64,000 nt of DNA from an uncultured delta proteobacterium. GTDB lineage: Bacteria > Myxococcota > Myxococcia > SLRQ01. The notes under the pieces are model-generated. The model made no database searches. It had not been told where the DNA came from and was given only the letters and a program-made list of their open reading frames with translations. Made by a program: the position numbers and the translations under genes. Below, piece by piece: positions 1 through 64,000 of the stretch. The stretch lies in contig CAVSGM010000001.1 in assembly GCA_963727485.1 (NCBI GenBank), positions 256,001 through 320,000 on the forward strand, given 5' to 3'. The stretch's first letter is position 1. Each line of letters begins with the position of its first letter.

Positions 1-77
1 GGCGGCCGCCGACCTCGAGGCAGCCGCGCCCGACCGGATGATCGCAGCACCCCCCGGGCTGGCCGACCTCGTCGGCG

Positions 78-653
78 TCAGCTAGCGGCCGGGGCCTTCT
101 CGGCGAGCGCCGCCTTGAGGTCGTGCTCGATGGTCGACTCGCTGGTGAGCCCCACGTAGACCTTGCGGATGCGCCCGTTGCGGCCGACGAGGTACATGGT
201 GGGCAGGCTGTCGATCTTGTAGCGGTTGCCCAGCAGCCCGTCGTCGAGGATCACCGGCATCTTGAGGTTGCGCTGGGCCAGGAAGTCCTGGACCAGCTTG
301 GCCTGGGCGGCGCGGCTGCTGGTCTGGTCGGTGTTCACCGCCCAGAACTGAAGGCCCTGGTCGCGGTAGCGGTGGTTGAGGTCGGCGAGCTTGGGGATCT
401 CGGCGCGGCAGGGCGGGCACCAGGTGGCCCAGAAGTCGAGGAGCACCACCTTGCCCTTGGTGTCCCCGGCGGGGAGATCCACCTGGCCCCCGGCGAGGGT
501 GTGGCCCTCGAGGGCGGGCATGGGCTTGCCGTGGGTGACCGGGGCGACCCCGCTCCAGCCGTGACCGACGTCGACGGCGGCGAGGGTGAGCACCAGCGCG
601 CCCATGAAGGCGATGACGATGCCCATCCACTGATCGATGCTAAGCTTCTTCAT
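78..653 (-). CDS. TlpA/ResA-family thiol-disulfide oxidoreductase, membrane anchored
   Basis: N-terminal TM helix; VLLDFWATWCPPC thioredoxin motif; cis-Pro loop SLPTMYLV. Confidence 0.9.
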   Translation of the reverse strand: MKKLSIDQWMGIVIAFMGALVLTLAAVDVGHGWSGVAPVTHGKPMPALEGHTLAGGQVDLPAGDTKGKVVLLDFWATWCPPCRAEIPKLADLNHRYRDQGLQFWAVNTDQTSSRAAQAKLVQDFLAQRNLKMPVILDDGLLGNRYKIDSLPTMYLVGRNGRIRKVYVGLTSESTIEHDLKAALAEKAPAAS

Positions 654-660
654 GATGGCT

Positions 661-1266
661 TCACGTCTGTTTCGAAGGCTTCAAGTCATTCCTTCGCCCC
701 AGCAACCGAATGGTTAGCCAGGCGAGGAGGATCGTGGTGGGAGCATAGGCCACCACGAGCTTGAGCGCGACGTAGCCCCCGGGGGTGGGCCCGTGCAGGA
801 GCCCCCGCCAGGGTACCTGCGGGAGCACGGCGATGGCCCGGCCCAGGGCGCCGCCGGCGCCGACCCCGAGGCGCTCGAGGAGGGCCCCGAGGAGCATCAG
901 CAGGAAGAACGGCACCAGGGTGAGCGCCGCCGCCGCGTTGATCCCCTCGGGATCCGGGGGGTTTGGGCGCTTGGCGGTGGCCCGGGTGAGGGCCCAGGCC
1001 AGCAGCGTGATGGCCACCAGCTCCCAGAGGACGGTGCGGGCCAGGACCCCGAGCAGACCCGAGAGGCTCACCATCACCGAGATCTGCACCATCGCCACCG
1101 CCCGGCCGGTGGAGAAGGGCAGGGCGGAAAGGCCCACCAGGCAGCCGACCACGAACACCCCGGTGGCGGTGCTTCCCGGGGCCGCGAGCGTCGCCTCCAG
1201 GGTGCGGCGGGGATGGAGGACCATGCCCCCGAGGCGGCCGAGGAGGCCGGTGGGCGCGGCGCTCAT
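661..1266 (-). CDS. Yip1-like multi-pass membrane protein
   Basis: ATG at 1266 overlaps the upstream stop (ATGA); starts MSAAPTGLLGRLGGMVLHPRRTL, a Yip1-like opening; about 5 hydrophobic segments. Confidence 0.55.
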   Translation of the reverse strand: MSAAPTGLLGRLGGMVLHPRRTLEATLAAPGSTATGVFVVGCLVGLSALPFSTGRAVAMVQISVMVSLSGLLGVLARTVLWELVAITLLAWALTRATAKRPNPPDPEGINAAAALTLVPFFLLMLLGALLERLGVGAGGALGRAIAVLPQVPWRGLLHGPTPGGYVALKLVVAYAPTTILLAWLTIRLLGRRNDLKPSKQT

Positions 1267-2378
1267 GTGGGGCTCCGGCGGCGGAGGGCGGCGGTGCCCC
1301 GGGCGAGGAGGCGCACCAGGTGACCGGTGGCCCGGCGCCGGCGCGGCGAGGCGGCGACAAGCGCCGCGGCGGGGGGCCCCACCACCCCGTAGACCGCCAC
1401 GAAGGCCCGGCCCAGGGCGTGGTGGACCAGGACCTCGTCCCGGAGGGCCCGCAGGGTCTCGACCTCGGGGGCGAAGGGTCCGAGCGCCGCGGTGGCCACG
1501 AAGCACCGGGCCCGGGGCGCGACCCACACCTCCAGCCCCCGGGAGTAGTTGCGCACCAGGCGCAGGCGGTTGTCCTCGTCGTAGGTGATCACCAGGAGGT
1601 CCCGGGGGGCGATGGGCATCCCCGGCGCCGCCGCCGCCTCGTGGAAGCGCAGGCTCCGGCCGGTGCCGTCGAGGTCCCGGGTGCGCACCGCGTGGAGGAC
1701 GTAGTTGGTCTCCGGCTCGGTCTTCGCCTCGACCACCGTGGCCACGTACACCGAGTACTCGGCGCCGCAGCTCGGGCAGGTGACCCGGTGGGTGGACTGG
1801 CTGGCCGAGAGGGGGTGGGCGGCGGTGCGGGCGCAGCTCTCCCGGGGGCAGCGCAGCTGGAAGGTCAGCTCGGCGGAGGCCCGGGCGTCGTAGCGCGAGC
1901 GGCCGGTGGTGCGGTCGTAGACCTGCTCGGCGGCGTCGTGGACGAAGGCCGGGCTCGCCGCCGGGGCGGTGGGGGCGGCGCCCGGGTTGCCGGCGGTCTC
2001 GAGGCGGGCGGTGGCGGCCTCGGAGATCTCCCGGGCGTCGCCGAGGGCCCCGTCGAGGGCAGCGGTGAGGGCGCGACCCTGGAGCTCGAGGGCGGCGAGG
2101 ATGGTGCCGTGGGCGGCGGTCAGCGGCCCCGGGGGATTGAAGCCCAGGGCCACCTCGTAGTACCGGGCCACCCGGGCGACGGCGTCGGTCACCGCCTCGC
2201 GCTCCCCCGCGGACACGGCGCCGTCGGCGACCAGCTTGGCCAGAAGCGGACCCTGCTCCTCGAGGACGTCGGCGACGGCGCGGCGCAGCCCCTCGAGGCC
2301 CTCCACGTCGAGGGGCTCGCGGGGGCGCGTGGCGGCCTGGTCGCGGGCCTTCTCGAGGAGGGTGGGCAGGGGCGTCAT
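1263..2378 (-). CDS. Zinc-ribbon protein with C-terminal CFI-box-CTERM domain
   Basis: CPRESC...CPSC metal-binding pairs; C-terminal RCFVATAALGPFAPEVETLRALRD...GRAFVAVY...GPPAA; start chosen at ATG 2378 downstream of TTGACC-N17-CAGGAT. Confidence 0.75.
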   Translation of the reverse strand: MTPLPTLLEKARDQAATRPREPLDVEGLEGLRRAVADVLEEQGPLLAKLVADGAVSAGEREAVTDAVARVARYYEVALGFNPPGPLTAAHGTILAALELQGRALTAALDGALGDAREISEAATARLETAGNPGAAPTAPAASPAFVHDAAEQVYDRTTGRSRYDARASAELTFQLRCPRESCARTAAHPLSASQSTHRVTCPSCGAEYSVYVATVVEAKTEPETNYVLHAVRTRDLDGTGRSLRFHEAAAAPGMPIAPRDLLVITYDEDNRLRLVRNYSRGLEVWVAPRARCFVATAALGPFAPEVETLRALRDEVLVHHALGRAFVAVYGVVGPPAAALVAASPRRRRATGHLVRLLARGTAALRRRSPT

Positions 2379-2451
2379 CGGCGCGCGATCCTGTATAGGC
2401 CGGGGGGGCGGGTCAAGCACCTGCGGCAGGGTGGGGCCACCCCGGCACCGG

Positions 2452-2480
2452 TTGCCGAGGTTCAGGCGAACCCCTAGAGT
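2452..2480 (+). promoter_or_regulatory. sigma70-type promoter of otsA, probably leaderless
   Basis: TTGCCG-N17-TAGAGT, then 7 nt to ATG 2488, no SD. Confidence 0.6.
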
Positions 2481-2487
2481 GGCCGCC

Positions 2488-3993
2488 ATGACCGAGAGCG
2501 GAGCGGCGGAGGAGGCGGGGCCACAGCAGCTTCTCGGCGGCCGCCGGCTGGTCCTGGTGAGCAACCGAGAGCCCTACGTCCGCCGGCGCAGCGCCGGGGG
2601 ACGCACGCGCTACGAGCGCACCACCGGCGGGCTGGTCACCGCCCTCGACCCGGTGATGCGCGCCTGCGGCGGGGTGTGGGTCGCCTGGGATCCCAAGGGC
2701 GACGCCCGGGGCGACACCCGGCACCTGGTCCCCGGCGAGGCGCCCCAGTTCACCCTGCGCCAGGTGCCCCTGTCGAGCACCGAGGTCCGCCGCTACTACT
2801 ACGGCTTCGCCAACAGCGCCCTGTGGCCCCTGTGCCACTACTTCGTCGACCGCTGCCACTTCGACGTCGCCGAGTGGCGCGAGTACGAGAAGATCAACGA
2901 GCGCTTCGCCGAGGCGGTGGACCACGAGAGCCAGGACGGCGACCTCATCTGGGTCCACGACTACCACTTCTGCCTCCTGCCCCAGATGATCCGGGCGCGG
3001 CGCGGGCGGAAGGCCACCATCGCCTACTTCCTCCACATCCCCTTTCCCGCCAGCGAGGTGTTCAAGATCCTCCCCTGGCGCCGGCAGATCCTCGAGGGGA
3101 TGCTCGGCGCCGACCTGGTGGGCTTCCACACCCACGCCTACGCCAGCGACTTCCTCGATGCCTGCAAGCGCATCCTCGACGCCGAGGTGGACTGGGAGGC
3201 GGGGACGGTGAAATGGCAGGGGCGGACGGTGCGGGTGGCGGCGTTCCCCATCGGCATCGACGCCGCCGAGTTCGACGAGCTCGCCGGGCGCGAGGACGTC
3301 CTGGAGAAGGTGGGGCGGCTCCGGGGCACCCTCCAGGCCGAGAAGGTCATCCTCGGGGTCGATCGCCTCGACTACTCCAAGGGCATCCTCGAGCGCCTCT
3401 ACGCGGTGGAGCACCTCTTCGAGAGCTACCCCCAGCACCGGGGGCGGGCGATCTTCGTCCAGGTGGCGGTGCCCAGCCGCACCCGGGTCGAGGAGTACCG
3501 GCAGCTCAAGCGGTCCATCGACGAGACGGTGGGCCGGATCAACGGCCGCTTCGGCGACGGCGGCTGGGAGCCGATCCGCTACCGCTACCGCTCCCTGCCC
3601 CGGGAGGATCTGGTCAGCTACTACCGCGCCTCCGACGTCGCCCTGATCACGCCGCTGCGCGACGGGATGAATCTGGTCGCCAAGGAGTTCGTGGCGAGCC
3701 ACGCCGACGGCGACGGGGTGCTGGTGCTCTCCGAGTTCACCGGCGCCGCCGAGCAGATGGGCGCGGGGGCGCTCTTGGTGAACCCCTTCTCCATCGAGGA
3801 GACCGCCGCCACCCTCGACCGGGCCCTGGAGATGGAGCAGAAGGAGCGCAAGCGTCGCATGGCGCTGATGCGCGAGCAGGTCCACGACTACGACATCGGC
3901 CGGTGGCTCGGCGACATCCTGCGCTCCGCCCTCGGACGCCCGCCCCGGGACGGCGCCCAGAAGGCCCGCGGCGAGGGGCGCGCCCGCCTGTGA
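2488..3993 (+). CDS. otsA: Trehalose-6-phosphate synthase (GT20)
   Basis: [56 protein letters not shown] motifs. Confidence 0.95.
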
Positions 3994-4793
3994 GCCCCGC
4001 CCCCCGGGAGCTCTTCGCCGCCTGGGACGAGGTGGCCCGGCGCCTCGCGCCCCCGGCGCCGCTCCTCGCGTGCTTCGACTACGACGGCACCCTGGTGCCC
4101 ATCTGCCCCACCCCCGAGGAGGCCATCGCCGGTCCCGAGGTCCGGGCCGCGCTCGCCACCCTCGCCCGTCGCCCGGGGACCACGGTGGCGGTGGTCAGCG
4201 GGCGCACCGCGGAGAGCCTCCGGGCCCAGGTCCCCGCCGACGACCTGTGGCTGGTGGGGCGCCACGGGATCACCACCGCCGCCCCCGGCGAGGCCGAGGT
4301 CCAGGCCGTCGACGTCGACGCCGCCCGCGCCGCCCTCGATCCCCTCCGGGCCGAGGGGGCCCGGGTGGTCGCCGCCCACCCCGGCACCCGCCTCGAGGAC
4401 AAGGGCGCGGCGGTCGCCCTCCACACCCGCGCCGCCAGCCGCCCCGACGCCGAGGCCGCGGCGAGGGCCTTCCACGCCGCGGCCGCCACCCTCGAGGGCT
4501 TCGAGATCCTGGTGGGCAAGGAGATCCACGAGGTCCGCCCCCAGGGCGTGGACAAGGGCAGGGCGGTCACCGCCCTGCGGGCCCGGGTCGCGGGCGGCGG
4601 GGCGCTCCTCTACGTGGGCGACGACACCACCGACGAGGACGTGTTCGCGGCGGTGCCGGCCGACGATCCCCGGGTGGTCACCGTCCGGGTGGGCGAGGGC
4701 GCCGGGACCCGCGCCGGCTTCGTGATCGCCGATCCCGAGGGGGTCACCGAGCTCCTCGGGCGCCTCGCCCGTCTCCGGGCCGGCGGCCCGTAG
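3990..4793 (+). CDS. otsB: Trehalose-6-phosphate phosphatase (HAD)
   Basis: FDYDGTL, VVSGR, EVRPQGVDKG, YVGDDTTDED; GTG start overlaps the otsA stop. Confidence 0.93.
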   Translation: MSPAPRELFAAWDEVARRLAPPAPLLACFDYDGTLVPICPTPEEAIAGPEVRAALATLARRPGTTVAVVSGRTAESLRAQVPADDLWLVGRHGITTAAPGEAEVQAVDVDAARAALDPLRAEGARVVAAHPGTRLEDKGAAVALHTRAASRPDAEAAARAFHAAAATLEGFEILVGKEIHEVRPQGVDKGRAVTALRARVAGGGALLYVGDDTTDEDVFAAVPADDPRVVTVRVGEGAGTRAGFVIADPEGVTELLGRLARLRAGGP

Positions 4794-4858
4794 CCCTGGC
4801 CTCCGGCGCGCAAATCCTTCTCCTTGGCAGCGCCGGAGGGGTGTAGTAGACGGTCCGC

Positions 4859-5269
<411 letters not shown>

Positions 5270-5300
5270 GGCCGGCCGGGCGCCACCGCGCCCCCATCCC

Positions 5301-6082
5301 ATGCTCTACCGCGACGACGTCCTCGCCGGCCGCGTGGCCCTCATCACCGGGGGGGCTCCGGCATCGGCGCCGGCATCGCCCGGACCTTCGCCGCCCTCGG
5401 CGCCAAGGTGGCGATCACCGGGCGCAACCAGGACCGGCTCGACGCCGCGGCCGAGACCATCCGCGGCGCCGGGGGCACCTGCCTGCCGGTGGCCGCCGAT
5501 GTGCGCCAGCCCGACACCGTGGCGGCGCTCCTCGATCGCGTCGACGCCGAGCTCGGACGCCTCGACCTGCTGGTGAACGGCGCCGCCGGGAACTTCCCGG
5601 CGCCCGCGGCGGCGCTCTCGCCCAACGGGTTCGGCACCGTGGTCGACATCGACCTCAAGGGCACCTTCAACGTCACCCGGGCGGCGTTCCCGCGCCTCTC
5701 CGGGGGCGGCGGCGCGGTGATCAACATCAGCGCCACCCTCCAGTACCTGGGCACGCCGCTCCAGGCCCACGCCGCCAGCGCCAAGGCCGGCGTCGACGCC
5801 CTCACCCGGGTGCTCGCCGTGGAGTGGGGCCCGATGGGGGTGCGGGTCAACGGCGTCGCGCCGGGCCCCATCGACGGAACCGAGGGCATGGCGCGCCTCG
5901 CCCCCGGGGGGCTGCGCCAGAAGATGGAGAAGAGCGTGCCCCTCGGCCGCTTCGGCACCGTCGACGAGATTGCCGAGGCCTGCGTGTACCTGGCCTGCGC
6001 CGAGTACGTCACCGGCGCGGTGCTGGTGGTCGATGGCGGCCAGTGGCTGGCCGGCGGCCTCGGCAGCCTGGTCCAGGGCTGA
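5301..6082 (+). CDS. SDR oxidoreductase, 2,4-dienoyl-CoA reductase-like; one-base frameshift in the G run near 5349-5355
   Basis: MLYRDDVLAGRVALITGG then GSGIG in another frame; LVNGAAGNF, HAASAKAGV, RVNGVAPGPI, LVVDGG. Confidence 0.85.
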
Positions 6083-6226
6083 CGGCGCACCACCGCGGCA
6101 GAAACTGCGGGTCGGTGGAAATACCCGCGGGCGGTTCTCGGTTGGCGCGCCCGATATCCACCGAACGAGGCGCGCGCCCAGGCGTCTTGATGTCCACGGG
6201 CAGGGGTGCGCTTGAGGAGGGCCAGG

Positions 6227-7202
<976 letters not shown>

Positions 7203-7210
<8 letters not shown>

Positions 7211-7922
7211 GGCGCTCACCATCGCCCGCCGCGAGCTCAAGAGCTACTTCGACGCGCCGGTGGCCTACATCGTCGTCGTCGGGTTCCTCGCCGTGGCCGG
7301 GTGGATCCTCTTCTCCTCGCTCTTCCTCCTGGGCCGCGCCGACATGCGGACCTTCTTCCAGCCCTCGCCGTTCTCGCCGTCGATGCTGCTGGTGATCCTG
7401 GTCCCGGCGATCACCATGCGCCTGGTCGCCGAGGAGCGCCGCAGCGGCACCCTGGAGCTGCTGACCACGCTGCCGGTCCGCGACCTGGACGTGATCCTCG
7501 GGAAGTTCCTCGCCGCCTTCGGCCTCATCGCCGCGGCGCTGATGGTCACCCTGGTCTACGCCGTCACCATCAGCGGCATCGGCAGGCTCGACTGGGGGCC
7601 GGTGATCTCCGGCTACCTGGGGATGCTGCTCTTCGCCGGGACCCTGGTGGCGGTGGGGCTCTTGTGCTCCACCCTCACCGAGAACCAGATTGTCGCCTTC
7701 ATCGTGGGCTTCCTGGTCTCGGCGGCGCTCTACTTCATCCTCTGGCTGCAGTTCTTCATGCCCGCGGCCATCGCGCCGGTGGTGGCGTGGATCTCCACCA
7801 GCAGCCACCTGAAGAACATGGCCCGCGGGGTCATCGACTCCCGCGACGTCCTCTACTACCTCACGGTGACCGCCGGCGCCCTCACCCTCGCGGTGCGCGC
7901 CCTGGCGCGGCGCCACGCCTGA
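7203..7922 (+). CDS. ABC-2 permease (GldF-like)
   Basis: IARRELKSYF, PAITMRLVAEERRSGTLELL, RGVIDSRDVLYY; six TM segments. Confidence 0.9.
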
Positions 7923-7933
7923 CGGAGGCCTCG

Positions 7934-9568
7934 ATGAGCCGCAACAAGGGCATCGACCTCACCGTCCGCACCCTCGCGGTGCTGGGCATCCTCGTGCTCG
8001 TCAACGTCCTGGGGGTGAGCCTCTGGGGTCGCCTCGACCTCACCCGGGATCACGAGTTCACCCTCTCCCAGGCGACGCGCAAGACCCTCGCCCGCCTCGA
8101 CGACCCGGTGACGGTGACCGCCTACTTCACCCGGGATCTTCCGCCGCCGTTCTCGGAGAACGCCCGGTACGTCAAGGACCTCCTCGACGAGTACTACGCC
8201 CACTCGGGCGGCCACCTGCGCTACCGCTTCGTCGACCCGGAGAGCCAGGAGACCGCCGCCGACCAGAAGGCCAAGAAGCAGGTCCGCCGGGACATCTTCG
8301 GCCGGGAGGTGCGCCAGGAGACCAGCGTGGAGAAGAAGCTCCACCGCCTCGGCGTGGTCCCGGTGCAGGTCACCGTGGACAAGGACGACAAGGCCACCAG
8401 CCGGCGCGCCTACATGGGCCTGGTGGTCCGCTACCACGACCAGACCCAGGCGATCCCGGTGGTGAAGAACACCGACGGCCTGGAGTACGAGCTGACCACC
8501 CTCATCCGCAAGGTGGTCCGCAAGCACCCGCCGAAGATCGCCTTCCTCACCGGCCACGGGGGCCCGGATCTCCAGAAGGACATGTCGGATCTCGACCGGG
8601 CCCTGGGGCAGCTCTACGACGTGACGCCCCTGAACCTGACCCAGAAGCAGAAGATCCCGGACGACGTGAAGGCGCTGCTGGTGGTCGGCCCCAAGACGCC
8701 CCTCTCGCTCGCCGAGAAGCACGCCATCGACCAGTTCGTGATGGCGGGGCACCCGGCGGCGTTCCTCCTCGGGGAGGTGGCCCCGGACCTGGAGCACATG
8801 CAGGCGAGGCCCATCCACCCGGGGGTGGAGGACCTGCTGGCCAAGTGGGGAGTGTCGCTCCAGCCGGGGCTGGTCCTCGACGCCCGGTGCGCCAGCGTCA
8901 ACGTCACCCGGCAGCAGGGCTTCATGCGGATCCAGGAGCCGGTGCGCTATCCGTTCATCCCGGTGGAGAAGTCGCTGGCCCAGGGCTCGCCCATCACCCG
9001 GGGGCTCACCAACGTGAGCTTCCCCTTCGTGAGCCCGGTGGACGTGACCCTCGCCAAGGGCAGCAAGATCCACGCGGTGACCCTGGCCCGCTCCTCGGAC
9101 AAGAGCTGGCTGGCGATGCCGCCCTACGACCTCGACCCCCTCCAGCAGTGGACGGCCTCGAGCCTCAAGGACCAGGGGTCCAAGCCCCTGATGGTGGCCC
9201 TGCGCGGGCCGCTGAAGAGCGCCTACGTCGCCGACCCCCCGGGCAAGAGCGTCTCCAGCGCCGGGATCGCCCAGGCCAAAGACGCCCGGGTGCTGGTGGC
9301 CGGCAGCTACGCCTTTGCCCTCGACCGCTTCCACAACCGCGGCGACCAGGCCCTGGCGATGAACCTCATGGACTGGCTGATGAAGGACGACAGCCTGCTG
9401 GCGGTGCGCGCCCGGGGCATGGACGCGGCGCCCCTCGACGACATCTCGAGCGGCGAGCGCTCGGCCCTGAAGTACGGGAACCTCCTGGGCCTGCCGCTCT
9501 TGGTGGTGCTCTTCGGGGTGGTGCGGTGGCGCCTGCGCGAGGCGCGGCGGCGCACGGCGAAGGTGTGA
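7934..9568 (+). CDS. GldG-like ABC auxiliary periplasmic protein
   Basis: RLDLTRDHEFTLSQAT, YRFVDP, LEYELT, IAFLTGHG, NLMDWL; N- and C-terminal TM helices. Confidence 0.88.
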   Translation: MSRNKGIDLTVRTLAVLGILVLVNVLGVSLWGRLDLTRDHEFTLSQATRKTLARLDDPVTVTAYFTRDLPPPFSENARYVKDLLDEYYAHSGGHLRYRFVDPESQETAADQKAKKQVRRDIFGREVRQETSVEKKLHRLGVVPVQVTVDKDDKATSRRAYMGLVVRYHDQTQAIPVVKNTDGLEYELTTLIRKVVRKHPPKIAFLTGHGGPDLQKDMSDLDRALGQLYDVTPLNLTQKQKIPDDVKALLVVGPKTPLSLAEKHAIDQFVMAGHPAAFLLGEVAPDLEHMQARPIHPGVEDLLAKWGVSLQPGLVLDARCASVNVTRQQGFMRIQEPVRYPFIPVEKSLAQGSPITRGLTNVSFPFVSPVDVTLAKGSKIHAVTLARSSDKSWLAMPPYDLDPLQQWTASSLKDQGSKPLMVALRGPLKSAYVADPPGKSVSSAGIAQAKDARVLVAGSYAFALDRFHNRGDQALAMNLMDWLMKDDSLLAVRARGMDAAPLDDISSGERSALKYGNLLGLPLLVVLFGVVRWRLREARRRTAKV

Positions 9569-9608
9569 CGCGCGACCGGCGCGCGTGGCGCCGGCGCGGG
9601 AGGATGCG

Positions 9609-10994
9609 ATGAAGACGCGGACCTGGTCGACCCTCGGGATCTTCGCCTGCCTCCTCGGGGCGGTGTGGTGGCAGAGCCGGCAGAAGCCCGAGGAGGGCAT
9701 CACCGAGCTCTCCTTCACCAAGCTGAAGGCGAGCGACATCGACGACCTGGAGATCAACGGCGACCACCCCATGGAGATGACCCGCAAGCAGGGCGGGTGG
9801 GTGCTCGCCGACGGCAAGCGGGCCTCGAAGAACGGGCCTGCGCAGGCGGTGCAGGCGCTCACGGCCATCGACACCACCGACCTGGTCACCTCGAGCCCCA
9901 AGCGCTTCGCCGACTTCGGGGTGGACGCGGACCACGGCACCCACGTGGTCGCCAAGGGCCAGGGGAAGGTCCTGGTGGACGTGGTGGTGGGCAAGCACGG
10001 CGAGGGCGGGACCTTCGTGCGCCAGGGCCACCAGGTCTACCTGGTCAGCGGCCTCTACCCCTCGACCTTCTCCAAGCCCGCGGCCCGGTGGCACCACCTC
10101 CAGCTCTTCGACGAGGTGAAGGCCAAGGACGTCACCAAGGTCACCGTCCACCTCCACGGCGAGCCCGCCTACAGCCTGGTGAAGCAGGGCAAGGCCTTCG
10201 CCTTCGCCGGGCACCCGGCGGTGCCGAAGGGCTTCCGCTTCGACGCCGGGGCGGCGACCTCGCTTGCGAGCACCCTCATCGGGGCCCGGGCGGCGACGGT
10301 GCTGGAGACCGATCCGGGCGCCAAGACCACCGGCCTCGGGGACGGCGACGTGATCAGCTTCGAGGCCGGGAAGCAGAAGGGCTCGCTCACCCTCGGCGCC
10401 AAGACCAAGAAGGGCACCGTCTACGCCAAGGTCGGCGGCCGCGACGACGTGTTCACCGTCTCTGCGGGCGTGGCCCGGGCCCTGCGCAAGCAGCCTACCG
10501 AGCTCCGGGACCTCCACTTCGTCTCCCTCGATCCCGCCAAGGTCACCCGCCTGGAGATCCGCCACGGCAAGACCCACCTGGTGCTCGCCAAGACGGGCGA
10601 CGCCTGGAAGGCGGTGAAGGGCGGCAATGGCAAGGCCCCCAACGCCCAGGCGGTGGGGATGCGCCTCGGGGCCCTGGCGGGCGCCCGGGCCATGGCGCTG
10701 GCGCGGGACCCGAAGCACACGGGCCTCGAGAAGCCCGAGGGCGAGGTGGTGGCGACGCTGGCCTCGGGGAAGCAGGTCACCGTGCGCTTCGGCGCCGACA
10801 CCAAGACGAAGGCCGGGGGTGCCGCGGTCTTCACCCGGGGGAACGCCGACGACGCGGTGTACCTGGTCAGCCCCTGGATCCGCGACCGGCTCCTCGGGGG
10901 TCCGGCGAGCTTCGCCGCGCCCCACCGGCCGCAGCTAAGCCAGGCGATGCTCCGGCGCCTGATCCAGGCCCAGCGGGCGCGGCAGCAGCACTAG
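9609..10994 (+). CDS. DUF4340-domain protein
   Basis: N-terminal anchor; repeated units such as ELRDLHFV..DPAKVTRLEI, TGLEKP, DDAVYLV; typical position after GldG. Confidence 0.75.
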   Translation: MKTRTWSTLGIFACLLGAVWWQSRQKPEEGITELSFTKLKASDIDDLEINGDHPMEMTRKQGGWVLADGKRASKNGPAQAVQALTAIDTTDLVTSSPKRFADFGVDADHGTHVVAKGQGKVLVDVVVGKHGEGGTFVRQGHQVYLVSGLYPSTFSKPAARWHHLQLFDEVKAKDVTKVTVHLHGEPAYSLVKQGKAFAFAGHPAVPKGFRFDAGAATSLASTLIGARAATVLETDPGAKTTGLGDGDVISFEAGKQKGSLTLGAKTKKGTVYAKVGGRDDVFTVSAGVARALRKQPTELRDLHFVSLDPAKVTRLEIRHGKTHLVLAKTGDAWKAVKGGNGKAPNAQAVGMRLGALAGARAMALARDPKHTGLEKPEGEVVATLASGKQVTVRFGADTKTKAGGAAVFTRGNADDAVYLVSPWIRDRLLGGPASFAAPHRPQLSQAMLRRLIQAQRARQQH

Positions 10995-11014
10995 GCGCGG
11001 CCCGGCCCCCGGCG

Positions 11015-11043
11015 TTGCCATCCTCGGGCGGGTCCACTAGGGT
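11015..11043 (+). promoter_or_regulatory. sigma70-type promoter for the 11068 gene
   Basis: TTGCCA-N17-TAGGGT; GGGGAG SD before ATG 11068. Confidence 0.6.
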
Positions 11044-11067
11044 CCCCAACCGACCCTGGGGGAGACC

Positions 11068-12030
11068 ATGAACCGCTCTGCGCCGCGGGCCGCCGCGCCC
11101 GCGCTCGCCGCCGTCCTCGCCGTGCCCGTCGTGATCCTCGTCGCGTGTCCGTGCCTGGCGCCGCGCCCCGCCCGCGCCGCCCCCGACGCGCCCACCGAGT
11201 CCCGGGCGCTCCTCTACCCCGAGGCCACCGCCGCCGGCCGGGCGCCGCCGGAGCTCCGGGTCCGGGTCGACGGCACCCCGGTGACCGTCTACCTCCCGGA
11301 CCACGCCCTCGACCCGCGCCCGGCGGTGCACCTGCTCACCATGCCCACCGAGCTCGGCCTGCGGGTCGCCGAGCACACCGCCTACCTGTTCACCACCGCC
11401 AAGGCCCGCGCCGGGGACACCGGGACCCTCACCCTGACCCTCGCCGACGGCCGGCCCCTCACCTTCACCGTGCGCCTGGTCCCCGCCACCGCCTCGGCGG
11501 ACGCCAGCGTCGAGGTGCGCCTCCCCGAGGACCGGCACACCCTCCCGGCCCGGTGCCAGGCGGCGGTCCAGGAGGCAAAGGACGCGCTGGCCGAGTGCCG
11601 GGAGTCGGACCCGAAGCGGGCGGTGGCCCTCATCGCCAGCCTGATGCTCGACGCCCCCGAGCACGGCCGGCTCCTCCAGGAGCGACAGGTCCACTGGCGC
11701 GACAAGGAGCACCGGATCTTCATCCAGGTGGTGGACGCGGTGCGCCTCTTCGGGCGGACCTACCTGCGCCTCGAGGTGGAGAACCGCGACGGCTCGGGGA
11801 AGCCCTGGCGGCCAGGGACGGCGACGGTGTCCCTGGTGGGCCCGGGGCCGCGGCTCCAGAGCCTCCCGGTGGTCCCGGTCTACCAGCTCCAGGAGATTGA
11901 CGCCGGGCAGTCGGCGATGGTGGTGCTCTCCGTGAAGACGCCCCAGGTCGCCGCCGGCGCCCACGTGCGCCTCACCCTGGAGGAGAAGGGCGGGAGCCGG
12001 CACCTGGTGATCCAGGGGCTCGCCCTCTAG
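11068..12030 (+). CDS. Exported DUF2381-like protein resembling conjugative TraN (DUF4138)/VirB9
   Basis: Signal peptide; beta-rich N-domain; helical linker with two Cys; C-domain RTYLRLEVENR...EIDAGQSAMVV...LTLEEKGGSRHL, similar to the recalled TraN ending ELxEKNGGRH. Confidence 0.6.
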   Translation: MNRSAPRAAAPALAAVLAVPVVILVACPCLAPRPARAAPDAPTESRALLYPEATAAGRAPPELRVRVDGTPVTVYLPDHALDPRPAVHLLTMPTELGLRVAEHTAYLFTTAKARAGDTGTLTLTLADGRPLTFTVRLVPATASADASVEVRLPEDRHTLPARCQAAVQEAKDALAECRESDPKRAVALIASLMLDAPEHGRLLQERQVHWRDKEHRIFIQVVDAVRLFGRTYLRLEVENRDGSGKPWRPGTATVSLVGPGPRLQSLPVVPVYQLQEIDAGQSAMVVLSVKTPQVAAGAHVRLTLEEKGGSRHLVIQGLAL

Positions 12031-12037
12031 GCCGGGC

Positions 12038-13996
12038 TCACGGCGCCGCCGGCCCGGGGAGGCGCACCGGCACATCGAGGCGGACGGTGACGCCGGTGCC
12101 CGCGGGGAGGGCCAGCACCGGGTGGCCGCCGGCCTCGGTGACCGCGTCGGGGACCAGGAGGCCCGCCCGGCCGTCGGCCCCGAGGGCGGTGCCCTTCAGG
12201 GGGCGGGCGGCGCCGCCGGGGACGACGACGCGGGTGAAGCGGATGGCGAGGCGGTCGCCGGCGGCGCGGGCCTGGCCCCAAAGCCGGGTGCCCCGGGGCA
12301 GGACGACTCGACCGCCGCGGACCACCGAGCGCACCAGACGCACCGAAGTGGGCCGGGCGCCCGTGGAGTCGGTTCCGCCATCGAGGCGGGAGGCGAGCAG
12401 GGTGCCGGCGCGGAGCGTCGCGGGGGCCGGGGCGGAGGCGGGGTGGGGCGCGGCGCCGGGGGCGGGGCCGAGGACCTGGACGGCGGGGGCCGGCGCCGCG
12501 GAAGCGGTGGGGGGCTCGGGGGTCGGCGCCACGCGGGCCCGCTTGGCGCGGGCCCGGGGATGCGCCCGCCGGTGGGTGGCGGCGTGCCGGCGCCGGTGGG
12601 GCGCGGCGGCCGCGGTGGGGCGAGACCGAGGTGGGGTTCGGGCGGCGGGTGTCGCCGGTTGCCTCGCGGGGTGGGGCGCGGTGCTGGGCGCCGCGGGGGC
12701 GGGCGCGGCGACCTTCGGGGTCGGCGTCGAGGTCGCCCTGGTGGGCGCGGGGCCGGTCGTTCCCGGCGTGCGGGAGACGGCCCAGGTGACGCCGGCGGCG
12801 AGGAGGACCGCGGCGCTGAAGACCGCGGGCGTCCGCCACCGGGGCGGGCGGCGGGGGGCCGCGGGCGCCGCCTCGAGGGCCGCGGTCTCCGAGCTCCGGG
12901 GCGAGGCCGGCGCCGATCCCGCTTCGGACGCCGCGCGCTTTCCCTCGGCCCGGGTGTCGCCCGGCTCCGGCGGGGTGGGCACCGAGCGCGGGGGCGGGTC
13001 GCCGGCGCCCGCCGCGTGGGCCCCGCCCGACCCCGGCCGCGGGAGCCTCGCCGTCCCGGGACGGCGGCCGGCGGCCTCCTCGGGGAAGAGTCGGCGCATC
13101 AGGGCCCCGAGGTCGAGGGCCTCCGACGAGTCGGCGTGGGCCAGCACCACGTCCCCGAGGGCGGCGGCCAGGGCCTCGGCGGTGGCGAAGCGCCCGGCGG
13201 GATCCTTGGCCAGGGCCCGGGCCACCAGCGCCTCGAGGTCCGGGGGCACCTCGGCGCGCACCGATTGGAGCGGCGGCGCCTCGAAGCGCTCCACCGCCCG
13301 GAGGATCTCCGCGTCGGACCGCCCGGTGAACAGGGGCTGGCCACTGACGAGCTCCCAGAGCACCACCCCCAGGGCGAAGAGGTCGGTGCGCCCGTCGACG
13401 GCCTCGCCCCGGGCCTGCTCCGGGCTCATGTAGGCGCACTTGCCCTTGATGACCCCGGCGGCGGTGCGGCTGCGGCCGGTGGCGACCTTGGCGATGCCGA
13501 AGTCGGTGAGCTTCACCTCGCCGTCGAAGGACACCAGGACGTTCTGGGGCGACACGTCCCGGTGGACCAGGCCGAGCGGCCGACCGTCGTCGCCCTCGAG
13601 GCCGTGGGCGCAGGCCAGCGCCCGGGCGACCCCCTGGCCCACCAGCGCCGCCTGCACCGGGGTCACCGCCTCGCCGGCGTCGGCGGCGGCGCGCATCACC
13701 CGGCGCAGGTCCTTCCCGCGGATCCACTCCATGACGATGAAGAACGACCCGTCGGCCTCGCCGAAGTCGAAGACCTGGGCGACGTTGGCGTGGGTGAGCT
13801 TCGAGGCCAGGCGCGCCTCGTCGAGGAACATCTCCACCAGCTCCGGGTCGTCGACGAGGTGGGGCAGGATGCGCTTGAGGGCGACCTGCTTCTCGAAGCC
13901 CGCGGCGCCCTCCCGGGTGGCGGCGAAGACCTCCGCCATGCCCCCCGCGGCGAGGCGCCGGCCCAGGCGGTAGGGTCCGAGTCGGGCGGGCTCCAT
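12038..13996 (-). CDS. Membrane Ser/Thr (Hanks) protein kinase with Pro/Ala-rich linker and C-terminal TraM/TrbI/VirB10-like domain
   Basis: AAGGMAEV, VALKRI, HRDVSPQN, DFGIAK, YMSPEQ, DLFALG; TM AVFSAAVLLAAGVTWAV; C-terminal LRAGT...GRVVLPRGTRLWG...RLAIRFTRVVVPGG...GADGRAGL. Confidence 0.88.
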   Translation of the reverse strand: MEPARLGPYRLGRRLAAGGMAEVFAATREGAAGFEKQVALKRILPHLVDDPELVEMFLDEARLASKLTHANVAQVFDFGEADGSFFIVMEWIRGKDLRRVMRAAADAGEAVTPVQAALVGQGVARALACAHGLEGDDGRPLGLVHRDVSPQNVLVSFDGEVKLTDFGIAKVATGRSRTAAGVIKGKCAYMSPEQARGEAVDGRTDLFALGVVLWELVSGQPLFTGRSDAEILRAVERFEAPPLQSVRAEVPPDLEALVARALAKDPAGRFATAEALAAALGDVVLAHADSSEALDLGALMRRLFPEEAAGRRPGTARLPRPGSGGAHAAGAGDPPPRSVPTPPEPGDTRAEGKRAASEAGSAPASPRSSETAALEAAPAAPRRPPRWRTPAVFSAAVLLAAGVTWAVSRTPGTTGPAPTRATSTPTPKVAAPAPAAPSTAPHPARQPATPAARTPPRSRPTAAAAPHRRRHAATHRRAHPRARAKRARVAPTPEPPTASAAPAPAVQVLGPAPGAAPHPASAPAPATLRAGTLLASRLDGGTDSTGARPTSVRLVRSVVRGGRVVLPRGTRLWGQARAAGDRLAIRFTRVVVPGGAARPLKGTALGADGRAGLLVPDAVTEAGGHPVLALPAGTGVTVRLDVPVRLPGPAAP

Positions 13997-14268
13997 CAGG
14001 TCCGATCCCTATCTGATTCCGCCCGCGGTCGCGAGCCCCGCGGGGTCCCGGCCGGGCGGGGGCCTGGACCGGGGCCGACCCCAGCCTACCGCGCCCCCCT
14101 GACATGCCACCGCCTCCCACCCCGGTCCCCCCGGACGGGTCGGGCGCGATGTCTGGGGGTATCCCACATCTTGTACCACTACATGTGGTGCCGAACGCCC
14201 CTGGCGACCCCCAGGGCTCGGGTCCCCCCCGCCCACCGCCGCAAGCTCTCGAAAACCCTTGAAAAAAC

Positions 14269-14335
14269 TTGACCTCCTCGCCCCCGATCGGCACGATTGG
14301 CCCACGTGGTGGGAAGAAGTGGTACGAAGTACCAC
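14269..14335 (+). promoter_or_regulatory. dcw promoter with MraZ-box-like repeats
   Basis: TTGACC(14269)-N17-CACGAT; GTGG at 14309 and 14319 and degenerate GTAC at 14329 (10-bp period). Confidence 0.7.
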
Positions 14336-14350
14336 GACGAGGGCACGCAG

Positions 14351-14788
14351 ATGTTTCGGGGTCAGTACGAGCACACCATCGACGCCAAGGGGCGCGTCAG
14401 CCTGCCGGCCAAGTTCCGGGAGATCGTCGCCGCCCGTGGTTCCGACCGGCTCGTGGTCACCGCCGACGTCGAGCCCTGCCTGCTCGCCTTCGCCCTCGAC
14501 GAGTGGCAGGCCTTCGAGCAGAAGCTCGCCGCCCTGCCCTCCATGGACCGCCGGGTGCGGATGGTGAAGCGCACCCTGGTCGGCCAGGCCCACGAGCTCA
14601 CCGTCGACGGCAACGGCCGGATCCTCCTGCCGCCACCGCTCCGGGAGCACGCCGGTCTCGGCCGCGAGGTGGTGTTCACCGGCCAGATCGACCGCATCGA
14701 GATCTGGAGCCGCGAGGGCTGGGGCCGCGCCCGCGAGGACGTCGACGTGGGCGCCCTCACCGACGCCCTCGAAGGGCTGGGGATCTGA
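14351..14788 (+). CDS. mraZ: Division/cell wall cluster transcriptional repressor MraZ
   Basis: MFRGQYEHTIDAKGRVSLPAKFR, DGNGRILLP, DRIEIW. Confidence 0.97.
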   Translation: MFRGQYEHTIDAKGRVSLPAKFREIVAARGSDRLVVTADVEPCLLAFALDEWQAFEQKLAALPSMDRRVRMVKRTLVGQAHELTVDGNGRILLPPPLREHAGLGREVVFTGQIDRIEIWSREGWGRAREDVDVGALTDALEGLGI

Positions 14789-14811
14789 CGATGCACGGGA
14801 GGGGACCGGTC

Positions 14812-15213
14812 ATGCCGCACATCGCGCACCTGGGGGACGTGGTGGTCGTACGCCCGGAGGGCGACATCAACCACCGGGAGATGGCGGCGGTGAAGAACGC
14901 CATCACCGACCTGATGCGCGAGCGCGAGAGCCGGGTGGTCCTCGACCTCGGCGAGGTCGACCACGTCAACTACATGACCGTGGGGGTCCTGGTGGAGCGC
15001 GCGGGTCGCCTGCGCCGCACCGGGGGCGACCTGCGCCTGGCCGGCCTCTCCGGCTACCTCCAGGACATCTTTCGTTTCAGCGGAGTGCACCACCTCTTCG
15101 CCGCCTACGACACCGTGGTGGAGGCCGTCGCCTCCTTCGCGGGCGAGGCGGCGGGTGTCTCCGCCACCGTTTCTGCCGGCACGAGTGGAAGCTGGGTCCC
15201 GCGGATGCACTGA
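14812..15213 (+). CDS. STAS-domain (anti-sigma antagonist-like) protein
   Basis: VVVVRPEGDI, RVVLDLGEVDHVN, GGDLRLAGLS..LQDIF; alternative start 14791. Confidence 0.85.
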   Translation: MPHIAHLGDVVVVRPEGDINHREMAAVKNAITDLMRERESRVVLDLGEVDHVNYMTVGVLVERAGRLRRTGGDLRLAGLSGYLQDIFRFSGVHHLFAAYDTVVEAVASFAGEAAGVSATVSAGTSGSWVPRMH

Positions 15214-15296
15214 ACTCCGGCGTGGGCGCCCGAGCCTGGACCAGCTCGGGCGCCCGGATTGTTTCCCACATGGACGCCCTGCTTCGAGCCGCCGCG

Positions 15297-16253
15297 ATGG
15301 CGCCGCTGGACCCTTCCACCTTCCGTCATGCCACTGTCCTCCGGGAGGAGGCCGTGGACCTCCTCGCCCCGGTGCTGCACCCGGGCGTGTGGGCCGTGGA
15401 CTGCACCACCGGCGGCGGCGGGCACACCGAGGGGCTGCTGGCCACCGGCTGCGAGGTCCTGGCCCTCGACCGGGATCCCAAAGCGCTGGACGCCGCCCGC
15501 CGGCGCTTCGGCGACGAGCCGAGGCTCCACCTGGTCCACGCCGACTTCCGCGCGCTCGCCGAGGTGGTCCACCGCGAGGCCGGGGGTGAGGTGAAGGGCG
15601 TCCTCGCCGACCTCGGCATCTCCTCGCCCCAGGTCGACGACCCGGCCCGGGGCTTCAGCCTCCGGGGCGACGGGCCCCTGGACATGCGCATGGACCCGAC
15701 CCGGGGCGCCCCCCTGGCCGAGCGGCTGGCCCAGACCGACGAGGCCGAGCTCACCCGTGTCCTCCGGGACCTCGGCGAGGAGCGCCGCGCCCGGCAGGTC
15801 GCCCGGGCCATCCTCCGGGCCCGGGACGCCGACCAGCTCGAGGGCACCGCGGCCCTGGCCGAGGTCGTCGCCCGGGCCGTGGGCCGGAGCGAGGGCCGGA
15901 TCCACCCGGCCACCCGCAGCTTCCAGGCCCTGCGCATCTGGGTGAACGACGAGCTCGGCGCCCTCGACACCCTCCTCGCCGCCCTCCCCGAGGTGCTCTC
16001 CCCCGGGGGCCGCGCGGCGATCATCAGCTTCCACTCCCTCGAGGACCGGCGGGTGAAGCAGGCCTTCCGGGCGCTTTCCACCGGGTGCGTGTGCCCCCCG
16101 GACCTCCCGATCTGCGCCTGCGGCCGGGTCGCCGAGTGGGACGTGCTCACCCGCCGGGCCATCCAGTCGTCGCCGGCCGAGGTCGAGGCCAACCCCCGGG
16201 CCCGGAGCGCGCGCCTGCGGGCGGTGGCGCGAAAGGAGGCGGGCCATGCCTGA
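15297..16253 (+). CDS. rsmH: 16S rRNA m4C1402 methyltransferase
   Basis: VDCTTGGGGH, ADLGISSPQ, PLDMRMD, HPATRSFQALRI, SFHSLEDR, NPRARSARLR; start uncertain (15270 or 15297). Confidence 0.96.
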   Translation: MAPLDPSTFRHATVLREEAVDLLAPVLHPGVWAVDCTTGGGGHTEGLLATGCEVLALDRDPKALDAARRRFGDEPRLHLVHADFRALAEVVHREAGGEVKGVLADLGISSPQVDDPARGFSLRGDGPLDMRMDPTRGAPLAERLAQTDEAELTRVLRDLGEERRARQVARAILRARDADQLEGTAALAEVVARAVGRSEGRIHPATRSFQALRIWVNDELGALDTLLAALPEVLSPGGRAAIISFHSLEDRRVKQAFRALSTGCVCPPDLPICACGRVAEWDVLTRRAIQSSPAEVEANPRARSARLRAVARKEAGHA

Positions 16254-16638
16254 CACCCCGCCGCCGCGCCAGCGGGGCCGGATCGCCGTGGTCCTCCTCG
16301 CCTTCACCTGCCTCGCCGGGGCCGGCCTGTTCCACACCTGGCTGCGGATCCAGGGCCTGAACATGGGCTACCGGCTCTCGGCGGTGACCCACGCCCACAA
16401 GAAGCTCCTCCGGGAGAACGAGGAGCTCAGGCTCGAGGTGGCGACCCTCAAGGCCCCCTCGCGGATCGAGCACCTCGCCCGCACCCGCCTCCACATGGTC
16501 ACCCCCCGCCAGGGCCAGGTGGTCGTGGTCCGGGAGCCGCCCCTGCAACGGGCTCCGACCGCCACCGCCCGGGCCCGGCCCGCCAAGGATGGGCGGGGCG
16601 TCCTCGCTTCCATCGTCGAGGACCTCCATGGCCACTAG
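16246..16638 (+). CDS. ftsL: Cell division protein FtsL
   Basis: TM helix then coiled coil ENEELRLEVATLKAPSRIEHLA; lies between rsmH and ftsI. Confidence 0.85.
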   Translation: MPDTPPPRQRGRIAVVLLAFTCLAGAGLFHTWLRIQGLNMGYRLSAVTHAHKKLLRENEELRLEVATLKAPSRIEHLARTRLHMVTPRQGQVVVVREPPLQRAPTATARARPAKDGRGVLASIVEDLHGH

Positions 16639-18682
16639 GCGCCCGGCGACGCCGACCCCCGGGCGCAACCGGGCCCTGCCGGCCACCGGCCGCGGGGAGA
16701 CGGCCCTCGACCGCCAGGCCCGCAAGTGGGTCCGGCTGCGCATCGGGGTGCTGGCCGTGGCCTTCGCCGCGGCGTTCCTCACCCTCGCCGGCCGGGCGGT
16801 GGACCTCCAGCTGGTCCAGAAGGCCCGGTTCCAGGAGATGGTCGCCGACCAGACCCTCCGGGAGATGGTCCTCACCCCGCGCCGGGGCCGGATCCTCGAT
16901 CGCCACGGGGACCCCCTGGCGGTGTCCGTGGACGTGCCCTCGGTGCGCGCCGACCCCAGCCGGATCCAGGACCTCCAGAGGACCGTCCACGCCCTGGCGA
17001 AGGTCCTCCACCTCGATCCCGGGGCGCTGCGCGACCGCCTGGAGCACGGCCGGTACTTCGCCTGGGTCAAGCGCCGGGTGAGCCCCGAGGAGGCGCAGGC
17101 GGTCAAGGCGCTGAAGCTCCCGGGCATCGGGCTGACCCGCGAGTCCCAGCGCTTCTACCCCCACCGGGAGCTCGCCGCCCAGCTCCTGGGCTTCGCGGGC
17201 ATCGACGGCCACGGCCTCGCCGGCCTCGAGCTCGAGCTCGATCACGCCCTGCGCGGCACCCCACGGTCGGCGAGCGTCCTGCGCGACGCCCACGGCAACC
17301 GCCTCCTCTCCGCCGGGATCCCCGACCCCGAGGCCCTCGACGGCGGCCAGGTCACCCTCACCCTCGACCGCACCCTCCAGTACCTCACCGAGAAGGCCCT
17401 GGGCGAGGCCTACCGGAAGGCCAAGGCCAAGGACGCCATGGCGGTGGTCCTCGACCCCCGGACCGGCGCCATCCTCGCCGCCGCGACCCGGCCCACCTTC
17501 AACCCCAACGACCCCGGCGACTCGGACGACCAGGAGCGCCGGGACCGGATCGTCACCGACATCTACGAGCCCGGGTCGGTGTTCAAGGTCTTCAGCCTCT
17601 CGGCGGCCATGCAGCTGGGCCTGGTGACCCCGGACACGGTCTTCGACTGCGACGAGGGCTCCACGGTCATCGGCGGCCGCGTCATCCACGACTCCCACGA
17701 GCACGGGAAGCTCACCGTCACCCGGATCCTCAAGGTCTCGAGCAACATCGGCGCCTCGAAGGTCGCCGCGCTCACCGGCAAGCAGCGCCTGGTGGACTTC
17801 TACCACCGCTTCGGTTTCGGGGAGCGCACCGGGGTGAAGCTCCCCGGCGAGCAGCCCGGCATCGTCCGCCCGGCCTCGTCCCTCTCCGACGTGGGCCTGG
17901 CGACCATCTCCTTCGGCCAGGGGGTCTCGGCGACGCCGCTGCAGGTGGCCACCGCCCTGGCCGCCGTGGCCAACGGCGGGACGCTGATGCGCCCCTACCT
18001 GGTCAGCCAGGTCCGGGACGACGACGGGAAGGTGGTCTCGAAGCGGGGCCCGGAGGCGGTGCGGCAGGTGATCTCCCGGCACACCGCCCGGGAGATGACG
18101 CAGATGATGGAGACGGTGGTCGAGCCCGGGGGCACCGCGCCGCTGGCCGCCGTCCCCGGCTACGTGGTCGCCGGCAAGACCGGGACCAGCCAGAAGGTCG
18201 ACCCGGTCACCCACGGCTACTCCCTGGAGAAGCGGGTGGGATCCTTCGGGGGCTTTCTCCCCGCGGACGATCCCCGATTGGTGATCCTGGTGGTGATCGA
18301 CGAGCCTTCGGGGGTGAAGTACGGCGGCATCGTCGCAGCCCCTGCGTTCCGGGAGATCGCCGAGAACGCCATGCGTTACCTGGGCATCCCCCCGTCCCGG
18401 CCCGTGGACGACGCCTCGGCCCCCGTGGCCCGGGCGGCGCCTCCCCCGGACGACGGCAGCGACGTGGCGCTGCCCCCGGACCTCACCCCGCCCCCGGCGG
18501 GGAAGACCCTGGTCCCCGACCTCTCGGGCCTCGACCTGCGCCGGGCGGTGGGGCTCCTCGCCTCGCGCCACCTCGAGGCCCGGGTCGACGGCTCGGGCCT
18601 CGTCGCCAAGCAGACCCCCGCCGCCGGCGCCATCGTGAGCCCCGGCCAGTCCGTCGCCCTCACCCTCTCGCCCACCGGTTGA
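16628..18682 (+). CDS. ftsI: Penicillin-binding protein 3 with C-terminal PASTA domain
   Basis: RRGRILDR, YEPGSVFK (SxxK), SSN, GKTGT; VPDLSGL PASTA. Confidence 0.95.
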   Translation: MATRRPATPTPGRNRALPATGRGETALDRQARKWVRLRIGVLAVAFAAAFLTLAGRAVDLQLVQKARFQEMVADQTLREMVLTPRRGRILDRHGDPLAVSVDVPSVRADPSRIQDLQRTVHALAKVLHLDPGALRDRLEHGRYFAWVKRRVSPEEAQAVKALKLPGIGLTRESQRFYPHRELAAQLLGFAGIDGHGLAGLELELDHALRGTPRSASVLRDAHGNRLLSAGIPDPEALDGGQVTLTLDRTLQYLTEKALGEAYRKAKAKDAMAVVLDPRTGAILAAATRPTFNPNDPGDSDDQERRDRIVTDIYEPGSVFKVFSLSAAMQLGLVTPDTVFDCDEGSTVIGGRVIHDSHEHGKLTVTRILKVSSNIGASKVAALTGKQRLVDFYHRFGFGERTGVKLPGEQPGIVRPASSLSDVGLATISFGQGVSATPLQVATALAAVANGGTLMRPYLVSQVRDDDGKVVSKRGPEAVRQVISRHTAREMTQMMETVVEPGGTAPLAAVPGYVVAGKTGTSQKVDPVTHGYSLEKRVGSFGGFLPADDPRLVILVVIDEPSGVKYGGIVAAPAFREIAENAMRYLGIPPSRPVDDASAPVARAAPPPDDGSDVALPPDLTPPPAGKTLVPDLSGLDLRRAVGLLASRHLEARVDGSGLVAKQTPAAGAIVSPGQSVALTLSPTG

Positions 18683-18684
18683 CC

Positions 18685-20244
18685 ATGCGCCTCGACCAGG
18701 TCCTCCACGGCGTCGACGCCGAAGCCCTCGCCGGCCCTCCACCGGACACGGTGGAGGTGCGCGCGGTGGCCAGCGACTCGAGGCAGGCGGGCCCCGGGGT
18801 CCTCTTCGTCGCCGTCCCCGGGACCACCGGCGACGGCCACGCCTACGCCCCCGCGGCGGTGCGCGCCGGGAGCCCGGCGGTGATCGTGGAGCGGCAGGTC
18901 GACGGCCTCGCCCCGGCCACCGTCCTCCGGGTCCCGAGCAGCCGGGTGGCCCTGGGCCAAGCCGCGGCCAACCTCCACCACCGCCCGGGCGAGCGCCTGC
19001 CCCTGGTGGGGGTCACCGGGACCAACGGCAAGACCACGGTGACCTGGCTCCTCGAGGCCATCGCCGCCGCCGCGGGCAGGCGGCCCGGGGTCCTCGGCAC
19101 CACCGGCCACCGCTTCGCCGGCACCACCCGCGCGGCGACCCACACCACCCCCGGCCCCGAGGCCCTCCAGGCCCTCCTCGCCGAGATGCTCGACGCCGGC
19201 GTCGACCTGGGGGTGATGGAGGTCAGCAGCCACGCCCTCGATCAGGCCCGGGTCGAGGGGTGCGCCTTCCGGGTGGCGGCGTTCACCAACCTCACCCGGG
19301 ATCACCTCGACTACCACCCGAGCCTCGAGGCCTACTTCGAGGCCAAGGCGCGCCTCTTCGGCCCCTACCTGGCCGACGGCGGCGCCGCGGTGGTCAGCGC
19401 CGACGACCCGGCGGGGGTGCGCCTCCTCGACCGCCTCGCCGGCCGCCCGGTGCGCCGGATCGCCACCTCGGTGGCCCCGGCCCGCACCGAGCTCGCCGTG
19501 ACCCCCGGCCCCGCCGGCGACGTCGAGTGGGTGCGCGCCGAGTCGGCGCAGGTGGGCCTCGAGGGGATCCGGGCCCAGGTCGCCCTCCCCTCCGGCCGGG
19601 TCCTGGCGCTGACCTCGCCGTTGACCGGGGTCCACAACCTCCAGAACCTCCTCACCGCCGTGGGCCTCGCGGTGGCCCTCGGGCTCCCGGACGACGCCAT
19701 CGCCAGGGGCCTGGCCACCTGCCCCGGGGCCCCCGGGCGCCTTGAGCGGGTCGCCGACAAGGCGTCGCCCCCGCGCCACGTCTTCGTGGACTACGCCCAC
19801 ACCGACGACGCCCTCGCCCGGGTCATCGGGGCCCTCCGGGAGCTCTCGCCCGCCGGCACCCGCCTGGTGGTGGTCTTCGGCTGCGGCGGCGACCGGGACC
19901 CGGGCAAGCGCCCGCTCATGGGGAAGGCCGCCTGCGGGGGCGACACGGTGGTGGTCACCTCGGACAACCCCCGGTCCGAGGATCCCAGGGCCATCATCGA
20001 CGACATCCTCCCGGGGATGGACCCGAACACCCCCCGGGCCGTGGAGCCCGACCGGCGGCGCGCCATCGAGCTGGCGGTGGGCCTCGCCCGCCCCGGCGAC
20101 GTGGTGCTGGTGGCCGGCAAGGGGCACGAGACCACGCAGACCGCGGGCGGTGTCGCCCGCCCCTTCGACGACCGGGTGGTGTGCGCAGGCGCCCTCGCCG
20201 CCGTGGCACCCGGGACACGAGAGGTCGAGAAACCCCAGCCCTGA
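18685..20244 (+). CDS. murE: UDP-MurNAc-tripeptide synthetase (mDAP-type)
   Basis: GVTGTNGKTT, MEVSSHAL, NLTRDHLDYH, DYAHT, FGCGGDRD, SDNPR. Confidence 0.95.
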   Translation: MRLDQVLHGVDAEALAGPPPDTVEVRAVASDSRQAGPGVLFVAVPGTTGDGHAYAPAAVRAGSPAVIVERQVDGLAPATVLRVPSSRVALGQAAANLHHRPGERLPLVGVTGTNGKTTVTWLLEAIAAAAGRRPGVLGTTGHRFAGTTRAATHTTPGPEALQALLAEMLDAGVDLGVMEVSSHALDQARVEGCAFRVAAFTNLTRDHLDYHPSLEAYFEAKARLFGPYLADGGAAVVSADDPAGVRLLDRLAGRPVRRIATSVAPARTELAVTPGPAGDVEWVRAESAQVGLEGIRAQVALPSGRVLALTSPLTGVHNLQNLLTAVGLAVALGLPDDAIARGLATCPGAPGRLERVADKASPPRHVFVDYAHTDDALARVIGALRELSPAGTRLVVVFGCGGDRDPGKRPLMGKAACGGDTVVVTSDNPRSEDPRAIIDDILPGMDPNTPRAVEPDRRRAIELAVGLARPGDVVLVAGKGHETTQTAGGVARPFDDRVVCAGALAAVAPGTREVEKPQP

Positions 20245-20328
20245 CGCCCGGGTCCGCCCTGGCGCAGAGGCTGCAAACCATAGGATGACCGCACCCGCCG
20301 GGTGCAACAGGTCGCGACAGAGACGTAC

Positions 20329-21796
20329 ATGGCCGTCTTCACCCTCGACGAGATCCTCCGCGCCACCGGGGCGCGGCACCGGCCCGCCGCCACGGCGACG
20401 GGCACGGCGTGCGCCGGTGTGTCCACCGACACCCGGACCCTCGAGCCCGGGGACCTCTTCGTGGCCCTCGCGGGCGAGCGCTTCGACGGCCACCGCTTCC
20501 TGGAGAAGGTCGCCGAGCGCGGGGCCTACGGGGCGGTGGTGGAGAAGGGTCACCCGGCCGTCGACGCCGCCGCCGGGGAGCTCGCCCTCTTCGAGGTCTT
20601 CGACACCCTCCGGGCCCTCGGCGATCTCGGCCGCCTTCCACCGCGGGCGCCTCGCCCGGGTCCCGGTGGTCGCCATCACCGGCTCCAACGGGAAGACCAC
20701 CACCAAGGAGCTCACCGCCGCCGCCCTCGGCGCCGCCCTCGGTCCCGGGCTCAAGACCCGCGGCAACCTCAACAACCTCATCGGCGTGCCCCTCACCCTC
20801 TTCGGCCTCGAGCCCGACCACCCGTTCGCGGTGGTGGAGATGGGCATGAACGCCCTGGGCGAGATCGCGCGGCTCACCGAGATCGCCGAGCCGAGGGTGG
20901 GCGTCATCACCGGCGCCGGGCCGGTGCACCTCGAGGGGCTGGGGACGGTGGACCGGGTGGCCCAGGCCAAGAGCGAGCTCTACCGGGGGCTGGCCGACGG
21001 GGCCACCTGCGTGGTGAACCTCGACGACCCCCGGCTCCCGGCGCTCGCCGACGCCGCCGGGGCGGGCACGCGCCTGGTGCAGGTGACCTTCGGCACCGGG
21101 GCCGGCGCCGACTTCCGCCCGCTGGACGTGGTCCAGGACGCCGAGGCCGGCCTTGGCTTCGAGGTCGAGGTGAGCGCGCGCTTCGGGGGCGGGCGCCTCC
21201 CGGTGCGCCTCCCGCTCCTGGGGATCCACAACGCCCTCAACGCCTGCGCCGCGCTGGCCGCCGCCGCGGCCCTGGGCGCCGACCTCGAGGCCGCCGCCGC
21301 GGGCCTGGCGCAGGTCGAGGGGGTGGGGCGGCGGCTGCGCCGGGCCGAGGGGCCCCGGGGGAGCCTCCTCCTCGACGACTGCTACAACGCCAACCTCGCC
21401 TCCATGGAGGCGGCGCTGGCCACCGGGCGCGCCGTCGCCGACGCCCGGGGCGGGCGCCTCATCGCCGCCCTCGGGGACATGCTCGAGCTCGGTGGCGCCG
21501 AGGCGAGGATGCACCGCCGCCTCGGCGAGCTCGCCGCCGAGGCCGGGGTCGCCACCCTGGTCGCCTTCGGGCCAAGGGCCCAGGCGGCCCATGACGCCGC
21601 CGGCGACGCCGTGCCCCGGCGCCTCCACACCGACGATCCCGCCGCCGCCGCCGCCTTCCTCGCCGAGGGCCTCGCCCCCGCCGACGTGGTGCTGATCAAG
21701 GGCAGCCGGGGGATGGCCATGGAGCGCATCGTCGAGCGCCTCGAGGTCGGCGCCGCGGCCACCGCCCCGGCTCCGGGGAAGGGAGGCCGCCGATGA
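20329..21796 (+). CDS. murF: UDP-MurNAc-pentapeptide synthetase; one-base frameshift near 20629
   Basis: N-part VSTDTR, GERFDGH; C-part AITGSNGKTTTKE, NLNNLIGVP, DDCYNAN, LIKGSRG. Confidence 0.93.
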
Positions 21797-22932
21797 TCTA
21801 CTGGCTCCTCTACCCCTTGGCCGGCCGGTTCCCGGTGTTCAACGTCCTGCGCTACCCGAGCTTCCGGATGATCATGGCCGGGCTCACCGCGCTCCTGTTC
21901 AGCCTGCTCCTCGGGCCCTGGTTCATCGAGCGCCTCCGGGTCGCCCAGCACGGCATGGACACCGTGCGCGAGGACACCCCCGAGAACCACCAGAAGAAGC
22001 GCGGCACCCCGTCCATGGGCGGCCTGCTGATCCTGGCGGCGCTGCTCCTGGGCACCCTGCTCTGGGCCATCCCGACCAGCCCCCTGGTGTGGACGGTGGT
22101 CACGGTGACCGTGGGCTTCGGCGCCGTGGGCTTCGCCGACGACTGGATGAAGTTCCGCAACCGCTCCAAGGGCGTCCCCGGGAAGCTCAAGCTCCTCATC
22201 GAGGCGGCCATCACCGCGGTGGCCATCTACGCCTTCCTCACCGACCACCACCTCATCTTCTCCAGCCACTTCCCCTTCGCCACCGTCGGCTTCCGGCTCG
22301 ACACCCACGTGGCCTTCCCCTTCGTGGCCACCCACACCTTCAACCCCAACCTCGGGTGGGCCTACCCCCTCTTCGCCCTCTTCGTGGTCATGGGGACCGG
22401 CAACGCGGTGAACCTCACCGACGGCCTCGACGGGCTCGCCATCGGCCCCACCATCGTCGCCGCCGTGACCTGGCTGGTGCTCGCCTACGCCGCGGGCACG
22501 GTCATCGCCGGGTTCAACATCGCCGAGTACCTCTACATCCCCCACATCGCCGGGGCCGAGGAGCTCTCCGTCTACGCCGCGGCCATGGCCGGGGCCGGGG
22601 TCGGCTTCCTCTGGTACAACACCTACCCCGCGTCGGTGTTCATGGGCGACGTGGGGTCCCTGGCGCTGGGCGGCGGCCTGGGGATGCTGGCGGTGCTCAC
22701 CAAGAACGAGCTGGTGAGCGCCATCGTCCACGGGGTGTTCCTCCTCGAGGCCCTCTCGGTGATCCTCCAGGTGGCCTCGTTCAAGTCCACCGGGCGCCGG
22801 GTGTTCCGGATGGCGCCGGTGCACCACCACTTCGAGCTCAAGGGGTGGGCCGAGCCGAAGATCATCGTCCGCTTCTGGATCACCTCCATCATCCTCGCCG
22901 GGGTGGCGATCGCGGGGCTCAAGCTGCGATGA
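21793..22932 (+). CDS. mraY: Phospho-N-acetylmuramoyl-pentapeptide transferase
   Basis: GTPSMGG, NAVNLTDGLDGLA, FMGDVGS, MAPVHHHFEL. Confidence 0.97.
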   Translation: MIYWLLYPLAGRFPVFNVLRYPSFRMIMAGLTALLFSLLLGPWFIERLRVAQHGMDTVREDTPENHQKKRGTPSMGGLLILAALLLGTLLWAIPTSPLVWTVVTVTVGFGAVGFADDWMKFRNRSKGVPGKLKLLIEAAITAVAIYAFLTDHHLIFSSHFPFATVGFRLDTHVAFPFVATHTFNPNLGWAYPLFALFVVMGTGNAVNLTDGLDGLAIGPTIVAAVTWLVLAYAAGTVIAGFNIAEYLYIPHIAGAEELSVYAAAMAGAGVGFLWYNTYPASVFMGDVGSLALGGGLGMLAVLTKNELVSAIVHGVFLLEALSVILQVASFKSTGRRVFRMAPVHHHFELKGWAEPKIIVRFWITSIILAGVAIAGLKLR

Positions 22933-24311
22933 CCGCGAAGCTCACCTACGGTCCGCCCTACGCCCTCGAGGGCCTCAAGGTGCTGGTGGTCGGCCTGGGC
23001 CGCTCGGGCCTCGCCGCGGCGCGCCTCTGCGCCCGGGAGGGGGCCACCGTGGTCGCCACCGATCGGCGCCCGGCCGCCGACCTCGACCTGGCGCTGCTCA
23101 CCGGTCTCGAGGTGGAGCTGGTCCTCGGGGCGCACCGGGAGGCCGACTTCACCGGCGCCGACCTCGTGGTCCTCTCCCCGGGCGTGCCCCTGGCGGCGCC
23201 GATGGTCCAGGCGGCGGTGGACGCCTTGGTCCCGGTCCTGGGCGAGGTCGAGCTGGCGGCGAGCTTCCTCACCGGCATCCCGGCCATCGCCATCACCGGC
23301 ACCAACGGCAAGAGCACCACCACCGCGCTCGTCGGCCGGATCCTCGAGGCCGGTGGCCTGCGCCCCTTCGTCGGGGGGAACCTCGGCCGGGCCCTCTCCG
23401 AGGCGGCGCTGGCCGGCGAGAAGCCCAGGTCCCTGGTCCTCGAGCTCTCCAGCTTCCAGCTGGAGACCACCGCGCGCTTCCACCCCCAGGTGGCGGTGGT
23501 CCTTAACCTCACCCCCGACCACCTCGACCGTCACGGGGACCTCGCCGGCTACGCCGCCGCCAAGGCGCGGATCTTCGCCGCCCAGACCGCCGGCGACCAC
23601 GCGGTGGTCAACGGCGACGACCCCAGGGTCAGAGGCCTCGCCGCGAACGGCGCCGCCACCGTCCACCGCTTCGGCGTGGGCGAGCCCGCGCCCGGCGGCT
23701 GCGGCATGGTCGACGGCGCGCTGGTCCTCGACCGACCGGGCGAGGCCGAGGAGCGCTACCGGGTGGACGGCCCGTCCCTCCGCGGACCCCACAACCTCGC
23801 CAACGCCGCCGCCGCGGTCCTCGCCGCCCGGTGCCTGGGCCTCGCCCCCGACGCGATCCAGTCCGGCCTCGACACCTTCCGGGGCCTGCCCCACCGCCTG
23901 GAGTCGGTGCGCAGCCGGGGCGGCATCGAGTGGGTGAACGACTCCAAGGCCACCAACCTCGAGTCGGCGCGCACGGCGCTCAACGCCTTCGACCACGGGG
24001 TCGTCTGGATTGCCGGGGGCCGGGGCAAGGGCGCGCCCTACGCCCCCCTCGCCGAGGTGGTGGGCGGCCGGGTCAAGGCGCTGCTCGGCATCGGCGAGGA
24101 CGGGCCGGTGATCGCCGAGGCCCTCGCCGACGCCGTGGACGGACCGGTGGAGGTGGTGGGCACCCTGGAGGCGGCGGTGGCCCGGGCCGCCCAGCTCGCC
24201 GGCGCCGGCGACGTGGTCCTCCTCTCGCCGGCCTGCGCCTCCTACGACCAGTTCACCGACTACGAGGCGCGGGGCACCCGGTTCAAGCACCTGGTGGAGG
24301 CGCTGCCATGA
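22929..24311 (+). CDS. murD: UDP-MurNAc-L-Ala:D-Glu ligase
   Basis: GLGRSG, AITGTNGKSTTT, ELSSFQL, DHLDRH, NDSKATN, LSPACASYDQF. Confidence 0.96.
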   Translation: MTAKLTYGPPYALEGLKVLVVGLGRSGLAAARLCAREGATVVATDRRPAADLDLALLTGLEVELVLGAHREADFTGADLVVLSPGVPLAAPMVQAAVDALVPVLGEVELAASFLTGIPAIAITGTNGKSTTTALVGRILEAGGLRPFVGGNLGRALSEAALAGEKPRSLVLELSSFQLETTARFHPQVAVVLNLTPDHLDRHGDLAGYAAAKARIFAAQTAGDHAVVNGDDPRVRGLAANGAATVHRFGVGEPAPGGCGMVDGALVLDRPGEAEERYRVDGPSLRGPHNLANAAAAVLAARCLGLAPDAIQSGLDTFRGLPHRLESVRSRGGIEWVNDSKATNLESARTALNAFDHGVVWIAGGRGKGAPYAPLAEVVGGRVKALLGIGEDGPVIAEALADAVDGPVEVVGTLEAAVARAAQLAGAGDVVLLSPACASYDQFTDYEARGTRFKHLVEALP

Positions 24312-25432
24312 ACGAGCGCCGCATCGATCTGGTGCTCCTGTGCACCGTCCTCGCCCTGGCCGCCATCGGGGTGGTGATGGTCTACTCGGCGAGCGCGGTC
24401 TTCGCCGGCAAGACCCTCGGCGACCCGACCTTCTTCCTCAGGCGCCAGCTGGTGGCCCTGGCCATCGGCCTGTTGGGGATGGCGGCGATGGTGCGCCTCG
24501 GTCATGAGCGCCTCCGCCAGCTGGGACCCATGGCGCTGCTGGTGGCGATGGTGGCCCTCATCGCCATCTTCGTCCCCGGCCTCGGCCACGCCGCCGGCGG
24601 CGCCCGGCGCTGGGTGCACCTGGGCCCGGTGAACTTCCAGCCCTCCGAGCTCGCCAAGCCCGCGCTCATCCTCTACCTCGCCTGGTCGCTGTCCCGGAAG
24701 CAGGACCGGATGACCGACTTCAAGGCGGGCTTTCTGGGGCCGGTGCTCATCGCCGGGATCCCCATCGGCCTCATCCTCCTCCAGCCCGACTTCGGCACCG
24801 CGGTGTCGCTGGCCCTGGTGGTCTGCGTGATGCTCTTCGTCGCCGGCGCCCGGGTGAGCTACCTGATGGGCGCCGGGCTCCTGGCCCTGCCGGTGGTCTA
24901 CCACCTGGTCGCCAGCACCCCCTACCGGATGCGCCGGATCATGGCCTTCCTCGACCCCTGGTCGACCCGCCACGACGCCGGCTACCAGGTCGCCGAGTCG
25001 CTGATCTCCATCGGCTCCGGGGGGCTGGCCGGCGTCGGCCTCGGCGACGGACGCCAGAAGCTCTTCTTCCTCCCCGAGGCCCACACCGACTTCATCTACT
25101 CCATCATCGGCGAGGAGCTCGGCCTCATCGGCACCGTGCTCATCATCGTCCTCTTCGCGCTCTTGGTGTGGCGGGGCCTCAAGGCCGCCTACGCCGCCGA
25201 GGACGCCTTCGGGGCCTACCTCGCCCTGGGGCTCACCGCCATCCTCGGTCTCCAGGCGAGCCTCAACATGGCCGTGGCCATGGGGCTGCTGCCCACCAAG
25301 GGCCTCACGCTCCCCTTCATCTCCTACGGGGGCACCAGCCTGGTCCTGTCGCTGGTGGCGGCGGGGATATTGCTCGCGGTCTCCGCCGGGCGCGGCGGGT
25401 ACCTCAAGCCCGAGCCGGGGGCCAGGCGATGA
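24308..25432 (+). CDS. ftsW: SEDS peptidoglycan polymerase FtsW
   Basis: [42 protein letters not shown]. Confidence 0.96.
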
Positions 25433-26580
25433 CCCTGCGCGTCCTCATCACCGGTGGCGGCACCGGCGGCCACGTGTTCCCGGGGATCGCCCTCGCCGAG
25501 GAGTTCTCCACCCGGCACCACGAGAACGAGGTCCTCTTCGTGGGGACCGAGCGGGGCATCGAGCGCGAGGCGGTGCCCCGGGCCGGCTACCCCATCGAGT
25601 TCATCGAGGTGGTGGGCCTCAAGCGCAAGGGCGTCCTGGGCCTGGCGCGTGGCCTCCTGCGGCTGCCGCGGGCCCTGTTCCAGGCCCTGGGCATCGTGCG
25701 CCGCTACCGGCCGGGGATCGTCATCGCCGTGGGGGGCTACGCCAGTGGCCCGGTGGCGCTGGCGGCCTGGCTGCTGCGGGTGCCGGTGGTGGTCCAGGAG
25801 CAGAACGCGCTGCCGGGGCTCACCACGCGGGTGGTCTCCCGCTTCGCCCGGCGGATCTTCGTCGCCTTCGAGGCGGCGCGGTCCCACCTCCCGGCGCGCA
25901 AGGTGCTCCTCACCGGCAACCCCATCCGCCAGGCGTTGATGGAGAACTTCCTCCGCCCCACGCCCCCGCGGCCGGCCGACGCCGCGCCGGGGCTCCTGGT
26001 CTTCGGGGGCAGCCAGGGCGCCCGGGCCCTCAACGAGGCCCTGGTGGGCGCGGTGGGCCAGCTGCGCGCGCGCTTCCCCAACCTCAAGGTGGTGCACCAG
26101 ACCGGCGAGCGGGAGCACGACACCGTGGTCGCCGCCTACCGGGAGGCCGGGCTCCTGGAGACCGTCGACGTGCGCCCCTTCATCCACGAGATGTCCGAGG
26201 CCTACGCCGACTGCGACGTGGTGGTCTGCCGCGCCGGGGCCACCACCCTGGCCGAGATCACCGTGTGCAAGAAGGCGTCGATCCTGGTGCCCTTCCCCTT
26301 CGCCGCCGACGACCACCAGACCGTCAACGCGAAGGCGCTGGCCGACGCCGGGGCGGCGGTGCTCCTGCCCCAGGGAGAGCTCACCCCCGAGCGCCTCGCC
26401 GGCGAGGTGGCCGGCCTCCTCGGCGATGCCGGGCGCCGGAAGGCCATGGAGCGCGCCGCCGGCCTCATGGGTCACCCCGAGGCCGCCCGGGAGATCGCCG
26501 ACGTCTGCGTGGAGACCTGGGTCGCCGCCGGCGGCCTGGAGCGCGAGCGGCGCCAGCTTCGCAACGGGGAGGGCGGCTAG
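25429..26580 (+). CDS. murG: Lipid II N-acetylglucosaminyltransferase
   Basis: [32 protein letters not shown]. Confidence 0.96.
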
Positions 26581-26582
26581 CC

Positions 26583-27983
26583 ATGGTCATGTTCCACGGC
26601 AAGGCGAGCCGCATCCACTTCGTGGGCATCGGCGGCATCGGGATGAGCGGCATCGCCGAGGTGCTCCTGAACCTGGGCTACGCGGTCACCGGCTCCGACC
26701 TCAAGCAGAGCGACACCACCCGCAGGCTCGAAGGCTTCGGCGCCAGCATCGTGAGGGGCCATGACCCGGCCCAGGTCGAAGGCGCCGACGTGGTGGTCAT
26801 CTCCAGCGCCGTGCCCCGGACCAACCCCGAGGTGGTCGAGGCGAGGCGCCTGGGGATCCCCGTCATCCCCCGGGCGGAGATGCTCGCCGAGCTGATGCGC
26901 CTGAAGTACGGCGTCGCCGTGGGCGGCTCCCACGGCAAGACCACCACCACCTCCATGGTCGCCCACCTCCTCCAGGCCGGGGGCCTCGATCCCACGGTGG
27001 TCGTCGGCGGCAAGGTCAACACCCTTGGCACCAACGCCCGGGTGGGGCAGGGCGACTACCTGGTCGCCGAGGCCGACGAGAGCGACGGGAGCTTCTTGGT
27101 CTACGCGCCCACCATCGCCGTGGTCACCAACATCGACGCCGAGCACCTGGACCACTACGGCTCCATGGAGGCCCTGCGCGAGGCCTTCCTCCGCTTCGTC
27201 AACCGCCTGCCCTTCTACGGCCTGGCGGTGCTCTGCCTCGACCACCCCGAGGTGCAGCACCTGTTGCCCCGGGTGGAGAAGCGCCACGTCACCTACGGCG
27301 CCGCCTCCCAGGCCGACTGGCAGCTCGGCGAGGTGCGCTACCAGGGGATGCGCGCCGAGTTCGAGGTGGGCCTGCGCGGTGAGGCCCTGGGCACCTACGC
27401 CCTCCCCATGGTCGGCCGGCACAACGTCCTCAACGCCCTGGCGGCGCTGGCCGTCGCCGAGGAGATGGGCGTCCCCCGGGAGGTGGCCCGGGAGGCGCTG
27501 GCCACCTTCGCCGGGGTGCAGCGGCGGTTCACCGTCCGCGGCGAGGTCGACGGAGTCACGGTGGTCGACGACTACGGCCACCACCCGGCGGAGATCCAGG
27601 CGGTGCTCAAGGGTGCCCGCAACGTCTTCGACCGGCGCATCGTCGCCGTGTTCCAGCCCCATCGCTACACCCGCACCCGGGACTGCCTCGACGGGTTCGC
27701 GATGAGCTTCAACGACGCGGACCTGGTCTGCGTCACCGACATCTACGCCGCCGGCGAGTCGCCCCTCGAAGGGGTGAGCGCCGAGGGGCTGGTCGACGCC
27801 ATCCGCCGCCACGGCCACCGGGACGTGACCCACACCGGCGATCTCGAGCGCACCGTCGCCGAGCTCGCCCCGCGGATCCGCGAGGGCGACCTGGTGATCA
27901 CCTTCGGCGCCGGGGACGTGTGGAAGGTCGGCACCGCCCTCCTCGAGCACCTGCGCGCGGGCCACGGGGAGGCGGCGTCATGA
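26583..27983 (+). CDS. murC: UDP-MurNAc:L-Ala ligase
   Basis: [42 protein letters not shown]. Confidence 0.97.
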
Positions 27984-28921
27984 CCCGGGCCGCGACCCTG
28001 AGCACCCTCGCCTGGCGGGACGACCTGGCGTCGACGGTGAAGGGCACCCTCCTCGCCGACGAGCCCCTGGCGCGCCACACCACGCTCGCCATCGGCGGCC
28101 CCGCCGAGGCCTGGTTCGAGCCGGCGGACACCGCGGATCTCGCCGGTGCCCTGTCGCTGGTGCGCCGGGCCCGGGTGCCCTACTGCGTGGTCGGCGGCGG
28201 CTCCAACCTCCTGGTCGGCGACCGCGGGGTGCGGGGCCTGGTGGTCCACCTCGGCCGGGACTCCTCCCAGGTGGAGGAGACGGAGACCGACGGCGGCGTC
28301 CGCGTGGTCTACCCCGCGGGGATGCCCACCAGCATGGTGCGCCGCCACGCCCGGGAGCGGGGGCTCATCGGCCCCGAGTTCCTCATCGGCATCCCCGGGA
28401 CCCTCGGCGGCGCCATCCAGATGAACGCCGGCACCCGCCTGGGGGAGATGGTCGACGTGGTCGCCGGCGCCGAGGTGGCGCTCCCCGAGGGGCCGCGGTG
28501 GCTCTCCGCCGAGGACTTCGGCTTCGCCTACCGGCAGGCCACCGTGCCCGAGGGCGGCGTCGTCACCCGCATCGCCCTCAACCTGAAGCGCGCCACCACC
28601 GAGGCGGCCGCCGCCGCCCGGGACGCCGCCAAGAACGAGCTGAAGCAGCGCCACGCCACCCAGCCCAAGGGAAAGAGCGCCGGCTCCATCTTCAAGAATC
28701 CCCCCGGCGACCACGCCGGCAGGCTCATCGAAGAGGTGGGCCTCAAGGGCCGTCGCGTCGGGGGCGCGGTGGTCAGCGAGGTCCACGCGAACTTCATCCT
28801 CAACGACGGCGGCGCCACCGCCCGGGACGTCCTCGCGCTCATCGAGGTCTGCCGGGACACGGTGGCGCTGGCCACCGGGGTGTTCCTCGAGCTCGAGGTC
28901 CGCCTCCTGGGAAGCTTCTGA
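27980..28921 (+). CDS. murB: UDP-N-acetylenolpyruvoylglucosamine reductase
   Basis: [40 protein letters not shown]. Confidence 0.96.
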
Positions 28922-28923
28922 TC

Positions 28924-29862
<939 letters not shown>

Positions 29863-29867
29863 CGATC

Positions 29868-30701
29868 ATGGCGCGCAAGTCCAACAAGCGGCGGACGGAT
29901 CCCACGGTGGCCCGCGACAAGGTGCGCGGGGCGGCGCGGAGCGCGTTCGGCTTCGTGGCCCGGCTCCTCGGGGCGGCGGTGGTGGTCGCCGGCACCTTCG
30001 CCGCGGTCATCGCCACCTACCTGTGGATGACCACCTCCTCGCGTTTCGCGGTGCGCGAGGTGGACATCGCCGGCAACCACCACGCCACCCTCGCCGAGCT
30101 GGCGCCCCTGACCGGCCTGGCCCAGGGCACCAACCTGTTCCTGGTCAACGCCGACGAGGTCGCCGCCCGCCTCGAGTCCCACCCCTGGGTGCGCACCGCG
30201 GTGGTGCGCCGGGTCTTCCCCTCCACGGTGCAGGTCACGGTGGACGAGCACCACGCGGTGGCCCTGGTGGCCCTCGGGGGCCTCTACCTCGCCGACGCCG
30301 AGGGGCAGGTGTTCAAGCGCGCCGTCCCCGGCGACCCCATGGGGCTCCCGGTGATCACCGGCCTGAAGCGGGGCGAGGGCGAGGCCGGACGGGCCGCCCT
30401 CGAGGCCGGGGTGCGCCAGGCGCTCACGGTGGCCCGCGACTGGCGCCACTCGCCCATGGCCAAGGTGGCCCGGCTCTCGGAGATCCACCTCGATCCCCTC
30501 GCCGGCGTGAGCCTCACCGCCGCCGGCGACGCGGGGGACGGCAAGCCGATGGTGGTGCACCTCGGCCACCACGATCTCGTGCGGCGGCTTCTGCGACTGC
30601 ACCAGCTCTGGACCACCCTGTCGGCGCGCGGGCAGCGCCCCCAGGAGGTCTTTCTCGACAACCACACGCGACCACAGTGGGTGGTGGCGCGGGTGGACTG
30701 A
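29868..30701 (+). CDS. ftsQ: Cell division protein FtsQ
   Basis: TM helix; POTRA domain (FAVREVDIAGN...HPWVRTAVVRRVFP); lies between ddl and ftsA. Confidence 0.88.
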   Translation: MARKSNKRRTDPTVARDKVRGAARSAFGFVARLLGAAVVVAGTFAAVIATYLWMTTSSRFAVREVDIAGNHHATLAELAPLTGLAQGTNLFLVNADEVAARLESHPWVRTAVVRRVFPSTVQVTVDEHHAVALVALGGLYLADAEGQVFKRAVPGDPMGLPVITGLKRGEGEAGRAALEAGVRQALTVARDWRHSPMAKVARLSEIHLDPLAGVSLTAAGDAGDGKPMVVHLGHHDLVRRLLRLHQLWTTLSARGQRPQEVFLDNHTRPQWVVARVD

Positions 30702-30786
30702 ACGCGGCATCCACGAAGGACCGGACACGGGTGAGAGCCCGGGCGACAGGGGAGACCCGAGCCAACGTCACGGTCGAGGAGGGACA

Positions 30787-32018
30787 ATGGCAAAGCGAGG
30801 CGAGCTGATCGTCGGACTCGACATCGGGACCACCAAGATCTGCGCGATCGTCGGTGAGGTCACCGAGACCGGGTCCATCGACATCATCGGAATCGGCACC
30901 CACCCGTCCAAGGGGCTGCGCAAGGGCGTGGTGATCAACATCGAGTCCACGGTGGACTCCATCAAGAAGGCCATCGAGGAGGCCGAGCTCATGGCCGGCT
31001 GCGAGATCAGCACGGTCTACGCCGGCATCGCCGGGGGGCACATCAAGGGGATTCAACAGCCACGGCGTCGTGGCGGTGAAGGACAAGGAGGTCACCAAGA
31101 CCGACGTGGACCGGGTGATCGACGCGGCCAAGGCCATCGCCATCCCCATGGACCGCGAGGTGATCCACATCCTCCCCCAGGAGTTCATCGTCGACGACCA
31201 GGACGGGATCCGCGAGCCCCTCGGGATGAGCGGGGTCCGCCTCGAGGCCCAGGTGCACATCGTCACCGGCGCGGTCACGTAGCGCCCAGAACATCATCAA
31301 GTGCGCCAACCGCTGCGGCCTCAACGTCGCCGACATCGTCCTGGAGCAGCTGGCCAGCTCCGAGGCGGTGCTCACCGACGACGAGAAGGAGCTGGGGGTG
31401 GCCCTGGTGGACATCGGCGGCGGCACCACCGACATCGCCATCTTCTCCGAGGGGGCCATCGTCCACACCAGCGTCCTGGCGGTGGGCGGCAACCACCTCA
31501 CCAACGACATCGCGGTGGGGCTGCGCACGCCCACCCACGAGGCGGAGAAGATCAAGCAGAAGTACGGCTGCGCCATGAGCGCCATGGTCGACCGCGAGGA
31601 GACCATCGAGGTCCCCAGCGTCGGCGGCCGGCCGCCCCGGGTGCTCTCCCGGCAGATCCTCTGCGAGATCATCGAGCCCCGGGTGGAAGAGATGTTCATG
31701 CTGGTGCAGCGCGAGCTCCAGAAGTCGGGCTACGAGGACCTGCTGGCCAGCGGGGTGGTCATCACCGGCGGCTCCACGCTGCTGGAGGGGATGCCCGAGC
31801 TCGCCGAGGACGTGCTGGGCCTGCCGGTGCGGCGCGGGCTGCCCCGGGGAATCGGCGGGCTGGTCGATGTGGTCAGGAGCCCGATGTACGCCACCGGCGT
31901 GGGCCTGGTGCTCTACGGCAGCCAGAACACCGACGCCAAGCACTTCCGGGTGCGCGACGAGAACGTCTACGGGAAGGTCCGGGGCCGGATGAAGTCGTGG
32001 CTGGCGGATCTCTTCTAG
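30787..32018 (+). CDS. ftsA: Cell division protein FtsA; two apparent one-base insertions (about 31050 and 31280)
   Basis: GLDIGTTK, GLRKGVV; middle frame REVIHILPQEF; last frame VDIGGGTTD, VITGG and amphipathic end MKSWLADLF. Confidence 0.93.
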
Positions 32019-32102
32019 GAACCAAGGCAGTGGACTCCACCCCGAGAGGGGCGAAGCGGACGCGAGAGCGGATGACGCGACGGAGAACGTGAGGAGGCAG
32101 AC

Positions 32103-33392
<1,290 letters not shown>

Positions 33393-33490
33393 CCTCGGGA
33401 CGCGCGTCTTCCCGCCGGCGTCTGCCTCCGCCGGCCGGGGAGGCGTGCGTCGCCTTGACCCCCCTCCGCCCGAGAGACTAGGAAGCCCCG

Positions 33491-34222
33491 ATGCCCACCC
33501 GCGACCTCAACTGGCGAATCCACGAGAAGAGCGCCGACCAGACCCGGATCCTCGACGGGATCCTGGCCCGGCTGGAGGACGCCGGCGACACCCCGGTGGC
33601 CACCTTCGACCTCGACTCCACCCTCTTCGACAACCGCACCCGGCAGCTCGCCATCCTCACCGAGTTCGCCGAGCGCGCGGGCCTCGAGGGGGTGGGGCGC
33701 CTGACGCCCGAGGAGATCGACGGGTGGCTGGTGGCCGACGCCATCGCGCGCCTCGACGGGGTCGACGGCCGCCTCGACGCCCTGAAGGCCGAGTTCAAGG
33801 CCTTCTGGCGCACCCGCTTCTTCACCAGCGAGATGTGCCGCCACGACGTGCCGCTCCCCGGCGCCGCCGACTTCGTGAACGACGTCGCCGGGGTGGGCAC
33901 CCAGGTCATCTACCTCACCGGTCGCCACGAGCCCATGCGCGCCGGCAGCGCCGAGAGCCTGAAGGCCGGCGGCTTCCCCGAGGGGCGCCTGATCATGAAG
34001 CCCACCCTGGAGATGACCGACACCGCGTTCAAGGAGCTGGCGGTCGGCGAGATCCGCCCCCTGGGCCCGGTGCTCGCCTGCTTCGACAACGAGACCACGC
34101 ATGTGAACCGCCTCCGGGCGGCCTTCCCCGACGCCACGGTGGTCTGGATCCAGACCGACCACTCCCCGGAGGCGGAGCCGGTGGCCGACGGCGTGCCGGC
34201 GATCCACGGGTTCCTGCGCTAG
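33491..34222 (+). CDS. HAD-superfamily hydrolase (acid phosphatase-like)
   Basis: FDLDSTLFD motif I, YLTGR motif II, FK motif III, CFDNE motif IV; TTGACC-N18-TAGGAA promoter 6 nt before ATG. Confidence 0.8.
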   Translation: MPTRDLNWRIHEKSADQTRILDGILARLEDAGDTPVATFDLDSTLFDNRTRQLAILTEFAERAGLEGVGRLTPEEIDGWLVADAIARLDGVDGRLDALKAEFKAFWRTRFFTSEMCRHDVPLPGAADFVNDVAGVGTQVIYLTGRHEPMRAGSAESLKAGGFPEGRLIMKPTLEMTDTAFKELAVGEIRPLGPVLACFDNETTHVNRLRAAFPDATVVWIQTDHSPEAEPVADGVPAIHGFLR

Positions 34223-34253
34223 GCCGGGGCCCGCGCGTCCTCGAGGCGCCGCT

Positions 34254-34739
34254 TCATCGCCCTCGCGCGCGCCGGTGCTGCGGGAACTCGAAGTGGACGA
34301 GGGGGTGCCGGATCACCAGGCGCCCGGCCTCCCGCGTCCGGGCCGGGCGGGTGTCGCAGATTGTCGCGCCCAGGAGGCGATCCAGGCGCCGGTGACCCAA
34401 GGGCGTCAGCGCCAGGGCCAGGGTGCCGGCGACGGTGAGGGCGCCGACGGTCGCGAGGATCCCCCGGACGACTGGCCAGGCCCGCCGGCGCCGGGGCACC
34501 GGCGCGACCGCCTGCACCCCGTCGAGGAAGGCGAAGGGATCCTCGTCGGGACCGAGGCGCGGGCGGTGGCGGGCCGCGCGGCCGGCGGTGAGGGCGGCGC
34601 CAAGGGCGAGGGTGGCGAGGCCGAGGTCCCAGGGGGCGGGGAGCCAGGGGAAGCCGGCGACCCGGCCCACGAGGAGGCCGGCGGTGGCGAAGCTGGCGAC
34701 GGCGGAGAGCTGCAGGGGCAGGCGGGGATCGCGGGTCAT
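34254..34739 (-). CDS. Hypothetical membrane protein (paralog array member 1)
   Basis: Three hydrophobic segments; GAGG SD; shares RRxWPxVRGxLAxVGAxTV with the 35606 gene. Confidence 0.55.
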   Translation of the reverse strand: MTRDPRLPLQLSAVASFATAGLLVGRVAGFPWLPAPWDLGLATLALGAALTAGRAARHRPRLGPDEDPFAFLDGVQAVAPVPRRRRAWPVVRGILATVGALTVAGTLALALTPLGHRRLDRLLGATICDTRPARTREAGRLVIRHPLVHFEFPQHRRARGR

Positions 34740-34753
34740 GGTGGCCTCTCGGG

Positions 34754-35392
34754 TCACAGGCAGGCCTCGGCGGTGTCGCTGCAGGAAGGGAAGCTGCTGC
34801 CGAACATTGCCCGGACGTTGTCGCCGAACGCCGAGATCAGGAAGGCGATCAGGGCCAGGATCGCCACCCCCTTCAGCACTCGGCCGGCCAGCCAGTGGGC
34901 GCCCCAGCGGCCCTGGCCCAGCGACCATCCCCGTCGCCCCAGGTACATCCCGGCACCGCCGGCAGCGGCCGCGATGGCGACCCACGGGGAGAGGACGGCG
35001 GCGGCGAGGTCCATGGCGTCATGCCAGGTGGCGGCAAAGGCCGCGCCGCCGACGAGGCCGTAGAGGGCCAGGCCGCCTACGGCGCCGGCGATGAGGGCCC
35101 AGAGGAGGAACGCGCCCCGGGCGCCGGCGAGGTGGCGGCGGGCGGCGCAGCGCAGCCGCCAGGCCCCCAGGCGCCGGGCACGGAAGAGGCCGTCGGTGAG
35201 GCGCCGGCGCCACCTGCGGCTCCGGGTCCAGGCGAGGTAGCCACCGGCGCCGGCGAGGGCGACGCCGAGGCCGACGCTGAGCACCTCGCCCGAGCCGTGC
35301 CCGCCCAACACGACGTCGGGCTTCAGGGCGACGCCGGCGACCACCCCGGCGATCAGGGAGGCGACGGGCATCTTGAGTGAACCGACGGTCAT
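34754..35392 (-). CDS. Hypothetical membrane protein (paralog array member 2)
   Basis: GGAGG SD; about 5 TM segments; shares LxRARRLxAW..RCA with the 35606 gene; ends AFGDNVRAMFGSS. Confidence 0.6.
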   Translation of the reverse strand: MTVGSLKMPVASLIAGVVAGVALKPDVVLGGHGSGEVLSVGLGVALAGAGGYLAWTRSRRWRRRLTDGLFRARRLGAWRLRCAARRHLAGARGAFLLWALIAGAVGGLALYGLVGGAAFAATWHDAMDLAAAVLSPWVAIAAAAGGAGMYLGRRGWSLGQGRWGAHWLAGRVLKGVAILALIAFLISAFGDNVRAMFGSSFPSCSDTAEACL

Positions 35393-35523
35393 CGGGAGGT
35401 GCCTCCCACGGCGAGGGCCGGGACCGGGCGACCGGGCTCGGGCGCGGTCAGAAGGACCGTCGGGCGAGGGGTGCGGGTGGCGTTCGACATGACCCGAGCA
35501 TGACGCGCCCGGCCGCCCTCGAA

Positions 35524-35549
35524 AATCGGCCAGACGTCCGTCGGACGAA
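35524..35549 (-). promoter_or_regulatory. Shared 26-bp upstream element, copy 1
   Basis: AATCGGCCAGACGTCCGTCGGACGAA (+ strand), containing palindrome CGTCCG-T-CGGACG. Confidence 0.7.
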
Positions 35550-35605
35550 CGTTCGTCGGTCGGTTGACGTACCCGCTCCCGCACCGACCGCCACGGGGCC
35601 CGCCG

Positions 35606-36151
35606 TCACTGCGTGCCGCCGTGGAGGCGGGCGAAGGTCTCGAGGTTGAGGTGGCCGTCGAGGCGCTGGGACCGCGAGCGCGCGGCGTCCTGCTCCGCCT
35701 CGTACATCGCCTGACCCAGCTGGCAGCTCGGATGGGCGCCGAAGAGCTCGCGCAGGCGTGGACCGATCACCATCGCGGTCGCCTGGGTCGCCAGGGCGAG
35801 CACGGTCACCGCGCCGACCGCCGCGAGGCAACCGCGGACCAGGGGCCAGACCCGGCGCGGCCGCGCGGCCCGCCGGAGTCGGCGCCGCTCGCGGGCGCAG
35901 CGGTGGTTCCAGGCGGCAAGGCGTCGGGCGCGGTAGAGCGCGTCGAGGCCCCGGCGGCGCAGGCGCCGTGTCCCGGCCCAGAGGGCGGCGGCCGCCACCC
36001 CCGCCAGGAGCGCCGCCAGGTACGCCGGCGCCAGGGCGAAGCCCGCGACCATCCCCACGACCAGGGCGGCGCCGGCGCGCTTCGCCGCCGGGGCCCGGGC
36101 GTCGGTGGCCTGGAGGGGGACGGGCGGGGTGCGCTGGGGGGCAGCTCTCAT
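35606..36151 (-). CDS. Hypothetical membrane protein (paralog array member 3)
   Basis: ATG 36151 with GGAG SD; homologous blocks to both downstream genes; in frame with the upstream ORF as assembled. Confidence 0.55.
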   Translation of the reverse strand: MRAAPQRTPPVPLQATDARAPAAKRAGAALVVGMVAGFALAPAYLAALLAGVAAAALWAGTRRLRRRGLDALYRARRLAAWNHRCARERRRLRRAARPRRVWPLVRGCLAAVGAVTVLALATQATAMVIGPRLRELFGAHPSCQLGQAMYEAEQDAARSRSQRLDGHLNLETFARLHGGTQ

Positions 36152-36185
36152 GGTGGCGCTCCGGCAGGGGTGGGGGCGACGAGCT

Positions 36186-37048
36186 TCAGGGTCCCCGGCC
36201 GGGCCCGGGACCGGGGCGGGGTGGGCGGCGGGTCGGTGTCGAGGCGCAGGCACCGGGCGCCGTCGGTGCAGGGGCGATTCGAGCTCGGCCCCGCCGGCGT
36301 TCGAGGCCAGAGGTGAGCACGCGAGGTGCGCCCCGGGCTCCATCCCCCCGTGGCTCAGTTCGAGCTTGCAGAGCCGGGGGTGATGGCCCAGCCCGGCGAC
36401 GAGCCCGGTCTGGGCGTCGAATCGCCAGAGGTCGGCCTGGGCGTCGGCGTCGTTGGTGTAGGGCGAAAGGTCGACGCGCCCGTGGGGGCGGTAGGCGACC
36501 GTCTCGGAGACCAGGAGCCGGGTGGCGACGCCCTTGGCCCGAAAGGGGCCCACGGTGACCCGGACCTCGTGCCTCGGGGCGCGGTACCCGACCACCTGGC
36601 ACCGCTCGTCGAGGCGCACCGGGTGGCCGGGGAAGGCGGCGCGGACCCGGGCGAGGGCGTCGTGGTCCCAGTGCCAGGCGAGGAGGCCGAAGGGTCCGCA
36701 GGGCAGGCGCACGGGCCCGCTGTCGGTGCCGTGGTCGATGTGGCGCCAGGTGCGGTAGCTCGCGTCCGCGCTCCCGGCCACCAGGAGCCCGAAGCACACG
36801 GCGACGAAGGTCAGGGTGCGACGGCCGCGCCGCCCGGCCCGGTGGCCCCGCCAGGTCCAGGCCAGCACGCCGCCGGCCACCAGCTCCAGGATCGCCAGCG
36901 TCGTGCCGTAGGCGCCGTCGAGGTGACGGTAGGCGGCCCAGGGGAGGACCAGGAGCACCGCCGCGGAGACGAGGGCGATGGCCCCGCCCAGGACGAAGGC
37001 GAAGGTCCCGAGGGAGTTCGGGGGATCGGTGCGGGGTGCGGTTTCCAT
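36186..37048 (-). CDS. Hypothetical protein, 3 TM plus one RAAFPG repeat domain; 3' end uncertain (reads through into 35606-36151 as assembled)
   Basis: METAPRT start; three TM helices; DALARVRAAFPG domain; TGA at 36186 is reached only with a frameshift. Confidence 0.5.
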
Positions 37049-37076
37049 GGGGTCTCCGGTGGACGGCGCGGTGGGT

Positions 37077-39161
37077 TCAGCCTCCCGAGGCCGGGGTGGC
37101 ACCCGGGAGGCCCGGGACGCGGAGCTTGGCGCAGGGCTTGGGCACCTCGGGCATCTTGTCGCCGCTCGCCTCGACGACCGCCGCGTCGATGGGACAGCGG
37201 TTCTTCACCATCACGTCCGGGCGCATCAGGGTCACCCCGGCCTCCGCCACCCGCCGGGGCTCGCAGTACACCGCGGCGAAGGCCGGGGCGTTGGCGATGC
37301 CGGCGCTGTTGAGCACGCAGAGGCGCGGACCCTTCGCCGGCCGGGGACGGAAGCGGTGGCTCCGGTCGACCCGGCGCGCCAGGGCCCGGGCCGCCGCGAG
37401 GGTCGAGAGCGGCGAGAGGGAGACCCGGGGTGCCGAGAGGCTGCCCTCTACCACCACGTCCACGGTGAGGACGAGGTCGGTGCGCCCGTGGTGGAAGCGG
37501 CCGACCTCGGCCCAGAGCCGTCGGGTGGTGCCCTGGGCCCGGCAGCCTTCGGTGAGGGCCACCATCTTGCCGGGGAAGGCGGCCCGCACCCGCGCCAGGG
37601 CCAGGCGGCGCCAGGCGTCGGTGTCGGGGCCGCAGCGGGAGTCCAGGGAGCCGAGGGGGCCGGGGTCGTCCCGGGCGGAGGCAGAGCGGGGCGGGGGCGC
37701 CGGGTGCCGGGGCACCTCGGGGACGCCCCGGCCGGAGATGGTGACGCAGTTCCACCCGCCGATGCGGCACGCCCGGCCGGCGTCGAGGGTCTGCTGGTGG
37801 AAGACGTCGAGGTCGACGTCCTTCCACAGGAGCAGCGCGGTGCCCACCTGCCCCGCCTCGGCGGGGACACACCGGGCGGTCCAGCTCCCGATCCCGTCGG
37901 GGGTGCCGGGTCGCGACGGGTCGTCGCCGGGCTCCACCACGCACAGGTGCGCGGCGCCGCTCCGGGCGTCGAGGGCCCGGAGCACCTGGCGGGCGGCGCC
38001 GAGGTCGGCGAAGGGCCGGATGTGGACCTGGGTCTCGCGCCCGTGGCCGGTGACCGAGACGTGGAGATCGAGGATGAAGCTCGAGCCCACGCCCCGGGCG
38101 GTGACCCGGCCGGCGCGGATCCAGAAGATGCCCGCCGGTGGGTGGTCGATGGCGTCGTCCTGGTCGGGCACGGTGCGGCGTACCGTCAGGCCGGGAAAGG
38201 CGGCGCGGGTCCGGGCGAGGGCGAGGCGTGCGGCCTTGGGCCCCTGGCGAAGCGCGGGCTTCGGAGGCGGGATCGCGGCCGGCGCGGAGGGGCGGGTGAA
38301 CTCGGAGAGGCTCCGGTGGTGCACGAGCGGCATGGTGAGGCAGGGCGAGCCGACGGTGAAGCCGCAGTCGCCCACGTCGAGGGCGTGGCCGAAGAGGAAC
38401 CCGGTGCCGGCGTCGGAGGTCAGGTTGCAGCCGATCTCCTCCGTGCCCGCGTCGGTGAGGCAGTCCACGTGCCTGTCCCCGAAGGCGAGGCGGACCCGGT
38501 CGCTCCGGGCGAGCCGGCGCAGGGCCTTCCGGGCCGCGGCGAGGTCGGCGTAGGGCGCCAGCGGCCGCGGCGTCCCCTCATCGTCGACCGGGGCGCTGGC
38601 CTGGACGTAGAGGCGGACGTGGAGCCCGGGGACCACCACCGGGCCGACCTTGTAGCCGAGGTCCCAGTGGTCGTCGTCGTAGAGGGGACGGTCGTCGGTC
38701 TCCATCTGCAGGCCCGGGAAGGCGGCCCGGATCCGGGCCCGCACCGCCGGGAGCGCCTCGCAGGGCTCGGTGTCGCCGTCGCAGGACGGACCGGCGAAGG
38801 TCTTCAGGCGGCGGTGCTCGTCCACGCCGGGCGCCAGCTTCACGGGGAGGCGCGGGGAGCCATCGTCGCTCGGCCAGTCCCCGTGGAACCAGGTGGCCCC
38901 GTCCACGAGGAGGAACCCGCCGACCGTCAGGCCCAGGGCCAGCGCGGTCCAGCCCAGCCCCCGGAGCACCGACCACCAGGGGCTGAAGGGGTTGGGGGCG
39001 ACGAGGAAGGCGGCCAGGAAGGTGAGTGCGCCAATCGCCAGGGTCCAGATCCCGGCGAGCACCGGCCAACCCAGGGCGCTCCCGGCGAGCCAGCCGACGA
39101 GGACGCTCGCCCCGAGCACGCGGAGGAGAAAGGCGAGGCGTCGGCGGAGGGGGGTGTTCAT
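37077..39161 (-). CDS. Hypothetical protein, 3 TM plus three tandem Cys-containing RAAFPG repeat domains
   Basis: Long ORF; N-terminal TM helices; RIRAAFPG / RTRAAFPG / RVRAAFPG each followed by P-x-(A/S)(D/T)LxAAR. Confidence 0.7.
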   Translation of the reverse strand: MNTPLRRRLAFLLRVLGASVLVGWLAGSALGWPVLAGIWTLAIGALTFLAAFLVAPNPFSPWWSVLRGLGWTALALGLTVGGFLLVDGATWFHGDWPSDDGSPRLPVKLAPGVDEHRRLKTFAGPSCDGDTEPCEALPAVRARIRAAFPGLQMETDDRPLYDDDHWDLGYKVGPVVVPGLHVRLYVQASAPVDDEGTPRPLAPYADLAAARKALRRLARSDRVRLAFGDRHVDCLTDAGTEEIGCNLTSDAGTGFLFGHALDVGDCGFTVGSPCLTMPLVHHRSLSEFTRPSAPAAIPPPKPALRQGPKAARLALARTRAAFPGLTVRRTVPDQDDAIDHPPAGIFWIRAGRVTARGVGSSFILDLHVSVTGHGRETQVHIRPFADLGAARQVLRALDARSGAAHLCVVEPGDDPSRPGTPDGIGSWTARCVPAEAGQVGTALLLWKDVDLDVFHQQTLDAGRACRIGGWNCVTISGRGVPEVPRHPAPPPRSASARDDPGPLGSLDSRCGPDTDAWRRLALARVRAAFPGKMVALTEGCRAQGTTRRLWAEVGRFHHGRTDLVLTVDVVVEGSLSAPRVSLSPLSTLAAARALARRVDRSHRFRPRPAKGPRLCVLNSAGIANAPAFAAVYCEPRRVAEAGVTLMRPDVMVKNRCPIDAAVVEASGDKMPEVPKPCAKLRVPGLPGATPASGG

Positions 39162-39196
39162 GGTCCCCAAGCTTCCGGCGTCGGTCGCCACGCGAC

Positions 39197-39222
39197 AATC
39201 GGCCGACCGTCCGTCGGACGAA
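39197..39222 (-). promoter_or_regulatory. Shared 26-bp upstream element, copy 2
   Basis: AATCGGCCGACCGTCCGTCGGACGAA (+ strand). Confidence 0.7.
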
Positions 39223-39532
39223 TGACCGTTGGACAATCGTCCGATGCGTCGTCGTGCCATCTGGCAGTCCGTCAAAGTGCCATACGGCAGACTGGCGTCA
39301 GCGCGGGCCCACCCCGTTCAGGGGGGCGCAGCCGAGCCACCACCCGGGCACCACGGGGACCCGGCTCACCCGGAGCCGCACCACCCGGTCGCCGCCGCCA
39401 GCGCCACAACGAGCCCCAGGTCCACGACCAGGATCCACTGGTGCACCCGGAGGCCCACGACCACAGCCCCGCGGAGAGGAGGGCCAGGAGCGCCGTGGTG
39501 GCGGCCAGGAGGGCGGTGCGCACCGGGCCTGC

Positions 39533-39937
39533 CTAGGGTCCGTCGCGCCCGGCGCGGAAGTAGCGCTCGATGGCCGAGGGCTTGTCGGCGCCGGGGCCGG
39601 TGTAGCGCTGGAGCTTCGGGCCCGCCGGCGCCGGCCTGGCCGCGGGCGCGTCGGGGTCATAGGCCTTGAGCGTCCGGTGGTCCGGTTTCGAGGCCGGCGG
39701 GGGCGCGCCGACCGGTGCCGGCCGGGACGGCTCCACCCCCGAGAAATCCGCGGTGCGGGCGCCGAAGAGCCGGCGGATCTGGGGGGCGAAGAGCACCATC
39801 CCGGCCCACAGCACCAGGACCAGGATGCCGACGGCGGCGAGGGCCTCGCGCCAGAGGCGGCGGCGGCGCGGGGCGGGCGTGGGGGGCGCCGGGGTCGCGG
39901 CGGGATCGGGCGGGGGGATAGCGGGGCCGGGGGACAT
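39533..39937 (-). CDS. Hypothetical single-TM protein (paralog array member 4)
   Basis: RRRLWREALAAVG..TM..FAPQIRRLFGA; Pro-rich flanks; same upstream element as other array genes. Confidence 0.6.
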   Translation of the reverse strand: MSPGPAIPPPDPAATPAPPTPAPRRRRLWREALAAVGILVLVLWAGMVLFAPQIRRLFGARTADFSGVEPSRPAPVGAPPPASKPDHRTLKAYDPDAPAARPAPAGPKLQRYTGPGADKPSAIERYFRAGRDGP

Positions 39938-39970
39938 GGCCCGACCCTGCCGGATCCGGAAATCCCCGGC

Positions 39971-39996
39971 AATCGGTCACCCGACCGTCGGGCGAT
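39971..39996 (-). promoter_or_regulatory. Shared 26-bp upstream element, copy 3
   Basis: AATCGGTCACCCGACCGTCGGGCGAT (+ strand), 20/26 identical to copy 2. Confidence 0.6.
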
Positions 39997-40050
39997 CGAC
40001 CAATCCCGGGAGACCGCCCGCCGCTCTCGCCACCCGCCCCCGGCCGGGGA

Positions 40051-41424
40051 TCAGGCGGGCTCGGCCGCCGGGGCCGCAGGCGCATCCCCACCGGAGGCGC
40101 CGTGGGGCTTGTCGTTCCACAGGCGGGTCATGATGAACGCGCCGATGAGCGAGAAGGGCACGATGGCCCAGGTCCACACGTGCCACCCGAAGTGGTCGAG
40201 GAGGACGCCCATGAGGATGCTGGTGAAGCCACTGGCCACGTACTGGATTCCGTCGAGCATCCCCGCGGCGCTGGCGGCGCCCTTCTTGCCGCCGAAGTCC
40301 ATGGAGGCGGTGCCCGAGAGCATCCCGTGGACCCCGAAGATCCAGGTGCAGGCGAAGCCGATGCCCAGGGCGGCGAGGAGGTCGCTGTGGACCAGGCCGA
40401 GGGCGACGATGGCCACCACCTGCATCAGGTAGAAGAAGAACGCCACCGGCGGCCGCCGCGACTGGAAGAACCGGTCGGAGAGCCAGCCGGCCAGGAGCCC
40501 GCCGACGATGCCGCCGACGGTGATGCTCGCGGTGGCGTAGTTGAACAGGGTGCTCCCGGGGGTGATGTGGTGCACCGTGGACAGCCACTCGGGGAAGAAG
40601 AAGAGGATCGACTGGCGGACGAAGCCGGTGCAGAACTCGGCGGCCATCAGGGTCAGCAGCACCGGGTTGGTGAACACCTTCCGGACGATGTACTTGAAGT
40701 CGACCGGGGTCTCGTCGCCGTCGGAGGCGTCGGCGGTGGAGAAGTCGTCGTAGCCCGCGTCCGAGGGCTTGTCCCGGACGAAGAGGAACGAGAGCACGAA
40801 CATCACCATCATGGCGATGCTGGGGAAGAAGAAGGTGAAGTACCAGGGGAAGATGTCCGGGTGCTTCATGATCCACCCGGCGGTGGACAGGGCCATCACG
40901 TAGCCCAGCGAGATCATGATCCCGAAGATCCCTCCGAACACCCCGCGCTCGTTCACGTGGAACCAGGGGGCGTTGACCTTCACCACGCTCATCGCCCCGA
41001 AGCTCTGGAAGAACATGTTGGCCGCGTAGAGCAGGCCCATGAGCAGCACCAGGTGGCTGGTGAAGCCGCCGAAGAAGAGCAGGCCGATGGCGAGGTTGAA
41101 GGTCGCCGCGCCCACCGCGCCGAGGAGGATCGCCTTGCGCCCGCCGATCTTGTCGGCGATGGGGCCGTTGACCAGCTCCGAGAGGGCGTACATCCAGAAG
41201 CCCGCGGCGGCGATCCAGCCGAACTGGGCCTGGCTGCCCCCGAGGAAGGTGGTCTCGATGTGGTGCTTGACGACGTTGACGTTGTAGCGACCCATGTAGA
41301 AGGTCGCGTAGGTCAGCCCCAGGAGGAACCAGTTCACGAACCGCCGGATCCGGTAGGCGGAGGAGTGGTTGGGAAAGCCGCGGGCGGGTGCGGCGGTCTC
41401 GAGGCTCGGGCTGATGTCGGTCAT
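40051..41424 (-). CDS. MFS transporter, organophosphate:Pi antiporter (GlpT/UhpT-like) family
   Basis: YATFYMGRYN, GPIADKIGGRK, WFHVNERG, GWLSDRFF..RR, AAGMLDG; about 12 TM. Confidence 0.88.
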   Translation of the reverse strand: MTDISPSLETAAPARGFPNHSSAYRIRRFVNWFLLGLTYATFYMGRYNVNVVKHHIETTFLGGSQAQFGWIAAAGFWMYALSELVNGPIADKIGGRKAILLGAVGAATFNLAIGLLFFGGFTSHLVLLMGLLYAANMFFQSFGAMSVVKVNAPWFHVNERGVFGGIFGIMISLGYVMALSTAGWIMKHPDIFPWYFTFFFPSIAMMVMFVLSFLFVRDKPSDAGYDDFSTADASDGDETPVDFKYIVRKVFTNPVLLTLMAAEFCTGFVRQSILFFFPEWLSTVHHITPGSTLFNYATASITVGGIVGGLLAGWLSDRFFQSRRPPVAFFFYLMQVVAIVALGLVHSDLLAALGIGFACTWIFGVHGMLSGTASMDFGGKKGAASAAGMLDGIQYVASGFTSILMGVLLDHFGWHVWTWAIVPFSLIGAFIMTRLWNDKPHGASGGDAPAAPAAEPA

Positions 41425-41596
41425 CGTCCGCCGTCATACCGGACCGGTCCCGTGCGGCGCAACCGAGCCGCCGGGCCAATCGGGCCCTGCGCCGACCCCG
41501 GCGAAGCGGGTACAATCCCCCCGGCCGGCAGGTCGCCGGGCCAAAGCCATCGCCCGCCCCACCGGGCCGCCGCACCCACGCCGAAAGGGGGAAGTC

Positions 41597-42034
41597 ATGC
41601 GCCAGCGCCTGATCCCGGTCCTCTTGACCCTGGCCCTCGCCGCCGCCGCGGCCCCACGCCCGGCCCGGGCCGCGACCCGCATCGGCCTCGGCGCCGACTA
41701 CCACCTCGCCGGCCAGGGGATCTTCCAGCTCACCCTCGACGTGGACACACCGCTGGCCCGGCACCTCTCGGTGGGCGGGCGCTTCGGGGCGATGCTGTCG
41801 AGCACGCCCACCACCTTCGGGGTTCCGCTGGATCTCTACCTGCGCCTGCGGATCCGGCGCATCTACGTCCAGGGCCTGGTGGGGCCGTGGATCTTCTTCG
41901 GGGGCCCCTCGGTGCGCGTCCACGCCGCCTTCGGCTTCGGCCTCGAGGCGGGGGGCGGGCTCTCGGTGGGCCTGGAGGTCGGCTGGCTCGACCCCTCGGC
42001 GATCATCGGCCTGCGGCTGGCCTGGCGGATCTAG
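41597..42034 (+). CDS. Small outer-membrane beta-barrel-like protein
   Basis: Signal peptide ending ARA; alternating amphipathic beta strands; C-terminal GLRLAWRI. Confidence 0.65.
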   Translation: MRQRLIPVLLTLALAAAAAPRPARAATRIGLGADYHLAGQGIFQLTLDVDTPLARHLSVGGRFGAMLSSTPTTFGVPLDLYLRLRIRRIYVQGLVGPWIFFGGPSVRVHAAFGFGLEAGGGLSVGLEVGWLDPSAIIGLRLAWRI

Positions 42035-42049
42035 GGCGCCCCGGCTCCG

Positions 42050-42457
42050 TCAGAGGGCGGCGAGGGCGGCGCGAATCGCCTCGGGGACCGGCACCGCCTT
42101 CATGGTGCGGTAGTCGACGATCACCACCGTCCCCTCGGCGACGGCCAGCGGCGTGTCCTCGTCCTCGGCCCGGGCCACCGCGTACTCGGTGACCACGCTC
42201 GACCGGCCGAGCTTCGCCACCCGCACCCCCACCACCAGGTCCGCCGGGTACACCACCGGCCGGCGGTAGGTGCAGGAGGTGGAGGCGAGGACCGGGCCCA
42301 CGGGGTCGCCGGGGCGGGCGGCGAGCGCCAGGCGCTCGAAGAGCGCGATGCGCGCCGACTCGAACCAGGTGAAGTACCGGGCGTTGTTGGCGTGGCCCAG
42401 GGCGTCCATCTCGCCCCAGTGCATGGGAAACCGGATGGTGATCGGGTAGCCGTCCAT
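42050..42457 (-). CDS. Acyl-CoA thioesterase (4HBT/YbgC hotdog fold)
   Basis: WGEMDALGHANNARYFTWFESAR. Confidence 0.92.
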   Translation of the reverse strand: MDGYPITIRFPMHWGEMDALGHANNARYFTWFESARIALFERLALAARPGDPVGPVLASTSCTYRRPVVYPADLVVGVRVAKLGRSSVVTEYAVARAEDEDTPLAVAEGTVVIVDYRTMKAVPVPEAIRAALAAL

Positions 42458-42558
42458 GGCGCCCGAGGGTATCGCCGGGACCCTTCGGGCGCCACGGTAG
42501 GGGCCCCCGCGGCGCCCGCGGACCCCGGCGGTGCTATCGTTCCCCCCTGGAGCCCGCC

Positions 42559-44328
42559 ATGACCCGACGCCTGTCCCTCCTCGTCCCCCTCGTCGTCCTC
42601 CTCGCCGCCTGCGGATCGCCCACGGGGCACGGGGGCGCTGACGGCGGCGCGGGCGACGGCGGCGGCGCGGCGGTCACCCTGAAGCTCGCCCCCGCCGACG
42701 CGACCCTCTCCACCGTCGACGGCCAGGTGCCGTCCCAGGCCTACACCCTCACCGCCGTCCACCCCGACGGCACCACCGAGGACGTCACCGCGGACGCGGC
42801 CTTCGGCCTCGCCGACGGGAGCCTCGGCTCGTTCGTGAAGGCGACCCTCACCGCCACCGGCACCGCCGCCGGGACCACCTCCGTGGAGGCCACGTGGCAG
42901 GGTCACCAGGCCACCGCCACGGTCCACTTCGCGGTGGTCCGCCACGACCTCGGCTCCGGGGTCGACCCCTCAATCCCCGGCGCCATCTCTGGCGCCACCG
43001 CCGACCCCGCCGACGCCCCGACGGTGGTCTACCCCTCGCCGAAGACCCTCTTCCCCACCAACCTCTCGGCCTTCGAGGTCCACTGGACGGGCCCGGCGGC
43101 GGTGAAGGACTACGCGGTGAACCTCAAGGGCCCCGGCGTCGACCTCACCCGCTACGTCACCGCCGACCCCAGCGGGAAGAACTACGCGAGCTTCGACGCC
43201 GGCACCTGGGCCCTCGTCGGCACCGCCGCCGCCGGGGCCACCGTCACCGTCACCGTCACCGGTCTCGATCCCGTCGCCGGCACCACCGGCGAGGACCACC
43301 TGGACGTCGCCGTGGCCCGGACCCGCCTCGACGGCGGCGTCTACTACTGGGCGGCGAAGAGCGCCGACGGGAGCCCCGAGGGCATCTGGCGCCACGACCA
43401 GGACCAGCCCGGGTCCGCGGCCGCGCCCTACTTCACCACCAACGACCTCGGGGGCACCGGCCACACCTGCGTCGCCTGCCACGTCCTCTCCCCCGACGGC
43501 ACCAAGATGGCGGTCACCTTCGACGGGGGCAACGGCCCCAGCACCCTGGTCGACGTGGCGACCAAGACCGCGATCATCGACGCCACCAACCACTTCCACT
43601 GGAACTTCGCCGCCTTCACCCCCGACGGCGCCAAGCTCCTCGGGTCGTTCAACGGTGCGCTCACCCTCTACGACGCCAGCAACGGCGGCACCCTGGGGAC
43701 GGTGACCACACCGGGCTACGGGACCCAGCCCCAGTTCTCCCCGAACGGCGACGCGGTGGTCTACGTCTCCCCCACCTCGCCCACCTCCGACTGGAAGTTC
43801 ACCGGCGGGCGGATCGTCCTCCAGCCCTACGACGCCGCCGCCGGCACCTTCGGCACCGCGAAGATCATCCACCAGCACGCCGGGTTCAACGACTACTACC
43901 CGGCGTTCTCCCCGGACGGGACCTGGCTGCTCTTCGACGAGTCCACCGAGGACGCCTACGACGACGCCTCGGCGCAGCTCTACGCCCTCCCCGCCGACGG
44001 CAGCGGCCCCGCCATCCGCCTCGACCAGGCCAACGTGAAGGGCGGGCTCACCAACTCCTGGCCGAGGTGGGCACCCTTCGCGGCGACCGCCACCGGGCCC
44101 GACGGCAGGGCCGAGCGCTTCTACTGGTTCACCTTCTCGTCCAAGCGGGCCTTCGGGGTGCGCATGGCCGCGGGCCGGCCCCAGATCTGGGTGGCGCCGT
44201 TCTTCCCCGACCGGGCCGCCGCGGGCCAGCCGCCGACCCTGCCGGCCTTCCGCCTCCCGGACCAGAGCCTCCAGTCGAACAACCACATCGCCCAGTGGAC
44301 CCAGCGGGTGGTGCTCCCGATCCACTAG
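42559..44328 (+). CDS. Lipoprotein with TolB/PD40-like beta-propeller
   Basis: LLAAC lipobox; repeats LSPDGTK, FTPDGAK, PQFSPNG, YPAFSPDG, NSWPRWAP; CVACH motif. Confidence 0.8.
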   Translation: MTRRLSLLVPLVVLLAACGSPTGHGGADGGAGDGGGAAVTLKLAPADATLSTVDGQVPSQAYTLTAVHPDGTTEDVTADAAFGLADGSLGSFVKATLTATGTAAGTTSVEATWQGHQATATVHFAVVRHDLGSGVDPSIPGAISGATADPADAPTVVYPSPKTLFPTNLSAFEVHWTGPAAVKDYAVNLKGPGVDLTRYVTADPSGKNYASFDAGTWALVGTAAAGATVTVTVTGLDPVAGTTGEDHLDVAVARTRLDGGVYYWAAKSADGSPEGIWRHDQDQPGSAAAPYFTTNDLGGTGHTCVACHVLSPDGTKMAVTFDGGNGPSTLVDVATKTAIIDATNHFHWNFAAFTPDGAKLLGSFNGALTLYDASNGGTLGTVTTPGYGTQPQFSPNGDAVVYVSPTSPTSDWKFTGGRIVLQPYDAAAGTFGTAKIIHQHAGFNDYYPAFSPDGTWLLFDESTEDAYDDASAQLYALPADGSGPAIRLDQANVKGGLTNSWPRWAPFAATATGPDGRAERFYWFTFSSKRAFGVRMAAGRPQIWVAPFFPDRAAAGQPPTLPAFRLPDQSLQSNNHIAQWTQRVVLPIH

Positions 44329-44357
44329 CGTGCCGGGCGTGTGCCCGGCGGGTGCCT

Positions 44358-44804
44358 TCAGTCGCCGACGTCGTCGACGGCGAGGCGGTGGGCGCGGTCG
44401 GGGGTGAGGTCGCCGTCGGCGAGGAGCTCGGGGAGCCGGGCGAGGATGCGCCGGGGGAGCACCCGCTCGATCTTGGAGATGACCCGGGTGATGGCCTCGT
44501 CCCAGGTGTCCTCGCCCTCGCGCTGGAAGCACAGCCGCGCCATGTAGAGGGCCGCGACCTCCTCCACCGAGAACGCCGGCCCCAGGCGAAGGCTCCGCGG
44601 CTCGAGGAGGCGCCAGCAGACCTGCCGCCCCTCCCGGTCCTGGACCAGGGGGATGCCGACCCGCTCGAGGATCTCCAGGTCCCGGTACACGGTGCGCACC
44701 GAGACGGTGAGCTCCCGGGCGAGGTCCCTCGCCGGGGCCCCGCCGCTCCGGCCCGCGAGGGCCTGGAGGAGCTGCCACTGTCTTGCAATCTGATCGCCGC
44801 GCAT
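44358..44804 (-). CDS. HTH_11 transcriptional regulator, like the N-terminal half of WYL/PafB proteins
   Basis: ARDLARELTVSVRTVYRDLEILERVGIPL, FSVEEVAAL, ISKIERVLP; ends before any WYL domain. Confidence 0.8.
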   Translation of the reverse strand: MRGDQIARQWQLLQALAGRSGGAPARDLARELTVSVRTVYRDLEILERVGIPLVQDREGRQVCWRLLEPRSLRLGPAFSVEEVAALYMARLCFQREGEDTWDEAITRVISKIERVLPRRILARLPELLADGDLTPDRAHRLAVDDVGD

Positions 44805-44898
44805 CGGTGTTCGAGCCCGTAGATGTCCCGAGAGAGTCTGCATGAGACCCGTGTCAGATCGGGACAAATCGGGGAGTTGCGCGATCGGTGTCCGCAGG

Positions 44899-44940
44899 CG
44901 AACACGAAGGACGTTCGCCAGCGAACACAAAACCGGTTCG
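44899..44940. promoter_or_regulatory. Tandem palindromic operator-like sites CGAAC-N9-GTTCG (x2)
   Basis: Copies at 44899-44917 and 44922-44940, 23-bp period, upstream of the HTH gene. Confidence 0.6.
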
Positions 44941-44951
44941 TCTGCGGGAGA

Positions 44952-46009
44952 TCAGGGGGGGCGGGCTTCGGGGCGCGCGGCGTGGGGGCGGCTCCGGCGG
45001 TCCCGGTGATCGCCGCGCCGTGGGGGCGCTCGTCGAGGGTCAGGGGCGTGACCGCGTAGCGCTGGCCGTCGGTGCGCACCCGCACCGGCCCCCCGACCAC
45101 CGTCACCGCCTCCGGGAGGTGCAGGGGCGGGCAGCCGCGGCCCGGGCGGGGCCGGCCGGTGAGGAGCACCCGGGCGCCGCTGCGCACCAGCCGCTCGAGG
45201 ACCGCCTCGCCGGGCCCGCAGCGCCCGGGGCCGGTGGAGACGATGGCCACCGCCGGGGACACCGCCCGGAGAAACGCCGCGGAGGTCGAGGTGTCGGCGC
45301 CCCCGGCGGAGACCCGGAGGACGTCGACGTGGCCCACCGCCGACCCCAGGGGGGTCTCCACGTCCGCGGTCCCCTCGCCGCCCCCGGGGAGCGCGCCGGC
45401 GGTGAGGTAGCGGAAGGCGCCGTCGGTGAGGAGCAGCGCCAGCGACCGCCCGGCGGCGTCGTGGACCTTCACCCGGGCGCCGCCTACCACCGCACCGTTC
45501 ACCGCCATCACCCGGGCGACCACGCCGTCCCCGAGGTCGATGCGGTCGCCGGGGCGGGCGGTGGTGTGGTGGCCGGCGGCGAGGGTGCCGTAGCCCAGGC
45601 ACTCGAGGCTGGTGCAGGTGAAGTCACGGCCGTAGTCGAGGAGGACGCCCCTTGGGACCGTGTCGTCGGCGGTCCCCGGCTGGCCGTCGCGACCGGCGAG
45701 GAGCATCACCAGCCCGCCCACGGTGGAGGTGGCGAGGTGGCTGACCACCACGTGGTCCGGGGGCAGGGCGTGGTGGCGGCGCAGGGTGGTGAAGAGGACC
45801 GCGGTCGAGGGGCCCGGGGGGCCGCCGTCGATGAGGAGGCTGTCCCCGCGCGGGGCGTCGACCAGGGTGGCCTCGCCGGCGCCCACGTCGAGGACGGTGA
45901 TCTCCAGGACCTGCTTGCCGGCGAGGGCCGGGGCGGTGGGGACCGGGGCGGCGGTGCGGCAGCCGGAGGCGGCGAGGACCAGGACGACGGCGGCGGCGCG
46001 GAGGCGCAT
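44952..46009 (-). CDS. ComEC/Rec2-like metallo-beta-lactamase-fold lipoprotein with degenerate metal site; stop probably lost through a homopolymer indel near 44955-44961
   Basis: LAASGC lipobox; ITVLDVGAGEATLV..LLIDGG; FLRAVSPAVAIVSTG; EAVLERL; VRTDG. Confidence 0.72.
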
Positions 46010-46036
46010 GGGGACGACGGGGGCCCGGGGGCGGCG

Positions 46037-47083
46037 CTAGCGGCGCAGGAAGATCAGCCCGGCGACGAGGAGGGCCAGGGCCCCGGCGGCGCCGAGGACC
46101 AGGGCCAGGAGCCGGCCGTGCCTGGCTTCGGCGACCTGCGGCGGTGGCGTCGCGGCGGGCGCGGTGGGGGGCGGCGCGGCCGGGGCCCTGGGGGCGGCGG
46201 CCTTCGCCGGGGCGGCCGGGGGCGCGGCGGTGTCGGCCCGGGCGGCGGGGGCGGGCGGCGCCGGGGCGGCGGGGGCGGCGGCCTTCGCCGGCGGGGACGC
46301 CGAGGGCGCGAAGGCCGCCCGGGAGGCGTGGAGCCGGGGCCGGGGATGGCGGCGCGGGATCCGGTGCCGGGGGTGGGGCCGGGGGGGCGCCGCCCGGGCC
46401 ACCACCCGGGCCGGGTGCCCGGCGTCGGCCTTGGCGTCGGCCTCGGCGAGGGCCACCGTCCCCCCGTCGGCCGCTCCGGCGGCCACCTTCCTGGCGCCGG
46501 CATCGGCGGTGCCCCCGTCGGGGGCGAAGGCGAGCAGCCGCGCCTTGGGTGGCGGCGGGAGGTCGGTGCTGTCGACCCGGGCCAGCATCGTCGGGGTCGC
46601 GCGCATCGCCAGGCGGTAGTGGTGCTGCGGGTCCTCGACCTTCGGCCGGGCGGCGAGGCGGGTGCGCACGTCGACGGCGAGGCCCTTCTGGGCGGTGAGG
46701 CGCAGGCCCCCGGCGAGGGTGATCTCGAAGTGGCGCCCGTAGGACGCCTGGCGATCCCAGGTGACCTCGAGGCTCACCTGGTGGGGCCCCGGCGCGACCG
46801 TCCCCGACCACAGCCGCACCGAGGTGATCCCGGGCCCCGCGGCGGCGCCGCCGAGGTGGACCACCTTCCCGTCGAGCCTGGCGGTGACCGTGTCGAGGAC
46901 CATCCCCTCGGGGCCCGCGGGCTCGATGGTGAGGCTAAGCCGGGGCGCCGGGATCTTCACCAGGGCGTGGAGCTCCTGGTCCAGCTCCTGGCGGGCCCGG
47001 GCCTCGTCGCTCCCGGCGGCGTGGGAGGCCGCCGGGGCCAGGATCACCAGGCAGGCGAGGATGATGCGGATGCGCACGAACAT
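46037..47083 (-). CDS. Hypothetical exported protein with beta-rich domain, Pro/Ala linker and C-terminal TM anchor
   Basis: Signal peptide MFVRIRIILACLVILAPAASHA; ends LLALVLGAAGALALLVAGLIFLRR. Confidence 0.65.
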   Translation of the reverse strand: MFVRIRIILACLVILAPAASHAAGSDEARARQELDQELHALVKIPAPRLSLTIEPAGPEGMVLDTVTARLDGKVVHLGGAAAGPGITSVRLWSGTVAPGPHQVSLEVTWDRQASYGRHFEITLAGGLRLTAQKGLAVDVRTRLAARPKVEDPQHHYRLAMRATPTMLARVDSTDLPPPPKARLLAFAPDGGTADAGARKVAAGAADGGTVALAEADAKADAGHPARVVARAAPPRPHPRHRIPRRHPRPRLHASRAAFAPSASPPAKAAAPAAPAPPAPAARADTAAPPAAPAKAAAPRAPAAPPPTAPAATPPPQVAEARHGRLLALVLGAAGALALLVAGLIFLRR

Positions 47084-47212
47084 GGACCTTCCCCCGGCCG
47101 GCATCCTACCATCCCCCCTGCCGCCGGGGGAGGGCACCCGGTCCCGCGCTTGCATTCCGTGGTATCGGTGTAAACTTCCGGGTCGGATTCCTGTGTCCGG
47201 GGGAAAAGAAGC

Positions 47213-47671
47213 ATGTCGCGCGTCCGATTCACCGTCGAGCTGGTCAAGCGTGGCCAGACCCTGTGCTTCGAGCTGCCAGAGGTGGCCAGCGCCAAGCTCG
47301 TGCACCGGGGACGGGTGCCGATCAGCGGGAGCCTCAACAGCTTCCCGGTCCACACCTCGATCTTCCCCGACGACGACGGTGGCCACTTCATGACCGTGAG
47401 CCCGGACATCCAGCGGATGGCCGGGGTGAAGGCCGGGGACCACGTGAAGGTCATCCTCGACCTCTCCAGCCAGCCGCGCACCGTCGAGGTGCCCGGCGAC
47501 CTGGCCCGGGCCCTGGAGCGGGTCGCCGAGGCCCAGGAGGCCTTCGAGCGCCTCGCCTACTCCCACCAGCGGGAGTACGTGGAGTGGATCGAGGAGGCCA
47601 AGCGCCCGGAGACCCGGGCCCGGCGGATCGAGAAGACCGTCGAGCGCCTCCGCGAGACCCCGGCGCCCTGA
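47213..47671 (+). CDS. YdeI/OmpD-associated family protein (DUF1905 + OmdA)
   Basis: GRVPISGSLN; VEVPGDLARAL..FERLAYSHQREYVEWIEEAKRPETRARRI. Confidence 0.88.
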   Translation: MSRVRFTVELVKRGQTLCFELPEVASAKLVHRGRVPISGSLNSFPVHTSIFPDDDGGHFMTVSPDIQRMAGVKAGDHVKVILDLSSQPRTVEVPGDLARALERVAEAQEAFERLAYSHQREYVEWIEEAKRPETRARRIEKTVERLRETPAP

Positions 47672-47699
47672 TCCGGCCACCGCGCGAGGCGCGGGGTAT

Positions 47700-47728
47700 T
47701 TGACCCGTCCCCGGTCGTGGCCTAGCTT
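47700..47728 (+). promoter_or_regulatory. sigma70-type promoter of the glgE operon
   Basis: TTGACC-N17-TAGCTT; AGGAG SD before ATG 47761. Confidence 0.65.
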
Positions 47729-47760
47729 CGCCAACGTTTCCCAGGCGAACCCAGGAGACG

Positions 47761-49884
47761 ATGGCGACGAAGGGCAAGGGCGGCGGCCGGAGGCCCCGGG
47801 CGAAGCAGGGCGACGAGCCCGCCGAGCCCCCCCGGACGCAGGCGGAAGGGCGGGCACGACCCGGGCCGAGCTCCGTCGTCCCCGCGCTCCCCGCCGGAGA
47901 CGGAGGCCGGCGCCGGGTGGTCATCGAGGCGGTCTCCCCGGAGATCGACGGCGGGCGCCACGCCGCCAAGGCGGTCCTCGGAGACGCGGTGCCGGTGGGC
48001 GCCGACGTCTACGCCGACGGCCACGATCTCCTCCGGGTGGTCTGCCGCTATCGCCGGGACGGTGACCGCGCCTGGCGCGAGGTCGCCCTGGCGCCCGAGG
48101 GGAACGACCGCTGGTCCGGGCGCTTCCCGGTCACCGGGCTCGGCCCCTGGCGCTTCACCGTGGTCGCCTGGATCGATCGCTTCGGGACCTGGCGCCGGGA
48201 CCTCGCCCGCAGACAGGCCGCGTCGGTGGTCACCGCCGCCGACCTCGCCCTCGGCGCCAACCTGGTCGACGCCGCCGCCGCCCGGGCCGAAGGCGACGAC
48301 GCCCGGGACCTCGCCCGGGTCGCCCGCCGGCTCCGGGGCCGGGGGCGCCTCGAGGCCCGGGTCGCCACCGCCCTCGAGGAGGGCCTCGCCGAGCGCGTCG
48401 CCCGTCACGCCGAGCGCACCTACGAGGTGACCTACGCCCAGGAGCTGCCGGTGTGGGTCGACCCGGTGCGGGCGCGCTTCTCCGCCTGGTACGAGCTCTT
48501 CCCCCGCTCGGCCTCCCCGGATCCCTCGCGCCCGGGCACCCTGAAGGACGTGGAGGCGCGGCTCCCCTACGTGGCCCGCCTCGGCTTCGACACCCTCTAC
48601 CTGCCGCCCATCCACCCCATCGGGCGGGCCAAGCGCAAGGGCCCCAACAACCGCACCGAGGCCGAGCCCGGCGATCCCGGGAGCCCCTGGGCCATCGGCA
48701 GCGCCGAGGGCGGGCACCTTTCGGTCAACCCCGAGCTGGGCACCCTCGACGACCTGCGGCGCCTGGTGGCCCGGGCCCGGGATCACTTCGGCCTCGAGGT
48801 GGCCCTCGACATCGCCTTCCAGTGCGCCCCCGACCACCCCTGGGTGAAGGCCCACCCGAGCTGGTTCGCCCACCGCCCCGACGGCACCCTCCAGTACGCC
48901 GAGAACCCGCCGAAGAAGTACGAGGACATCGTCCCCTTCGACTTCGAGAGCGCCGACTGGCAGGCCCTGTGGCAGGCGCTCCTCGGGGTCTTCGAGCACT
49001 GGATCGCCGCGGGGGTGAAGACCTTCCGCGTCGACAACCCCCACACCAAGAGCCTGCGCTTCTGGGCCTGGTGTCTGGAGGCGGTCAAGCGCCGGCACCC
49101 CGAGGTGGTCTTCCTCTCCGAGGCCTTCACCCGGCCGCGGGTGATGTACGGGCTGGCCAAGGTCGGCTTCACCCAGAGCTACACCTACTTCGCCTGGAAG
49201 AACGCCAAGTGGGAGCTCGAGCAGTGGTGGAACGAGACCCTGCGTCCGGAGATCCAGGCGATCTACCGGCCCAACCTCTGGCCCAACACCCCCGACATCC
49301 TCAACGCCTACCTCCAGGACGGCGGGGTGGGGGCGTTCCGGGTGCGCCTGGTCCTCGCGGCGACGCTGGGGGCGAGCTACGGGATCTACGGCCCCCCCTT
49401 CGAGCTGATGGCGCACACCCCGAGGGCGCCCGGGAGCGAGGAGTACCTCGACTCGGAGAAGTACCAGGTGCGCCACTGGGACCTCGACCGGCCGGAGAGC
49501 CTGGCGCCGCTGATCACCCGCATCAACCGCATCCGCCGGGAGAACCCGGCGCTCCACGGCTACACCGGCTTCGCCTTCCATCCGGTGGACAACGACCAGC
49601 TGATCTGCTTCTCCAAGCACACCGAGGATCTGTCGAACGTCATCGTGGTGGTGGCGAACCTCGACCCCCACCACCGCCAGAGCGGCTGGGTGACCCTGCC
49701 CCTCGAAGCGCTGGGGATCGCAGGCGACCGGCCCTACCAGGTCCACGACCTCATCGGCGACGCCCGCTACCTCTGGTCCGGCGCCACCAACTACGTGGCG
49801 CTCGACCCGGCGGTGATGCCCGCTCACGTGTTCCAGGTGCGCCGTCACCTGCGCACCGAGCGCGACTTCGACTACTACCTCTAG
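47761..49884 (+). CDS. glgE: Alpha-1,4-glucan:maltose-1-phosphate maltosyltransferase
   Basis: [57 protein letters not shown]. Confidence 0.96.
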
Positions 49885-49891
49885 GACGGCC

Positions 49892-53254
<3,363 letters not shown>

Positions 53255-53255
53255 G

Positions 53256-55351
53256 ATGGACGCTCACGTGTCGGAGGCGCTCCAGGCCCTGGCCACCGCC
53301 TCCGGGGTGCAGCTCTCCTATACCGACCTCTCGGGGCAGCGGCAGGAGGCCTCCGACGAGGCGCTGCTGGCGGTGCTCGAGGTCCTGGGCGTGGGCCTGG
53401 CCCGCCCCGAGGACGCCGCCGAGCGCCTCGCCGCCGTCCACGCCGACCGGGCCCGGGCCCTGCTCCCGGCGGTGACCGTGGCCTGGGAGGGCCAGCCGGC
53501 GGCGCTCCACCTGCGCCTCCCGCCGGGGTCGGCGCGGCGGGTCGAGGGGGTGGTCGAGCTCGAGGACGGGACCCCCGTGGAGCTGGCCGCCGACCTCGAG
53601 CCGGTGGACGCGCCCGCCGCGGACGGGAGCCTCCGCCACCGCCTGCCGCTCCCGGCGGACCTGCCGGTGGGCTACCACCGGGTGCGCCTCTCGGCGGCCG
53701 GGCGCCTCGGCGAGGGGCACCTGCTGGTGGCGCCGTCGCAGGCCTTCTCCCCGGACGACGCCGGCCGGGACTCCGGGGTGGTCATGCCCCTCTACGCCCT
53801 CCGGGGCCGGGCCGCCGCGGGCCTCGCCGACCTCTCGGACCTCGAGGCGCTGGTGGACCTCGCTGCCCGGCACGGGGCGAAGGCGGTGGGCACCCTGCCG
53901 CTGCTCGCCTCGTTCCTCGACACGCCCTTCGAGCCCAGCCCCTACGCCCCGGCGAGCCGGCTCTTCTTCAACGAGCTCTACCTCGACCTCGAGGCCGTCC
54001 CCGAGCTCGCCGCCGCCAGCGAGGCCCGGGCGGTGCTGGGGTCCGGCGCCTGGCGCGCCCGGGCAAAGGCGGTAAGGGACGCCGACCTGGTGGACTACCG
54101 GGAGGCCGGGGCGCTGGTGCACGCGGTCCTCCAGCCCCTGGCCGACGCCGCCTTCGCCGGCACCGGTGCCCGGCGCGACGCCCTCGACGCCTTCATCCGC
54201 GCCCACCCCGAGGCCGAGGACTACGCCCGGTTCCGCGGGGCGCTGGCCGCCCGGGGCGAGGCCTTCTGGACCTGGCCGGCGGCGATGCGCGACGGCGAGA
54301 TCCAGACCGACGCCGTGGACCAGGCCGCCTGGCGCCGGCACCTCTACGCCCAGTTCGCCCTCGCCGAGCAGCTCGAGGGCCTCGCGGGCCGGGCCCGGGA
54401 CGCGGGGACCGAGCTCTACCTCGACCTCCCGGTGGGGGTGCACCCGGACGGCTACGACGTGTGGCGCGAGCGCGACGCCTTCGCCCTGGGCCTCTCCGCC
54501 GGCGCCCCCCCGGACCCGTTCTTCACCGGGGGCCAGGACTGGGGCTTCCCGCCGCTGCACCCGGCCCGGAGCCGGGAGACCGGCCACCACTACTTCGCCG
54601 CCTGCGTCCGCGCCCACATGCGCTACGCCGGCCGCCTGCGCATCGACCACGTGATGGGCCTCCACCGGCTCTTCTGGGTTCCCCGGGGCCTCGGGCCCCG
54701 GGAGGGCGTCTACGTGCGCTACCCCGCCGAGGAGCTGTGGGCGGTGGTGTGCATCGAGTCGCAGCGCCACCGGACCCGGGTGGTGGGCGAGAACCTGGGG
54801 ACCGTCCCCGAGGCGGTGAACGAGGCCATGGGCCGCCACCGCATCGGCGGGATGTACGTGGCCCAGTTCGCCGTGGGGACCGACGCCGGCCAGGCGGTGC
54901 AGCCGCCGCCCGCCGGGAGCACCGCCAGCTTCGACACCCACGACACCCCGACCTTCGCCGGGTGGTGGCACGGCGACGACATCGGGCAGCGGGTGGACCT
55001 GGGCTTCCTCGACCCGGGCGCCGCCGAGCACGAGCGGGGGCTGCGCGGGGCCCAGGTCGACGCCCTCAAGCGGTGGCTCGCGGGGATGGGCCTCGCCGCC
55101 GACGACGCCGAAGAGGCCGCCTGCCACCAGGCGCTGGTCACCTGGCTCGGGAGCACGGGCGCCGGCACCGTCCTGGTGAACCTCGAGGACGTGTGGGCCG
55201 AGCGCCACCCCCAGAACGTTCCGGGCACCCACCGCGAGGTGCCCAACTGGAGACACAAGGCGCGCCACCCCCTCGCCGAGATCGAGGAGATGGACGCGGT
55301 GAAGGACCTCCTCGAGGCCCTGGCCCGCGCGCGCCACACCGGGAGCCCGTG

Positions 55352-55352
<1 letters not shown>
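53256..55352 (+). CDS. malQ: 4-alpha-glucanotransferase (GH77)
   Basis: PSPYAPASR, LDLPVG, GAPPDPF..GQDWG, RIDHVMG, GENLG, THDTPT, NVPGT. Confidence 0.94.
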
Positions 55353-57546
<2,194 letters not shown>

Positions 57547-57700
57547 TCCAAATTCCGCAGCGGCGGCGGACCGTTTCGTCCAACTAGGGTGGATCCTCCC
57601 CTTTGCCCCACCTTCCCCCATGTCTAACTGAGAGGGGTAACGGGGGAGGCGGAGATGGCGCTGGCCACGTCGGCCAGGCGTCTCCGGCTGGGAAGGATCC

Positions 57701-58810
57701 ATGGATCTCCAGCGTGCGCCGCAAGGCCGGACACAACACCAGGGTTACGCAGAGCGCGTCCGACGGAAGGTGCGGCGCTACCGGCCCGACACCGATCGCG
57801 AGGCGCTCCTCGCCTTTCGCCGGGCCGCCTGGGGGGACGTGACCCAGGCGTCGGCGGCCTATCTCGACTGGCGCTACCCGGCGACCGACGGGGAGATCCC
57901 CCTGTGGGTCGTCAGCGAGGACGGCCGCATCGTGGCCACCCAGGGCGCGGTGCCGGTGCCCCTCACCGTCGAGGGCACCGTGTACCGCGGGGCCTGGCTC
58001 ATCGAGCTCTTCGTGGACCCGAAGCACCGGTGGCGGGGCCTCGGGGCCGCGCTGACCCTGGTGGCCAGCGAGGGCTTCGAGGTGGTGATGGGCACCGAGC
58101 TCTCCGACGCCGCCTGGCAGACCTTCGACCGGGCCGGGTGGACCGATCTGGGGACCCTGCCGCTCTGGGCCCGGCCCCTCGACCTGGACGAGGTGCTGGC
58201 CACGCGCTTCCCGGGCCGGGTGCCGGAGGTGGCGCGGCGCGCGGCGGGGCCGGCGCTCCGGGCCGTCGACGCCACCGTCGACGGGCTCCTCGCCATCGCG
58301 GGCCTCGAGGTCCGGGAGGTCCGCCGCTTCGGGGACGAGGTGGACGCCCTGTGGCAGGAGGTGGGCGGGACCTCCCCGGTGATCGCCCGCCGGGACGCGG
58401 CGATCCTCAACCAGCGCTTCGCCGCCTATCCCGAGCCCGGGCGCTACCGGCTCCAGGCCTTCCACCGGGGCCGGCGCCTGGTGGGCTGGTCGGTGCTCCG
58501 CCTCGGCGAGCGCCACGGCCTGCCCTCGGGCGAGGTGGTCGACTTCCTCGCCGCGCCGGGCTTCACCCTCCCGGTGCTGGCCCGGAGCCTCCGGGTGCTC
58601 GCCCGGGCCGGGGCCCGGATGGCCTACGTGATTCATCTCGGACCCGATGCCGATGCCCTGCGGTGGCTCGGGTTCTCCCGGCGCGACACCGGCTGGCGCA
58701 CCATGGTGAACGCGCCGGGGCTCCCGGCGGCGTCGCAGGCGCGCGTCTCCCGGCGGGACGGGTGGTACCTCACCGCGGGCGACAGCAATCTCGACCGGCC
58801 ACGGGAGTGA
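57701..58810 (+). CDS. GNAT-family N-acyltransferase (tandem GNAT-like)
   Basis: YLDWRY, FVDPKHRWRGLG acyl-CoA motif, RRDAAILNQRF, terminal WYLTAGDS. Confidence 0.75.
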   Translation: MDLQRAPQGRTQHQGYAERVRRKVRRYRPDTDREALLAFRRAAWGDVTQASAAYLDWRYPATDGEIPLWVVSEDGRIVATQGAVPVPLTVEGTVYRGAWLIELFVDPKHRWRGLGAALTLVASEGFEVVMGTELSDAAWQTFDRAGWTDLGTLPLWARPLDLDEVLATRFPGRVPEVARRAAGPALRAVDATVDGLLAIAGLEVREVRRFGDEVDALWQEVGGTSPVIARRDAAILNQRFAAYPEPGRYRLQAFHRGRRLVGWSVLRLGERHGLPSGEVVDFLAAPGFTLPVLARSLRVLARAGARMAYVIHLGPDADALRWLGFSRRDTGWRTMVNAPGLPAASQARVSRRDGWYLTAGDSNLDRPRE

Positions 58811-58831
58811 CCGGCGCAGTCAGGGGGGCAC

Positions 58832-60772
58832 ATGTGCGGTATTGCGGGGATCCTCGACACCCGGGGTGAGGGTGTCGACACCGGCGTCCTGGAGCGGATG
58901 ATCACCACCGTCCGCCACCGGGGGCCGGACGAGGTGGGCGTGCGCACCGACGCGTACCTCGGCCTCGCCCACGCGCGCCTGTCGATCATCGACATCGACG
59001 GCGGCCGCCAGCCCATGTCCATCGACGACGGGCGCCTGTGGATCGCCTTCAACGGCGAGATCTTCAACTTCGTGGAGCTGCGCGAAGAGCTCGAGGCCAG
59101 GGGCCACCGCTTCCGCACCCGCTCGGACACCGAGGTGCTGCTGCGCCTCTACGCCGAGAAGGGCGACGACTTCGTCCACGACCTCAACGGCCAGTGGGCG
59201 CTGGCCATCTGGGACAGCCGGGCCCGCCGCCTGCTCCTCTCCCGGGACCGGGTGGGCATCGTGCCCCTCTACTGGACCCGGGTGGGCGCCCAGCTGGTCT
59301 TCGGCTCCGAGCTCAAGACCCTGCTGGCCCACCCGGACGTCCCCAGGCGCCTCGACCTCGAGGCCCTCGACGAGGTGCTCACCTTCTGGTCCCCGGTGGC
59401 CCCGCGGACCCTCCTCGAGGGCGTGAACGAGCTGCCGCCGGGGACCCAGATGGTCGTCGACGCCGCCGGCCACGTCCGCGAGCGGCGCTACTGGGCCTTC
59501 GCCCCGCGCCCCGACCCGGACCTCGGCGAGCCCGAGGAGATCGCCGCCGAGCTCCGGCGCCTCCTCCTCGACGCCACCCGCATCCGCCTGCGCTCCGACG
59601 TCCCGGTGGGCGCCTACCTCTCCGGCGGCCTCGATTCCTCGGTGATCTCCGCCCTCATCAACGAGGTCCGCGGGGAGCCGCCGAGGACCTTCTCGGTGAC
59701 CTTCTCCGACCACGAGTTCGACGAGGCGCCGTTCCAGGACGACATGGTCCGCCACCTGGGCAGCGACCACCGCCAGGTGGCCATCGGCGCCGGCGACATC
59801 GCCCGGGTCTTCCCCGACGTCATCTGGCACGGGGAGAAGCCCATCCTCCGCACCGCCCCGGCGCCGCTCTTCCTGCTCTCGGAGCTGGTCCACCGCGAGG
59901 GCTACAAGGTGGTGCTCACCGGCGAGGGCTCCGACGAGTACCTGGGCGGCTACGACATCTTCAAGGAGGCCAAGGTCCGGGCCTTCTGGGCGGCGATGCC
60001 CGCCTCGCAGCTTCGCCCCCAGCTCCTCCGGCGCCTCTACCCCTACCTGCCGAGGATGCAGGCCCAGAGCCCGGCGTTCCTCATGGCCTTCTTCCAGGTG
60101 CGCCCCGGGGCCGCCGCCGACCCCTTCTTCTCCCACCAGCCCAGGTGGCAGCTCACCAGCCGCATCAAGCCTTTGCTCTCCGATGCGGTGCGCGCGGATC
60201 TCGGCGATCGCGACGCGGTGGCCGAGCTCTCGACCCGGGTGCCCGCGGACTTCGGGAGCTGGGACCCCTTCTCCCGGGCCCAGTGGCTCGAGGCCACCCT
60301 GCTCATGCCCGGCTACATCCTCTCGTCCCAGGGCGACCGGATGGCCATGGGCCACGCGGTGGAGGGGCGCTTCCCGTTCCTCGATCACCGGGTCATCGAG
60401 CTCGCCGCCCGGATGCCGGTGAAGGTGAAGATGCGCGGCCTCGACGAGAAGCACGTCCTCAAGGCCGCGGCCAAGGGGCTCATCCCCGAGTCGGTGCGCC
60501 GGCGCAAGAAGCAGCCCTACCGCGCCCCCGACGCGGCGAGCTTCTTCGGCGACGGCGCCCCCGAGTGGGTCGACGCGATGCTCTCCGAGACGGCGCTGCG
60601 CGAGGCCGGTCTCTTCAATCCCCGGGCGGTGGCGCACCTCACGGCCAAGGCCCGCGCCGGTCGCGCCGCCGGCGCCCGGGACAACATGGCGCTGGTGGGA
60701 GTCCTCTCCGCCCAGCTCTTCCACGATCAGTTCATCTCCCACAACCGGAGGCTCACCGATGCAGGCCATTGA
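58832..60772 (+). CDS. asnB: Asparagine synthetase-like glutamine-hydrolysing amidotransferase
   Basis: MCGIAG, HRGPD, RLSIID, FNGEIFN, YLSGGLDSS, LTGEGSDE, RFPFLD. Confidence 0.93.
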   Translation: MCGIAGILDTRGEGVDTGVLERMITTVRHRGPDEVGVRTDAYLGLAHARLSIIDIDGGRQPMSIDDGRLWIAFNGEIFNFVELREELEARGHRFRTRSDTEVLLRLYAEKGDDFVHDLNGQWALAIWDSRARRLLLSRDRVGIVPLYWTRVGAQLVFGSELKTLLAHPDVPRRLDLEALDEVLTFWSPVAPRTLLEGVNELPPGTQMVVDAAGHVRERRYWAFAPRPDPDLGEPEEIAAELRRLLLDATRIRLRSDVPVGAYLSGGLDSSVISALINEVRGEPPRTFSVTFSDHEFDEAPFQDDMVRHLGSDHRQVAIGAGDIARVFPDVIWHGEKPILRTAPAPLFLLSELVHREGYKVVLTGEGSDEYLGGYDIFKEAKVRAFWAAMPASQLRPQLLRRLYPYLPRMQAQSPAFLMAFFQVRPGAAADPFFSHQPRWQLTSRIKPLLSDAVRADLGDRDAVAELSTRVPADFGSWDPFSRAQWLEATLLMPGYILSSQGDRMAMGHAVEGRFPFLDHRVIELAARMPVKVKMRGLDEKHVLKAAAKGLIPESVRRRKKQPYRAPDAASFFGDGAPEWVDAMLSETALREAGLFNPRAVAHLTAKARAGRAAGARDNMALVGVLSAQLFHDQFISHNRRLTDAGH

Positions 60773-61022
60773 GACCGAGATCAGGCAGTTCGTGGTGGAC
60801 AACTTCCTCTTCGGCCGGGACGAGCCGAAGCTCCGTCCCGACGACTCCTTCCTCGACGCCGGCGTCATCGACTCCACCGGCGTCCTGGAGCTGGTGAGCT
60901 TCCTCGAGCGTCACTTCGGGATCCAGGTGGACGACGCCGACCTCGTCCCCGAGAACCTCGACTCCATCGCCGGCATCGTGCGCTACGTGTCGGGCAAGCG
61001 CCCCGCGGTGGCCCAGGCCTGA
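60759..61022 (+). CDS. Acyl carrier protein
   Basis: 87 aa, acidic; GVIDSTGVLELV phosphopantetheine Ser motif; PENLDSI. Confidence 0.92.
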   Translation: MQAIETEIRQFVVDNFLFGRDEPKLRPDDSFLDAGVIDSTGVLELVSFLERHFGIQVDDADLVPENLDSIAGIVRYVSGKRPAVAQA

Positions 61023-61030
61023 AGGAGGGC

Positions 61031-62587
61031 GTGATGCTGCTCGAAGGCTTCCTGGAGCAAAGCGCGAGCGCCCGGCCCGACCACCTGGCGCTGGTCGCCG
61101 GCGAGGCGCGGCTGACCTATGCCGAGGTGGAGGCGAGGGCCAACGCGCTCGCCCACGGCCTCCAGGACCTGGGGGTCCGCCGGGGCGACCGGGTGCTCAT
61201 CCACCTGGAGAACGGCGTCGACGCGGTACTGGCGATCTTCGCCACCCTCAAGGCCGGGGCGACCTTCGTGATGGTCAACCCCACGGCCAAGAGCCACCGC
61301 CTCGCCTACCTCCTCGAGGACACCCGGGCCACCGCGCTGTTCACCGACCCCAGAAGGCTCACCGCCACCTCCGGGGCCTGGGCGCTCTCACCCCACCTCC
61401 TCGCGGTGGTGGTCGCCGGCGACCCCGAGGACCCGGTGGGCGCCGACGGCAAGCGCCTCGCGGGCCTCGACGGGCTCCTCGCCGCCTTCCGCGACCGGGC
61501 GGACGCCCCGCCCCCCAAGCGGCACATCGACCAGGACCTCGCCGCCCTCATCTACACCTCGGGCTCCACCGGGAGCCCCAAGGGCGTGATGTCCACCCAC
61601 CGGAACATGCGCTTCGCCGCCCGGTCGATCCTCACCTACCTGGAGAACGTGCCCGAGGACGTCCTCCTCCTGGTGCTGCCGCTGTCCTTCGACTACGGCC
61701 TCTACCAGGTGCTCATGGCGTTCGCCGTGGGGGCCACGGTGGTGGTGGAGCGCGGCTTCACCTACCCCCACGCGGTGTTGAACCGGGCGGTGGCCGAAGG
61801 GGTCACGGGCCTGCCGGTGGTGCCCACGCTCCTGGCGATGCTCCTCGAGCTCGACCTCGAGCGCTACGACCTCTCGAAGCTGCGCTACCTCACCAACACC
61901 GGCGCGGCGCTCCCGGTGGAGCACATCCGCCAGGTGCGCCAGCGCCTGCCGGGGATGCGCGTCTACTCCATGTACGGCCTCACCGAGTGCAAGCGCGTGG
62001 CCTACCTCCCGCCCGAGGAGATCGACGCCCGCCCCGGCTCGGTGGGCCGGGCCATCCCCGGCACCGAGGTCTACCTGGTCGACGACGAGGGCCACCGCCT
62101 CGGCCCCGGGCAGGTGGGCCAGCTGGTGGTCCGCGGCAGCCACGTGATGCGCGGCTACTGGGAGCGCCCGGAGGACACCGACCGGGTCTACCGCCCGGGC
62201 CCCATCCCCGGCGAGAAGGTGCTCCACACCGGCGACCTCTTCCGCCAGGACGACGAGGGCTTCCTCTACTTCGTCGGCCGGCGCGACGACATCATCAAGT
62301 CCCGGGGCGAGAAGGTCAGCCCCCGGGAGGTGGAGGACGTGCTCCACGCCATGCCCGGCATCGCCGAGGCGGCGGTGGTCGGCGTCCCCAATCCCTTCCT
62401 CGGCCAGGCGGTGAAGGCGGTGGTCCGGGCGGTCCCCGGCGCCACCCTCACCGAGCCCGAGGTCCGTGCTCACTGCCGCCGCCACCTCGAGGACTTCATG
62501 GTCCCCTCGTCGGTGGAGGTGGTGGACGAGCTTCCCCGCACGCCCAACGGAAAGATCGACAAGGCGCGTCTCACCCGCGCGCCTTGA
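61031..62587 (+). CDS. Class I adenylate-forming enzyme (acyl/aminoacyl-ACP ligase)
   Basis: YTSGSTGSPKG, FDYGLYQ, MYGLTE, TGD, GRRDDIIK, NGKID. Confidence 0.92.
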   Translation: MMLLEGFLEQSASARPDHLALVAGEARLTYAEVEARANALAHGLQDLGVRRGDRVLIHLENGVDAVLAIFATLKAGATFVMVNPTAKSHRLAYLLEDTRATALFTDPRRLTATSGAWALSPHLLAVVVAGDPEDPVGADGKRLAGLDGLLAAFRDRADAPPPKRHIDQDLAALIYTSGSTGSPKGVMSTHRNMRFAARSILTYLENVPEDVLLLVLPLSFDYGLYQVLMAFAVGATVVVERGFTYPHAVLNRAVAEGVTGLPVVPTLLAMLLELDLERYDLSKLRYLTNTGAALPVEHIRQVRQRLPGMRVYSMYGLTECKRVAYLPPEEIDARPGSVGRAIPGTEVYLVDDEGHRLGPGQVGQLVVRGSHVMRGYWERPEDTDRVYRPGPIPGEKVLHTGDLFRQDDEGFLYFVGRRDDIIKSRGEKVSPREVEDVLHAMPGIAEAAVVGVPNPFLGQAVKAVVRAVPGATLTEPEVRAHCRRHLEDFMVPSSVEVVDELPRTPNGKIDKARLTRAP

Positions 62588-62599
62588 GGAGGTGACCCG

Positions 62600-63652
62600 A
62601 TGACCACCCAGCGCTTCTCCCCCGACGTCCTCGAGCTCGACACCGCCAAGGAGACCGCGCGGATCGTCGACGCCATTCGCGACCAGGTCTTCGCCACCCT
62701 CCACAAGAAGGGCGTGGTGGTGGGGCTCTCAGGCGGCATCGACTCCTCGGTGACCGCGGCGCTGTGCGCCCGGGCGCTGGGCCCCGAGCGGGTGGTGGGC
62801 CTGCTCATGCCCGAGGGCGAGAGCGCCGGCGACACCCTGCGCCTCTCGCACCTGGCCGCCGCGCGCATCGACGTCGCCACCGTCCTCGAGGACATCACCA
62901 TGATCCTCGAGGCCACCGGCTGCTATCGCCGCCGCGACACCGCCATCCGCAAGGTGATGCCCGAGTACGGCCCCCTCTACCGGGCGACCCTCGCCCACTC
63001 CAACGTCCTCGACCACGACGGGATGCTCACCTACAGCCTCCTGGTCGCCGACCCCGAGGGCAACCGCAGCCACCGCCGGCTCACCCCCGAGGCGTTCCTG
63101 GAGATCGTCGCCGCCACCAGCTTCAAGCAGCGGGTGCGCAAGATGATGGAGTACCACCACGCCGACCGCCTCGGCTTCGCCGTCGCCGGGACCCCCAACC
63201 GCCTGGAGTACGACCAGGGCTTCTTCGTGAGGAACGGCGACGGGGCCGCCGACCTCAAGCCCATCGCCCACCTCTACAAGACCCAGGTCTACGCCCTGGC
63301 CGAGTACCTGGCGGTGCCCGAGGAGATCCGCGCCCGGCCGCCGACCACCGACACCTACCCCCTGGAGGCGTCCCAGGACGAGTTCTTCTTCCCCCTGCCC
63401 TACAAGGAGATGGATCTCACCATGTGGGGCCTCGACCACTCGGTGCCCGCCGGCGAGGTGGCCGAGGTCATCGGCAAGACCGAGAAGCAGGTGGCGAGGG
63501 TCTACCGGCACATCCAGCAGCGCCGGGTGGCGACCCGGAGCCTGCACCTGGCGCCCCTGACCGTGGAGCCGGTGCTCGCCGAGCTCCCGGCGAAGGACGG
63601 GCCCCGGCGCGCCGGCCGGCCGGCGGGCAACGGCGCACATCTGAGGACCTAG
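62600..63652 (+). CDS. nadE: NH3-dependent NAD+ synthetase-like protein
   Basis: GLSGGIDSS PP-loop, FKQRVRK, GTPNRLE, GDGAADLKPIAHLYKTQV. Confidence 0.85.
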   Translation: MTTQRFSPDVLELDTAKETARIVDAIRDQVFATLHKKGVVVGLSGGIDSSVTAALCARALGPERVVGLLMPEGESAGDTLRLSHLAAARIDVATVLEDITMILEATGCYRRRDTAIRKVMPEYGPLYRATLAHSNVLDHDGMLTYSLLVADPEGNRSHRRLTPEAFLEIVAATSFKQRVRKMMEYHHADRLGFAVAGTPNRLEYDQGFFVRNGDGAADLKPIAHLYKTQVYALAEYLAVPEEIRARPPTTDTYPLEASQDEFFFPLPYKEMDLTMWGLDHSVPAGEVAEVIGKTEKQVARVYRHIQQRRVATRSLHLAPLTVEPVLAELPAKDGPRRAGRPAGNGAHLRT

Positions 63653-63664
63653 GCGGGCCAGACC

Positions 63665-64000
63665 TCACTTGGCCAGGTAGGGGCGCACCAGCCCCCCGGG
63701 GTGGCGGAGGATCCGCGCGGCGAAGGCCAGCGACGGCAGGGGATCCGCCGGGTCGTGGACGATGTCCACGTGGGGCCGGCGCCGGGCCTCGAGGTAGGCG
63801 CCGAGGCGCGCCCGGCGCCCGGGCCCCCGGGCCACGCCCACCCACTGGCCCACGTGCCAGGGGATGCCGTTGACGAAGACCTCGGGCCCCCCGGCGGCCT
63901 CGGCGGTCGCCGCGACCTGGCCCAGGGTGGCGCGGTACCAGATGAGGGGCAGGTCCACCTGCCGGGCCACGTCGAAGCGGATCTGGCCGTGGGCCCGGGG
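63665..64000 (-). CDS. C-terminal part of a probable ATP-grasp carboxylate-amine ligase (5' end beyond the window)
   Basis: PRAHGQIRFDVARQVDLPLIWY and DPADPLP resemble the tail of D-aspartate-ligase-like ATP-grasp proteins. Confidence 0.5.
   Translation of the reverse strand, partial: PRAHGQIRFDVARQVDLPLIWYRATLGQVAATAEAAGGPEVFVNGIPWHVGQWVGVARGPGRRARLGAYLEARRRPHVDIVHDPADPLPSLAFAARILRHPGGLVRPYLAK

Follow-up and report, generated by a model that had tools for sequence, protein, structure and literature searches.

In type IV secretion system (T4SS) machines, the subunit that spans the envelope is VirB10, which in the genome family considered here bears a kinase and has lost its pore together with every other machine part but VirB9. 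The two genes of the locus, encoding a VirB9-like partner (P0002) and a kinase-VirB10 fusion (P0001), lie in a window of 64,000 nucleotides (the whole stretch of DNA analyzed) from genome G000, which is 93% complete and whose relatives in the family are uncultured Myxococcia or Deltaproteobacteria. The features are as follows:

11068..12030, + strand: P0002, divergent DUF2381-family VirB9/TraK-like exported protein, 320 aa
11068..11178, + strand: predicted type I signal peptide, residues 1-37, putative cleavage after A-R-A judged from sequence
11194..11520, + strand: N-terminal beta domain, residues about 43-151, from model secondary structure
11548..11649, + strand: two-helix connector, residues about 161-194, from the model
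11674..12021, + strand: C-terminal beta-sandwich domain, residues about 203-318, from the model
12031..12037: gap between the convergent stop codons, 7 bp, GCCGGGC
12038..13996, - strand: P0001, Ser/Thr kinase, membrane helix, linker and VirB10 barrel, 652 aa
12056..12424, - strand: VirB10/TrbI/TraM beta-barrel lacking the antenna helical hairpin, residues about 525-647
12425..12775, - strand: Pro/Ala-rich periplasmic linker, residues 408-524, from composition
12776..12832, - strand: single predicted transmembrane helix, residues 389-407, from hydropathy
13166..13972, - strand: Hanks-type kinase domain, residues 9-277, Pkinase E 4.6e-34

The preliminary description had correctly placed the two genes convergently with stops 7 bp apart (TAG at 12028-12030 for P0002 and TGA at 12038-12040, minus strand, for P0001); no intrinsic terminator was found in the 7-bp gap, and each gene is single copy in G000. 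Its account of P0001 as an intact Hanks kinase followed by one transmembrane helix, a Pro/Ala-rich linker, and a beta-rich C-terminal domain also holds: the catalytic motifs are all present (VALK with K41, DEARL, HRD at 145-147, DFG at 165-167, SPE, and D205), the one hydrophobic segment (389-407) has a mean hydropathy of 1.73 and is preceded by basic residues, and residues 408-520 of the linker comprise 24% Pro and 28% Ala. As predicted from the sequence, this is the layout of a single-pass receptor Ser/Thr kinase, with a single inner-membrane helix and then a Pro-rich linker. The VirB10/TraM fold anticipated for the tail was recovered when the last 140 residues were scored alone, both TrbI (35.6 bits, cut-off 35) and Transposon_TraM (25.4 bits, cut-off 25.1) lying above cut-off, and the beta-barrel fold is further supported by structure prediction and structure search.

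P0002 had been described as an exported two-domain beta protein, in agreement with its N-terminal hydrophobic segment (13-31, hydropathy 2.71) and with a predicted model of two beta domains separated by two helices, which matches the VirB9 fold by structure search. The domain matches expected for it were obtained in part. P0002 itself has no significant Pfam or NCBIfam match, CagX, TraK, DUF4138, and DUF2381 (PF09544) included, and its N-terminal half matches the DotH/IcmK profile weakly (E 0.029); nevertheless, full-length homology to DUF2381 is evident (hhalign 99.5% to an operon-type member; E 7.1e-31), the orthologues in G001, G002, and G004 exceed the DUF2381 (PF09544) cut-off, and relatives give sub-threshold matches to DotH/IcmK, DUF4138, and TraK_C (E 5e-6 and 7.5e-6 for the last, under cut-off). 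The connector residues Cys163 and Cys177 (window 11554-11598), invariant in 8/8 family-type partner sequences, lie one at each end of a single predicted helix. In the model the distance between them is too great for an intrachain bond; an inter-subunit disulfide is possible. In G004 (L013:6436-9204) and in P0083 a DUF2330-like protein with a C-terminal Cys-rich membrane tag precedes the partner in one fused chain; in G001 it is encoded by a separate gene upstream of the partner.

The orphan status claimed for the pair in the window extends to the genome. Among 32,071 six-frame ORFs of G000, searched with profiles and single sequences from myxobacterial and canonical systems, no significant match to VirB2-6, VirB8-10, VirB4, coupling protein, or relaxase was found besides P0001 and P0002 (the weakest cases being VirB2, E 0.03, and VirB9, E 0.063), and a VirB11 query matched six ATPases elsewhere in the genome. 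PF19044, which was recovered from the positive control G028, is missing from G000, G001, and G002 and does not reach the cut-off in G003. Two integrase-like genes occur in G000, both on other contigs. The pair is flanked on the left by ABC-transporter genes, the last being DUF4340, and on the right by mraZ and the dcw cluster (gene names from translations); this setting is as first described within the window but is not conserved among relatives.

A likely source for the pair is seen in other Myxococcota, where it closes virB operons in the order small regulator, VirB2-, VirB3-, VirB4-, VirB5-, VirB6-, and VirB8-like genes, then the same two genes (VirB4 is above Pfam cut-offs, the matches to VirB2, B3, and B6 fall short of threshold, and VirB5 and VirB8 are labeled by position and size). 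A DUF2381-like gene lies upstream of the kinase-VirB10 fusion at 20/24 loci inspected, including G176, where the partner is assigned by a weak TraK_C match alone; the other four are G117 (cut by a contig end), G144 (partner alone), G305 (fusion alone), and G225 (VirB10 without kinase). Such fusions occur on conjugative elements of G014, G025, G032, G102, G059, and others, the element of G102 being full (integrase, ParA/ParB, coupling protein, primase, and Replic_Relax relaxase) and that of G059 having a coupling protein and a weak relaxase match. When the barrel alignment was used to search a database, 135 proteins were returned, and among the 120 matches listed the kinase is present on 101, while the remaining 19 resemble N-terminal fragments; DUF2381 itself was found in 119/401 sampled Myxococcota genomes. 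As the fusion is present in complete mobile elements, it is older than the orphan state, and the proposal of a domesticated conjugation module is retained as to its origin, the pair having likely been taken from a conjugative element, but not as to the kinase fusion, which was not born with domestication. On mobile elements, the fusion would signal that the transfer machine has assembled. These element-borne fusions share the architecture and DUF2381 partner of the window's pair but keep the antenna, are co-directional within VirB4 operons, and are patchy across genomes; most also carry a kinase of a different subtype from that of the window's family. Genes for a very large Ig-like surface protein, an outer-membrane beta-barrel, and a lytic transglycosylase usually follow kinase-VirB10 in operon-type elements (e.g., L018:3703-7679, L019:5574-11810, and L100:1240-7385). 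In one genus (G014, G075, and G091; L015, L076, and L078), the kinase-VirB10 virB operon lies beside the same chromosomal genes in all three genomes, with no relaxase or coupling protein recognized nearby, and may be a fixed, non-conjugative T4SS.

Set against the VirB9-VirB10(-VirB7) core complexes of known machines (X. citri 6gyb, pKM101 3jqo, R388 7o3j, F-type 7spb/7okn, and H. pylori CagX/CagY), the window's pair shares the VirB10 arrangement, in which a membrane helix leads through a Pro-rich linker to the barrel, as well as a two-domain exported VirB9-like partner, whereas its fusion bears a cytoplasmic kinase, its genes are convergent and chromosomal, and no VirB7, VirB4, coupling protein, or relaxase was found. 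The antenna, or pore hairpin, is missing as well: about 45 residues are deleted in 5/5 family barrels and kept in 11/11 aligned operon copies, about 45 residues follow the PG-type motif in the family versus 83-90 in 118/118 measurable database matches, and the P0001 barrel is modeled as all-beta, the antenna helix being absent from the prediction. The antenna has been described as the outer-membrane pore, and a CagY mutant without it assembles the core complex while secretion is absent (PMC11024343). An outer-membrane core, as the pair was originally termed, is thus not supported. The antenna is gone, the locus has no gene resembling VirB7, and the lipobox-like Cys27 of P0002 is absent from its 93%-identical relative P0005; the pair has no visible outer-membrane anchor, and whatever it assembles would be suspended from the inner membrane. 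That it nonetheless builds a true, envelope-spanning outer-membrane ring, relaying outer-membrane signals or serving as a residual channel, would be in keeping with the VirB9 and VirB10 folds and with a linker (120-144 residues, compared with 131-142 in three operon-type fusions) that could span the periplasm; given the deleted antenna, the all-beta barrel model, and the lack of a conserved lipobox, VirB7-like gene, and VirB4-type ATPase, we regard it as quite improbable. The pair is likely a membrane receptor rather than a secretion channel.

Retention within the window's family is consistent, the barrel gene being present in 5/5 genomes and the partner in 4/5, one copy each; in contrast, the partner occurs in 9/67 genomes of another family. 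The convergent pair is found in G000, G001, and G002, with an antiporter gene inserted between the two in G001, while in G004 it is split over separate short contigs and in G003, where the partner was not found, the kinase gene stops 27 bp short of the contig end. The preliminary description had made its proposal dependent on conserved co-occurrence, and the orthologues are indeed neighbors in 3/3 testable family genomes despite differing surroundings, as they are at the aforementioned 20/24 loci. Were the pair what remains of an integrated element in decay, with no present role outside the kinase domain, the disappearance of all other T4SS genes and the antenna deletion would be expected, yet the frames are intact in five genera with an identical deletion in all, barrel identity (35-44%) is far above that of the periplasmic linker (7-25%; kinase, 59-63%), and pN (0.35-0.45) is below pS (0.52-0.72) in 6/6 comparisons (uncorrected). 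This reading is already disfavored and is very improbable. Between G000 and G002 the partner is conserved to the same degree as FtsQ, and selection on the pair is visible in the sequences. In the unrooted trees, family partners (support 100/100) and kinases (96-99) form groups of their own, separate from the Myxococcus type.

Building on the domain layout, both folds (from prediction and structure search), the antenna loss, the orphan state, and the family retention, which are directly supported, we lean slightly towards the pair being an element-derived, family-kept, pore-less VirB9-like and kinase-VirB10 set acting as an inner-membrane receptor kinase. The partner would be exported to the periplasm by its type I signal peptide and, by analogy with VirB9 and VirB10, may bind the barrel and the stretch before it. 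In all five family proteins a few hydrophobic residues in a row lie some 20 positions ahead of the barrel, at the place where operon-type proteins have P-x-W (both judged by eye), and VirB9-like subunits bind the VirB10 linker in the F, Cag, and Dot/Icm systems (PMC8770708). Partner binding would bring several kinase chains together in a periplasmic oligomer that lacks a pore, whereupon the clustered cytoplasmic kinase domains could phosphorylate one another as well as cytoplasmic targets; the probable input would be assembly or strain of the periplasmic shell, i.e., the state of the envelope. PpkA-TagR (Pseudomonas H1 type VI) and PknB/PASTA are single-pass Hanks kinases activated when a partner or ligand dimerizes the extracytoplasmic part. 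They are functional analogies only, as their extracytoplasmic domains are unrelated to those of the window's pair, and PpkA, although it regulates a secretion machine, is not made from its shell as the window's fusion is. Alternatively, the two genes may be kept but uncoupled, in which case the receptor kinase would be an ordinary one with the barrel as its stand-alone sensor or self-oligomerizing domain, and the partner would have a job of its own. The convergent orientation, the gene inserted in G001, the unpaired cases of G305, G144, and possibly G003, the G004 and P0083 fusions that join the partner to an unrelated gene upstream, and the ring that TraB barrels make on their own suit such an arrangement, which we consider unlikely but worth keeping in mind, given the recurrent proximity of the pair and the family-specific groups formed by kinase and partner alike.

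Antenna-less fusions are found in four lineages: the window's family, G028, G305, and the Myxococcus-type clusters, although the number of independent losses is inferred because the trees of partners and kinases are unrooted. In G028 (L096:5983-8785 and L106:13163-18511), an antenna-less DUF2381/kinase-TrbI pair lies upstream of a separate canonical VirB1-VirB11 set (VirB7 not called) on one mobile element, so the pair there need not be a channel. In G305 (L095:2618-7869), the antenna-less kinase-barrel gene follows a gene for an OmpA/Ig-domain protein, and no DUF2381 was found in that genome. The Myxococcus-type barrel assignment is weaker, since two such rows sat in the first profile and an independent barrel profile gives E 1e-5 to 2e-7, or no match, on these genomes. 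Both the four lineages and the coexistence in G028 with a full canonical T4SS would also be expected of a surveillance or decoy device, in which the pore-less barrel inserts itself into the core complex that a related element builds on arrival, thereby spoiling that complex and reporting it through the kinase, as would the finding of no VirB4 with an operon-type query in 5/5 genomes of the window's family. The barrel gene nevertheless comes with its own VirB9-like partner, which shares only about 30% identity with operon-type proteins, and element absence from five genomes is a weak argument because another family carries the element in only 9/67; we hold the decoy to be improbable. A broader form of the receptor reading, in which myxobacteria repeatedly made a receptor of the conjugation shell, the fusion arising on mobile elements and the pore hairpin being lost in at least four lineages to leave a secretion-free ring receptor kinase that is formed with the VirB9-like partner and reads envelope state or incoming conjugation machines, is advanced tentatively, at a little under an even chance.

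Close counterparts are the STPK/PKc-like/DUF2381 (PF09544, TIGR02268) clusters of Myxococcus xanthus. These likewise place DUF2381 beside a membrane kinase, one with a tail similar to a barrel that has no antenna, and they have been tied to phase variation (PMC3986340; bioRxiv 10.64898/2026.08.28.747804). Unlike the window's pair, they are present many times in each genome, close to integrase and Xre genes, are co-directional, include a second kinase-like gene, and fall on a separate branch in both trees. The available text of neither source mentions a T4SS origin; PMC3986340 describes the M. xanthus kinase clusters, but the term DUF is absent from its main text, and DUF2381 is named in one paper found, the preprint (bioRxiv 10.64898/2026.08.28.747804). 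A full-text literature search, with most subscription papers and supplements outside its scope, found no mention of TIGR02268 and no description of a kinase-VirB10 fusion. The window's locus contributes the single-copy, chromosomal, family-wide, pore-less form, and its two genes offer the simplest version for reconstitution. If the pair signals, a secretion scaffold has been reused as a receptor, which would constitute a new class should binding and activation hold; if the repeated conversion is true, T4SS-scaffold signaling would form a class that supplies a mechanism for DUF2381 and the M. xanthus kinase clusters. DUF2381 gains a fold and a likely role, with many copies in Myxococcus-type genomes, where the neighboring kinases change with phase variation.

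Several minor observations accompany these results. DUF2381 is adjoined in Myxococcus-type genomes by short lipoprotein-like ORFs that have no kinase and match the barrel profile weakly (e.g., L028:684-1295, L041:971-1573, and L052:2175-3551), and the kinases of these loci have an internal lipobox-like LGC ahead of the tail. Beside the window's pair, palindromic CCAC...GTGG boxes, which we take to resemble an NrdR box, lie 5' of mraZ (window 14164-14190), as they do in G002. At the head of the dcw cluster, a STAS-like gene (anti-sigma-antagonist-like, judging by its sequence; window 14812-15210) is present between mraZ and rsmH in both G000 and G002.
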